From: Octopus vulgaris
Lineage: Eukaryota
Reading direction: 5' to 3'
Assembly (NCBI GenBank): GCA_951406725.2
Contig: OX597830.1
Span: 46,562,001-46,626,000, forward strand
Length of the DNA: 64,000 nucleotides
Below are positions 1 through 64,000 of the stretch, piece by piece. A program made the position numbers and the translations under genes. The notes under the pieces were generated by a model. That model saw only the letters and a program-made list of their open reading frames with translations. It was not told the origin of the DNA and made no database searches. The first letter of the stretch is position 1; every line of letters starts with the position of its first letter.

Positions 1-280
1 AATGTCAGTGTGCATATTCGACAGAGTGTAAGCATCTTGAGAGAAAAGTTAGGCATAAGAGGAATCAGATGTGGTATGAAGAGAGATGACTTTGCTGGTA
101 TGGTCATATAATGCATATGGATGAGGACACCTGTGTAAAGCAGTGCCAATCCCTAACTGTAGAGGTAACCTGTGGTAGAGGCAGACCCAGGAAGACATGG
201 GACGAAGTGGTGAAGCATGATCTTCGAACTTTGAGCCTCACAGAGACAATGACTGGTGATGATGATGATGATGATGATGT
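1..280 (+). mobile_element. RTE-type LINE 3' fragment
   Basis: [19 protein letters not shown]-terminus, same family as the element at 17625-19680; (ATG)n tail. Confidence 0.85.
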
Positions 281-583
281 TAGACAAGAAAGCAGTTTTA
301 ATTGCTTACACAGACGTTTTCTTTTTCAAAAATTTATATAATAGAATGTATTAAATTTATATAATTGCAACAAATTTTTTCCTCTAAACATAATTATAAT
401 GATCAAAGCGAATATAAAGAATATAAGGATAGAATTCAATTGATAAGATTACATTTAATATAACCTAGAAACACTTGAAGCAATAATAACGATAATTTAG
501 AAGAATTTAAAATACAACAGACCATTTCTTTTTAATAATCACGTGGTTCTTACTGTTTAGTAATTATTCATTTCTACTATTAA

Positions 584-804
584 CCCTTTCGTTACCAACC
601 CGGCCAAAACCGGCTCTGGCTCTGTAATACAAATGTCTTGTTTTCATAAGTTTTGAATTAAAATCTCCTACCAAACCTTAGTCACAATTTATGATCCTAA
701 CACTAGCTGAATGATAACTAAGTTATTTTACTAAATTCTTTGTTATATTTAAAATAACTGAAAGAAACACAGAGCATCTCAAAATGAATACGGTAACGAA
801 AGGG
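584..804. mobile_element. piggyBac-type MITE
   Basis: TTAA|CCCTTTCGTTACC ... GGTAACGAAAGGG|TTAA: perfect 13-bp TIRs with TTAA TSD. Confidence 0.85.
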
Positions 805-1228
805 TTAATAACCTTCACACATTTAAATAATATAATCAACTCTGAAATCCATGAAAAAGCCTTGTGACTATAAACTATGTAGAATCAATCAAAAATAAGT
901 ATTCTCTTAGTAACCACCCTCCGCCAAGCCAAGAATATTTGCTACCTTCAACAAACATCGATGCTGCTGCTACTGAATTTTACCCAAAATAAACAGTTGG
1001 GAGGAACGTCTCATGGAAGAATCTTGTGGTCTACTACCACTAACAAGCCTAATTCCAACTAATGGCAGAGGAAAATTCCTTTTCGAACAATGTCATTTTT
1101 ATATGCCCTGAAGAGATCGTACTAATAATGCATAAATTGCTGCATATGAAAATGCAACAATGTGCAGTTGGTGAGATTGAAAAACATGTTGGAATTTTAT
1201 GAAGAATAAACTAACTGTACACAAATTC

Positions 1229-1450
1229 CTATTTCTTTACTACTCACAAGGGGCTAAACATAGAGGGGACAAACAAGGACAGACAAAGGGATTAAGTCGA
1301 TTACATTGACTCCAGTATGCAACTGGTACTTAATTTATCGACCCCGAAAGGATGAAAGGCGAAGTGGACCTCGGCGGAATTTGAACTCAGAACGAAATAC
1401 CACAAAGCATTTCGCCCGGCTTGCTAACAATTCTGCCAGCTCGCCGCCTT
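1229..1450 (-). mobile_element. tRNA-derived SINE (octopus OK-like family)
   Basis: A/B-box head (aaggcggcgagctggcagaa...gagttcaaattcc), core gcctttcatcctttcggggtcgataaa; TSD tgtacacaaattc at 1216-1228 and 1451-1463. Confidence 0.85.
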
Positions 1451-2126
1451 TGTACACAAATTCTTCAATCTCCTTATTATCAATATTGTACTTTACATTC
1501 TAAATAGCAAAGAAATATACTGTAACATCAGATGTGAGTTAAATGAAGATTACTGAAAAAACATGGCATTTTACATAGAGAAATTCGGTATCTGCCAGGA
1601 TATTATATCCTTCCTCTTATTACATATATATGTGTGTGTTTGGAGGGATATATTATCTGGTAGGATACTGTGGTGACTTTCAGTTAAGTTCCAGGTTATG
1701 GCTAACACATTGATCAGTATTTACCGTCTTTGACTACTATTAGTTGTCAGTCACTCTGTAAATTCTTCCGATGGATAATTCCGTGTTCGCTTCTCTGGAC
1801 AATAATATTGTCTGGAGTATATATTAGCAATAACTGTAATGATGTAGATAAAACATGGAGACTTGCTCATCGTCAAAATTTATTTCCTTTTATTTAATAC
1901 AGCATATTATTATGGTCTTTATGACCTGCATGAGTTTCCACTGCACAGATTATGGCCAGTTGCAGATGCAGCCTGGCACAACATTCGGTGTAGTTTCTTT
2001 ATGGTTGATCCATTTGGCTAGTTTCGGAGTGGTGCAGTGGAAAGACCATAATAATATGCTGTATAAAATTGTAAAACAAGAAGAAATATATTCTGAGGAT
2101 GAATAAGTCTCTATATTGCATATTGC

Positions 2127-2191
<65 letters not shown>

Positions 2192-2254
2192 TCATCATCA
2201 TCATCATCATCATCGTTTAACGGACGCTAAACGATGATGATGATGATAATGATA

Positions 2255-2342
<88 letters not shown>

Positions 2343-2345
<3 letters not shown>

Positions 2346-2575
2346 AAGGCTGGTTTATAGGATTACTCTGGGTTTTCCGCCCATAAAGTGTTTAGCTTTA
2401 TGGCGTATCGTCAGACCCCCCAAAACCCTGTTGGCCTATGACCTCTTCAAATAAACCCTTTATGGACGGGAAACCCAGGATAATCTCATAAACCGGCCTT
2501 CTCCATTAAAAATATACTCTGGTCTACATCTTATAGTGTATTTCCTCTTCAGATTTATGTTTTCTACTAACGATA
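2343..2575. mobile_element. Penelope-like terminal fragment with inverted arm and degenerate hammerhead
   Basis: Inverted arms about 2343-2388 and 2458-2504; minus strand 2360-2418 reads gggt-CTGACGA-long stem II-GAAA-acccagagt-a-atcc; lies within (AT)n. Confidence 0.6.
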
Positions 2576-2583
2576 TGTATATA

Positions 2584-2638
<55 letters not shown>

Positions 2639-3774
2639 TTTGGGTATGGTAGATGAGTTCAGCAAAAATTTAGATTCAGATGAATATGGTAAGAGGATTA
2701 AAATCAAAATAAGCAACAAGGATATCCAGAGGTAATGCAGTATGATTGTTTCATGCAGCTCCATTTAATTGAACAATGCAATCATTACATCAATTTAAAA
2801 TGCAGAGCAATCCTCAGCTGCACAAAGACATAGAATTTAATTAAATTAGAACAGATGGACACATTAGTATAATTATACCTAAAATCTCCAAGAAGTTAAG
2901 GAGATAGACAAAGAACATGTTGTCTCCACTTCAGGATAGAAGACTCTGCCTGTCACTGGCTTTATTTGTTTTTATGGGGTCAGTTTTAATTTATAGACTA
3001 GTTTATCAAATCCTTGTATATCTAAGGCTGAAAGAATAGGGGTAGGGCTGAGGGAGCAGACAGAAATCATAATTGGTATAGACATAAAAGTCAAGATTTA
3101 TTAGTAGCAATATCATGAGGTTTGGTAAAGGAAAACTTGTTGCTTATGTTGATTATATATATATATATATAATGAGAGAGAGAGAGAGAGAGAGGGAGGG
3201 ACTCTATGATCAGATTTCAATTGATCTAAGAAATGCAACTCATTTAGTTTGCCTCCAAATAAGCATAGTTGTTTCCCCTGAGTCTTTACCAAGTCTCCAG
3301 TGTGCGAAACTAATTTAAGTTGGAAACGATGTGAAATAAGAAATTGAAAGGTAAACAAAAGAAAACGTTAGGACGAGAAACGACACGATGAGGATGTTAT
3401 TAGCTACGATTTTTGAATCAGATCAAGAGACAACAGAAACTGAGCCACGTACGAAGTAAAGGGGTCCAGAATTTGATTCGGTGTTGATTACTGATGGGAA
3501 ATGGTTTATAATAATAATGATAATAATAATAATAATGAAATTATTGTATACAGTGCTCAGGTGCACCACAACTTGTCAGAAAGTGCGTATAGAGTATATG
3601 CAGTAATGTACAAATGTCTGTTTATCCTATACAGGGGCCGCATTTGTAACTTTCCTATTCATCCAACTTTATCCTGTGACGGTTCGAGGGATCCTGAGAA
3701 TTTAAATTGGAATTTAGCGAAATAAAAGATGTTTTAGGCACAATTCATTCCTTGTATTATCATTATTATTATTA

Positions 3775-3835
<61 letters not shown>

Positions 3836-3837
3836 CA

Positions 3838-4397
3838 TTGAGCGAGAGAGCAGTGCATGCCATCAAAGTGACACTGGGGTAAAATATACAGAGCCCAGTA
3901 TACCCATCATGACTACCCGTCTGATAAGGGTACACCAGGCACATGCATCACAACCATATGAGCGCGACATGGTGATCTCATATCAAGATAAACAGCACAT
4001 GACCTTGCAGGCGGGGCCCAGTTAGAATTTTCTTCTGGTCGAGTAACCCATTCCACTCAAAAGGTCCCTGAACAAGGGTTGTTTAAGGATGTTGAACGAA
4101 ACACCCAAGTTTCCAGAGGTGAATTATTCAAACCCCAAAGAATTCCTCTCAATACATGGCTATCATGCTCCCCCACTACTTCTGCTCGTGATCAGAGATG
4201 CACGTATCGTCAGCCACTAAGGGACATGCTCAACTGGTTAAGGTCAAACAACTGACAAGCAAATCTGTGGTATTGAGCAGAATATTTGCTGTAGCCCATC
4301 TTTTACACCAAAACAAAACAATGTACATGATAACACTTCCAATCAATTAAGATCAGAAGCCATGAGAACCACTCTCTAGTACTGCATCAGGGCATTT
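3838..4397. mobile_element. Interspersed repeat inserted in a (TTA)n microsatellite
   Basis: Flanked on both sides by (TTA)n; a partial inverted copy lies at 4743-5015. Confidence 0.7.
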
Positions 4398-4401
4398 ATT
4401 A

Positions 4402-4497
<96 letters not shown>

Positions 4498-5260
4498 TTT
4501 TTTTTTACTTCATGTTAGTCATTATGACTGTTCTTCCTTCCATGCACAAATCACGTCTTTTTGTGCTGTTGAATGGAGTTTGACACTTTCTAGGATCTTC
4601 CATTTAACATCAGAATCAGTGGTGCCTTCTTTCAAGTGCCACCTGTCCTTTCACAAAATTGTTCTGTTCTCTCTATGAACAGAACAAGATGAAATATGAC
4701 TAAAAGAATGTTATTTGTGCATTTGTCCTCTCTTAATCCATAAATGCAGTACCAGGCAGTGGCTCTCATGGCTTCTGATCTTAACTGATTGGAAGTGTTA
4801 TCATGTACATTGTTTTGTCTTGGTATAAAAGATGGGCTACAGCAAATATTCTGCTCAATACCACAGATTTTCTTGTCAGTTGTTTGACTTTAACCAGTTG
4901 AGCATGTCCCTTAGTGGCTGACGATATGTGCATCTCTGATCATGAGCAGAAGTAGTGGGGGAGCATCATAGCTATGTGTTAAGAGGGATTCTTTGGGGTT
5001 TGAATAATTCACCTATGTTGCTTAATATTATAAGGTTAGTCCACTGCCATAGTGCTTTGCCTTAAAGCCTGTTCATTTGATCTTCTTTTATTATAATCGT
5101 TCTGTATGAAGTCTGCGTAGACTAACAGAATTCCCCGTATAACCAGAAGAAGGAGAATTCCTGCTGTATGATACCGTATGGCAGTTGGGACTGTAGAGGA
5201 ACTTTATAAGGCACGCTATAAGGTTATCACCCAGATGATATCATATAATATGCATATATA

Positions 5261-5485
5261 TATATTAGCCACCTAAATGTGGCTAACCACTAAGGGTGGA
5301 TGCTACTGTAGCTTGTAGTCCCAGGAGAACATCTTCTCCAGTTGGCTATTGACACACTTTCTGTGACAGACAGACAGACAGACAGAAAGTGTATCAATAG
5401 CCAGCTGGGGACGACGTTCTCCTGGGGATACAAGCTACAGTAGCATCCACCCTTAGTGGTTAGCCACATTTAAGTGGCAAATATA
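5261..5485. mobile_element. Fold-back MITE (arms of about 100 bp, (GACA)n loop)
   Basis: tatattagccac... / ...gtggcaaatata near-perfect inverted arms; shares cccaggaga..catc.tctccag.tggcta with the element at 58768. Confidence 0.8.
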
Positions 5486-5981
5486 CTTCACTTTGTCGTG
5501 CAGCTACTGTTTATACCTCGTTCAGAGATTTATTATATATACATATACATCTACATAAATGTGTTTTTATGTCAGTGTTGTCCTCCCTGCCACCACTTGA
5601 CAACCGGTGTTGGTTTGTTTATGTCCCTGTAACTTATGGTTTGGCAAAAGAGATTGCAGAATAAATACCATTCTTGATTTAAAAAAAAAACAACCCAAAA
5701 TCCAAGTATTGGGGTTCGATTTGTTTGACTAAAATCTTTCAACACGGTGCCCCAGCTTGGCCACAGCTCAATGGCTGAAACTATTCTAAATTGAAGAGTT
5801 TCATGTTGTGATTGGGAATTGGGAAATGTTTATCCATTGAAAATAAGAAATGTTTGGCAAAGTAAGTTGTAACATTTAATGGAAAAGGTGTCCAAGCCAT
5901 TTCCTGTGGTCTGTTGTTGGTGTGGAATGGCAGCGGATGACGATGAGAATAAATTTTTCTTCAAATCCATCATTTATTAAA

Positions 5982-6750
5982 ATAATGACCTACTAACTCA
6001 TACCAGCATGGAAAAAACAGATGTAAAATGATGATGATGATCATAATCCTCATCATTTAACGTCCGTTTTCCATGCTAGCATGGGTTGGATGGTTCTACC
6101 AGGTCTGGGAAGCCAGGAGACTGCACCAGGCTCCAGTCTGATCTGGCAGAGTTTCTACAGCTGAGTGCCCTTCCTAAAGCCAACCACTCTGAGAGTGTAG
6201 TGGGTGCTTTTACGTACCACCGGCACGAGGGCCAGTCAGGCAGTACTGGCGATGGCCATGCTCAAGAGGTGTTTGTTACGTGCCACCTGCACAGGAGCCA
6301 GTCCAGTGGCACTGGCAATGACCTCGCACGAATGTTTTTCATGTGTCACCAGCACAAGTGCCAGTAAGGTGATGCTGGTAACGATCACGTTTGAATGGTG
6401 CTTTTTACGTGCCACCGGCATGGAAGTCAGTCAGTGATCACGCTCAGATGGTGCTCTTAGCGCTCCACTGGCAGGGATGCCAGTCATCGAATTTGCAAAT
6501 TTGATTTGATTTCGATTTTAACAGGTCTTCACAAGCAGAGTTTAGTGTTCAATGAAGGAAAGGTACATATAAGTGGGCTGGTTACACCCCCTGGCATAAG
6601 CCACAGGTTATGATCTCACTTGGCTTGCCTGGTCTTCTCACGCACTGCATATTTCCAAAGGTCTTGGTCACTAGTCACAGCCTCAGTGAGGCCTAATGTT
6701 CGAAGGTCATGCTTCACCACCTCATCCCAGGTCTACCTCTTCTACAGGTG
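5982..6750 (-). mobile_element. RTE-type LINE 3' fragment with abutting inverted RTE tail
   Basis: catcatttaacgtccgttttccatgctagcatggg terminus, 3'UTR tandem units, ORF-end remnant at 6620-6750. Confidence 0.85.
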
Positions 6751-8222
6751 TCCAAGTCAGCAATTCTCAAATTGCCTAATGCTACCCCAATCCCATACAA
6801 TATTTTGGTGTCATCCACCACTTTACTGATAAGGAAACAAAATACAAATCACAGTCAAAAAATTATTCTTTCTTCACCAAGATTTTGGAGAAGTTTAAAC
6901 AGTTGAAGCCCATCTTGATTTTTTCAAGAATGGCAATTTCTCCCTGCACATTTTTTAATCCTTGCAACCCCTACAAATGATTCTCATATTGGGGTACTGA
7001 CCTTCCTCACCATTCCATATGACTAAACTGGAAACATTAGTTCAAGGAATCATCAAGCTGAACAATCAAGTTCTCCCACCCAAAAGGTAATGATTTCAAA
7101 TCCTTTTCACTGCATTGTATCCAACTTCTGTTCAGGGTTTATCTTTCTATTTAACCTCTTCATGAAATATCAGTAGAATATTTCCTGTAATGGAAATTGA
7201 ATCATGCATTCATCAATTTTACAGTGCTGCCACTGTTTATGTTTGGGATATTGACTTTCAGTATATGCTTAGAGTGAGATGGACTGTGCTTTTTAGTATT
7301 AAATATCTTGTGTGCAAACACAAAAGCAGAGATATGGAACTGCCAAGCCTTTGATGCTGTTGTCTGTCATTCTTTTCTCTCAATCATTTGGGATCCTTTT
7401 TAATGCTTTAATAGTTGTTTGGTCCCAAGTCAAGCCTGATCAAACAGACCTATGATTAAAAGCATTCCAGCCATGATCATCCCATTTTTTTTCTAGGTAT
7501 GTTATACACCTGATCAGGGTTTGTAAGAGCAGGTTTCATTGAATATATTGATCTGTGCTCTGAGAAGCCAAAGAGAGACCCATGTATATGTGATGGGCCC
7601 TTCTAAAACAAATAAATGAATAAATAAACCCTCACAACAGCCCCTCCAACATTGCAAGGAGCCCCATATCCCTGGGACCCAAACACAGTCTTGTTCCAGC
7701 TTTCAAAATTTCTCTTGAAGGTCCTGTGGCAGTGAACCCTAAGTTCCTCTCTTGTGAGGAATGCATCTCTTAGTTTATTTTGCTGTTAGCTTGAAGATCA
7801 GGAAGATTAGAAAACAAATGGCATTGAAGAATTTGGTGTGGATGCTAAAAGAGATTCCACAACCACCATCGTCAAAATGATGTTGATTCAGAGAGGGAAA
7901 AGATGACAAAACTATGGTAAAGAGTTGGGTGCAAGAGACCATTACCCGGGATGAAAATGGTGGTGGTTGATGGGAGGGGGGGGGGAAGGATATGTAGGGG
8001 TGTTTTTATATCCTTTATCTTTTACTAGTTTCAGTCATTAGACTGTGGCCATGCTGGGGCACCACCTTGAAGAATTTTTAGTTGAATGAACTGACCCAGG
8101 ACTTTTTTTTAAAACCTGATACTTATTCTATTGCTCTCTTTTTGCTGAACCGCTAAGTTACATGCCCAACATGTTGCACAATGGGATTGAACCTGCAACT
8201 ATAGGGTTGTAAAGCAAGCTTC

Positions 8223-8423
8223 TTAACTCTTTAGCATTTAAGTTGGCCAAAATATTCCACTTGTTTTATTTTCAAACCAGTCATATTTGGCCTCTCACAC
8301 CTGCCCTACAATGTTGTTCTAAAAATAAACTATCACATCATTGAAACCATGAAGTTGCATGATTAATTCAAAACAATGTGAATAAATAAAGATTACATTT
8401 GATGGATTAATCTGAGTGCTAAG
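8223..8423. mobile_element. Diverged copy of the piggyBac-type MITE at 38365
   Basis: Aligns by eye to the reverse complement of 38365-38571. Confidence 0.6.
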
Positions 8424-9069
8424 CCACAGAGCGACTGACCCTGTTCTGTGGAAATAAACATAATCCCCGGGGAAACAGACCCTGTAGAGTAAGGGAGCCA
8501 GGTAGCAATGTGGCAAAAGCTATAAAGAGCTGAGAGACAGGTCTTGAAAGGATGAAGGGCATCAAGGAGCAATACTAAGAAGTTGTCCCTGAAAGGATGA
8601 AGGGAAAGTCAACCACTGACTTACCCAACTCCCTCGAACTTGCTGGCTTGGTGCCAAAATTTGAAACCAAATACCAAAAAGTTATATAGGAAGCGAGAGC
8701 TATCAGAGTTTATTTAGCCGAGAAATAGGATGAGAAGTGAAAATGGAAAGGGTGAGAGTAGGTCAGACGTGTTTATATGAAGCAGCCTGTTATTGAGGAC
8801 AGCTGTGTCTGACGTAACAGAAGGACATTGCCCTCAATGACAGAAGTATGGAAATGTCATTATCAAGGATTGAGTGAGGAATATTAATAGAATGGATTGT
8901 TATTTAGATTGTGTAAAAGGGGCCATTGAAATGTTTTATGTACTTTTGTCTTGGGGGAATTATGAATCAGCAGATTTGGATGCCGTCTATTGTAATGGGA
9001 GTTTTACACACACATGCACACACACACACACACACGCATGCACGCACATCCTTCAATAAAGGTGTCTTG

Positions 9070-11438
9070 TCTTGTTAAGGGCACCTGTCCATATGGTATA
9101 ACAGGAAAAAAACTGCTCTCACCCCCACCCCAAATACTGTCCTAATACAGAGTCCATGACCCTGATCCTAAATATGGATGCATAAAAGGCAATGGATGCA
9201 CCTTCTTCCATTCTAAACTGTGCCAAACTTCTGTGTCACTAAGGATGTGCCTGAACCCAGAATGTAACCACCACCATCTGAAGGGCATGAAATGATTGAA
9301 AAATAAATATAAACAGTGACAAAGGAGACCTACAACAATAAAACAAAATACAACCACGTTTCACTTCCTACAATCAAACAACGAAGACAGAACCATGAAA
9401 AAACCATAACACCAAATAACATAAACATAAACTATGTATCCTCTGACAAAGTGGCAAACCAAAGAGGCAACTCTTTTTTACTGACTTACCTAGAAAATAT
9501 GAAGGCCGTCCTAAGCCAGGAGATCCAACGAGCTATCAGCAACCATTTATGCGAATCACAAGGACCACACACCCACCCACTACCAACAAGAAAATCACAC
9601 ACACACAGCTCCATACAAAGCCTACCCACATTGTTACCATTGAACAACATAAAACATAACTTAGAACAATGCAAACATCAAACTACCGTTACCTTGACAT
9701 TCCTGTTAAATGTACGTGGCATCAACCCATCAATCATTGCCCAAAAATGGAAGATCCCATATATAGAGAGTTGGCTTGCTGAAACGGCACATTGCTTCCC
9801 TTTCTTTATCCTTACTGAAACTCACCTAAACAGCACACATATGGATGCCGAGGTGAAAATAAAAGATTTCACCACTGTCCATGCAGATTGCACAGACCGA
9901 AATAAAGGAGGGACAGCCATCTATCTCCATGACTCCTTTTCAGTTGATGCCAAGGACATATTTTCCAATGGCTATTGTGAATCTATATCACTATTCAACA
10001 AGGCCAAAGACATAATCATTGTTGGTCTTTACAGGTCTCCCCAAGCACCTCTAAAGTGCTTTGAAGAGTGCCTCAACAAAATCAAATTCTTCCTTCAAAA
10101 ATACAACTCCGGAAACTTACTAGTGATGGGTGTTTTAATCTCCTTCATATAAACTGGTCCACAAATACTCTGAAGTTAGGCAAATGCCCTACATCAGATA
10201 AAGCAGCAGCAGAATTACTCTTTAATCTAATGGATAAATTCTTCCTGACTCAGCTAGTGCTCGAACCAACAAGACAAAATAAAACGATCTTGGATCTAAT
10301 ATTAACCAACCACTCTAGCTCCGTTCACAGTATTTCAGTTGAAAAAACTCTCCTCTCAGACCACGACATGGTACCTTGCAATTTTAATTCCTGACATATA
10401 AAAACCAAACCAGCCAATCCCACTCCATGGCACTCATTTGACAACATAAACTTCCACAAAGCGGACTGGGGAGCAATCAGAAAGGGTCTGTCTTTCATCT
10501 ACTGGTCTTTTACTCTCAATTCTACCCAAATTGAGACCACATGGCAGCACTCACCTATACATGCTCTAAACATGCTCCTACGAAATATACTAACACAAAC
10601 AGAAACCGGCTCCCTAAAAAGAAAAAAACACTCATCAGGCGCATCAAAAGACTCAATAAAAAATTCAACCAATTAAAATATTCCCACATACAAAATCCAC
10701 ATTCAACAACAATGAAAAGGGTGGAGTTGGAAAAACTTCATCTGCAGATCGACATAAAAACCTCCATTGAAAATCAAAGTGCTGTGGAGGAACAGTGGGT
10801 AATCAAAAACATCAAACAGAACCCAAAAGTGTTCTATTCTTATGAAAATAAGTATAGAACCACTGTCTCACCCATTGGGCCATTGATTGATGATAATGGT
10901 ATTCCCCAACACACTGCTAAAGAAATGGCAGAAATACTGCAGAAACAATACTGCTCTGTCTTTAGTGTTCCTACTGATATTGACGTAAGAGAAGCGAACA
11001 AAGTTGATTCCCAACATAAAATCTCAGACATAACCTTCACTGCCTCTGACATCATAGCAGCAATAAATGAGGTCAAATACTATTCTGCTGTAGACCCTGA
11101 TAGATTCCCCACTAGTCTCCTGAAGGAATGTAGACACCAACTTGCAGTCCCTCTGACCAACCGCTGGAGAATTTCTTTAGACTCAGGTTATATACCAAAA
11201 TAGCTTCTATCCCAGTCTGTCATCCAGGTTTTCAAACTGGGAAACAGATCCCTCGCTGTCAACTATCGCCCAGTCTCACTCACCTCCCACATCATTAAAA
11301 TGTTTGAACGAGTGGTAAGATCAAAGATAGCTGATTTCCTGGAGACCCACAAACTCCTAAATGCAAATCAGTATGGCTTTCGCTGTGGCAGGGACTGCCT
11401 AACACAGCTCTTACACCACTTTGAAGATATACTTAAAG
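9070..11438 (+). mobile_element. Decayed CR1/Jockey-group LINE (Cys/His ORF1 remnant, APE endonuclease, RT N-terminus)
   Basis: LNVRG, LTETHL, GGTAIY, LYRSP, PTRQNKTILDLILTN, SDH, NPKVFYSY, NYRPVSLTSHIIKMFER, QYGFRCGRDC; frameshifts; 3' truncated. Confidence 0.9.
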
Positions 11439-12289
11439 CCCATGCCAGCATGGAAGACAGACATTAAACGATGAAGATGATGATGATAATGATAATGACA
11501 TATAGGAAAATTGAATAAGGAGATGAATTCTTGGGATGTTGTTAAACCATTTATATTTTGAATTCTTCTTCTTCTACACACACACACATACATGTGTGTA
11601 TCCATATATTTGTGTGTCTATCTATTTGTCTGTCTGCCTGCTTGTCTGTCTGTTTATCTATATAGTTCATATTACTCTTGAACACTACTTGTAGAATGGA
11701 ACCCAATACAACCTGTGATATGGTCAAGTTGTCAATGGCTGAAGCAGCAACCCCACCAAGCTCACTTGTGAGGAGGGTGATTATTGGACACCCTGTGGGG
11801 GCTCTTTAGACTTCTAAGACAGAGAAAATTGTGCCGTACTTCCTGACACTTGCAGAACTAGAAAGGTCAAAGTCCTTATAAATAAAACATGTGGCCTTCA
11901 TAATCATTTAGTCCTCTTTCTTTGGTTTGTCACTGGACATCAGATTTTTGGGGAGGAGGGGGTGCTGTGCATATCGGTCAAGTGTGTAGCATTGCCATTA
12001 AAGTGTACCGATATCTCTTCTTAGTTACATGGACATCATGTGCAGGTTTAATGACCTGGGAGCACACTGTCACAAATCTGAATGCAAGCAGTTCAAGGCC
12101 CATCCTAACACCACTGCATTATTGATAGAACAGTAGCATGCTTCAGTGAGAGGGTGAACAGCCCCCTCTAGAATAGTGTTACTCACCAAGAAGTCTGAAA
12201 AGGGTTAGGGTTAGGGTTAAAAAAGGTAATCCAAACAAATGCCTGTTTGACCATGAAGCTGGTCAGCAACCTACAGCTGATGGTTGATT

Positions 12290-13260
12290 CACAACAGCAG
12301 GACAATATGCAAGCAAGAAAAACAGATTGAGGGAGGGAATGTGGAATGTCAGGACACTTTTTGATGACAAAGGGTCAAGTAATCCTGAATGACCAAGCGG
12401 CATAATGGTGAAGAAGTTGGTTTAGGGAAAATATTGATGTTGCTGCATTTTCAGAAACCTAGTCGAGTGATGAAGACCAATTGACAGAAAAAGGTGCTGA
12501 ATATATTTTTTTTCTGGAAGTTTAAGCTAAAGGGTAAGGAAACATGAAAGGGGGTTGTTGGTCTTTGCCCTTCATACAGAGTTAATCCACAGACTAGAAC
12601 AACCTCATGGTTTCAGTGAAAGACTCATTTCACTGCCTTTATCATCCAATCATTTTACGACTCTCCTTTCTGCTTATGTTTCCACTCTTGGATCTATCAT
12701 GGCTTTCTACCAAGATTTTAGAACAGTCATAACTTTGATTCAAATTGCAGATCTTCCTCCTTGGTGATTTCAGCACCCATTTTGGATGTGATTGTGAGAC
12801 CTAGGATATAGTGGGGAAGCATAGTCAAGGCAAAATGATCAGTAACGATCTTTGCCCTCTTCAGCTTTGCCCTGAATTTGAGTTTGTTATTTGCAACACA
12901 GTTTTTCATCGGAAGGATGTTCATAAGATTACTTGGGTAGATCCAAGATCCAGACATATTCTTCATTACATTATCACCTTTCAAAACAAACCTTTCCAGA
13001 TGTTTGCACTGTCCAAGTGATGCAGGGTGCACAATGTGGGATGTGCCATAAGCTCAAAGACAGTAAACTGAAACTTTGCATTGTGTGTAAGATAAGATCT
13101 GGAGGAACAAAAAGATGTGTTGAAATTAAAAGAACTCTAATGTGTGTGAGAATCTGTGAAACACCATCGAGGAAATAGAATTGGATGGAACTTGGGATCA
13201 GTTTCTGATTGAGGTCTACAATGTCACAGTTGAGGTTCTTGGTCTCAGAAATAGGAACTC
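12290..13260 (+). mobile_element. Highly decayed RTE/BovB-like LINE endonuclease region
   Basis: WNVRTL, IDVAAFSET, LTEKGAEY, LLSAY, LLGDF, ICNTVF, TWVDPRS across frames. Confidence 0.7.
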
Positions 13261-13514
13261 CAATGGAGTGCCAGTTAATAATGAAGTCAAACCAAAAAGT
13301 GATATTTTGAAATCATTTAACGCATGTTTCAGGTCTGTATAAAAGGAAATGCCTCAAACACGTAAGACCATCTTCAGTTAAGTAGGTCGGGTTAGAACCC
13401 AAGCTGTGCCCTCATGAAGTGCATTTGCATATTCCAGGACTCCAAAATTGTATGGAGATGTTTTATTTGTTTAAGAGTTGAAAAATACTGGAAAATAGAT
13501 TTTTTGGGGTAATT

Positions 13515-13800
13515 ACATATTAAAATAGAAGATTGAAAAAAACCTTTTTTGGCATTATTTATTCTCCATTGCACACGTTTCATTTCTTAATAGGAGTTTA
13601 CAAAGGTAATTAAAATAATACTAAATCTTCATGGAGGGGAAGCTTTAAGTATAGTTTCATCCAAGTGTAAATTTTGTATTATTTTAATGTACCTGTTTTT
13701 CTTGCAAGTACAGCTTTGTAACTCCTATTAGGAAATGAAACACGTGTAGCGGGGAATGAATACGGTCAAAATATTTTTCCAATCATCTGTTTTGATATAT
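13515..13800. repeat. Imperfect inverted repeat (MITE-like) just upstream of the promoter
   Basis: acgtttcatttcttaataggagtttacaaag pairs with ctttgtaactcctattaggaaatgaaacacgt; the pairing extends outward. Confidence 0.65.
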
Positions 13801-13899
13801 ATATATATATATATATATATGGATCTTTTCACTTTGACCCCATTCCAAAAATTGAATTGCGTTCAACATATATTTTTAGCTGCTGCTGAGAATGTCTGT

Positions 13900-14603
13900 T
13901 GAGATCAAATTATGATCATAAACGGTAACAATTCCGTAGCGCGCGTTCAGATAGAGTCACGCATATCGACAGACATTCGTGCGGAGAGCGGATGCTGGTT
14001 TATTGGTGGAAAAATATTTACCAAGGAACTCAAATATGCTCACACCGTCTACGTACCATAAACTAAATTTCGATCTCTTCTCTTTTACATTCCTCATTGT
14101 TTGAAATATTTAAAAAGAAATGAAATTTACTTATTTCTTTGTCAAATATCAATTACAAGATGATTAAGATATGTAACGAAATATCAATTTGTTATATAAA
14201 AAAACATTTTGTTGACATATTTTCTATGGAGCAATATCCGTTTCTAACAGCAGTCGAACCAAATTACGGCTCAGGCATGCTCTTAGTTTGATTTTTAAAA
14301 AATCTATTTTCTTCTTCAAGAAACAATTTCTTTCAAAACCTGCCTCACTTTATAATTATATCCTTAATTAAGAAGAAAGAATAAGAAATTACAGTATTTT
14401 ACTATAAATAAATAACATCGAATCGGTGTGTAGAAGGACATTGAATAGATTTTATTCTATCAAAGACGGTAAATCTGTTGAGGTCTTTTTTTTTTTTAAT
14501 TATTTCTCTCCTAAAAACAGAAATGAAGACCTGAGTTTTTATTAATTAATTCTGTCAGATTTATAAGCATTCGCGTGAGTGAAGAGAAACAAATAAAAGA
14601 GAT
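13900..14603 (+). promoter_or_regulatory. Probable INTS3 promoter / 5' UTR
   Basis: Repeat-poor, CpG-retaining sequence (ccgtagcgcgcgttc, cacgcatatcgac, cgtgcggagagcgg) upstream of the ATG. Possible UTR intron from donor 14469 to acceptor 14558. Confidence 0.55.
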
Positions 14604-14678
14604 ATGGAAAAAGAGAAAAATCCCGGATCCAGATTAATATTTTCGTCCGTTTTAGAACCGAAGGATGATCTCGAAGAG
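14604..14678 (+). CDS. INTS3: INTS3 coding exon 1 ([25 protein letters not shown])
   Basis: ATG at 14604; resembles vertebrate RLLLSTSLDAKDELEE; donor GTATTT. Confidence 0.9.
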
Positions 14679-14891
14679 GTATTTATATTCAATTGACCTA
14701 AAATAATAAGAATAAGAATAAGAAGAATTATTTTAAACAAACCTAAGCCACAACTCTTAAAACTGACAAATTATTTCCCTCTAAAATATTTATCAATATT
14801 CTTAATTACTTATTGACATTCTGGTCGTTGTTCTTGTTTTTTAATTAAATTTTGCATATTTTCATCCTTTTCTCCTTTTTTTCATTTCCTC

Positions 14892-14934
<43 letters not shown>

Positions 14935-17900
14935 TTTTTTTGTTTCTGAAACTATAAAGCTCTCATTCCTTAATGATTTTTCGACCGCTTTTCAATTTGT
15001 TCTCCGTAAATGTTCAAACCTTAATTGCATTCAGTGTCGACTCAACCGTTTTTTTATGGCATCGACACACAATACCAGTAATATGCTGGGGGTTGATTCA
15101 ATCGGAAATCTCTGCCTTGTTTGAATTTGTTACGCCTGGGAAAGAAAGACTAATTCTTGTCTTATTTGTTTAGAATAAAGTTTATAGCGACACAAATAGG
15201 AAATGTGTCCACCACTTGATTTCTTCTATTCTTCGAGTGGTTGGAGCCATTCCATTTGGTTTGTTATTTGACTCTTGGGAAAGGCATGAATGTTGTCTAA
15301 TATCGTTTTATTTCTCTTATAAATCAGAGGTTTTATGCAGTAAAGCAGAATAATAGATAAGTGTCGGTTAAGCCATATTCCAACTTTAGTTTTTGCTTCT
15401 GTGGTTGGAGACATTTCATATGGAGAGACTTGCAACTTGTCTCTTTTTTTCCTTCTTCCTTTTCTCATTCATTGTTTCTTATAAACCAAGATACCAGCTT
15501 GCCACGTTTCCTTTTGTATTAAATAGAAGAACGGGTCAGACTTTAAAATAGAAGGAAATTGAAATGTAACGTTCGTAAACAAAAGCGGAACTTGAAAATG
15601 TAGAGCGATAGCTGTTGAGATAGTCACGTCCAATCTTGGTGGCTGTCTCCCGTGAAAAGAGTCCTTATTATTGTTGTCTCTTGGAGGTGAAGCAAAAATT
15701 TATGCTGAGGTGAGCTTATGACCTGGTTTCAATTACCAGAGAAAAATAAAAGAAAAACATCAATGTCACAACACCATCGTTCCGCTGTTGCAAAGTCAAA
15801 CCGTTTCGATATTATTTACTTTACCTTCCAACCATCGTTCTTCAAGTCGATAACAATAGATACCCGTTATATATTTATGTACTTATGATGCAGGGTTCAA
15901 CCGACTGCCCCCTCCCTCACCAATGGTCTTCTAATGTTAGAAATCAGTGTGATGAGTTGGCAGAAGCAGTGAGTCATCCTCATCATTTAGCGTCCGTTTT
16001 CCATGCTGGCATGGGTTGGACGGCTTGACTGGGATTGCACAGGCTCCAGTCTTTTGGCTGAGTTTTTACAGCTGGATGCCCTTCTTAACATCAACCACTC
16101 CAAAGAGTGTACTGGGTGTCTTTTATGTGTCACTAGCATGGGTGCCTTCTGCGTGTCACCGGCACTGGCCACAGCTATGATTTCACTAAGTTTGATGTGT
16201 CTCCTCAAGAAGAGCAAAATCTCGGTCACTTGTCATTTGCCTCCATGAGGCTCAACATCCGAAGATCATTTATTGCTGAATTAGTTCTACCCCTGATTTA
16301 TTTTTGAAACTTGTTAGGGTCCCTTTCGTCCATCCAAGGTTGATAAAATGGGTAATAAGTCATTGCAGTACACGACAAGCCACGTTCTACAAATTTGTGG
16401 ATTATGTTAATGTAGGATAATAATATTTCTTATTCGGTGCCCTTGAAAGAGTGAAAGACCTCCATTCAGGAATGGTAATATTATCTTTACAACCACAGTG
16501 GAATCATCAAGTTGTCCCGTGTAGATAGAACTTCATGAAGACAAAACTTCAGAGTAATCCATGAGTTCCACACGTCACATATAACGTGTATGATGGTAAT
16601 CTCTTGTAGTCCAAGATAGACGGTTCTGCAATATCTTGCTGAAGCACCTGCACGAATGATTTGTTTATAGCGATCGCATGCATGCGCTGCTGTATATTAT
16701 TAGCTCAGTTTGTCCATCGACGTTGCTCGAACATGTCTGGTGTTGAAGTGATTTGCAGAACAGTATGAGCTGGAGTGTTTTACTAAAGAACACAACATAG
16801 CACCACCCAGACCAGGGATTGAAACCCCACTCATGAGTGCAACACTACATAACATGGATATATATGGCTGCAAATTGGTCAAGCTGTTAGAGCAATGGAT
16901 AAATTGCCTTGTGGTAGTCATTCTCACATCCTTTGTTCTGAGTTCAAGTTGTGCTGGGGTCAAGTTTTTCATCGTTTCAGTGTCAATAGGGTGGGGTATA
17001 TTCCCCCCTCTCCCCTCTCCCCCTGGAATTGGCTGTCATTAAATCAGTCCTTGAAAGCGAGGGGTTCTGCTGCCAGGTTTCAAGATGCCCATGACATGCC
17101 AGATGTCTGTTCCCCAGTGACTTGATCAGGAGTTGATCTCCCAATGGAAATCATATGACATACAGTCTACAGCTCATTTAGTTTATCAGATTATTTTGGT
17201 CTGCTCAAAGCCGGAGGGAGAGGTTATTCTAATCTGAGTTAGTTTAGTTGCAATACCCTAATCAGGGCTCAGTGAACAGACCTACAGTATGTAAGTTGCC
17301 AGGTGAATGTTTGAGAGCAACTCATAGGTTATCCGGATTGAATATATGTAGTGGAGGATGTGCGAGATAATATACTAGTTGTTGCATCCTAGCTTTTAGT
17401 GTATTTTAGATTTTTTACTGCAATTCTGAGAAATCAATGAATTTTTCAGTCAAGTTATATTGTGAACTTTTGGCTCTTGAGTTGCTCTTCTAACTTTCTC
17501 TTGGTTCACAATAAAATAGCACATATACCAGAGTATTGAGTTCTCTTTCTTGTATTTGTTTTACCAAACCTATATACATTGTGTGTGTGTGTGTATGTAC
17601 ACACACACATACACATATATGTGTATCATCATCATGGGTTGGACGGTTCAACTGGGGTCTGTGAAGCCGGAAGGCTTCATCAGGCCCAGTCAGATCTGGC
17701 AGTGTTTCTACGGCTGGATGCCCTTCCTAACGCCAACCACTCCGTGAGTATAGTGGGTGCTTTTTACGTGCCACCCGCACATGTGCCAGACAGAGCTGGC
17801 AAACGGCCATGAACGGATGGTGCTTTTACATGCCACCGGCACGGGGGCCAGGCGAGGCTGGCAGCGGACACGAACGGATGGTGCTTTTACGTGCCACCGG

Positions 17901-20900
17901 CACGGAGGCCAGACGGGGCGGCGCCGGCAACGACCACGATTGGATGGTTCGCTTAACCACAGCTGCAATTTCCACTGATGTTGATCAACCTCAATTTTGG
18001 TTCTGCTTTCTGATATCTGATTTGATTTGGTTTGATTTTGATTTTGACTGTTCTCACTGGTCTTGCCGGGTCTTCTCACGCACAGCATACTTCCATAGGT
18101 CTCGGTCTCTAGTCATTTCCTTGGTAAGACCTAAAGTTCGAAGGTCGTGCTTCACCACCTCGTCCCAGGTTTTCCTGGGTCTACCTCTTCCACAGGTCCC
18201 CTCAACTGCCAGGGTGTGGCACTTTTTCACACACCTATCTTCATCCATTCTCGCCACATGACCATACCAGCGCAATCGTCTCTCTTGCACACAACAACTG
18301 ATGCTTCTTAGGTCCAACTTTTCTCTCAAGGTACTTACACTCTGTCGACTATGAACACTGACATTACACATCTAACGGAGCATACTATCTTCATTTCTTG
18401 CGAACTTACGCAAATCCTCAGCAGTCACAGCCCAAGTTTCACTACCATGTAGCATGGCTGTACGTACACGTGCATCATACAGTCTGCGTTTTACTTTGAG
18501 CGAGAGGCCTTTTGTCACCAGCAGGGGTAAGAGCTCTCTAAACTTTGCCCAAGCTATTCTTACTCTAGCAGTTACACTTTCAGCACACCCGCCCCCGCTA
18601 CTGACTTGGTCACCTAGGTAGCGGAAGCTATCAACTACTTCTAGTTTTTCTCCCTGAAACGTGATAGAAGTTGGTCTCTGCATATTTTCAGAGTTTATTG
18701 CTCCTGAGCATCTGCCACAGATAAAAACTATTTTCCTAGTTAGTCTTCCTTTGACATTACTACATCTCTTATGTGTCCATAGCTTACATTTGGTGCATCT
18801 TATAGAGTTTCTACCTACGCCTTTTCTACAGATCAAGCAAGGCCATCTACCTGAAGGCGTTTGTGATTGGTCTACCTTCCTACTTATTAGGACTTTGGTT
18901 TTGGCTAGGTTGATTCTAAGGCCCTTTGATTCTAAACCTTGCTTCTACACCTGAAACTTCTCCTCCAGTTCTGATAGAGACTCAGCAATTAGAGCAAGGT
19001 CATCAGCATAGAGGAGCTCCCAGGGGCATCCTGTCTTGAATTCCTCCGTTATTGCCTGGAGGACTATGATAAATAGGAGGGGACTGAGGACTGAACCTTG
19101 GTGGACCCCAACCTCTACCCTGAATTCTTCACTGTACTCGATGCCAACCCTCACCTTACTAGCAGCGTCTCTGTACATGGCTTGTACAGCTCTCACTAAC
19201 CATTCATCTATCCCTAGTTTCCTCATTGACCACCAGATAAGGGATCGGGGGACCCTGTCGAAGGCTTTCTCCATATCGACAAAAGCCAGGTATAGGGGCT
19301 TGTCTTTGGCTAGGTATTTCTCCTGCAGCTGTCTTACCAGGAAAATAGCATCAGTAGTACTTTTCCCTGGCACGAACCCAAACTGCATCTGATCTAAGCT
19401 AACTCTCTCTCTAATTAGTTGGGCTATAACCCTCTCCATAACCTTCATTACCTGATCTAGCAGCTTGATACCCCTGTAGTTATTTGTATCTAGGGCGTCA
19501 CCTTTACCTTTGTAGCAGTTGACTATTATGCTGCTACACCAGTCATTGGGAATGACTCCTTCGTGTATCACCTGGTTAACTATACAGGTGACTAGGCTAT
19601 AGCCGACACTACCAGATATTTTGAGCATCTCTGCAGTAATTCCTGATGGGCCTGGGGTTTTCCCTGTTTTCATGCTTGTAATTGGGTTGGCAACTAAGTT
19701 CCCGCCGGTTTTTAAAATTTAAATTTTTTAAAAGGTTTAATAAAAAATAACAACTAATTAATCAATAATGTATTTTTGTTTACAACTTCTTCCCAACTTT
19801 CAACAAGATTTTCAATACCTCATTGGTAGAAATCACTTGATTTCGACTCGAAAAATTGATCCAACCAAGCTCTCAATTCTGGATCAGTATTGAACGAAAC
19901 TCCACGCATAGCACTTGATCGAAAGAGATTGAAAGAGATAGAAATCTGTTGGTGCCAAATCAGGAGAGTATGGCAGGTGTGGCAGCACTTCCCAGCCTTG
20001 CATTTGAATGGCTTCCTTAGTCATATTGGCGATATGAGGGCGGGCGTTGTCATGCAGCAGAAGAACTCCATGCTGCCGATTAGGTCTTTTCTCCTGATTA
20101 GCTGTGTTGAGTCGTTCCATCTGTTGAACATAGAGTTCCGCGTTGACCGTTTGGTTCCATTCATGCAATTTGTAATGGATAATCCTTTCCCAATCCCACC
20201 ATATGCACAACATTGTTTTACGCGGTTGAAGATCTTGTTTCATGTGCAGTGTCACTTGTTTACCGGAGATAAGCCATTCCTTAAGCTGCTTCATATTGAT
20301 GTACAGACACCATTTTACGTTGTCAGTAACGATTCGGTAAAGAAATCATTGCTTGTGTCCATGAGTTGAGCGGTGACAAACAAGCAAACCAGCAGAGATT
20401 GTGGCTTGTTGATTTTTGTTGTTGTCACTTAAAGCATGCGAAACCCATGCTCCATACTTCTGAACCTTTCCCATTAAGTGAAGATGCTTCTCTATAGCAG
20501 TGTGGGAGCATTCCATTTTCTCTGCCAGTTCCCTTGTCGTTTGACGAGAATTTTCGTGCAAAAGTTGGTTCAATTGCTCTTCATTGAACTCAACTGGACG
20601 GCCAGAATGAGGTGCGTCTTTGAGGTCAAAATTTCCCTTTTTGAACTTGATGTACCAATCATGAGCAGTTCTTTCAGCTATGGCACCCTCCCCATACACA
20701 GCACAAATGTCATGAGCAGCTTTTGCGGCCTTAGAACCTTGATTAAAAGCAAAAAGAAGGGGGTGTCGAAAATGCTCTTTTTTCTAAACTTGACATTCCA
20801 TTTTAATGATCTGAAAATAAACAAAATTTAACCAAAATTAACTAGAAAATAAACAAAATAGATTCCAAAATTTAAAAATGCAATAAATTCCAAAATTATA

Positions 20901-22348
20901 AAAAACAGCTAGAACTTATTTGTCAACCCAATATATACACATACACATATGTATGTGTACATGTATATTCATCCATGTATACATTTATATTTACACACTC
21001 ACACATATATATGATTATATATATGTGTGTGTATATGTCCACTCGTGTGTGTACGTAGTAGTGTATGGCAGCATGCACCGTAACCGAGTGTTGTTGCTTC
21101 CCCCATTTGTTTGTGACCCCTTTGTACCACTCATACGACAGCCCTCCAACCCATGGGTCTGTCTAGGGCAGTCATTGATGGTGAGGGTTTTAAGAGGTGG
21201 GAGTGCAAATCCTACCTCAACCTCTTTTAGTTTAAAACATGCAGAGGAAACGTTGGGTCTATTTTTTGACATTTCGGTCCCCACGCAGCATAAGAGCAAC
21301 AGGAAATGAAGTGGTTTGCTAAAGAGCACAACATGCTGCCTGGTCTGCGAATTGAACCCATGATCAAGCAGTTGGGAGTGTAACATCCTAATCTATTTCT
21401 TTACTACCCACAAGGGGCTAAACACAGAGGGGACAAACAAGGACAGACAAACGGATTAAGTTGATTACATCGACCCCAGTGCGTAACAGGTACTTAATTT
21501 ATCGACCCCGAAAGGATGAAAGGCAAAGTCGACCTTGGCGTAATTTGAACTCAGAATGCAGCGGCGGACGAAATACCTCAAAGCATTTCGCCCGGCGTGC
21601 TAACGATTCTGCCAGCTCGCCGCCTTAGGATTAGGAGTGTAACATCCTAATCACTAGGCCATGTGCCTTCACACACATACACACATGTATGCATACATAC
21701 ATATGAATATGCTACACACCTATACACACTCACACACACAAATATACACACATATGTATACACACACACACACTATCAAGTTTAAACTGGAGGAAAGTTC
21801 TGCTCAGTGCTTTGTTATCCGAAAGAGGTGAGAAATTAAAGCGAACCCCAGCGCCATGCTTTCTGTTCACTGGATTAATTCTTGTTTTGTATGAATTCTG
21901 TTGCAGAAGTGTGAAAGATTCTATGCAGTGTTGACCAGCATCACAAATGGACTCTCAGAAAGAGAATGCAATGATGCATTAAATGCCCATGTAAGTATTC
22001 TACAACCAGAACTCTTTGAATCAATCAGAACCCATGTTTCAATCAGTCTCTTTTCTGATAACCAATTACTATATTTTCTATATTCTATATTTGTTGTTTT
22101 TCCATGGTAGCAGGTATTTGAGGCAGGATTTTAACAGATGGATGCTCTTCCAGTTACTAACCCTTACATGTTGTTTAAGTAAGGGATTTTTTTTTATTCC
22201 AGAGGAAGTAGAAGTGTACAGCTAAGAGATGATTTATCGACAGGAAATGTTTTATCAACAAATCTTTTCCAGTCACTGATCAGAGCCCAGTTGTATACCA
22301 TGACACCACCACTGTTTATAGCCATAGCTCAGCATAGATTGTAAATGC

Positions 22349-22382
<34 letters not shown>

Positions 22383-25107
22383 GGTGGAGAGAGAGAGAGT
22401 GAGTTTCTTTTGAGAATCTTTATTTGTGATGCACATTTTGAAGTTTGTTACTGCTATGTTATGGTACTTTAAATTAAGAATATTGATGTAGCAGAATGAA
22501 AATGTGGATACAGTTCAAAGCTAGCTTAATGGTAGAAATTTCTTGTGATTGGGTATTGAACCTTTGAAGCAGCAAAGACCATTAAATTTCATTATTAGAT
22601 CTGTTCTGTCTCCAAAGCGTAGGACATGGCATTTGCTTGTGCCATCATCATCATCATCATCATCGTTTAGCGTCCGCTTTCCATGCTAGCATGGGTTGGA
22701 CGGTTCAACTGGGGTCTGGGAAGCCAAAAGGCTGCACCAGGCCCAGTCTGATCTGGCAATGTTTCTACGGCTGGATGCCCTTCCTAACGCCATGTTCTTT
22801 GTAATAATGTGTATTATTAACTCAAAGATGTAGAGTTTCATGCAGCTAAGAAATAAAGAAAAATTATGCTCTACTTTATGTTTGCGGTTCTATTTCTCCA
22901 GTTTGTAGCACCAAGTCTTTTAATAATGTGTAGCAATCCTCATCTTTGTTGCTCTTTAGACATAGAATTCATAGAATAAAACCAATGATTTTTTAATACC
23001 AGAATGCAAAGGAGACCTACTGAGTCAAGTACATCAACATCGAAATCAAATCAATTCACAATCAAATGGAAATTGTAGCTGTGGTCTTCGTGCTGGTGGC
23101 ATGTAAAAAGCTCCATCCGAACGTGGTCAATGCCAGCACTGCCTTGGCTGACTTCCGTGCCGGTGGCACGTAAAAAGTACCATCCGATTGTGGTCGATGC
23201 CAGCCCCCTCTAGACCCTGTGCTGGTGGCACATAATAAAGCACCCAGTGTACTCTCAGAGTGGTTGGCTTTAAGGAGGGCATCCAGCTGTAGAAAGACTT
23301 CCAGAGCAGACTGGAGCCTGGTGCAGCCTCCTGGCTTCCCAGACCCCAGTCAAACTGTCCAACCCATGCCAGCATGGAAAATGGACGTTAAATGATGATG
23401 ATGATGAGCAATGTTGGAAATTTTAAACTTCAGTGTTTGTATTGTTAATATAGTTTATTTTTGGGGGGCAGATAATGGTTGAATGTTGGATTTAATGCTT
23501 CACAATTGTAAGAATTATCCCCTAAGTACTCAGTTCAAACCCAGCTAGGTTCGGCTCAAATGCTAGAAATATACTATCTATCTATCTAGAGCAGGTAAAA
23601 TTCCTGAGATCCATGGACGAGTTCTCTCCAGCTGTCTTTGTCCCTCATCATCGTTGCCATGTCCTGTGCCTCCCAGAGACCAGTGTCTGTTCTTAGGGCA
23701 TCAACACATGTCATCCTCAGTCTCCCTCTTCTAGTGTGTCCGTGTAGGGGCTCCCACGGGAGCACTGAGTGCAGTATCAACTCTGAATGACGGTGAGCAT
23801 GTCCAGCTAACCTCAGTATCCTTTGTGTTATTTTCAAGCTAACTTTTGGGAGGCTTCCACATGGCTCTGAGTTCTTCATCCTCAATGTACACTGATTAAT
23901 GCTCAGAGCCATCCTCAGCATTCTCTTGTAGCACCAATCCACCATCTGAGTGAGTTTTTTGGTCAGTGTCCAAGTCTCACACCTGTACAACAGCACAGAC
24001 TCCACTGCAGACTGTGTCTACTTAACTTTATGGATCTTCCTCGACACATTTTCTACTTATCGAAAGATATAAGGAAGTGTGGTCTGCAAAAGGTTAGAGA
24101 TTAATGCATGGAATCCATAAGTGATCCATTCATTTAAATGGATTCATATTTATAATCTTTGAAGTTTTATTTTTAATTTATTTCTTGTATGTTTTTTTTT
24201 TTCATCCAGGTGGGGAAAGGCCCAAACCAACATGAAGAGATCCAGCTGGGCCAGTTATATGCCATACTTGTTGAACCTAAAATGGCAGCTAAGGTAAAGA
24301 GTTTTTGCTTTAAAAATAATTTGCTTGGTGATTTCTGATTCAACTGTTTCCTGTCCTGCAGGTACTTTATTGTTCTTGGTTTAGCATCCAGCACGAACCC
24401 GGTTGAGCAATGGTGAAGGCACACAGCTATGGCTGTCCCTTCTGTTCTTCAGACATGGTGTATTTGTGGTTTCATTATTGTAATATGTGAAGGTGCATGG
24501 CTTAGTGGTTAGGGGCATTCGGCTCATGATCGAAAGGTTGTGAGTTCAATTCCCAGCAGCACATTGTGTCCTTCAGCAAGACACTTTATTTCATGTTGCT
24601 CCAGTCCACCTAGCTGGCAAAAATGAGTTGTACCAGTAATTCAATGGGCCAGCCTTGTTACATCTTGCATCATGTGTTAAGGGTTTATGTGTCTGTGGAG
24701 TACTCAGTCATGTGCACGTTAATTTCATGGTGTCGATTTCTTTGACTAACACCCTTTAAGGCGGTGCTCCAGCATGACCACAGTCAGATAACTGAAATAA
24801 AGTAAAAAGAATAAAAGAACATATATATGTACATATGTATATATATATACTTTATTTAAAGCAGCAGAAAATTCAACAAAATCTGTTACTCTGAGTTTCT
24901 CGTTGCCGTTCATCAGACAGTTTTTGCTAGAATGGAACCGATATATCTGTTCCATTCTAGCAAAAACTGTCTGATGAACGTAACGAGAAACTCAGAGTAA
25001 CAGATTTTGTTGAATTTTCTGCTGCTTTAAATAAAGCATATTACTCTACCCCTGGTATTTGAGTACTCTTTTTTCCACCTTGTTTCACATTTATGTGTTT
25101 ACTCCGG

Positions 25108-25144
<37 letters not shown>

Positions 25145-28100
25145 GTGTGTGTGTGTGTATATATATATATGTATATGCCTTTCCCTTGGATAACATCAGT
25201 GATGGTGAAAGGGGAGGCTGGAATGCATGGGCAACTGCTGGTCTTCCACAAACAACCTTGCCCCGTCTTGTGCTTTGGACGGTAACTTTCTAGGTGCAAC
25301 CCCATGGTCATTCATGACCAAAAGGGGGTTTTGCCCCTCTTTACCCTGATATGTATATTTCATATATGTATGTGTATTTTTTGCAGATGTACCGTGACAT
25401 GACATTAGTCAGCAGGGATGGGATGGTGCTTGTCCAAGGTTTCCTTGGTAAAATCATTCATGACAAATGGCTAAAAATACTTCAACCGGTTAAAGTACAG
25501 GTAATTGCCTCCTCCTCTTCTCTTTTCTCTTTTCTTCTTCTTCTTCTTCTTCTCTTTTCTTTTCTTCTCTTTTCTTCTTCTTCTTCTTCTTCTTCTTCTT
25601 CTTCTTCTCTTTTCTTCTTCTTTTCTTCTTCTTCTTTTCTTCTTCTTCTTCTTCTTCTTCTTCTTCTTCTTCTCTTCTTCTTCTTCTTCTTCTTCTTCTT
25701 CTTCTTCTTCTTCTTCTTCTTCTTCTTCTTCTTCTTCTTCTTCTTCTTCTTCTTCTTCTTCTTCTTCTTCTTCTTCTTCTTCTTCTTCTTCTTCTTCTTC
25801 TTCTTCTTCTTCTTCTTCTTCTTCTTCTTCTTCTTCTTCTTCTTCTGCTGCTGCTGCTGCTGGATTAACTTCTTCTTTCGTTTCTGTCTGGTATTGGAAT
25901 AAATGAACGTAGGTTGGCAATGGTTGGGGTAGGTGGTGTGTCAGCTTCATATTAAGGGATGAGGGGATTACTGTAAGAGAGTTGGGGGGTGGAACGAGTT
26001 ACTGCAGAGGGATCTGCGTTGCTACTGGGAAAAGGAGCAGGGTGATGGTGGTGGGGAGACAAGCAGCAGGATTAGTAAAGATGATAAAGTTTCTGGGTTG
26101 GGTAGGGAGAGAGGACAAGGGGTAGGCATAATGCAGAAGGGGAGGGAGTTTCAGTGAATAGGGAACCCAGAATATAGCTCTTCCAGAACTCAGTTTTGCT
26201 TGGGAGTGCAAGTCTTTTTCACCAGAAATCCTGGCCCTTTGATATATAGATATGCAATCAGTTCTGGAGTTAGATGCTTCACTAATCCATTGAAGATAGT
26301 AAATTAGTAGGAATGTAGTGAGATGATTAAAAATAAAGAAATGATAAATGAAGGTACAATAATCTTGTGGGACTTCTTTATTTTGTAAAGTATTGTTGCA
26401 TAACCAGCCAATTCAGAAAGTATCCTTGGATTGTAGGGTGACATGCTGTACTTGATCAGACCAATTGAGTCAAGTACATCAACATCAAATGAAATAAAAT
26501 CACAATCGAATGGAAATTGTAGTTGTATTCCCTGTGCCAGTGGCACATAAAAAGCACCATCTGAACGTGGTCAATGCCAGTCCCCTCACCCTGACTGGCT
26601 TCTGTGCCTGTGGCACGTAAAAAGCACCAGCCAAATGCGGCCGATGCCAGCGCCACCTTGACTGGCTCCCATCCCAATGGCATGTAAAAAGCACCATCTG
26701 ATCGTGGTTGATGCTAGCCCGCTCTGGCCCCTGTGCCGGTGGCACTTAAAAAGCACCCACTACACTCTCGGAGTGGTTGGTATTAGGAAGGGCATCCAGC
26801 TGTAAAAACTTTGCCAGATCAGACTGCACCAGCCTGGTGCAGCCTCCTGGCTTTCTGGGTCCCAGTCGAACTGTCCAACCCATGCCAGCATGATGATGAT
26901 GATGATGATAATTAGCTTGTTTATTTTTTTTAATTATTTTATTTGTGTTGTTTATTATGATCTTTGCACAGATGTGGTTCCATAACAAATGAGGCTTATC
27001 CGAGGGGGATTGTTGTCAGTTGGAAACTATTATGATGATTTATTCCTTAACACTTGTTTGTTTATGACAATTGCATATTCTTTTGTTCTCAGATTTTATG
27101 GCTGATGAGGGAGTTTGTGAAGAATGCAGTTGTTGGATCTGATGGCACATGTTTCGCATTAATTCGGCAGATAGCTGGTCAGTTTTCTCTCATTTACCTT
27201 TAATTCTTATCATTCACTGCAACATTTACCTACACTGATTTTTTTTTTTTTAGTTTATTCTTTTCATTTTTATTCTTATAATTATTACTTTTTCATTAAC
27301 AGACCCCCCCCCCCCCCCCAAGAAAATATTTTGTTTTGCTAAAAGATTGTATTGCTGCATTTAAATATTTGTATTCTTATTTTTCTTTTCTTTTCTTTTT
27401 GCTCATTCACCTCTCAGTCTCTCTCTTATTATTCTTACTCTACTCATGTATTCTCTCTCTCTCTCTCTCTTAAACACTTCTTTCCCACTTTTTTTTTTCA
27501 TTTGAATCTCTGATTCTCTCTCTCTCTCCCTGTTATTTATTTGCTGTCTCTCACCCCCCCATCTCTCCCCTATTCATTACCCTGTCTTTTCCTAGCTTGA
27601 TGCCTCTTTATCTCTTTATCTCTCTCCCTCCCTTTCATTGTGTCTTTCTCTCTTATTAACTAGTTTATTCTCACAAGCTATCACTCCATTTTTCTTTCTT
27701 CTCTTCTCTCCCAATTTTAAATATTCTTTAATAACTGAATGGAAGACAACTTATTCAGTGCTTACGAATTCATATTCTGGTTCTGCCATCTGTTTATAGA
27801 ATGTCCCATATTTCCAGGATGGCATTGGTTGGAGGTGGTTCTGCATTTCTTTTACAGTTATCAGAGTTTTTACAACCTGATATCACTTTTTCCAATTTTC
27901 TGAAGACACAAGATGAAAAGGGTGTAGGGGCTAATATACTGCAGGATCTTCGGGTATAATTTATAGAAATAACAAAATTTGTTATTCTTAAGTTTGTTTA
28001 TTATTTTTCTTCTGTTTGTTTTAAGGTGGAGATGTTAGTCCAAAGAATTTGTGGCTTGCTGAACAAATGTTAGACTTACTCTCTGAAAACCGGTAAGAAT

Positions 28101-29714
28101 AAAATAATTTTGTTATCTTTGTTTTCTTTAATAGCGCTATGACCCTTTCTGCAACTTTCATTACATTTGGTCCAATAATTCGATGCCTCTGTAATTCTGT
28201 GTAAGGCATCTCCTTTACCTCTGTAACTGTTGACAACAGTGTTGTTACACCAGTCGTTGGGTATGACCCCCTTCCTGGACATCATCATCATCATCATCGT
28301 TTAACGTCCGTTCTCCATGCTAGCATGGTTTGGACGGTTCGACCGGGGATCTGGGAAGCCAGAAGGCTGCACCAGGCTCCAGTCTTATCTGGCAATGTTT
28401 CTACAGCTGGATGCCCTTCCTAACGCCAACCACTCCGTGAGTGTAGTGGGTGCTTTTTACGTGCCACCCGCACAGGTGCCAGGCGAGGCTGGCAATGGCC
28501 ACGGTCGGATTGGTGCAATTTACGTGCCACCGGCACGGAAGCCAGTCGGACAACCTTATTAATCACGTGAGTGACTTGGCTGTATCCCAGCCTGCTAGAT
28601 ATTTTAAGCATCAATAAAAATCCAATGAAAGTACCTAAATTTGTAAAACAGTTATTTGAAATTAACAATTAAAAATAGATTAAAAAAAGAGAAATGACGA
28701 AATTCTCAAGAATTTCTCAAATGCTTGAAAATGTTCATGTTGTTCTAATTGTTTGTAGAGCTTGGTTAGAGAGATTCCCCACTCTGATGGCTGCCAGTGT
28801 GTATACCTATCTTCGTATCATCATTGATCATGGTAATCCAGCTTATGCTAATCTCAGGAATCGAGAAGTGGAATTCTGCGTCAGTTTATTGCGTGATAAG
28901 GTAAAAACAAAACATTCAAAGGAATAAAAGAACCTCTTTTCTCTGTGTGTTTATATTTGTATGTGTAGACATGTGTGTGCATGTGTATATATATTTGTAG
29001 GTGTATTTATATATTTTACATGTTTTTAAATGGCATCGTAGTGATGAGGAGACTGGTTCGTGTTGGAGTAATTTTTTTTCTTGCATATGGATACCTTTCT
29101 GCTGTTCACTGCTCAGCTATGATTTAGGAACCTGTTGCAACTTTTTGCCAGAGATGTGGGAAACAAGCTTACAGTTTGTGTTGTTCAAATCCTGCTTAAA
29201 TTCTACCCAAGCCTTTTATCTTTCTTGTGGTCTGGACGGCTGTTTGATATAGCATGCAGGACAAGATGTTTGATCTAAACATTGTTCCCTCTAATTTTTA
29301 ATGGTCTGTGTACACAAAATACTACCATGTGTAAATTCTATCCAAAGTTTGTGCACTAAAGTCTTCGCTACCTGAAAATACTGCTTTCAAACACTGAGAA
29401 TATCCTTTTGTGACCAATTTTGTGTTTGTGATTCAATTCATTCAAAAAGTAATTAAGAATTTGTAAAGATTTGTTAAAATACCCAACTTCTTTATTATTA
29501 ATCTAGAGTTTGGAACATAAATTATTAAATAGTTTTGTCATAAAGCTTTCGTAGAATGTTGAAAACACCTGGACAAATTTCTTTAATATGATCACAGGAG
29601 GCTTTGGGTGGAATGGTATCTCAAGAGTTGAGATAATTTTTCGCATATATCTTATCGATAATAAGCAAATGTCTTCTTGATAGTTGGTAGTGCTTAACTC
29701 CAGCTGCATGGAAT

Positions 29715-29762
<48 letters not shown>

Positions 29763-32700
29763 TCTTCCTCCCAGTTAGAACATCTGTCAGTTGATGGTAA
29801 GATCATTTCAGGTGATCTGGTACCTATTCTTGGCAGCTAGGTAAATTGGGGTGAAATAGAATAAAATGTTCTGTCCAGAAATACAACAAGACATAGCTAG
29901 CAATAAATGTGAACTCCTGATCCATGAGAAGGTAGCTGAATACCTTATTCATTCAGTAATCTCACCTCCATGTGCTGCTGCTGCTGCTCTTGTTTAACCC
30001 AGAACAACTCTATGACCAAATGTGGGATTAGCCTATTTTTTATTTATACTTACTGTATCTAGTCTTAAATTCTCCAGCTTGTCCTTCCTCTTAAAGATGG
30101 TGGGGGTGTAATTTGAAAGAGCTAACCCTTATGCTTTTTCCTTGCATTCGATTTCACCCACAAGTTTAGATCAACCTGAGATTGTGATACAAAATAATTG
30201 CTCCAACATGTCATGCATAATTGTGAAGTGAATTTCTGAATTGCTTGACTATGTTTGACCCTTTGATATTCCCTGTCTGTTTCATTTCTTTGTTTTTCAG
30301 TTTATTGACTGTGTTAATATAATAGGACGTGATTTGGCCAGGGTGTTGCAGAATGTGGCCAGAATTCCTGAATTTGAAAAGTTGTGGCGTGATATAATGT
30401 ACAACCCAACTTCATTAAATCCCAATTTTACAGGTAAAAAAAAAATCTTTTTCTCCCATCCATTCTGACTTCTCTCTACCTGCTGCTGTATTGTAACTAA
30501 TAAAAGTTGTTGAACCAAGGATTGGATAGGGTGAGTGGGTAGGTAAGTTTGCAAAGGGGTGGGAGTGAGGTGGAGAGGAAACAATGTAGTGAGTCGACAG
30601 AAAAGAAAGGGTGGAAGTTGTTAGGGGGATATGTCGTGGGGAAAGAGATTCAAGAGGGACACATTGTGTGCAAGCAGGTTTGTGAGGGTGCAAAGGGAAG
30701 TAGGGGGAAAGGAAATGCAGTGAGTGATGAACTTAGGTAGTGGGGACAAGCAACTAGGCTCTATCTGGGGACGAGCGACTAGACTCTGTCTGGGGACGAG
30801 CGACTAGGCTCTGTCTGGGGATGAGCGACTAGGCTCTGTCTGGGGATGAGCGACTAGGCTCTGTCTGGGGACGAGCGACTAGGCTCTGTCTGGGGACGAG
30901 CGACTAGGCTCTATCCCACTCCGCCAGATATTTTAAGCATCTTCACTTTAATTCTTGATGGGCTTTCTCAGTTTTTATGTCCTTAATTGCTTTATCTTTC
31001 ATGATGCTGTCAACTTGGCTAGCTGGTCCCTTTGTGGGGTCCACATTAGGAAGACTCTCCTTTTCCCTTGCCTTCTTTGTATTTTGCTGTTCTTCATGGT
31101 GATACTTCCAAGCCTGTTTCTCTTTCCTTTTTTTCTTTCTAAACTAATTACAGTTAGAAAACATTCCCCGTTTTATATAAGGTCTTATTTCTTGTTTGAT
31201 GCATAAATTTATAGAACTTTATAAAATTGCTTTATTATGTTAAAAATTTTGATTGTCTAAGATTTAGTTCCATAGTTAAGTGTAATGCTTGAACAGATGT
31301 AGCAGACATAATAAAACTGTAGAAAATAATTCTGCTGCTGAAATAATATGTTTATGCAGTAGCAGCATGATAAAGTGACACAGGAAATGTGTCAAGTCCA
31401 ACAGGAAACGGTGTTTCCTAGGGCTAAATAACAGTAGCATTCTTCCCTTTCATGAGACTGTCACATTAAGTTGACGACACACTTTAATTCTGCCATTGTT
31501 ACACACATCTTCTTTGGTGGTTGAGTTTATTTTAAGTTTTATTTACCTCTCTTTCTTTGGCAGATGGTATTTCCAACAAAAAACAAAACAGACAACTTAT
31601 TTTACTTTAGATCTCTGTATGCCATTAATGTTTTTCTCTCTCCATGTTATGCCATTAATGTTTTTCTCTCTCCATGTTATAGGTATTGTACAGTTGTTGC
31701 AAGCTCGATCCTCCAGACGTTTGTTAATGAGTCGTCTCACTCCTGACATGGAAAACAAATTGATGTTTTTAACAACCAAGGTGATGTCTAGTTTTTCACA
31801 CGTCTTAAATTCTTTGTCTTCTAACAAACTATAGTTAATCACAAAACCTTTATAATTAAAGAGCGAATTGTTCCCTGAATGAATTCCCGTTGTCTACAAA
31901 CAATAGGATTGGATCTTCCAAGTCTTTGTGGTCCCCAGGTGTAAATAAACTCTTACAAGTGCAAGCATGGCTGAGTGAGGTGACCAAAGTTCCGTCGACC
32001 ACTAATGGGTTTGATTCTGACACATGGCATCATGGCTGTGTCTTTTACCTTTGTTTCAGGTTGAGCTCTCCTGCCTACCCTTGTGAGTGAAATCGGGGTA
32101 GATGGGAACTGGAAGCCTGTTAAATAGACTTTGTAATTCAAAGAGTCAGCTTTGTGATGCCCAGTGCCATGCTGTTTCTGCTCGAGAATTACATTAAGGA
32201 AGCACATCTCTGAAGAATTCATCTACTTACGCCGCAATACGATAAGTAAGTAGTTGGATTGATGGAATAACTGGGGTGCTCAGTGTTGAGACTAATAGAA
32301 GTTCCGTGACTATAAACTCTGTACAAGTCTGGTGACTGTGCAGACTGGATTGGTGAGGATAATTAAGTGACAAAGCTTAGTTTAGTTCAACAGACAAGAA
32401 GTATAGTCACATACGACGGTTGTTTATTACTTATTTTCATAATGCACAACACCACCATTGATAACATTCTTAAGAGTTAAAGCCCTCATATGAGAACCAG
32501 AGCACGATATTTAACTCCCCTCGATCCCATTCTGTCCTGTTCTTATCCTACTGCTAGCTCTTTGGAAAGACTGGTTTCTTAAAAACTTACCAGTGCAGCT
32601 CTTCCTGCAATAGACTGGTCAGTGTTGACCTTTGACCTTTTAGTACCTTGAAAACTAGATGATGCTTTAGTATATTGCAACACTTAACAGTGAGGCAGCA

Positions 32701-35700
32701 GATGAAAAAAAAAAGTTTCTTAATATTAACAAAGCTACTAATACTTGAGGAAAGGGGCAGTTGGTTGTCTTCTCTCTCTCTCTCTCTTTGCTGGGTTGGT
32801 GCTGATGTTACCAACTCCAAGAGGAGTGAAAAGCAAAGTAGACTTTGAATTCAGTTGAACACCAGAACACGGAAGGACAGAAATAATGAATGGTTAGAAA
32901 ATTACTATTTTAATATCTCACGAGAGATATTCAGTACTTTGGAGTAATGCTTGTTTGCCAACATAACATGGCAGTCCTGGTTTAGGACACAGATCGTGTC
33001 GTATAGCCAGCAACATTAGTCCTAAGCCAGGACTGCCATGTTATGTTGGCAAACAATCTTTACTATAATGAATGGTTTCTCTTTTAATGCAAAGCATTTT
33101 GTCCATCACATGTAATGGATGGGAAACAAAAGCATGCAATAAACCATTATCAACCAGATCTAAAAGGCTTGCCATATTTTATCATCATCATCATCATCAT
33201 CACTGTCAGGATAGTAGATTGGTAGAATTAATAGAGCATTGGACAAAATACCTTGTGGTGTTTAGCTGCAACCCTTTATGTTCTGATTTCTAAATCCTAC
33301 CCAGGTCAACTGTGACTTTCCTCCTTCTGGGACCAATGAAATAAAAGTACAACTGAAGTACTGGGGTTGATATTATCAACTGTTTCCTGTCACCCAAAAT
33401 TCTGTGTTAAAAGTCGTAAGCACTGTTAAGACATAAAACGAAAAAAGGTTGATTGTGCATTCAGTTGTGTTTCCACTTTCTGGCAATGATATTCTATTGC
33501 AAGTGGTGAGACAGGAGGTTCAGTTGTTGGGCCTCACAGGGAAGAGAGGACGAAGGACTGAGACTTGTGTTGGTTTACTGTGCTTGAGAAGACATATCTG
33601 AAGCTAAGCACAATGATGGTGGCCCATACATAGAGGCAGGTCCTTTTACGTCCCTCAGCCGAGAGATCCTGGGTTTGCAGGCTCATGAGTGCTGATGTCA
33701 CATTAGAGCACCTGCACTGGTGCCACATGGAATCACCCTTCCAGTGTCACATTAAAAGCACCCAGTACACTCTGTGGAGTGGTTGGTGTTAGGAAGGGCC
33801 TCCAGCCATAGAGACCATTCCAAAGCTGACAATATGGAGCTTGGGCAGCTGGCCGGCTCCTGTCAAACTGTCCAACCCATGCCAGCATGGAGAATGGATG
33901 TTAAATGATGATGTTGGTGATGATGATAGGTTTTCATAACATAAAACCAGAGCTGGTTTTTTGTTAATGACAAAATATGAAGACGACAATGCAGATAAAA
34001 GGTTTTGGCTGGCTTAACCTACTGAATGAATCATCATCATCATCATCATCATCATTGTTTAACGTCTGTTTTCCATGCTGGCATGGGTTTGACTGAAGAC
34101 TGGCAAGCCAGGAGGCTGCACCAGGCTCCAATCTGTTCTGGCAAGGTTTCTACAGTTGGATGCCCTTCCTAATGCCTGCCACTCCAAGAGTGTAGTGGGT
34201 GCTTTTTATGTGCCACTGGCACGGGAGCCAGTCACATGGCACTGACATTGACCATGCTTGAATGGTGCTTTTTATATACCACTGGCCATACTTGAATACT
34301 GCTTTTAACATGTCACTTGCATGGGAGCCATTTGACTCAACAGGTCTTCTCAAGCACAGCATATTACCCAACGATTGAAGGGTACTTTTAAACAGACTGG
34401 TTATGTGACACTAGCATCGACCACGGCTACGGAAAATATGTTTTTCAACTTTTCCTCTCTGTTCTGGGAATTTTTTACATTTAGCATTTATTTCTTGTTC
34501 TAGTCAAAAACCAGAACGGTTTTAGTATTTTGAGATATTGTTAATTTTATAAACATGTTTGAAGCATTTGGCTAACTTTATGATTATATTTCCAGTCATT
34601 TCTTTATTTAATTATCAAATCTAAACATTGGTTCTTTTTTGTCTTTAATTTCAGGTGAAATTTGGGCAACATAAACGTTATCAAGATTGGTTCCAAAGAC
34701 AGGTACTTTTAAATGGAATCTGTGCATGTTTATATGTATGTGTATGTGTGTGTGTGGCTGCCTGCCTAGCTAGTAGGGTGGTAGCATTTGAAAGCTGCAA
34801 CAATGCAAGGAAATGCCTTGTGAGCAGCAGTATATAACATCTGGTTGATAGAGTGATATATTTTATGTAAGTTCTTAGAATTGTCAGAAAATCTGTCAAG
34901 TGTTGACACAAAAAATACTCCTTTTGTTGTTGCCGTTGACAAAAATGGAAGACGTAAATTTATCAAAATGTTTTGTGAAATTCAGCTTGAGACAGTGTCA
35001 ATGGAATTATGACAAGACATGTGAGTGTTGTTGTGTGTCTTGGGTAGAGATGTGTCAAAGACTGTTACACTGCAAAACTCTTACATTCCATGTCACTACA
35101 AAGAAAACCTGCTGCGGAATTATTGGTGAATATAAATGATCTTTACATAAATCACGTGCATCCATTATTCCATTCTGTCCACAATTTAGTTTTGGACGAG
35201 TTAGATATGTGCTGCAGTTGAAATACGAAGAGTTTAATCTTTATGAGTGGTAGGCTTGGACTATCACCCAGTTTTATCTGGATCTGGTAGTGACTTTAGC
35301 AGGTTTCACTTTGATGCAAACATTTACCCCCCACCTGTTTTTCATGCAGTTATTTAGGCTGGGCATCAGTCGGCCACATCAACATCAGTCTGACCAGTTT
35401 GGTTTCCTTCAAAGACCAAACCTGCTCTTGTTTGAACCCCAATCGTAAAATAATAAAAGAATGCATTGTTTTGGTTAGAACCTGATATTCATTATAAGGT
35501 TCCGTTATTAAGTTTTCATTTTTACATATAATACTTATTGTGAAGGAATCATGGCCTAGTCGTTAGGGGTGTTGCACTGACAGTCATGAGAATGTGGGTT
35601 CAATTCGCAGACTGACTGCACATTGTGTTCTTCAGTAAAACATTTCATTTCATGTTGCAATGGATTAGACTTTGGACCTGGGGTAATATTCACTTGCTCA

Positions 35701-37867
35701 CTTGATCAAATGCTAAAGCAATGCAAAGTGCATTGTGACCAGTGATGTATAACAACATCCAACAATCTGGTCAGTCACTTGATATGTATTGAAGTTGAAA
35801 TATAAAAAGAAGAAATTAGTCTGTTTTTCTTTATTTTCTATTGTAATGGCTTTACTGTCTTCTCTTCTTGTAATGCTTTTGTGATAAAGTATTGACTATG
35901 TTCTAAATGAAGATACTGCTATAAGGAATTACCAGAGAATTATCAGTTCAACCACAGACGAGGCTTTTAGCAGTCTGGTATTTTGGGTTGAGTTATAGCA
36001 ATTGATGGCTGAATATTTCTTATTCTCCAAACAGACAATTCACAAATGATGGCATGGCATAAAATATGTCTATTATACAATCTATTAAAATATGAATTCA
36101 TATTATTAACAAAACAGTGATGTTAAGTTTCCTTGTTTTACACAACTTTTAATTTTATTTCTGTTTCTTTACAGTATCTTTCCACACCTGAAAGCCAGTC
36201 TCTACGCTGTGATTTGATACGATATATTTGTGCTGTGTTTCATCCGACTAATGAGCTCCTTTGTTCAGAGATTATACCTCGCTGGGCTGTGATTGGTTGG
36301 CTACTCACGACATGCACAGTAAGCTGCACTTATTATTATCAGTTGCTTTGTGTACTTTGAAATAGAAAACGTTCTCCTGTTAATTGATATATAACTCTTA
36401 ATGTTAGAAATCACTATAAAAATGCGGCCTTTTGCTAAGATTAAAGTGATGTGTGTATGTGGATATATATATATATATAAATGAACGCATGTGTCTGTGA
36501 TATATCTAATGTGCATGTGTATTTTTTTATGAATCTTGGACAATAACCTCAACTCAAGATTGAAGTCAACACAAACCATGGGAGGGAAATTGAGTTGATG
36601 AAAATTGCATGGAAACTCATCACATTGTCTCTGAAGACACCAGCTCAAGTTGCTGCACAAGGGATGGAATTGAACCCTGAAATATGTGGTTGCAAAGTGA
36701 ACCCTTTAACCACACCACCATACATATATAGATCTCATCATCATCATCATCATTTTAACAGCCACTTTTCCATACTTGCATGGGTCCAGTGTGGCCTTGC
36801 AGGTTACCAGTTTGTGTTGTCCAACCCATGCTAGCATGGAAATCAGACATTAAATGATGATGATGATGTTTTCAATGACCAGATGCCCTTCCTGTCACCA
36901 ACCCTTAGCTATTTCCAAACAAGGGAATATCCCCCCTCCGGCCCAGACAATGTTTTCCATAGAAAATGCGAAATAAACAACACCACTTGTGTGATGGTGA
37001 TGCTCATTTACATCTGTCACCTGATGTCTTAAAAAAATTGAGGTAATTCTTATAGAAGAAGGGTGTTCCATAACTCTTCTTGCTGTTAACTTTTCTTGGT
37101 GAATGTGTTGAAGAAGTTTATCCAAGAAATCTAAAGGTCACCATGTACAAATCTTTCCTTTTGTGTTATATATATACACACACGCGCACACACATTATTT
37201 ACATTATTTACATTTGACAAATATTTGTCCTCATTTTGTTTGTTGTTAACACAACGTTTCGGCTGATATACCTTCCAGCCTTCATCAGGTGTCTTGGGGA
37301 AATTTCGAACCTGGGTTCTCATTCCTAAGGTATTTTTCAATGTTGTTGTTGTTGCTATTATTATTATTATTATTATGCCCCGAGCATATGGCGTAGTTGT
37401 TAAGAGCGCGGGCTACTAAACCCAAGATTCCGAGTTCGATTCCAAGCAGTGACCTGAATGATGATGACAACAACAACATTGAAAAATACCTTAGGAATGA
37501 GAACCCAGGTTCGAAATTTTCCCCAAGACACCTGAAGAAGACTGGAGGGTATATCAGCTGCAACGTTGTGTTAACAACAAACAATTTGAGGACAAATATC
37601 TGTCAAATGTAAATAATGTACATAATTCCTCATCTCTTAAATATAGAATTGTATCATTTATATATATACATATTTATTTACGTGTTCTAGTTTTACTTTA
37701 AAAGATTTTTGCTAACGAGTTGGTCTCCAAATCAGACACAGCAGTATCCTTGGCATTTAGACAACATCAGTTAGGTTGTCATGTATGTATCACGAGTGTG
37801 TGTATGTATATGTACATACTAGAGGGTGAACTTCTGGAAAGTGGTTTCATGTATCTAAATGCATGTG

Positions 37868-37900
<33 letters not shown>

Positions 37901-38102
37901 CCTTGTGTTGACATTGTACACTGATTGTAAACAGTTTTAGCTTTTGCACACACTATGTCATGGCTGATCTGCCTAGGGATTATGTTAAGAGTATAACTGT
38001 GTGTGGAGTACTCAGCCACTTGCACAATAATTGAACAGATGAGAAGTTCAGTTGATTTAATAACTGGAATATCCATCATTAAAAGTGCTATTTACTATTT
38101 TG

Positions 38103-38146
<44 letters not shown>

Positions 38147-41100
38147 TGTGTTTGTGTGTGTGTGCATTCCATTGCAAAGTCCAATGCTTCCTGGTTGTGA
38201 GATGTGGGCCTTGAATGCAGAGAATTTCCAAAGTTTAGGTAAAAATGAAGTGATCATGCTCCGCTGGATCTATCATGTTAACGTGCTTGAATGATGGTAA
38301 AGAAATAACCCAAGAGAAAAGCTGTTTAGCAAGGAATGTCAGTGTTGAAGAGTTCCAAGTTTAACCCTTTAGTGTTCAGATTATTCAATCAAACATAATG
38401 CTTATTGATTCACATTGATTTGAATTAATCATATCTTCAAGACCTTGATGGTGTAATTACTTAATGTAGAATAGCATTGTAGGGTAGGTGTGAGAGCCTG
38501 GATCTGGTCAGTTTGAACATAAAACAGATTAAATATTTTGGCCGGATATGGCCGGTTTAAATACTAAAGGGTTAAAACATGTTCAGATGAATGTCAGGAG
38601 GCATGATTTGTTTTCCACATGTAATAATTTATTTTACCAGGAGTGGCTGTATGGTAAGTAGCTTGCTTACCAACCACATGGTTCTGGGTTCAGTCCCACT
38701 GCGTGGCATCTTGGGGCAAGTGTCTTCCACTATAGCCTTGGGCTAACCAATACCTTGTGAGTGGATTTGGTAGATGGAAACTGAAAGAAGCCCGTCGTAT
38801 ATATGTGTATGTGTGTGTTTGTGTCTGTGTTTGTCCCCCCTTCATCACTTGACAACCGATGCTGGTGTGTTTACGCCCCCGTAAGCTAGCGGTTCAGCAA
38901 AAGAGACCAATAGAATAAGTACCAGGCTTACAAAGAATAAGTCCTGGGGTCGGTTTGTTCAACAGTGCTCCATCATAGCTGCAGTCAAATGACTGAAACA
39001 AGTAAAAGAATAAAAGAATTACTAAACCAAGTGTGCATAAAGATCAATGTCCTGTTGATGGAATGGTTAATAAACATGAAACACTTGATGAGGGATTAGT
39101 GTGTGGCGAGACGGGATTGGATTTTGTATTATAACTTATACTAGCAGCATAGCCCGGCATTGCCCGGGTATGTAAGAGCCCCTGGAGCAGACATGATGCT
39201 CGCTGTGAATTTAAAAAGAATTCCTGCCAATTTGAGAAAGATATTGTCGAAAATATGTCATCTTGAATTTGAACGCGATTTCCCAAAATGGCATGATTTT
39301 ATCGATTTTTTCTGATGGTAAGGTATTGCATGGAAAACTAACGTCAGAATTAAGTTTCTTAGGGTAATATTAAGCTTCACCATGAGTTTGGTGAAAATCG
39401 ATTGCAAGTTGCGAAAACTACAACAGAAAATGTGTTGCAAATAAAAAGCTTAGATTCTCGACCCCATGTCGAATTTATCAATTTTTTTCAGAACTGGGGG
39501 AACTTTTCAAACTTTTCGCTGCGTTAGTTTTGAATTATGACATTGGGCTATGTGTGTGTCAAGTTTCATCAGAATCGGTTGAAAGCCGTGGTCAGGGTGA
39601 GGGTACAACCTGACAGACACACAAACTGACAAACTGCTGTTTATATAGAGAGAGATTTTAACTCTGGTGGTTTACATGCTGTAGAACGAATACAAATGCC
39701 AGAAAGGTTGCTCAGTGTTGAATAAGAACACTGTTAAAGAAGCATAGCAAAATTATGATAAGGGTGCTAGGACTGTCAGATACGACAAAATCTCCAAATC
39801 GGTTATAAAAACTGGAATAACATTTTAGCAGATATGTAGTGAAAGCTTTTAAGGCTGTCTAATCTGCCACTCTGCATGTTGGAGAGGAATATAAAAGTAG
39901 TGGTACTTCAAAAGTAGACATTGTTGTTTACTCAACGTCTGGGCTCTAACTGAATTAGCTTCTTGGTAAAAGGTGCGTTTTACTGCTGGGTGGAAGTTGT
40001 TACTTGTATTTGTACATCGCCAATCCTACCCGGTTGGCGTCGGCCAAAGCACAACTAAATTAAGCCACAGTGACAAAATAGTTCTGTCATGTCTCACTAT
40101 AGCCGTGTAGAAGAGGAGTTTATGCAGTTTGGGGGCAGAGAGAAGGGGTTTGTGCTTGTATAGGAAGGGTAAAGAGGATGGAATGACAAAGTGTTGTGCA
40201 CTCAGAAGTGGTTGGAATGTGTGGAAGAGAGAAAGACATGGGACAAAATGGTGAAGACTCCCTTGAAGATGTTGATCCCGAGGAAGGAGATATGAAGGGA
40301 TTGTGATGATTAGCAAGATGCAAAGTTGGAGAAGACAAAGAGAATGGAGTGGGGGTGGGGGATGACATTGTCACTGCATTCATTCTCTAATATATTCCAC
40401 CCCCACCCACTCTCCTACCCATCTTTCACTAACCCTCTGCCCCTCCCCCTCCAGTACTGCTTCCTTAACCATTTTCCCTCTCTCTCTCCCTCTCTTTATG
40501 TTACACCCCTTTCTCCACTCACTCCCATCTATTCATATTTACTCTGTTATCTCTGACAGGGGATACCAACTCTGACAGGGGATCCTCCTTACATACCCTA
40601 CCATCCTTATCACTCTTTCTCTCTTCTTCCCAATCACTAGTGTTTCACTTCCACTATTCCCCCACTGTTTTTTCCTCCTCTCTCTCCCTCCCTCTGCTAT
40701 CATCCCCCACCCCCCCGCAACAGTCTTTCCCTTCTTCCTCTCACACTTTCACTTTTGCCCTTTCTTTGCTTCTCCCTCTCAAAGTAGTTTCGTTCCTTAC
40801 AACTGCTAGTTACAAGGTGGCTTGATCAGTGATAACTAGCAACCAGTCTACTCAGTCAAGGGGGTCAGTCAGCTGAGCAGGAGGAATGCAGGACCCAGCC
40901 TGTGATGAGTTCCTCTAACCGGTATAGGAGGTCATAACACTGAGTAACAACTGAATCAGACCATAATGACCTACTAACTCGTACCAGCATAGAAAAAACA
41001 GATGTAAAATGATGATGATGATCATCATCCTCATCATTTAACATCCGCTTTCCATGCTAGCATGGGTTGGACAGTTCTACTGGGTCTGGGAAGCTAGGAG

Positions 41101-44100
41101 GCTGCACTAGGCTCCAGTCTGATCTGGCGGAGTTTCTATAGCTGGATGCCCTTCCTAATGCCAACCACTCCATGAGAATAGTGGGTTCTTTTACGTGCCA
41201 CCAGCATGAGGGCCAGTCTGTCGGTACTGGCAACGTCCATGCTTGAAATGGTGTTTTTTACGTGCCACCTGCACAGGAGTCAGTCCAGCGGCACTGGCAA
41301 TGACCTCGCTCGAATGTTTTGTTCACATGCCACTGGCACAAGTGCCAGTAAGGCGACACTGGTTAAAATATACTTGAGAGTCAGTGGTGAGAATTGGGCT
41401 ATGTGAATCTGTCTTTCCTTTGAAGGGAAGCTAAAGTAACAAAATAGTTTAATTTGCTACAAGAAATACAAAACTTTGGTCCATTTGGCTGAGAATGATG
41501 CAGTGAGGCTGTGACAAAGCACCGGGTGAAACAAAAGCCCAGAATAAATGAGGCTGGAGAGACTAGGTGAAGGATCTTTGTGGTGAATAATCAGTGGTTG
41601 TCAACCTTTTTGATATCTGGGTCAGATCCAAAACTTGAATTTTCTTTTAGGGGGCTGCACCAAAAAATGTAAAATTGAAGTCAGTTAAAGAAAAGTTTAT
41701 TACATTTATTGAAGAAAAAGAAGGATGCTTGAGGGCAGCATGCAGCCCCGGGAGCTGCAGTTGAGAATTGAGTATATCACCATTCTCGTTTTGATGTCTG
41801 CATTTCCAATGTCTTCATGGTTCAGAACAAGACTACATTGGAGCAGGCTTTTCAACAAGACCCTCTGCCCCATCCTGACATCAAGCTTTGTTTCCAAGCG
41901 AGATAATATTTCCTCAGTCTATCGAGTTTCACATTAGCAGTTATTCAAACAGACAATGTATGGGAAGTAGCAGGATTATGTAAACAAAATCTATTCACAG
42001 TCAGATTGAAAGGAGATTAGCGAACATCGGGATTTCATTGGTTGTCTCCCTTGCCCACAGAAATAACTTTTAGAAAATTAAGGAGACATTCAAATATGGA
42101 ATGTCATATACAGAAATCAACGTTTTGCACTTGGGCAAATATGGTGTTTCCATATCTTTGGTAGCTTCTGTAGAACTGACAGGGAAGCAAGTGAGATAAC
42201 TAACATTAAATTCTTTTCTACTCTAGGCCCAATGCCCGAAAATTTGGGGGAGGGAACCAATCGATTCGATCAAACCTAGTACGCAACTGGTACTTAATTT
42301 ATCGACCCTGGAAGAATGAAAGGCAAAGCCAACCTCGGCGGAATTTGAACTCAGAACGTAAAAACAGACGAAATCCCTCTAAGCATTTTGTCCGGTGTGC
42401 TAACGTTTCTGCCAGCTCGCTGCCTTAATAACTATTATTAAAGACGTTTTAATAGTAATGCGAAAAACAAAAGAATTGCTTTTTTATTTCTATATCTTTA
42501 GGGTAGTGGTAGTTGAGAATTTCCCCAGTAATTAGTTAGGGAGGTTTCTGCAATAATTCATTAATTGTGATCTTCATCAGTTGATGGTGAAACTATTCAA
42601 TGGTCATTTGCAGATTGTGAGGAGTGTTTCTTTTTCTGTTCCTTTTGCTCCTTCCTTTTTCTGAGCCCTTTCCACAGAAGGGGTGAGAAATGTTGAACAA
42701 CCATCTGCAACAGACATCCTCTCTCTGTCTCTGTTTGTCTGTCTGTCTCTCTCTCATCCAGGTAACCACGTACCTCCTCTGTAGCAAGACACCTGCTTCT
42801 ATCTCTCTGTCACACCTTTCATCATCTGACACAAGATCACCTCCTCCAGTGTCCCCCTCCCCTCTCAAAATTCTTTGTCTTGCAAGTTACTTGGTGCCCC
42901 TGCTGGTGCTGGTGCTATGTAAAAAGCATCCAGTCCACACTGTGAAGTGGTTGGCATTTGGAAGGGCAGCCAACTGTAAAAACCATGCCAAAACTGACTT
43001 CGCCTGTGCTGGTGCCATGTAAAAACCACTCTATGGGGTGGTCGGTGTTAGGAAGGGCATCCAGCCAAAACAGACACAGTAGCCTGGGCGGCTCTTGTCG
43101 CACCGTCCAACCCATGCCAGTATGGAAGGTGGACGTTACATGAAGATGATGATGAGGATGGTGATATATATGCATTATATATCATCATCACCATTTAACA
43201 ACCATTTTCCATGCTGGCATGGGTTGGATGGTTTGATAGTAGCTGGCCAGGTTGGAGGGCTGCACTGGGCTACAGTCATCTGCTTTGGCATTGTTTCTGT
43301 GGATAGACACTCTTTGGAAATGCCAACCATCTTACAGAGTGTACTGGGTGCTTTTTATGTGGCACCAACACAGGATATACACATACACGCGCATTATCAT
43401 CATCACTTATTCACTTTACTATGCTTGCATGGGTCAGACAGACAGTTTGTGTGTGTGTGTGTGCTTTGAATGAATAATGACTTGATAGTGAACACTGAAT
43501 GTGAAGCTGCTTAGGTTTGGCTGCAGTGGTTATTTTTTCCTGATGTTTTTAAAATACATTTTTGTTTTATATATTTGTTTTTAGGATTATACCATGTACT
43601 GTTGCCTTGAATATTTTTTTTTCTTATATATTGTCATGCTGCATCCCTAAATCAGACATTTGAAACCCTAAATTATGTTTCAAGAAGCTTTAACTTCTCA
43701 AAAATATACACCCTCTGCTTTATGCATTGAGTACTCCTTTCACCCCATTTGTAAGCAAAAGCAGTAATCTATATTTTTTTACCTTTTTGAATATGTATAT
43801 ATCATGTGTGTATGTATGTGTATAAATATTTACTCCTCATCCTTAATGTTTCTGTTTCTGTGCTTGAGACTTTTGTTGAGGCAGAAAATGTCTACAGCCT
43901 GATGCCCTTTCTATCAGCAGCATTTGTTTCCAAGGCAAGGTTATCATCCTCCCCTGGCTATCAAACAATAAACAGTCTGGGCAGTTTGTATGAATGGTGA
44001 TGCATTGTTTACAATCAGCTCAGGCCAAGATAAAGAAAATGTGCACTCAGTCATACACACCTGCACAGTTACACATACATAGATACACACAAACACATCC

Positions 44101-44748
44101 ACATCTGTGTGTGTGTGTGAGTGCGTGCTTATAAAGGCAGCCTTTGACTTCTTCCATCCAAGGAGTTTTTTATCCCAGTATTTACACCATTTTATAGCTT
44201 AATCTATTTTGAGTTCCACTGCTAAAATCGATTTATACATGTGTGTGTATGTGTGTGTGTGTGTGTGTGGTGTGTATACACACACACTCACACACACACA
44301 CAGCACACATATATGCATTATCATCATCACATACATACGCACGCACACACAGAGTTTATTTGTGGGTTAACAAGGCTGCTATTGGTTTTATGCTGGGAGA
44401 AATCTCTCAACAACCATCAAGCCTGCTCCATCAAATGTTGTCACTTGTCTCCAAGAATACTCTTGTTAATCCACAAGTAAAGAATATTTATCCACCATAT
44501 ATATATATATATATATATTTCTTTATTGCCCAGAAGGGGCTAAACATAGAGGGGACAAACAAGGACAGACAAAGGGATTAAGTCGATTACATCGACCCCA
44601 GTGCGAAACTGGTACTTAATTTATCGACCCCGAAAGGATGAAAGGCAAAGTCGACATCGGCGGAATTTGAACTCAGAACGTAACGACAGACGAAATACCG
44701 CTAAGCATTTCACCCGACGCGCTAACGTGTCTGCCAGCTCGCCGCCTC

Positions 44749-44817
<69 letters not shown>

Positions 44818-47800
44818 TACATACACAAACCTACATACATATTTTATGATGTTAGTGTTGTTGAAAATGGAAGATATTCTTGAGGCACAACAGTTCATAA
44901 AAAGAAACTGTTCCCTAACTTTAGATTCTGAAGCTTTACATGGTTGTGAGATATGATGGCTAGTTTCTTGCATATTGAGGAAGAGAAAGGAAGAAGCAGG
45001 AATGTCAGATCTCAAAAGTACTTCACACTGATTGGCAATGAATACCAGTGGCAATAAGTTGTATGTAAACCTGCTCAACTCACGAGAATATGGGAAGACA
45101 TTTGAAAATGAAAATTCCTAAAGGATCTCAGATTTGTTCCCCATAATTAAATGAAACACTTCTATAAATACAGTCAATGTCCATTGCTTTAATATCCTCA
45201 ACTAATATGGAATCATTCTATTCCTAGTTTAAGGAATCAATTTGAATTAAAGAATGTAGTGTGATTTTTGAGTCTACAGAAAAATTCAGTTTGTATTTGG
45301 AATCTCCTTGGGTTCCACTCCACCCGCATCACTGCTGCTAAGAAAGACGTTAACATTGCAGTTTTCATCCATTTATAAAAATGATGAAGTTTCACAATTT
45401 TGTTTGAAATTTTAAGACTTGGCAAGCATTAGGATCTCTTGGTGGACTTAGACCTTGGATTGGAGTTGTTTCCAAATAAAGAAACTGATTTCTTTCACTT
45501 ACGATGCCATTGATGTCATTGAGAAATGCTTGTATCGGGTAACACTTCTGTGCATCTTTTCCTCTCCATGCCTCCATAATTCTATAATTTGTGATTGGGG
45601 TGCCTCTGTTGATGGGGGAGGCTTGGTTCATCATGGGTTTGCGTGAAGCATGACCACACAACTGGACCAAATGATGAATTGGATGCAAATGCCCTTAGAA
45701 TATCTGTACATCTCAAGAAATATTTGGCTGCTGTCGTCAGTGATGTGCATAAATGGACATCCAATATAAGATTTTGAATCTTTATTGCCTGGCAAATACA
45801 AACCTCATTAAATATAGCAGGAAACACTCTTTTGGAACTTATTAAAGCAAATCCCCCCCCACTTATTGTTGAAGATGAAATTGGATTTCAAACTCCTAAA
45901 ATGAGATTAGACTGGTTTAATGATTAAAGAATCGTAATTAATGTATATAATAAGAGTAGATGTCCCAGGAAGAATTCTTCTATGTAACAGGAAATTCTTA
46001 CAAAAATACAAACCCTATTAACTATAGTGATTGATCTGGTTTACCCACCAATTGAAATCAAATGTATAATCTTCATTCAAAAGATTCACTGATTTTCCAT
46101 TTTAATCTTACATAGATAATCCAACAGAGTTGAACGCTGTCAAGATTAGTAAATCTCTGATGACAGTCAAAAAGCTGCCTGTATGCAACAGGGTCACAAA
46201 CCAGGCAGAATGTGTTCCTTAAAATAAAGCAGGGCTAGAAGTGGCTTTGCTTTTGCAGTTGGGTTAAAGAAAGAAGCTCTTCTATCTATGAGCTATAGTT
46301 ACTTCCCGGACGTTATTCTGCAAGTCATTGCTGTAATTTAATTTCTTTTCGTTTTTTTTAATATCCCCAATGGCTGGAATGAGGAAGAGGTAGAGGACAT
46401 TGAGTGACTGAGTTTCTGTTTCCATATTTATGCCGTAACAACATTGCATTTTTCTCTCTTCATATTTTCAGAGCTCTGTTGGGATTGACCTAAATACAAA
46501 GCTGAATATATTCTTATCTAATTACCACAGGATTATCTCATTTCCTTCCATTATATATTTGCGTAAAAGTGTTGAATCTGAGATGACGTATGCTGTTCAG
46601 CATTGCCAAATGGTAATAGGAAGTCGAAAGAGTGGAATAAATGTTCTGCTTTAAGAAAGAAGAGAAAGGCAAATGCTCCAAGTTGAATACTTTGTGGGAG
46701 AGAGAGAGAGAGGAAATGGTGAAAGGGTATTTTTTTGAGAGAGAGAGAGAGATAGAGAGGAAATGGTGAAAGGGTATTTTTTTCAATGGGAATTATTGAG
46801 GAGGAGGAGAAAGAAGCACGAGTGCCATAATTACTTTTATTGAATATATTTCTCAGATTTTTATCTGTAATTAAGAATTCACTATATTTTAGAATCTTGT
46901 ATTTGTTTTAATTCAATCCAGCCTACATCAATTTGTGTGGGTGTGGGTGTGTTATATCATCATCATCATCATTTAGCGTCCGTTTTCCATGCTAGCATGG
47001 GTTGGACGGTTTAACTGGGGTCTGTGAAGCCGGAAGGCTTCATCAGGCCCAGTCAGTTTTGGCAGTGTTTCTACGGCTGGATGCCCTTCCTAATGCCAAC
47101 CATTCCGTGAGTGTAGTGGATGCTTTTTACGTGCCACCTGCACAGGTGCCAGACAGAGCTGGCAAACGGCCACGAATGGATGGTGTTTTTACGTGCCACC
47201 GGCACGGAGGCCAGGCGAGGCTGGCAACGGACACGAACGGATGGTGCTTTTATATCATCATCATTATTATTTTTATATCTGTTTTCCACTCTGGTATGTG
47301 TTGATTGTATCAACAGCATCCAGTGAGAGTCAGAGGACTACATCCTGCTCCAGTGTCTCAGTTTTAGCATGCTTTCTATGGCCAGATGCCCTTCATAACA
47401 CCAACCACTTCACAGAGTGTACGAGGTGCCATTTTTGTGGCACCAGTCCCAGTGAGGCCACCTTGTAGTTTGTTGGAGTCAAGTGACAAGGTGACTCTTG
47501 CAAGAGTGAAGAAGAGCCCCTCACCCCTGAACTGAGCAGGAGAATAGGAGGGATGGCGGACGTCCATGCCTACTTCATGTTTTACTTGAGTGGATGGGCC
47601 AGGCTGGAGTGGGGCCGAGAAGTGAGGTAAATATAATGGTGACAGAGTGTTAGTACATGCTCTCATGGTGATGTACTGAATGAATGGAACATAGATACAG
47701 AAGAATCAGGAAAGTGTGTGGGGTGGTGGTGGTGGTGGTGATGAGGGATAGGGTAAAGTTGCAAAAGTGGGAGTAGAGTATGTGTTTAGGGGATGAAGTT

Positions 47801-50800
47801 AATGAAAGATGAACAGGAGTGGGGGGAGTTGGAAATGATAATAAGAATGAAAGATGGATGCTGATTGAAAGTAGCACAGTAGGGGAGAGGGAGTGGTGGC
47901 TGGCAGTTGTAGAGATGGCAAGATGGTGTGGTATGTAGTAACAGGTCCTGCTTTCATTACTTACAGTAACTATCATCATCATCATCATCGTTTAGCGTCC
48001 GTTTTCCATGCTAGCATGGGTTGGACGGGTCAACTGGGGTCTGTGAAGCTGGAAGGCTTCGTCAGGCCCAGTCAGATCTGGCAGTGTTTCTACGGCTGGA
48101 TGCCCTTCCTAACTATATATATATATAATGGGAAGCTTTATGAAAATAGACAAAAGACGAAGGCAGGTTTATTGAAATAAACAAAAGACGAAGGCAGGTG
48201 GAATACAAACAAACAATTGTATTAGTATGGCGCTCAGGAAATATAAATAAAACAAGTCTTTATATATATAGATGAGAAGAAAAAGGAGGAAAAATAACTA
48301 ACAGAAGTGTGTCTTTTGCGCTAGTAAGCCATTATTTAATTAGTAAATAAAGGTGAGAGAGTGAAGTTGTTTACGATCGTTTGTTTACCATGGTGAGGAG
48401 AATATATATTTATATTTTTGCCTTGTTGCCAATGGTAGACATCGTCAGAACGAAGAAGTCAGAGATAGAGAGAAGAAGAGTGAAAGATCAATAGTTACAT
48501 CGGAAAAGAAAAGATCAAAGATTCGAGTGTCTTACACTATAGTTGGGTTCACAGTTCGTTAAGTCTGTTGTATATATATATTTGTTTGTGTTTGTGTGTA
48601 TGTATTACCTAAAGTATCCTAAATTAACCTTTGCTCACATGGAGTGATGCATGTTAGTTCATGTTAGCAGGCACACACACACACACACACACATACATTC
48701 TGTAAGGCACTGGTACACTCCTGGTAAACTAACTCTTTTGGAATTGGTCTGATTTACAAGTCAAGTCATTTCAGTTCCGCTGCCAGTGTCATTGACGGGT
48801 GCATGAATATCACGACACCCATTCACTACTACTTTTCCTCTTTTATGTATCTTAGGCTAAAGAGAAGATTTACAGACATATTCCACCCATTCTGTTGTTC
48901 AGTGCAGGGAAGGCTTTGCTGGTTACTGCTCTCTTGCCATATCAGATCTTATATTTTGGTGACTTCCAAACCTTAATAAAGGCTGAAGACTGCTCAACTG
49001 ATGTTATTGGTAAAGATATGTAAGATGGAATTAAGGACTTACCAAAGCTAATGGGGACAGAGATTCGTGGTGTGTTATTGTGAAACGCATCTCAATTGTG
49101 GACACTTGGAGAAGGCTTACATTATCTGAAGCCAGTGCCGCCTGACTGGTCCTGTGCTGGTGGCACGTAAAAAGCACCATTCAAGCATGGTTGTTGCCAG
49201 TGCCACCTGACTGGCTCCCGTGTTAGTGGTATGTAGAAAGTACCCACTTACACTCTCAGAATGGTTGGCATTAGGAAGGGCATCCAGCTGTAGAAACCTT
49301 GCCAGATCAGATTGGAGCCTGGTGCAACCACCAAACTGTCCAACCCATGCCAGCATGGAAAGCGGATGTTAAACGATGATGATGATGATGATTGTTTCAG
49401 TATTTTTTTTAAATAGTTGAATGTGATTGAAAATACATTTGGCTGCTATTTCTAGCAGTTTGAGTGATCATGTAGAAACTTTAGTTGGCTCTAGCTAGAT
49501 ATCATCAATGATATCATTACACCATTAAAAGCAATAACAGCCATCTTGGAGATTTTTATGAGGTTTTTATTGGCTTGATATCAGCATGTGAAAGAGACTA
49601 GCATCTTATCCCATTGGAATATTTCTCTCTCATCCACTTAACTGTAAGGCTCCCTGTCTAGCTATCCTCAATACAATAAACTCCTATGAAGTCAATGAAG
49701 GATCTTGTACTATGGCTGCTCAGCCTGTCAGAAATCTCCTTTCAGTCACATCCAACTGCTTTAAAATAGGAAGGATGAATTGGAAGCTGCATAAAAGTTG
49801 TGATTGTTTCGTTATAATTAGTAATCAAGAGAATAGATTCAAATCCCTTAACACCACAAGTCAAGCAGTTGTGTCTGTGTGATGCACAAATGCATGCGGA
49901 AAATAAACGATGCGTGGGTATCATCTGTATAGAAGTTAGTCGAGGACTTTGCAAACTGTTCATTTTGGGCCTGGAGACTTTGGAAGAGTTGCAGCTAGCT
50001 TTCATTTAGTAGACTGACAGATTGACCGGATTCCTGTAGAGTCCCAGACAAGGTAGAAATATTGGAGCCCATGGCTTACTCTCAATGCGATTGGCCTATA
50101 TCTCTGTAATTGTTTGGAGTGAGTAAATCTTGTATGTGGCTGTATACATGTGCGTGTGTATGGATGTAAGTGTAGGTGTGTGTGTGTGTATGCACAAAAA
50201 CAAACAACCGTTTATCTTAAAAGCTGGGCATGGTAAATGCAGTCTCAGCTGTGAACAGAATTTTAAAGTTGTGTATGCATGTATGTGTAAACATATACAC
50301 ACATATATATATGCACTTATTCCAAAATATGTAGATACAAAGTGTGTGATTGGAAGCTTAATTTTTCATGTAAAATACCGAAGTGCTTAGTATGCACTGT
50401 TGGGGAGTCTTGTAAAGTGATGTATGTCTGTAAGTTTGCTACTAATTGTTACTCCAATGGCATGGTTTGGCACTTGTCCAAACATACGGACACAGACGTC
50501 TTCACTTGGCTTTTATATTAATTGAGAAAGTAAAAGATTCTTGTCATTTGCTTTCTCTACTCCAAAAGTTCATTGAAGATTCCTGTGTCCAACCAAATAA
50601 CTGGACACCAGTGTGAAGCCATGATATGAAAATAATAACAGGTACTTAACGTAAGGTTTGGTGGCACAAACAAGAGAAACAGAACTTGGTATGCAAAGCA
50701 TAAATATCTCTGTATATTTGTGCTGTAAAGCTGCAGAAGTGACTCAAAAGCCTAGAGTTTTGTGCATGGCATGTATCAAACTTCAATGTTTGATAAGAGA

Positions 50801-51205
50801 TTCTTACAAAAATATATCTCTGTGTACGAGAAGAAAATGCTAGTAAATCTGACTGATCAAGGTCTTTGAGTCATTGATGTCTCTTTACAGAATATAATAA
50901 AATGGTGTGCCTCTCTGGCATCGTTGGTAAGACTGGAAAAGAAAAATTCCGATAAAGGTTTGATTTCTAATTCTAGATAAATTGCTTCGTCAATGTTATT
51001 AATGCTGATAATTCATTATTGTATGTTTCTGATCGCAAAAGATCAATTGATCAATACACTTAATGTGTTACACCTGTGTGTGTAGCATTAAATGAATTTA
51101 TATCTTTGCACGTATATATATATTTTTTTTTATTATTTTGCTTTAAAAAATAGAACAAAAACATTTTAACCAAACAAAGAAGCCCCAATTAAATAATAGT
51201 GACTT

Positions 51206-51236
<31 letters not shown>

Positions 51237-54200
51237 TTTTTTTTTGCATTGTATGTTTCTTGGTTTAACATGTTGGCATTCTGTTCTGTATAGTCGAATG
51301 TAGCAGCTTCAAATGTGAAACTGAGTCTCTTTTATGACTGGCTGTTATTTGACCCTGACAAAGATAGCATTATGAATATTGGTAAGTTCTTTTAGATTAT
51401 GTTCCTTAGATTTTTCTCCTGTCTAGCAGACATCATGTCTCAATACTTTACAATATAGCAAATTCTTCTGACCCTCTTTCCCTCCCTGCCCATCTTTTTT
51501 TACCTTAGTGTCATTTTCTCTTAGTCACTATATTCCATAGCATTAGAGCTATTTTGATGAGTGACTGGCAGAAATTTTACAAAGCGAGTATTTCTTTTCT
51601 TATAGAAAATTAATTGAATGAGTCCTCTCTGATATTTAGTAAAAGTAAAAAGAAAGAATCAGCTATTTATTGTTTAGCATCAAATCAGCCTTGATTGAGC
51701 CGAACTTATACAATTCATGGCATTTTGTGTCAGCCCTGATTAAGTGGTTTTATATAATTAATGGTAGTCTATCTGTGACCACTCTCTCTTTTTGTATATC
51801 AGGGGTTATATTGTCCAATGTATCTTTTATCTAAAGCAGTAGGTGTGATTTGAAAGATTTAGCTGTTATTTTTAGCCATTTGAGTGACTGCATAAAGGTT
51901 TTTATGTTGGCTCATTGCATTTGATTGTGACCACTATTGGCAGTAATTCTTTTCTCTCTCTTTTTTTTTATTTTGAAACACTTCGGTCTCTTGTGATCTT
52001 CTTCTCTCATCTGGGGACATGAAAATATGAGGGCTCCATTTTGTTTATGTTTTTCTGAATATGAGGAGGTGAGGCAGTGCCCGTAGCCTTTTGGGACCCT
52101 CCAATATTGGGAGATGAGGACAGTTGGGTGAGGTTTGTGCATTTGGTGTTTCATTTGAATTGTGGTAGATTTGTGGCTGCAGAGAAAAAGATGGGTTAAG
52201 AAGAAGTTGCAGGATTTGGGGAAATGTTTAGTTGTGGGTTTGGAAAGTGAGTTATAATGGGTAGGCTTGGGTGTGAGGTGGGGGTTATTGATTTGATTTT
52301 ATATTGGATGAGGAAGTTAAAAAGACCAGTGCTTGCAGAGGCATTGTCTTGCTGGCCATGCATGGTCAGTACTCTTCCCAAGTGTCTTGGCACAATTCTA
52401 CACTTCAATATGGTTGTGCTTAGTAAAGTGCTAATGTCCAGTCGTCTCGGTTCAGCTGTCTGTAAAGTGTTTATTGATAAAGTCAGAGTCTGGGCATTCC
52501 TATCAGTTTTCACCGAACCCATTTCTTTTTTGTTTTGTTTTCTTTTTTTTTTGATTATTATTTTTCTTATCCTTCTTTGTCAAGTGATTGACATATTTAG
52601 AGGTGAACATTGATTTGACAACTTGAAGGCATTTAAAAATGTTTTGGAAATGTTTGGAAACCACCATTTGCTGTGGCTCAAATCACAAAGTGTTGGTGGA
52701 GTGGACAGGGGTGGTGGGTGGGGTGGGGGTGGGGAGGGCAAGCGTCTTGATGTAAGGATATCCTCTGAGTGGAATACATTATAAGGGGGAAGAAAGAAGA
52801 AGAAACATTTGGTAGCATGAAGGGATGTGACTGAATAATGAAAATTACTGAATGTGGAGAGAATTTCTGAAGCAAATATTTTGTAACTGATAAAATGTGA
52901 TTGAAGTAGTAAAACAAAAATCTATCTTTGAACCTGAAACTGATTGACTACAAGTGGATGGTGATTGGAAACTGTGTTACTGTAAGTGGTGGAGTAACCG
53001 ATCAAACACTGCGAATGTGAAACAAAAAAGATGATGACTGCACAAGGAGTGTGATTGTATTGGCAGGTGCCATTGTTTATATTTTTGTTTTCTGTTGTGG
53101 GTCACAGAACAGATCTGACTTTGTATCATGTTGTCTTCCAATGTCAAACCTTCACCGCCATCAGTCATCTTTACAGAATTTTGTGTTGATTTTAACCAGG
53201 GTATTTCCCCCGCTCTCATTCTAGATCCCACTTGCATTTCAGACTGTTCAAATCCTTACGTAACCAATGCGTAGTGGTTGACTAACAAAGGTTCTGCGGT
53301 CTTCTTGCTTCAAGTTACAGTCTAGTTACAGTCACTACTTTTACGTTAAAGTCGAATGGTTTTCTGTGGGAACAACACAAACATCCAACTATAAAAAAAA
53401 AAAGCCTCCAACACTGACCTACTTCCTCCTAAGGCTTTAATTCAAATGTGCAAATAAGTTTAAAATTCTAGGAGATAAATGAAATTAAAAGTGAAAATAT
53501 TGGACAGAGGAAACAAGGATTATTTCAATAATATACACGTTTATGTTCTTGTGATCACACACCTGTGAATAAATTACATAGAAATGATAAATAGCTTCAT
53601 ATAAAATGCACAATCCATGCTTGAGGTGAAAGTGTGAACCGATGAAAGTGTCCTGATGATTTGGCTTTTATCATTGAATTCCAAAGTGGCTCAGTTTGGA
53701 ACTTTAGCTTATATTGGCCCCTTCCCACCTCCATCTCCTTTTTCTTTTCTACCAGACATGTTCTTAAAATCTATTTTCACAGAAACGTTTAAGAGAAACC
53801 CAATGAAAACATTAACTGCTAAACAAACACTCCATTGTGTATTAATAAATCTCCATTTCATTATTGTTATTTCCCTCATTCTACTCATGAATTATGAAAC
53901 TTATGTATATACAGGTGTGTGTGTGTGTACAGGTGATTCAAAAGTCCTTTTAGTATTTATGGATATGGGCTGGTCGACAACTGAGGTCACTTGAGCTTCT
54001 TAATATATATATTTCTTTACTACCCACAAGGGGCTACACACAGAAAGGACAGACAAACGGAGTAAGTCGATTACATCGACCCCAGTGCATAACTGGTACT
54101 TATTTAATCAACCCCGAAAAGATGAAAGGCAAAGTCGACCTCGGCGGAATTTGAACTCAGAACGTAGCGGCAGACGAAATACCGCAAAGCATTTCGCCCG

Positions 54201-56188
54201 GCGTGCTAACGTTTCTGCCAGCTCGCCGCCTTCTTAATATATATCTCACCCCCCGTCTCCCTCACCACAGCCTTTATCTTGCAATTCATTGCACTCTCTG
54301 CCCTACTTGTCTCAGTTCTCTGTTCAGTGCCAAAGCTCAGGAATTCAATTCCAGAATAATATCATGGCATTTATAGTGCCAGCAGCTCAAACCACCTTTG
54401 GTAGTTAAACGAGGTACACCTGGACAACTGAACAAAATTATCATTATATGATGATAATGATAGTACCATTTTTAGGGCGATGAATATTTTTTCATCTTTT
54501 GATGATATTTTTGTAAGATTTCATCATCATCATCATCATCATTTAACGCCCGCTTTCCATGCTAGCATGGGTTGGACGGTTCAACTGGGGTCTGGGGAGC
54601 CCGAAAGCTGCACCAGTCCAGTCAGATCTGGCAGTGTTTCTACAGCTGGATGCCCTTCCTAACGCCAACCACTCCGAGAGTGTAGTGGGTGATTTTATGT
54701 GCCACCGACACAGGTGCCAGATGAGGCTGGCAAACGGCCACGCTCGGATGGTGTTTTTTATGTGCCACCGACACAGGTGCCAGACGAGGCTGGCAGACGG
54801 CCACGCTCGGATGGTGTTTTTATGTGCCACCGACACAGGTGCCAGATGAGACTGGCAAAACGGCCACGATCGGATGGTGCTTGTTACGTGCCCACAGCAC
54901 GGAGGCCAGTCGATGCGGTACTGGCTACGGCCACGTTCGGATGGTTTTCTTGTGTGCCACGTGCCACCGGCACTGGTACCACAAGGATACAAATTCCATT
55001 GATGTTCATCTATTTTGATTTGTATATATATATATATATATATATATGGATATTATCTCCAATGATATATTGGAAATATGAAAACAAAATTGTAACAAAA
55101 CAGAAAATATAAATATATCATGTAAATGCTAGAGTCTTCTGAATCACTGTATACATATAAATGTGTTTCCTTTTTCCCCTCTCTCTTTCTCTCTGTCTAT
55201 CTATCTGTCTCTCTCTATATCTGTCTGTCTGTCTATTTATATGAGACATGTTCCAAATTTTGTAGTTCATTATAATATGATGACAGGATATTTCTATTAT
55301 TTCGCAGTTTGAGTGAAAACTTTGGAACACTCCAATGGTGTGTGTACATATATATATATATATATGTACACACACACATACAAGGGGCTATTGAAAAGTT
55401 CCTGGCTTTAAGGATATCGTGAAAAGCCTGGTTGGAGGCCCAACTTTCTGGAGGTCTTTTACAGGTCTTAGAAAAACTGAATGACCACTGCAATAAGTGT
55501 GTGAATCTGAGAGGGGAATATTTTGAATAAAATCACAATTAAGTGATCCTCCTGTATTTTCCTTTACCCAAAGCCAGGGACTAGCGCTCCCTAGATATAT
55601 GCACACAGGCATACATGTGTGTGTATTGAATGAGAGTGTCCACTGTTATTCTTTCTCAATTTCTAGTTTTTCTTCAGGTAATATATTAATTTTCATTTGA
55701 AAAACTATTTTTAGCCATGCTCTATAAATTACTCTTGTTTTTCTGATATATCTAATCATCTTACCTTTGAATTAAAACAAACACACACACACAACACACA
55801 CAAAGTAGCTTTGAAGTATAATGATGTGGTGTTAACGACTCAAGTTAATTTCAATGACTTGGGCAGGCCTCTAAAGGCTGCTGGTACGGCCCATTCCTCC
55901 ACACTAAACCAAGAAATGAAAATAGATAATGAAGGAAACCCCCCCCCAAAAAAAAACCCATTGATTTATGTTTAAATCTTTGCCTTGTACTTCTTCTCTG
56001 CAAGACTTGTTCCAGTTTGTGGTTGATTGTAGGAAAAGCATTGAAATGTAAAAATTAGTTTTGTAAAAAAAAAAAAAGCAAAACTGAAAATCTCATTCCT
56101 GCAAACATGGAAAGTAGATGCGTGCTGGTGTGTGTGTGGAATGCTTCAAGTGAACAAAGACCACAAGCTTGTTTTGGTTTCTGGTCAC

Positions 56189-56247
<59 letters not shown>

Positions 56248-57862
56248 ACACACAGACACACACACACACACACACACACATTGCTAGTATGAAAATCACA
56301 ACACTCTATTTCTGAATATACACAGCCTTGTCTTTAGTCAAAAGACATGTCTGTCTGCCTGTCTGTCTCTCTCTCTCTCTCTCTGTGTACAACAATCTGT
56401 CTGTGTATGCCTTGTGCATATGTTTTCACTTACCTACTTCATGTTCTTGTATTTCAGAGCCAGCAATTCTTGTCATGTACCATTCCATGCGGCCACACCC
56501 TGTTATCACAGCAACTCTTTTAGATTTTATGTGTCGGGTAATTCTTTTTCTTTCTCTCTTTGATGGTAGAGGAGGACAGAATCTTTTTTTGTCAAGAGTA
56601 AAGGTTATATATAAGTGATTGAATCAACTCCATCATAGCTATTTATTTATTTGTTTGTTTGTTTGTTTGTTTGTTTCCACTTCCAGTAGAGGAAGATAGA
56701 AGACAAAGTGTAGAGACATAACTAGAATCTGAGTTAAAATATTGCCACAGTTGGCTTTGCTTTCTGAGTTTAGTTTGGTTATTAAAATAAAAGGCAGCAA
56801 TACACAGGAGTGATTGGATCCCAAATAAAAACTTGTCATTTGCCAATAAAACAAAATAAAAAAAAATGATCACCTGGTTGTGCTTGCTTGGTTAAAAATG
56901 GTCACTAACATTGATGGTCAGTGAGACTATAAATGTTAGCAGTAAAACACTTTAGGATGACCTTGGCTATGATTTGAAAGATTTGGCTGTCCAGTATTGA
57001 TGTGAACATTGCCTTTGGTCAGGAGATATATCTCTATTGATGAGATGGCACATTCCCCATGCTGCTTGTCATGGCGACACCCATAGCCTTAAGCTTGATG
57101 ACTATGAGACTAAATGTTAGCAGTAAAACACTTTAGGATGACCTTGGCTATGATTTCAAAGATTTGGCTGTCCAGTATTGATGTGAACATTGCCTTTGGT
57201 CAGGAGATATATCTCTATTGATGAGATGGTACATTCCCCATGCTGCTTGTCATGGCGACACCCGTAGCCTTAAGCTTGATGACTATGAGACTAAATGTTA
57301 GCAGTAAAACACTTTAGGATGACCTTGGCTATGATTTGAAAGATTTGGCTGTCCAGTATTGATGTGAACATTGCCTTTGGTCAGCAGATATATCTCTATT
57401 GATGAGATGGCACATTCCCCATGCTGCTTGTCATGGCGACACCCGTAGCCTTAAGCTTGGTGACTATTGGTTGCTATTTCGTGCTGAATGGCATCCCTTG
57501 TCTGGTTCCAAGATGGTTTATTTCCACATTTGCTACCATTCTCTTATCTGCTCTCTGGGCAAGAATCCCTTCTCCCATTCTATCCTGTAAAGAAGAAATC
57601 AACAGAGATTTTTTCAATTTTGGTATAGACTTCAATTGATCCCAAATGCGTGATTGACATATTTATTTGACCAATGCTGAAAGATGACTGACGAAACAAA
57701 TGGCAGGGTTTAAACCTGGAACATGGAAGCACATAACTAAAGTTTCTTCTATCTCACTCCCTGCATCATATTTTGTTGGGTCTGCTCTATCACATGGCAT
57801 CTTGTTGGATGCTGCGCCATTTCTATCATTTCACTCTTATTGTAGTAGTAGTGGTAGTAGTA

Positions 57863-57894
<32 letters not shown>

Positions 57895-60800
57895 CCTTTC
57901 TACTAAAGGTACAAGGGCCTGAAATTTTGGTGGGAGGGGTCTAGTTGATTACATTGAACCCCAGTGTTTCACTGGTACTTCTTTTATTGACCCCTGAAAG
58001 GATGAAAGGCAAAGTGGAATTTGAACTCAGAACATAATGACAAATGAAATGTTGCTAACGATTCTGCAATTTTGCCACCTTAAAAATAATAATAATAATA
58101 ATCCTTTCTACTCTAGGCGCAAGGCCAGAAATGTTGGGGGAGGGGTGGGGGGATAATCGATTATATTGACCCCAGTACTTCACTGGTACTCCTCTTGTTT
58201 AATAATAATGAGTTGAGGACATATAGGCTGTCATTATTTTTTTTCTGTGTTGCAGGTGATGCCCAATTTTTGTCCTTCTCTCTCAGTACAAGTACGACAA
58301 GGAATCTACACTTCTTTGCGATCAATTCTTGAGAAACGGGTTCTCCAGTAAGTAGTCCTCCTCTGTTTTCACTTTGACAATAATGGTGAGCAGGGCTGTT
58401 TTAACAGTTGTTATGCCTAAGCAAGGTGTTTAATTCTTTTATAAATTGTTGATGTTTTGTCTTTTTCTTCTTTTCAGGTCTTTATCTCCTTTATTTGATA
58501 ATCCCAAATTGGATAAAGAACTCCGGGCTTTAATTAGAGAGAATTTCATTGAATTTTGTTCTCCAGATAGTAAGTCTACATTAGTTTATTAATTCATTTT
58601 TTTGTTTTCAACCAAGTTATAGAAACCCAGTGAACGGCCCTGTTACACAGATACTATGAACTGCTCTGTTACAGAGGTACAGTGAAAGGTCTTGTTATAG
58701 AGATGCAGTGAACGATACTGTTAGTAATACAGTGAATGTTACAGAGAAACAGTGAACAACTCTGTTACAGTAAAAATTTTTGCCAACATAACATGGCAGT
58801 CCTGGCTTAGGACGAACGTTGCTGTAATTTAGCCCCAGGAGACATCGTCTCCAGCTGGCTATATGACATGATCTGTGTCCTTATATTCTCGAACAAGGGA
58901 ATCTAGCACCCCCACTCAGCTCAAGACTATATAGATGCCCTTGTTCAAAAATATAAAGACACAGATCGTGTCATACAGCCAGCTGGAGACGATGTCTCCT
59001 GGGGCTAAATTACAGCAACGTTCGTCCTAAACCAGGACTGCCATGTTATGTTGGCAAACAATCTTTACCCCAAAGTACTGTTGGTGAACATCTCTCGTTG
59101 TGAGATTTACAAATAGTTATTTTCTGACCCTGTTACAGATTTATAGCAAACAGCATTTTATCCTTTATAAAAATGGTGAACAACTATGTTGTTGATGTAC
59201 ATTTAACAACTTTTCTATGGAGTTAAACTCAACAACCTTAACTATGGATTTACTCTCAGTAACTGGTTACAGAGATTTAATAAAATAAGCATTAGTGGTG
59301 TACTGCTACTTCTGCCGTCCCCTTGCTCTGAGGGCAGAAATGGGGGCTGCTGTTGACCCACTCTTCCTTCCCCACAAATTTCTACTCGTTTGTGTGTTTA
59401 ATTTTTATTATTATTAAGTTTATAGATAACGGAGTTGATGGGGATACTCTAGGACCAGATATGGGGCCAGCAGTTGTTGTTAGCATCTACACTTAGTGTC
59501 TCAGTTTAAGATGCTTAACTTTAAAATGATCTACACAGAAAAAAATGAAAAAGATTATGGAGTAAAGGTTAAGAGTAAAGTGTGGGCAAATGTTGTTTTG
59601 TTGTATGTAGTGATGTCACTTTATATTGTGAGTTCAAATCCTACCAAAACTGAGAAAATATATGCTACTAAACCATTGAAGGTCTGTTATTTTGATTACA
59701 CCTCTCCCCTATAAATTTGTAGTTGTGTCCAAAATTAGAAGGCATTATTATTATTATTTTTTTTTAAGGTGGCGAACTGGCAGAATCGTTAGCATTCTGG
59801 GCGAAACACTTACCAGTATTTCACCTGTTGCTACGTTCTAAGTTCAAATCCTGCCGAGGTAGACTTTACCTTTCATCCTTTTGGGGTCAATGTAATCGAT
59901 TAGTTCCCCTCTCCCCAAATTTCAGGCCTTGTTCATTTTGTTGAGAGGATTATTATTATTATTATTATTATTATTATTGTTCTTACCACCACCACCACCA
60001 TCATCACTTCAAATATCATTTCTGTTTAGTTGTCAAAGAAGAAGCTTCTGTGAATAAAGACCTCACTGCTGATGTTGGTGAATCTGGGAACCATATTGTG
60101 GAGATGAGCAGCTTGTCTGATGGAGTGTTTAGTGATGATGAAGATGACATTCCATTAGGTCAGTTCTTTTCTTTAATTATCATCTGCGAAAGTCATGCAA
60201 TGTTTAATGAGTGTAGTTCTCTTTCACTGCATCTGTATTAAGTTTGTCTTTATAGTGTTGTCGGTCATTTTGAATTTCTTTAGTAACTCCTGGGTAGTCT
60301 TATTGATTTTGTGTTTTGTATTTTGTTTTAAATTTAGGGAAGCTGGTTGGTGACACCAAGATAAAGCCTTTCAGAAACGGCCCCCGATTCCAGCCAATTG
60401 ATATCACTGAACACATCCAACTTCTTCAGCATGAACTGCGACAGTTGACTATTGAGCTGCAGAATGAAACGTATGTGGCTTCTTACTAAAAGTTGCTGTT
60501 TGTGTGACTTGTTGTTGTGCGACCGCTTAGCATCTCGGTCAACTTCATTTTAGTCATCTCTGTCTGTCTGTCTCTCTTTTTTTTTTTCTTCCAAAAATTG
60601 AACCTCTTCAGAGATGGTCAGAGTAACACAAAAAGAAAGATATCAAAATGAATAGTTTTGTTGGTTGTTCCCCTGGGTAACATACACAACTCTGCATGTT
60701 TTTTGCCTCATTATTGAAAAGGAATGTAAAAAGCATTAAAAAATTGAATTAAAAAATAAATCAAAAACCTAAAAGCCTACCATTGAGTGGTTTAAATTTT

Positions 60801-62415
60801 ACAAACACTTCTTTAGTTTTTTATAATTGTGGACATACTTATATATGAAGCTGCAAGTTTCAGAGCCTTGAGTTTCAGTATATATGCACAGGCATGAGGG
60901 CCGTGGGGTGCATGGCTATGTGGTTAAGCAGTTTGCTGCCCAACCACATGGTTCTAGGTTCAGTTCTACTGTGTGGCATCACAAATGTTTTCTACTACAG
61001 CCCCACATTGACCAAAGCCTTGTGAGTGGATTTGGTTGACTGAAACTGAAAAATACCTCTCATATATGTGTGTGTGTGTGAATATTGCCTGGTTTTGACA
61101 TCAGGTGATAGCTTCAGACCAGACGAGCATCACTGTCCCAAGTGGTGTCCTTAATTTCCAGTCTGTGATGTAAACATGTCTGGCCTTGGAAACAAGTATG
61201 GTTTGGCAACATGAAGGGTATCTGACCGTAGAAACTCTGCCTCCATAAATTCTGTCTGACCCATGCAGGCATAGAAAGGTGGACGTTAACTGATGATGAT
61301 GATGATGATAGGCCCAGAGCCTTGAAGACTTTTTCTCTTTTGTGCTAGTATCAAAACAAACCATTCAGGAGTCATACCATTGAAGCAATTGGTTGTAGTG
61401 TTGGGAGTAGTGGTGGTGGTATGGTTATCCTCTAACTTGGTGCTTCTCAACCCCTTTTTCACCCATGGGCCCCTTTGATTCCTTTTATACTCTGCTGGAC
61501 CCTCAGAGCCATTCAATGTGTAAAAAAATCCCTTTATACTTTTAGAATTGAATATTACAAGCAATTGTGTAAATAAATTTGTTAAAATGTTTTGTGTATT
61601 CTACAAGTATAACCAGTTTGTTTTACATAATTTTTAACAAAAAATCTTATATGCTCCCCCCCCCCCGGTCACATAGACCCCAGTTAAGAACCCTGCATTA
61701 AGAACCCCTAACCCTGCATTAGATGCTGGAGGATATATATGAGACAAAGGTGGCAGTTAATTTTTGGAAGATTTACTGGAGTCCCAAGGGTCTATAGGAG
61801 CCACGGGGCTATACAGTGTGAGATCTCTCCTATGATAAAAGAAGTGAGATGTGTAGGAAACTGTATATTTGCATACCTGTTAAACCTATGCTTGGTTAGA
61901 AAAAGCAGATACAAAGTTGATGACAACAATGATGATAATATTAAGAGTGATCAGGAATGAATTTTCAGATTTGTCTGAACCATACATAGACAGAGATGGA
62001 GGAGAGTGTCGAAAACGATTTTTCCCCCTAGATCCCTTTTGTGATGCAGTTTTATGCTTTTTTTTGTTTCTTAACCTCCCACATATTGCAGTGCCTGTGT
62101 TTATCTTTTACAGTGATCAGGAAGTCCAATGTGAAATCATTGACAAATTGGTACAACATATTCTCCGAGATGTAAGTAATGTTTTACTCTTTATGGAACT
62201 TGTTAAGTTTGATTCTGTATAAGAAGATATATTTGGATTAAGATGTCCTTTTTTAATTCTGTAGACAATTGCTGTATTCAAACATCTGTGGTTGAGTAGA
62301 CAGTTTTCCCCCAGCTTTGAATTACATTCTAAAATAATTTGGGGTTTTTAACTCTTAGAGAATATATGTAAGTGTAGCAACTGAAGGATCACTAATTGAT
62401 GATAAGGATAATATA

Positions 62416-62455
<40 letters not shown>

Positions 62456-62601
62456 TCCAGTTATTTACTGATTTATTTTTATTTTTTCCTTTTTCAGGAA
62501 GATTTTGACCAAGACATGGCATCTACACTTGCTATATGTTTGTGTCAAATCCTTGGCCATTTATTTATGAGTAATTTATTTCCACAGGAAGTAGATGAAG
62601 A
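14604..62601 (+). CDS. INTS3: Integrator complex subunit 3 (SOSS-A); 19 coding exons, about 616 aa here, 3' end outside window
   Basis: Spliced translation matches recalled INTS3 motifs ([98 protein letters not shown]). All introns are GT-AG and phases are consistent. Confidence 0.97.
17625..19680 (-). mobile_element. 5'-truncated RTE (RTE-X-like) LINE in INTS3 intron 1
   Basis: RT motifs [44 protein letters not shown]; Cys-rich finger [26 protein letters not shown]; two in-frame TAG stops; tandem-unit 3'UTR and (ATG)n tail. Confidence 0.95.
19682..20931 (-). mobile_element. Full-length mariner (DD34D) element of about 1250 bp, defective
   Basis: TIRs TTGGGTTGGCAACTAAGTT / AACTTATTTGTCAACCCAA followed by TA; transposase motifs SGRP, WVSH(WVPH), [16 protein letters not shown]. 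Confidence 0.95.
19758..20801 (-). pseudogene. Mariner transposase pseudogene
   Basis: ATG at 20801 (MECQV*KKEHFRH), internal stops, frameshift near 19920, ends YIID*. Confidence 0.9.
21394..21626 (-). mobile_element. OK-like tRNA SINE nested in an older SINE
   Basis: 19-bp TSD ggagtgtaacatcctaatc at 21375-21393 and 21634-21652. Confidence 0.9.
21907..21990 (+). CDS. INTS3: INTS3 exon 2 ([28 protein letters not shown])
   Basis: ttgcag acceptor, gtaagt donor, phase 0/0. Confidence 0.95.
22643..23407. mobile_element. Two RTE 3' fragments in opposite orientation (22643-22792 minus, 23020-23407 plus)
   Basis: Shared ccaacccatgccagcatggaaa..ggacgttaaa(ATG)n terminus. Confidence 0.8.
23575..24010 (-). 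mobile_element. Second RTE-clade LINE 3' fragment
   Basis: [14 protein letters not shown]...LAGHAHRH...WEPLHG..RRGR; (TAGA)n tail. Confidence 0.8.
24210..24293 (+). CDS. INTS3: INTS3 exon 3 ([28 protein letters not shown])
   Basis: poly-T tract + ccag acceptor, gtaaag donor. Confidence 0.95.
24488..24730 (+). mobile_element. CORE-type tRNA SINE (OR-like)
   Basis: tggcttagtggttagg A box, gagttcaattccc B box, gtgtccttcagcaagacact core. Confidence 0.75.
24850..25108. mobile_element. Penelope-like terminus as a near-perfect 187-bp palindrome plus 3' extension
   Basis: Arms 24850-24943 and 24944-25036; extension to 25108; (AT)n on both sides. Confidence 0.75.
24967..25003 (+). ncRNA. Minimal type I hammerhead ribozyme motif (mirror copy at 24883-24920 on minus)
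   Basis: ctgt-CTGATGA-acgtaacga-GAA-ACTCaGAGT-A-acag: stem I ctgt/acag, short palindromic stem III, GUA cleavage triplet. Confidence 0.7.
25387..25500 (+). CDS. INTS3: INTS3 exon 4 ([12 protein letters not shown]...VKVQ)
   Basis: ttgcag / gtaatt; YRD..LVSRDGM motif. Confidence 0.95.
25515..25861 (+). repeat. Long (CTT)n tract ending in (CTG)5
   Basis: Seen directly, starting about 15 nt after the exon 4 donor. Confidence 0.95.
26420..26910 (+). mobile_element. RTE 3'UTR fragment
   Basis: Tandem gtggcacgtaaaaagcacc units and (ATG)n tail. Confidence 0.8.
27093..27177 (+). CDS. INTS3: INTS3 exon 5 ([11 protein letters not shown]...RQIA)
   Basis: ctcag / gtcagt, phase 0/1. Confidence 0.95.
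28026..28092 (+). CDS. INTS3: INTS3 exon 6 ([23 protein letters not shown])
   Basis: ttaag / gtaaga, phase 1/2. Confidence 0.95.
28130..28550 (-). mobile_element. RTE RT fragment plus RTE 3' fragment
   Basis: [22 protein letters not shown] matches the RT at 18945-19673; terminus at 28280. Confidence 0.8.
28759..28900 (+). CDS. INTS3: INTS3 exon 7 (AWLERFP...[10 protein letters not shown]...LLRDK)
   Basis: tgtag / gtaaaa, phase 2/0. Confidence 0.95.
30301..30433 (+). CDS. INTS3: INTS3 exon 8 ([26 protein letters not shown]...FTG)
   Basis: tttcag / gtaaaa, phase 0/1. Confidence 0.96.
30741..30915 (+). repeat. Minisatellite, 7 x 25 bp (tggggacgagcgactaggctctgtc)
   Basis: Units begin every 25 bp from 30741. 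Confidence 0.95.
31683..31780 (+). CDS. INTS3: INTS3 exon 9 ([12 protein letters not shown]...[16 protein letters not shown])
   Basis: tatag / gtgatg, phase 1/0. Confidence 0.95.
32951..33065. mobile_element. Internally deleted copy of the 58768 fold-back MITE
   Basis: ttgtttgccaacataacatggcagtcctgg... / ...ccaggactgccatgttatgttggcaaacaa. Confidence 0.85.
33530..34430. mobile_element. Tail-to-tail RTE 3' fragments (33530-33930 plus, 34030-34430 minus)
   Basis: RTE terminus in both orientations. Confidence 0.75.
34655..34702 (+). CDS. INTS3: INTS3 exon 10 ([16 protein letters not shown])
   Basis: tttcag / gtactt. Confidence 0.96.
36175..36318 (+). CDS. INTS3: INTS3 exon 11 ([14 protein letters not shown]...WLLTTCT)
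   Basis: ttacag / gtaagc; followed by an intron of about 15 kb. Confidence 0.97.
37194..37656 (+). mobile_element. tRNA-headed element with a Penelope-like hammerhead 3' end and an upstream inverted arm
   Basis: Inverted arms about 37194-37350 and 37467-37626; A box 37389-37399, B box 37434-37443. Confidence 0.7.
37249..37292 (-). ncRNA. Minimal Penelope-type hammerhead ribozyme motif
   Basis: acac-CTGATGA-a-ggctg[gaaggtatat]cagcc-GAA-ACGT-T-gtgt; the plus-strand twin at 37528-37571 has GAAA>GCAA. Confidence 0.75.
38365..38571. mobile_element. piggyBac-type MITE
   Basis: TTAA|CCCTTTAGT...ACTAAAGGG|TTAA. Confidence 0.85.
38638..39020 (+). mobile_element. CORE-type tRNA SINE (OR-like); related copies near 31955 and 60888
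   Basis: ggagtggctgtatggtaagtagc head, gggttcagtcccac B box, ttggggcaagtgtctt core, gtaaaagaataaaagaa tail. Confidence 0.8.
39141..39655 (-). mobile_element. Non-autonomous Helitron
   Basis: Minus strand begins A|TC and ends with hairpin cccgggcaatgccggg, then CTAG|T; no TSD. Confidence 0.8.
40963..41365 (-). mobile_element. RTE 3' fragment with the same flanking inverted tail as the element at 5982
   Basis: ataatgacctactaactc.taccagcat.gaaaaaacagatgtaaaatgatg shared with 5982. Confidence 0.85.
41592..41770. mobile_element. hAT (Charlie-like) MITE remnant
   Basis: cagtggttgtcaacc ... gctgcagttgagaa termini; a similar element lies at 61438-61695. Confidence 0.5.
42210..42426 (-). mobile_element. 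OK-like tRNA SINE
   Basis: Same family as 1229-1450. Confidence 0.8.
44517..44748 (-). mobile_element. OK-like tRNA SINE within (AT)n
   Basis: Same family as 1229-1450. Confidence 0.85.
46957..47260 (-). mobile_element. RTE 3' fragment (further copies at 42890-43370, 47972-48110, 49130-49392)
   Basis: Near-identical to 17625-17900. Confidence 0.85.
51294..51381 (+). CDS. INTS3: INTS3 exon 12 ([29 protein letters not shown])
   Basis: tatag / gtaagt, phase 0/1. Confidence 0.96.
54011..54232 (-). mobile_element. OK-like tRNA SINE
   Basis: TSD cttaatatatat on both sides. Confidence 0.85.
54522..55020 (-). mobile_element. RTE 3'UTR fragment with expanded tandem units of about 60 bp
   Basis: tgtgccaccgacacaggtgccaga.gag.ctggca repeated. 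Confidence 0.85.
55381..55594 (+). mobile_element. Mariner-derived MITE
   Basis: TA|caaggggctattgaaaagttcctggcttt / aaagccagggact TIRs; internal transposase tail [12 protein letters not shown]. Confidence 0.7.
56458..56537 (+). CDS. INTS3: INTS3 exon 13 ([27 protein letters not shown])
   Basis: tttcag / gtaatt, phase 1/0. Confidence 0.96.
56922..57467 (+). repeat. Tandem repeat, 3 x 181 bp, near-identical
   Basis: aaatgttagcagtaaaacac recurs at 56931, 57112 and 57293. Confidence 0.95.
57893..58190 (-). mobile_element. Two OK-like SINE fragments
   Basis: gaaaggatgaaaggcaaagt...gaatttgaactcagaac; (AAT)n tails. Confidence 0.75.
58256..58347 (+). CDS. INTS3: INTS3 exon 14 ([16 protein letters not shown]...EKRVLQ)
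   Basis: ttgcag / gtaagt, phase 0/2. Confidence 0.95.
58478..58569 (+). CDS. INTS3: INTS3 exon 15 ([30 protein letters not shown])
   Basis: tttcag / gtaagt, phase 2/1. Confidence 0.96.
58768..59068. mobile_element. Fold-back MITE with arms of about 125 bp
   Basis: gtaaaaatttttgccaacataacatgg...aacaaggg / cccttgtt...ccatgttatgttggcaaacaatctttac. Confidence 0.9.
59765..59950 (+). mobile_element. OK-like tRNA SINE
   Basis: aaggtggcgaactggcagaatcgttagc head, (TTA)n tail. Confidence 0.8.
60030..60158 (+). CDS. INTS3: INTS3 exon 16 (acidic linker, ...[12 protein letters not shown])
   Basis: tttag / gtcagt, phase 1/1; FSDDE motif. Confidence 0.9.
60338..60470 (+). CDS. INTS3: INTS3 exon 17 (GKLVGDTK...[11 protein letters not shown]...LQNET)
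   Basis: tttag / gtatgt, phase 1/2. Confidence 0.92.
62114..62171 (+). CDS. INTS3: INTS3 exon 18 ([19 protein letters not shown])
   Basis: ttacag / gtaagt, phase 2/0. Confidence 0.93.
62498..62601 (+). CDS. INTS3: INTS3 exon 19 ([19 protein letters not shown]...PQEVDEE)
   Basis: tttcag / gtaagt, phase 0/2. Confidence 0.93.
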
Positions 62602-62642
62602 GTAAGTAACAAATTACTTCTACTCTAGAAACTTTAATTAAT

Positions 62643-62856
62643 TTAAATTCAAATTACGATGAAAGTAAACGAACAAACGAAGTTTGCTTTAGAAGCGTTG
62701 AGATGTCTTAAAAGTTGAATGATTTTTAAAAATTCTCAAATGCAGGATAATCCTAATAATATAACCTGAATAGAATATTTTGCAGAATTTTTGAAGACAT
62801 CTCAACGCTTCTGAAGCAAACTTTGTTTGTTTACATTCATCGTAATCTGAATTTAA
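62643..62856. repeat. Inverted repeat (arms of about 72 bp), MITE-like
   Basis: ttaaattcaaattacgatgaa...gaagcgttgagatgtctt / aagacatctcaacgcttc...ttcatcgtaatctgaatttaa. Confidence 0.8.
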
Positions 62857-63227
62857 TGTATGATAGCGCCTCATAAAGCGAGATTTTTATATATCTTAAA
62901 TTTGCAGAAGAATTTGTGGTGAGGGCTTAAAGGTCAGAGCACTGCGAAACGTAATCATGGGGATGTGAGTTTGAGTCTCATAGCTGGCCACCAACTCTAA
63001 TTAATTTATTTGCTCCAAAACTGGTTTCAGAGTGAGGGTGCAAGCTCCATGCCCTTTATAATTTTAATAAGAAAACCTTATTGAATATGACAGTATGAAA
63101 TGAATTTTCTTTGTTCAGGAATTGGTTAAAGTTTTAACAATTTCTTTATGCTAGTATTATAATTGCTAGATTAGCAGAATCTTTGTGAGCAGCAGACAAA
63201 ATGTCTTGCAATATTTGGTTAAAGACC

Positions 63228-64000
63228 TTAAGGCGGTGGTTTGCAGAATTGTTACTACACTGGGCAAAATGCTTATTGGCATTTCGTCCGTTGAGGTTGA
63301 CTTTGCCATTCATCCTTTTGTGATAGATAAAATAAGTACCAGTTGAGTCCTGGGGGTTGATGTAATTGGCCCCCCCCCCCAAAAAAAAATAAAATTGCTG
63401 GCCTTGTGCCAAAATTTGTAGCCAATATTTAGTCAAGACCTTAAGGTGGTGGGCAGGCAGAATTATTAGCCTGCCGGGCAAAATGCTTTGCGGCATTTTG
63501 TCTGTTTGCATCCGGAGTTCAAATTCTGCTAAAGTCGACTTTCAGGGTTGATAAAAAAAATACCAGTTGACTACTGGGAGTCAACGTAATTAACTGGCAA
63601 CCTCCCACCAAATTTCTGGCTTTGTGCCTAGAGTAGAAAAGGTTATTATTATTATTGTTATTATTAAGGTAGTGAGTTGACAGAATCATTAGCACACCAG
63701 GTAAAATGACTTTTCATATACCTCTACGTTCTGAGTTCAAATTCTGCTGAAGTGAACCTTGCCTTTCATCCTCTCAGGGTTGATGAAATAAATACTACTA
63801 CTACTACTACTACTTTGAGGCAGTGAACTAGCAGAAACAAGCAGACTGGACAAAATTCTGCAGCATTTTGTCTGTCTTTGCATTTTGAGTTCAAATTCCA
63901 CTCAGGCTGACTTTACCTTTCATCCTTTCGTGGTCGATAAAATAATTAGCAATCAAGTACTGGGATCAATGAAATCAACAAGACCCCCTTCCCTGAAATT
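63228..64000 (+). mobile_element. Head-to-tail cluster of at least four OK-like SINEs
   Basis: Repeated aagg.ggtg..(c/t)tg.cagaa heads at about 63228, 63441, 63665 and 63815. Confidence 0.8.

What the first reader, a model, noticed from the sequence alone, without database searches (positions are those of the whole stretch)
37194..37656. Candidate hammerhead-bearing, Penelope-dependent tRNA-SINE
Seen: on + there is a tRNA-like head (A box TGGCGTAGTTG 37389, B box GTTCGATTCC 37434, poor cloverleaf), a short (ATG)/(AAC) linker, then a body of about 190 nt containing a hammerhead motif. Directly upstream is an inverted copy of that body lacking the last ~30 nt. The minus copy (37249-37292) has a full core: stem I acac/gtgt, CUGAUGA, 5-bp stem II, GAA-ACGU-U. 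Established: minimal hammerheads with a palindromic ACGU stem III, and inverted pseudo-LTRs with a 3' extension, are hallmarks of Penelope-like elements (PLEs). Schistosoma Sm-alpha is a precedent for a tRNA-related repeat with a hammerhead. Inference: a non-autonomous Pol III element that uses PLE machinery rather than a LINE. I cannot verify novelty.
Basis: partly seen in the sequence, partly recalled or inferred. Interest (0 to 1): 0.85.

Follow-up and report, generated by a model that had tools for sequence, protein, structure and literature searches.

The report
Penelope retrotransposon carrying a tRNA-type promoter

Summary
It is not a stand-alone SINE: head + (AAT)n + hammerhead body + 28-nt tail is the pseudo-LTR of an autonomous Penelope-like element (PLE) in the same genome. 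The head follows the stop of an RT/GIY-YIG-type ORF in 27/29 and 20/20 coding copies. The body's ATG starts that ORF (835 aa, majority of 66 fragments). PLE-type insertion is shown: inverted partners at 44/70 loci, one arm tailed and one not in 35/38, 14/16 and 6/7 pairs, and duplications of 7 bp or more around the pair in 24/38 (control 2.7%). Short copies outnumber coding ones about 12:1; 34/44 arms stop at the head's 5' edge. They match coding copies in age (6.1 vs 6.5%) with no diagnostic sites. Best reading: the tRNA-Arg-like A/B-box head drives Pol III transcripts that the PLE protein reinserts (inferred). A palindrome at that edge is a rival cause. The ORF has no T4 run (P 0.01-0.02), hinting that Pol III makes the coding RNA too, but G4 runs are also absent. 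No intact copy was found. Ten paper searches found no tRNA-headed PLE; Dfam and Repbase were not checkable.

The parts
37194..37352 (-). Inverted pLTR arm: whole body with the short 3' end (no tail); ORF-start ATG at 37322
37249..37292 (-). Minimal type-I hammerhead with intact core (extra A between 9 and 10.1, G10.1-C11.1 pair, palindromic ACGU stem III, U at position 17)
   Evidence: features as in PMC4209133
37353..37374 (-). (AAT)n/(AAC)n linker of the inverted arm, 5'-truncated here; head-to-head junction at about 37374/37375
   Evidence: sequence; junction classes
37375..37381 (+). 5' edge of the plus arm (TGCCC.., about -7 to -1 of tRNA +1): modal 5' end of short copies, half of a short palindrome, candidate Pol III start
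37382..37458 (+). tRNA-derived head; A box 37389-37399, B box 37434-37443; closest sampled tRNA is Arg
37459..37474 (+). (ATG)/(AAC) microsatellite linker ((AAT)n of variable length in the family)
37475..37626 (+). pLTR body: 22-nt leader, then the PLE ORF start (ATG 37497; 1-nt insertion in this copy); decayed hammerhead 37528-37571
37627..37656 (+). ~28-30-nt PLE tail (3' extension, part of the ORF), present on one arm only
37166..37178 (+). Possible left copy of the target-site duplication (13 nt, low complexity, 15 nt of CA repeat from the element end); matches 37658-37670; uncertain

Best explanation
[quoted passage not shown] Shown: the unit order is ORF stop - 28 nt - tRNA head - (AAT)n - 22 nt - ATG/hammerhead/tail running into the next ORF; inverted pairs carry one long and one short 3' end and are flanked by one target duplication; short copies start at the head's 5' edge and outnumber coding copies about 12:1. 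Inferred: Pol III starts about 6-7 nt before tRNA +1; the RT-GIY-YIG protein nicks both target strands and primes two cDNAs at the two internal start sites ~28 nt apart (as shown in vitro for the anole element PAc); the two cDNA ends join by microhomology, often at the palindrome at the RNA 5' end, giving the inverted pair. The family looks extinct (about 6% decay, no intact ORF among 150 hits). The hammerhead's role is untested.
For: Head follows the coding 3' end in 27 of 29 GIY-YIG-selected loci, seed excluded; the 2 misses break off at or just before the head; 20 of 20 lower-scoring copies agree. Body/tail runs into the ORF N-terminus in 12 of 20 N-terminus-selected loci; L263 shows ORF end-head-body-ORF and L241 shows pLTR-ORF-pLTR. 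The majority of 66 fragments is one 835-aa frame from the body ATG, with RT motifs, 62-75% identity to 18 RVT_1/PF26215-type database proteins and a C-terminal region matching a local GIY-YIG profile (E 2e-4; relative P0003 1e-6). Inverted body at 44 of 70 tail-selected loci. Long+short pairs 35/38, 14/16, 6/7; P = 2.4e-4 for the 20 of 23 not selected on the tail. Duplications of 7 bp or more in 24 of 38 pairs vs 2.7% of shuffled flanks. 34 of 44 arms reaching the A box stop within 20 nt of tRNA +1 and 10 run on; several stop at -7..+1 with unrelated sequence beyond. Exact 20-mers: 1,013 at the ORF end, 5,148 in the head 67 nt away; exact-match rates 17/34 and 14/67 give about 2,000 vs 25,000 copies. 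The head aligns to the genome's tRNAs, best Arg, 49-50 identities over ~75 nt, z 7.4-7.5.
Against: No direct evidence of Pol III transcription. One RNA-seq run gave equal depth on both strands and no pile-up of starts. The 5' edge coincides with a short palindrome, and palindromes at pLTR 5' ends and inverted junctions occur in rotifer Penelope elements, for one of which TATA/Inr-like promoter motifs are described (PMC3846280). ARAGORN and Rfam do not call the head a tRNA. Pfam GIY-YIG does not hit this family's C-terminus. Only 2 of 20 N-terminus-selected loci keep a same-strand head upstream, and neither shows a full-length copy starting exactly at the proposed start. Copy numbers are extrapolated from small samples; the 70 loci are the first 70 of 3,864 exact tail matches, all on contig C1.
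Confidence: 0.7

Rival explanations
1. Ordinary solo pLTRs: all copies come from long Pol II transcripts; the head is a passenger captured once in the 3' UTR, and the excess of short copies comes from RT stopping or folding back at the palindrome or structured head.
For: Same age and no diagnostic sites between short and coding-linked copies. Many junctions are centred on the palindrome. Published Penelope pLTRs with 5' palindromes (PMC3846280). The Drosophila Penelope promoter is described as similar to TATA-less LINE promoters (PMC2377424 abstract).
Against: Ends lie at the 5' side of the palindrome, so RT passed through it, and occur at unrelated junctions too. A and B boxes are intact at exact tRNA spacing while acceptor and T stems are not. 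No T4 run in the ORF.
Confidence: 0.2
2. One reading: an independent tRNA-SINE that took over a PLE 3' end and amplified from its own masters, with the coding element acquiring the head secondarily.
For: About 12-fold excess of short copies with SINE anatomy. Any intact short copy holds both a promoter-like head and the RT start sites, so it could be a master.
Against: No head-less coding subfamily in 29 + 20 coding loci. No position separates 33 short from 34 coding-linked copies (lowest P 0.017 at one CpG, uncorrected, among about 48 tests).
Confidence: 0.08
3. Chance nesting of a tRNA-SINE next to a hammerhead repeat, or a LINE-mobilised SINE.
For: 6 of 29 head-selected loci lack a same-strand body within 450 nt, and 13 of 43 whole-body loci lack a same-strand head.
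Against: Fixed order and spacing in coding copies, no shared poly(A) or repeat tail at the 3' ends, two fixed internal 3' ends, one-tailed inverted pairs within one duplication.
Confidence: 0.01

Closest known systems
Penelope/Poseidon-clade PLEs (PAc of Anolis, PMC11167929; Pen2a_Av of Adineta, PMC3846280)
   Same: Single ~835-aa RT + C-terminal GIY-YIG-type ORF (Pen2a_Av: 842 aa); pLTR includes the ORF start and a minimal hammerhead; inverted 5' pLTR; ~30-nt tail on one end; short TSD (9-10 bp published, mostly 7-14 here).
   Different: A tRNA-derived A/B-box head and (AAT)n linker lie inside the pLTR. Published promoters seen are TATA/Inr-like or LINE-like. Solo short copies exceed coding copies about 12:1 here.
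TRIMp3: Helenus, Ajax, Cassandra (Kojima 2024, PMC10886601)
   Same: Small-RNA-derived Pol III promoter placed in the terminal repeat of a retroelement.
   Different: Those are non-autonomous LTR elements with PBS/PPT; the paper argues their autonomous partners must use Pol II and are unlikely to share the LTR. Here the coding element itself carries the head, and the mechanism is PLE, not LTR.
Schistosoma hammerhead SINE-like repeat (Sm-alpha is the recalled name; described in review PMC6765202)
   Same: Pol III promoter next to a type-I hammerhead in a short repeat.
   Different: Described as tandem repeats liberated by cleavage; no autonomous partner is named in the passages seen. Here copies are dispersed inverted pairs with a minimal hammerhead, and the partner is identified.
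Animal non-LTR retrozymes (bioRxiv 10.64898/2026.07.22.740005) and non-autonomous Chlamys elements such as MRC1 (PMC8557442)
   Same: Non-coding pLTR-derived elements thought to be moved by PLEs.
   Different: Head-to-tail tandem arrays; the word tRNA does not occur in the retrozyme preprint. This family is head-to-head and tRNA-headed.
tRNA-SINEs (SINE2)
   Same: tRNA head with A/B boxes, about 280 nt, tens of thousands of copies, 3' part shared with an autonomous retroelement.
   Different: The partner is a PLE, not a LINE; the whole sequence including the head is part of the partner; 3' ends are two internal sites, not an A-rich tail.

Membership tests
EN+ Penelope-like element | Single ORF with RT | tested here: met
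   835-aa majority frame with PADKG and YVDD; 75% identical to P0003, which hits RVT_1 at E 1e-11. No natural copy is intact.
EN+ Penelope-like element | C-terminal GIY-YIG endonuclease with CCHH motif | tested here: met
   Local profile from 22 Pfam-positive GIY-YIG hits matches residues 727-772 (E 2e-4) and P0003 (1e-6); C-x-C..H..H aligned. Pfam PF01541 itself does not hit, so support is moderate.
EN+ Penelope-like element | pLTRs, partial tandems and inverted 5' copy | tested here: met
   L241, L263; 44 of 70 loci with an inverted arm.
EN+ Penelope-like element | 30-40-nt tail at one end only | tested here: met
   3' ends cluster at body 144-151 and 176-181; long+short pairs 35/38, 14/16, 6/7; tail is ~28-30 nt.
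EN+ Penelope-like element | Minimal hammerhead in the pLTR | tested here: met
   Majority core intact; motif intact in 34 of 68 copies; position 7 varies T/A. Sequence only; cleavage not tested.
Penelope/Poseidon clade | [quoted passage not shown] | tested here: met
   Only three scattered Cys in residues 600-725, against a Cys cluster in the 781-aa family.
Penelope/Poseidon clade | Placement in an RT phylogeny with named members | not tested
   No named reference PLE proteins were available as tool sequences; no tree was built.
tRNA-SINE (SINE2) | tRNA-derived head with A and B boxes | tested here: met
   Boxes at tRNA positions 8 and 53; best of 30 distinct genomic tRNAs is Arg, z 7.5 (only 7 isotypes sampled). 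Not called by ARAGORN or Rfam.
tRNA-SINE (SINE2) | Pol III transcription from the head | tested here: inconclusive
   5'-end step fits; RNA-seq uninformative.
tRNA-SINE (SINE2) | Head is absent from the autonomous partner; family evolves as its own lineage | tested here: not met
   Head in 27 of 29 and 20 of 20 coding copies; no diagnostic sites, equal divergence.
tRNA-SINE (SINE2) | LINE-derived 3' end with poly(A) or repeat tail | tested here: not met
   The 3' part is the PLE ORF start; ends are two fixed internal sites.
Non-LTR retrozyme | Head-to-tail tandem units each with a hammerhead | tested here: not met
   Head-to-head pairs dominate; same-strand repeats of the body are rare in 70 loci.
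Non-LTR retrozyme | Self-cleavage and circular RNA | not testable with these tools
   Needs in vitro cleavage and circRNA sequencing.

The most novel reading that the evidence does not exclude
A protein-coding, autonomous retrotransposon transcribed by RNA polymerase III: the tRNA head of the upstream pLTR drives a ~2.9-kb RNA through a terminator-free ORF (0 T4 runs) that must be translated without a Pol II cap, while the same promoter in every downstream pLTR sheds SINE-like RNAs. The element would be its own SINE source and a direct route from PLE to SINE.
Probability: 0.3. Interest if true: 0.85.

Novelty: new variant of a known kind. Interest (0 to 1): 0.62.

Why it matters
SINEs are paired with LINEs in the papers seen, and Pol III promoters in terminal repeats are described there only for non-coding elements (PMC10886601). 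Here the tRNA head is inside a coding Penelope-like element. That gives a concrete, testable case of a SINE-like family moved by PLE machinery, with the partner in hand. It also gives thousands of dated insertions for testing PLE integration models (two RT starts, two primed strands, one duplication). Repeat pipelines may split this family between SINE and Penelope, though I could not check the libraries. If Pol III also makes the coding RNA, it contradicts the stated expectation that autonomous elements need Pol II. The many inverted pairs are also a likely source of long dsRNA in octopus transcripts (inference).

Tried and rejected
Pfam GIY-YIG search of the genome returned mainly a 781-aa family with a Cys-rich linker; none of 30 loci shares the body, and 20 longer stretches showed no shared terminus: not the partner. 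A tail-only match in L099 suggested an older PLE family as partner; 29 further copies have their own hammerhead-like motif and ends, one holding a separately inserted copy of our element: rejected. Protein search with the 52-aa body frame found only two octopus gene models that begin in the repeat. Sequencing-run search: no RNA holder listed. One raw RNA run laid on L263 gave no start pile-up and equal strands; uninformative. Metagenome scan gave 9 loci; the best relative (L272, 31%) has the same minimal hammerhead ~120 nt after its ORF and no A/B box; it is too AT-rich to serve as a T-run control. The pile-up had indel errors and was redone. Apparent 5' ends at -14 to -20 are palindrome artefacts. 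PDB search gave only weak bacterial-type RT hits. Earlier-findings look-ups returned nothing. A search for the recalled octopus SINE name Twhin returned only unrelated papers in the 10 of 17 listed. DNA context of the 18 closest database proteins could not be seen.

Full report
OBSERVATION. The described parts are present at the stated coordinates. The arms 37194-37352 (-) and 37467-37626 (+) are 93.75% identical over 160 nt, and the plus arm runs ~28-30 nt further. The A box (37389) and B box (37434) fall at tRNA positions 8 and 53; A+B pairs occur 3 times in the window and 0 times on average in 30 shuffles. The head does not fold as a cloverleaf (z +1.7) and is not called by ARAGORN or Rfam. 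It aligns to all 30 distinct tRNAs sampled from this genome (z 2.0-7.5), best to tRNA-Arg, 49-50 identities over ~75 nt (seven isotypes only). The minus-arm hammerhead has a complete core; the plus-arm core is mutated.

A FAMILY, AND A LINKED ONE. The genome is 2.8 Gb; two named protein hits that begin in the repeat are from Octopus sinensis and O. bimaculoides, so the host is taken to be an octopus. A 29-nt tail motif has 3,864 exact matches, reversed control 0. I took the first 70 of these, all on contig C1, as a sample not selected on the head. Of 43 with a whole body, 30 have a same-strand head; of 29 head-selected loci, 23 have a same-strand body within 450 nt. The hammerhead core is the majority state and is intact in 34 of 68 copies; position 7 varies between T and A.

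INSERTION SIGNATURE. 44 of 70 loci have an inverted body upstream. 3' ends fall in two clusters ~28 nt apart. Head-to-head pairs have one long and one short end in 35 of 38 tail-selected, 14 of 16 head-selected and 6 of 7 GIY-selected pairs (P = 2.4e-4 for the 20 of 23 not selected on the tail). A duplication of 7 bp or more flanks the whole pair in 24 of 38 cases against 2.7% of shuffled flank pairs, so a pair is one insertion. These are the PLE features described in PMC8557442 (passages), PMC3846280 (passages) and PMC11167929 (passages); the last ties the tail to two internal RT start sites and shows nicking and extension on both target strands.

THE PARTNER. Two other PLE families were tested and rejected. 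Locus L183 then showed GIY-YIG-like coding sequence directly upstream of the head. Selecting on that coding end, 27 of 29 further loci continue into the head; the two others break off at or just before it. 20 of 20 lower-scoring copies agree. Selecting on the N-terminal coding region, the body or tail runs straight into it in 12 of 20 loci; L263 holds ORF end-head-linker-body-ORF and L241 holds pLTR-ORF-pLTR. The majority of 66 fragments (depth only 4-7 in the N-terminal third) is one 835-aa frame that starts at the body's ATG and stops 28 nt before tRNA +1. It is 62-75% identical to 18 unnamed database proteins; two of three tested hit RVT_1. Its C-terminus matches a local GIY-YIG profile weakly (E 2e-4) but not Pfam PF01541. 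The linker lacks the Cys cluster of Neptune/Nematis, which points to Penelope/Poseidon; no tree was built. None of 150 protein hits has an intact frame (longest 569 aa).

WHAT THE SHORT COPIES ARE. Exact 20-mers number 1,013 at the ORF end and 5,148 in the head 67 nt downstream. With exact-match rates of 17/34 and 14/67 this extrapolates to about 2,000 and 25,000 copies. In the 70 loci, 34 of 44 arms that reach the A box stop within 20 nt of tRNA +1, and 10 run on by 29-578 nt. Read by eye, most true ends lie at -7 to +1; the apparent -14 to -20 ends are palindrome artefacts; several ends abut unrelated sequence. Short (33) and coding-linked (34) copies do not differ in divergence (6.1 vs 6.5%, P 0.42) or at any position beyond one CpG at uncorrected P 0.017. 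So the short form behaves like a SINE but is not shown to be a separate lineage.

MECHANISM. Shown: anatomy, linkage, insertion signature, 5'-end step. Inferred: Pol III starts ~6-7 nt before tRNA +1 and reads head, linker and body; the element's protein primes two cDNAs, one from each start site, on the two nicked strands; their ends anneal by microhomology, often at the palindrome at the RNA 5' end. The rival is RT stopping or folding back at that palindrome on a Pol II template; palindromes at pLTR 5' ends are published for rotifer Penelope elements. The two arms are on opposite strands, so they cannot form a cis hammerhead dimer in one transcript; dimer cleavage would need tandem units or two molecules (inference).

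THE BOLDER READING. The majority ORF has no run of four or more T on the sense strand: 3.0 expected from synonymous shuffles (P 0.023) and 4.5 from base shuffles (P 0.0085). Six long natural copies have 4 such runs in 13.3 kb; four other PLE-type frames from this genome have 22 in 6.7 kb. T3 and A runs are as expected, but G4 runs are also absent (0 vs 3.0), so the signal is not specific and stays a hint. Only 2 of 20 N-terminal loci keep an upstream head and none shows a full-length copy starting at the proposed site. One RNA-seq run was uninformative.

LITERATURE. Ten full-text searches (listings and abstract starts read, most listed papers not opened) showed no PLE with a tRNA head and no PLE-mobilised SINE. 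Read in part: PMC4209133 (passages: minimal-hammerhead traits match); PMC6765202 (passages: pLTR promoters, Schistosoma Pol III hammerhead repeat); PMC10886601 (abstract, passages, Discussion: TRIMp3; autonomous partners expected to use Pol II); PMC2377424 (abstract and outline); the 2026 retrozyme preprint (first fifth and term search); PMC13282606 (passages and its one held supplement: no hammerhead mention, no sequences seen); PMC8967140 (passages); PMC5786205 (term search, no hit). Repeat libraries behind these papers, Dfam, Repbase and SINEBase could not be searched, so an unremarked database entry may exist. The names Sm-alpha and Twhin are recalled.

VERDICT. Real; a new variant of a known kind (Penelope-like element with a tRNA-derived head in its pLTR, shedding SINE-like solo copies). 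Structure about 0.95 certain; Pol III origin of the short copies about 0.7; Pol III origin of the coding RNA about 0.3. Interest 0.62.

Noticed in passing
L093:268-3968, L099:281-3981, L092, L091: Young PLE family with intact 781-aa RT/GIY-YIG frames and, upstream and overlapping in another frame, a long stop-free frame (479 aa in two copies); PLEs are described as single-ORF. About 250-nt pLTR ending in (TA)n; my hammerhead pattern found nothing in it.
   Followed up: partly
L111-L140: Older PLE family (about 75% identity between copies) with its own hammerhead-like motif and 3' end.
   Followed up: partly
P0001, P0002: Octopus gene models (a 368-aa uncharacterised protein and dystrobrevin beta isoform X1) whose first ~35 residues come from this repeat's ORF start: exonisation or gene-prediction artefact.
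   Followed up: no
L263:395, 512, 558: A>G and T>C differences are more frequent in the RNA run than in contigs of other organism labels; could be A-to-I editing of inverted pairs, species variants or alignment artefacts.
   Followed up: no
P0003-P0020: Unnamed ENA proteins 62-75% identical to this family's ORF; whether they carry a tRNA head is unknown.
   Followed up: partly
window 24498 and 35552 (+): Two other A-box/B-box heads, from different tRNA-type repeats.
   Followed up: no
window 17756-17919, 26531-26720, 47124-47252, 54693-54892: Dispersed short arrays of related 61-70-nt units in both orientations.
   Followed up: no
window 56930-57467, 30741-30912, 25516-25846: 181-nt unit x3 at 98%, 25-nt unit x7, and a 115-copy TCT tract.
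   Followed up: no
L158, L162, L174, L182, L192 and others: Other repeats often sit inside the (AAT)n linker or the short AATGTA repeat before the tail; internal deletions of head or body are common in both short and coding-linked copies.
   Followed up: no
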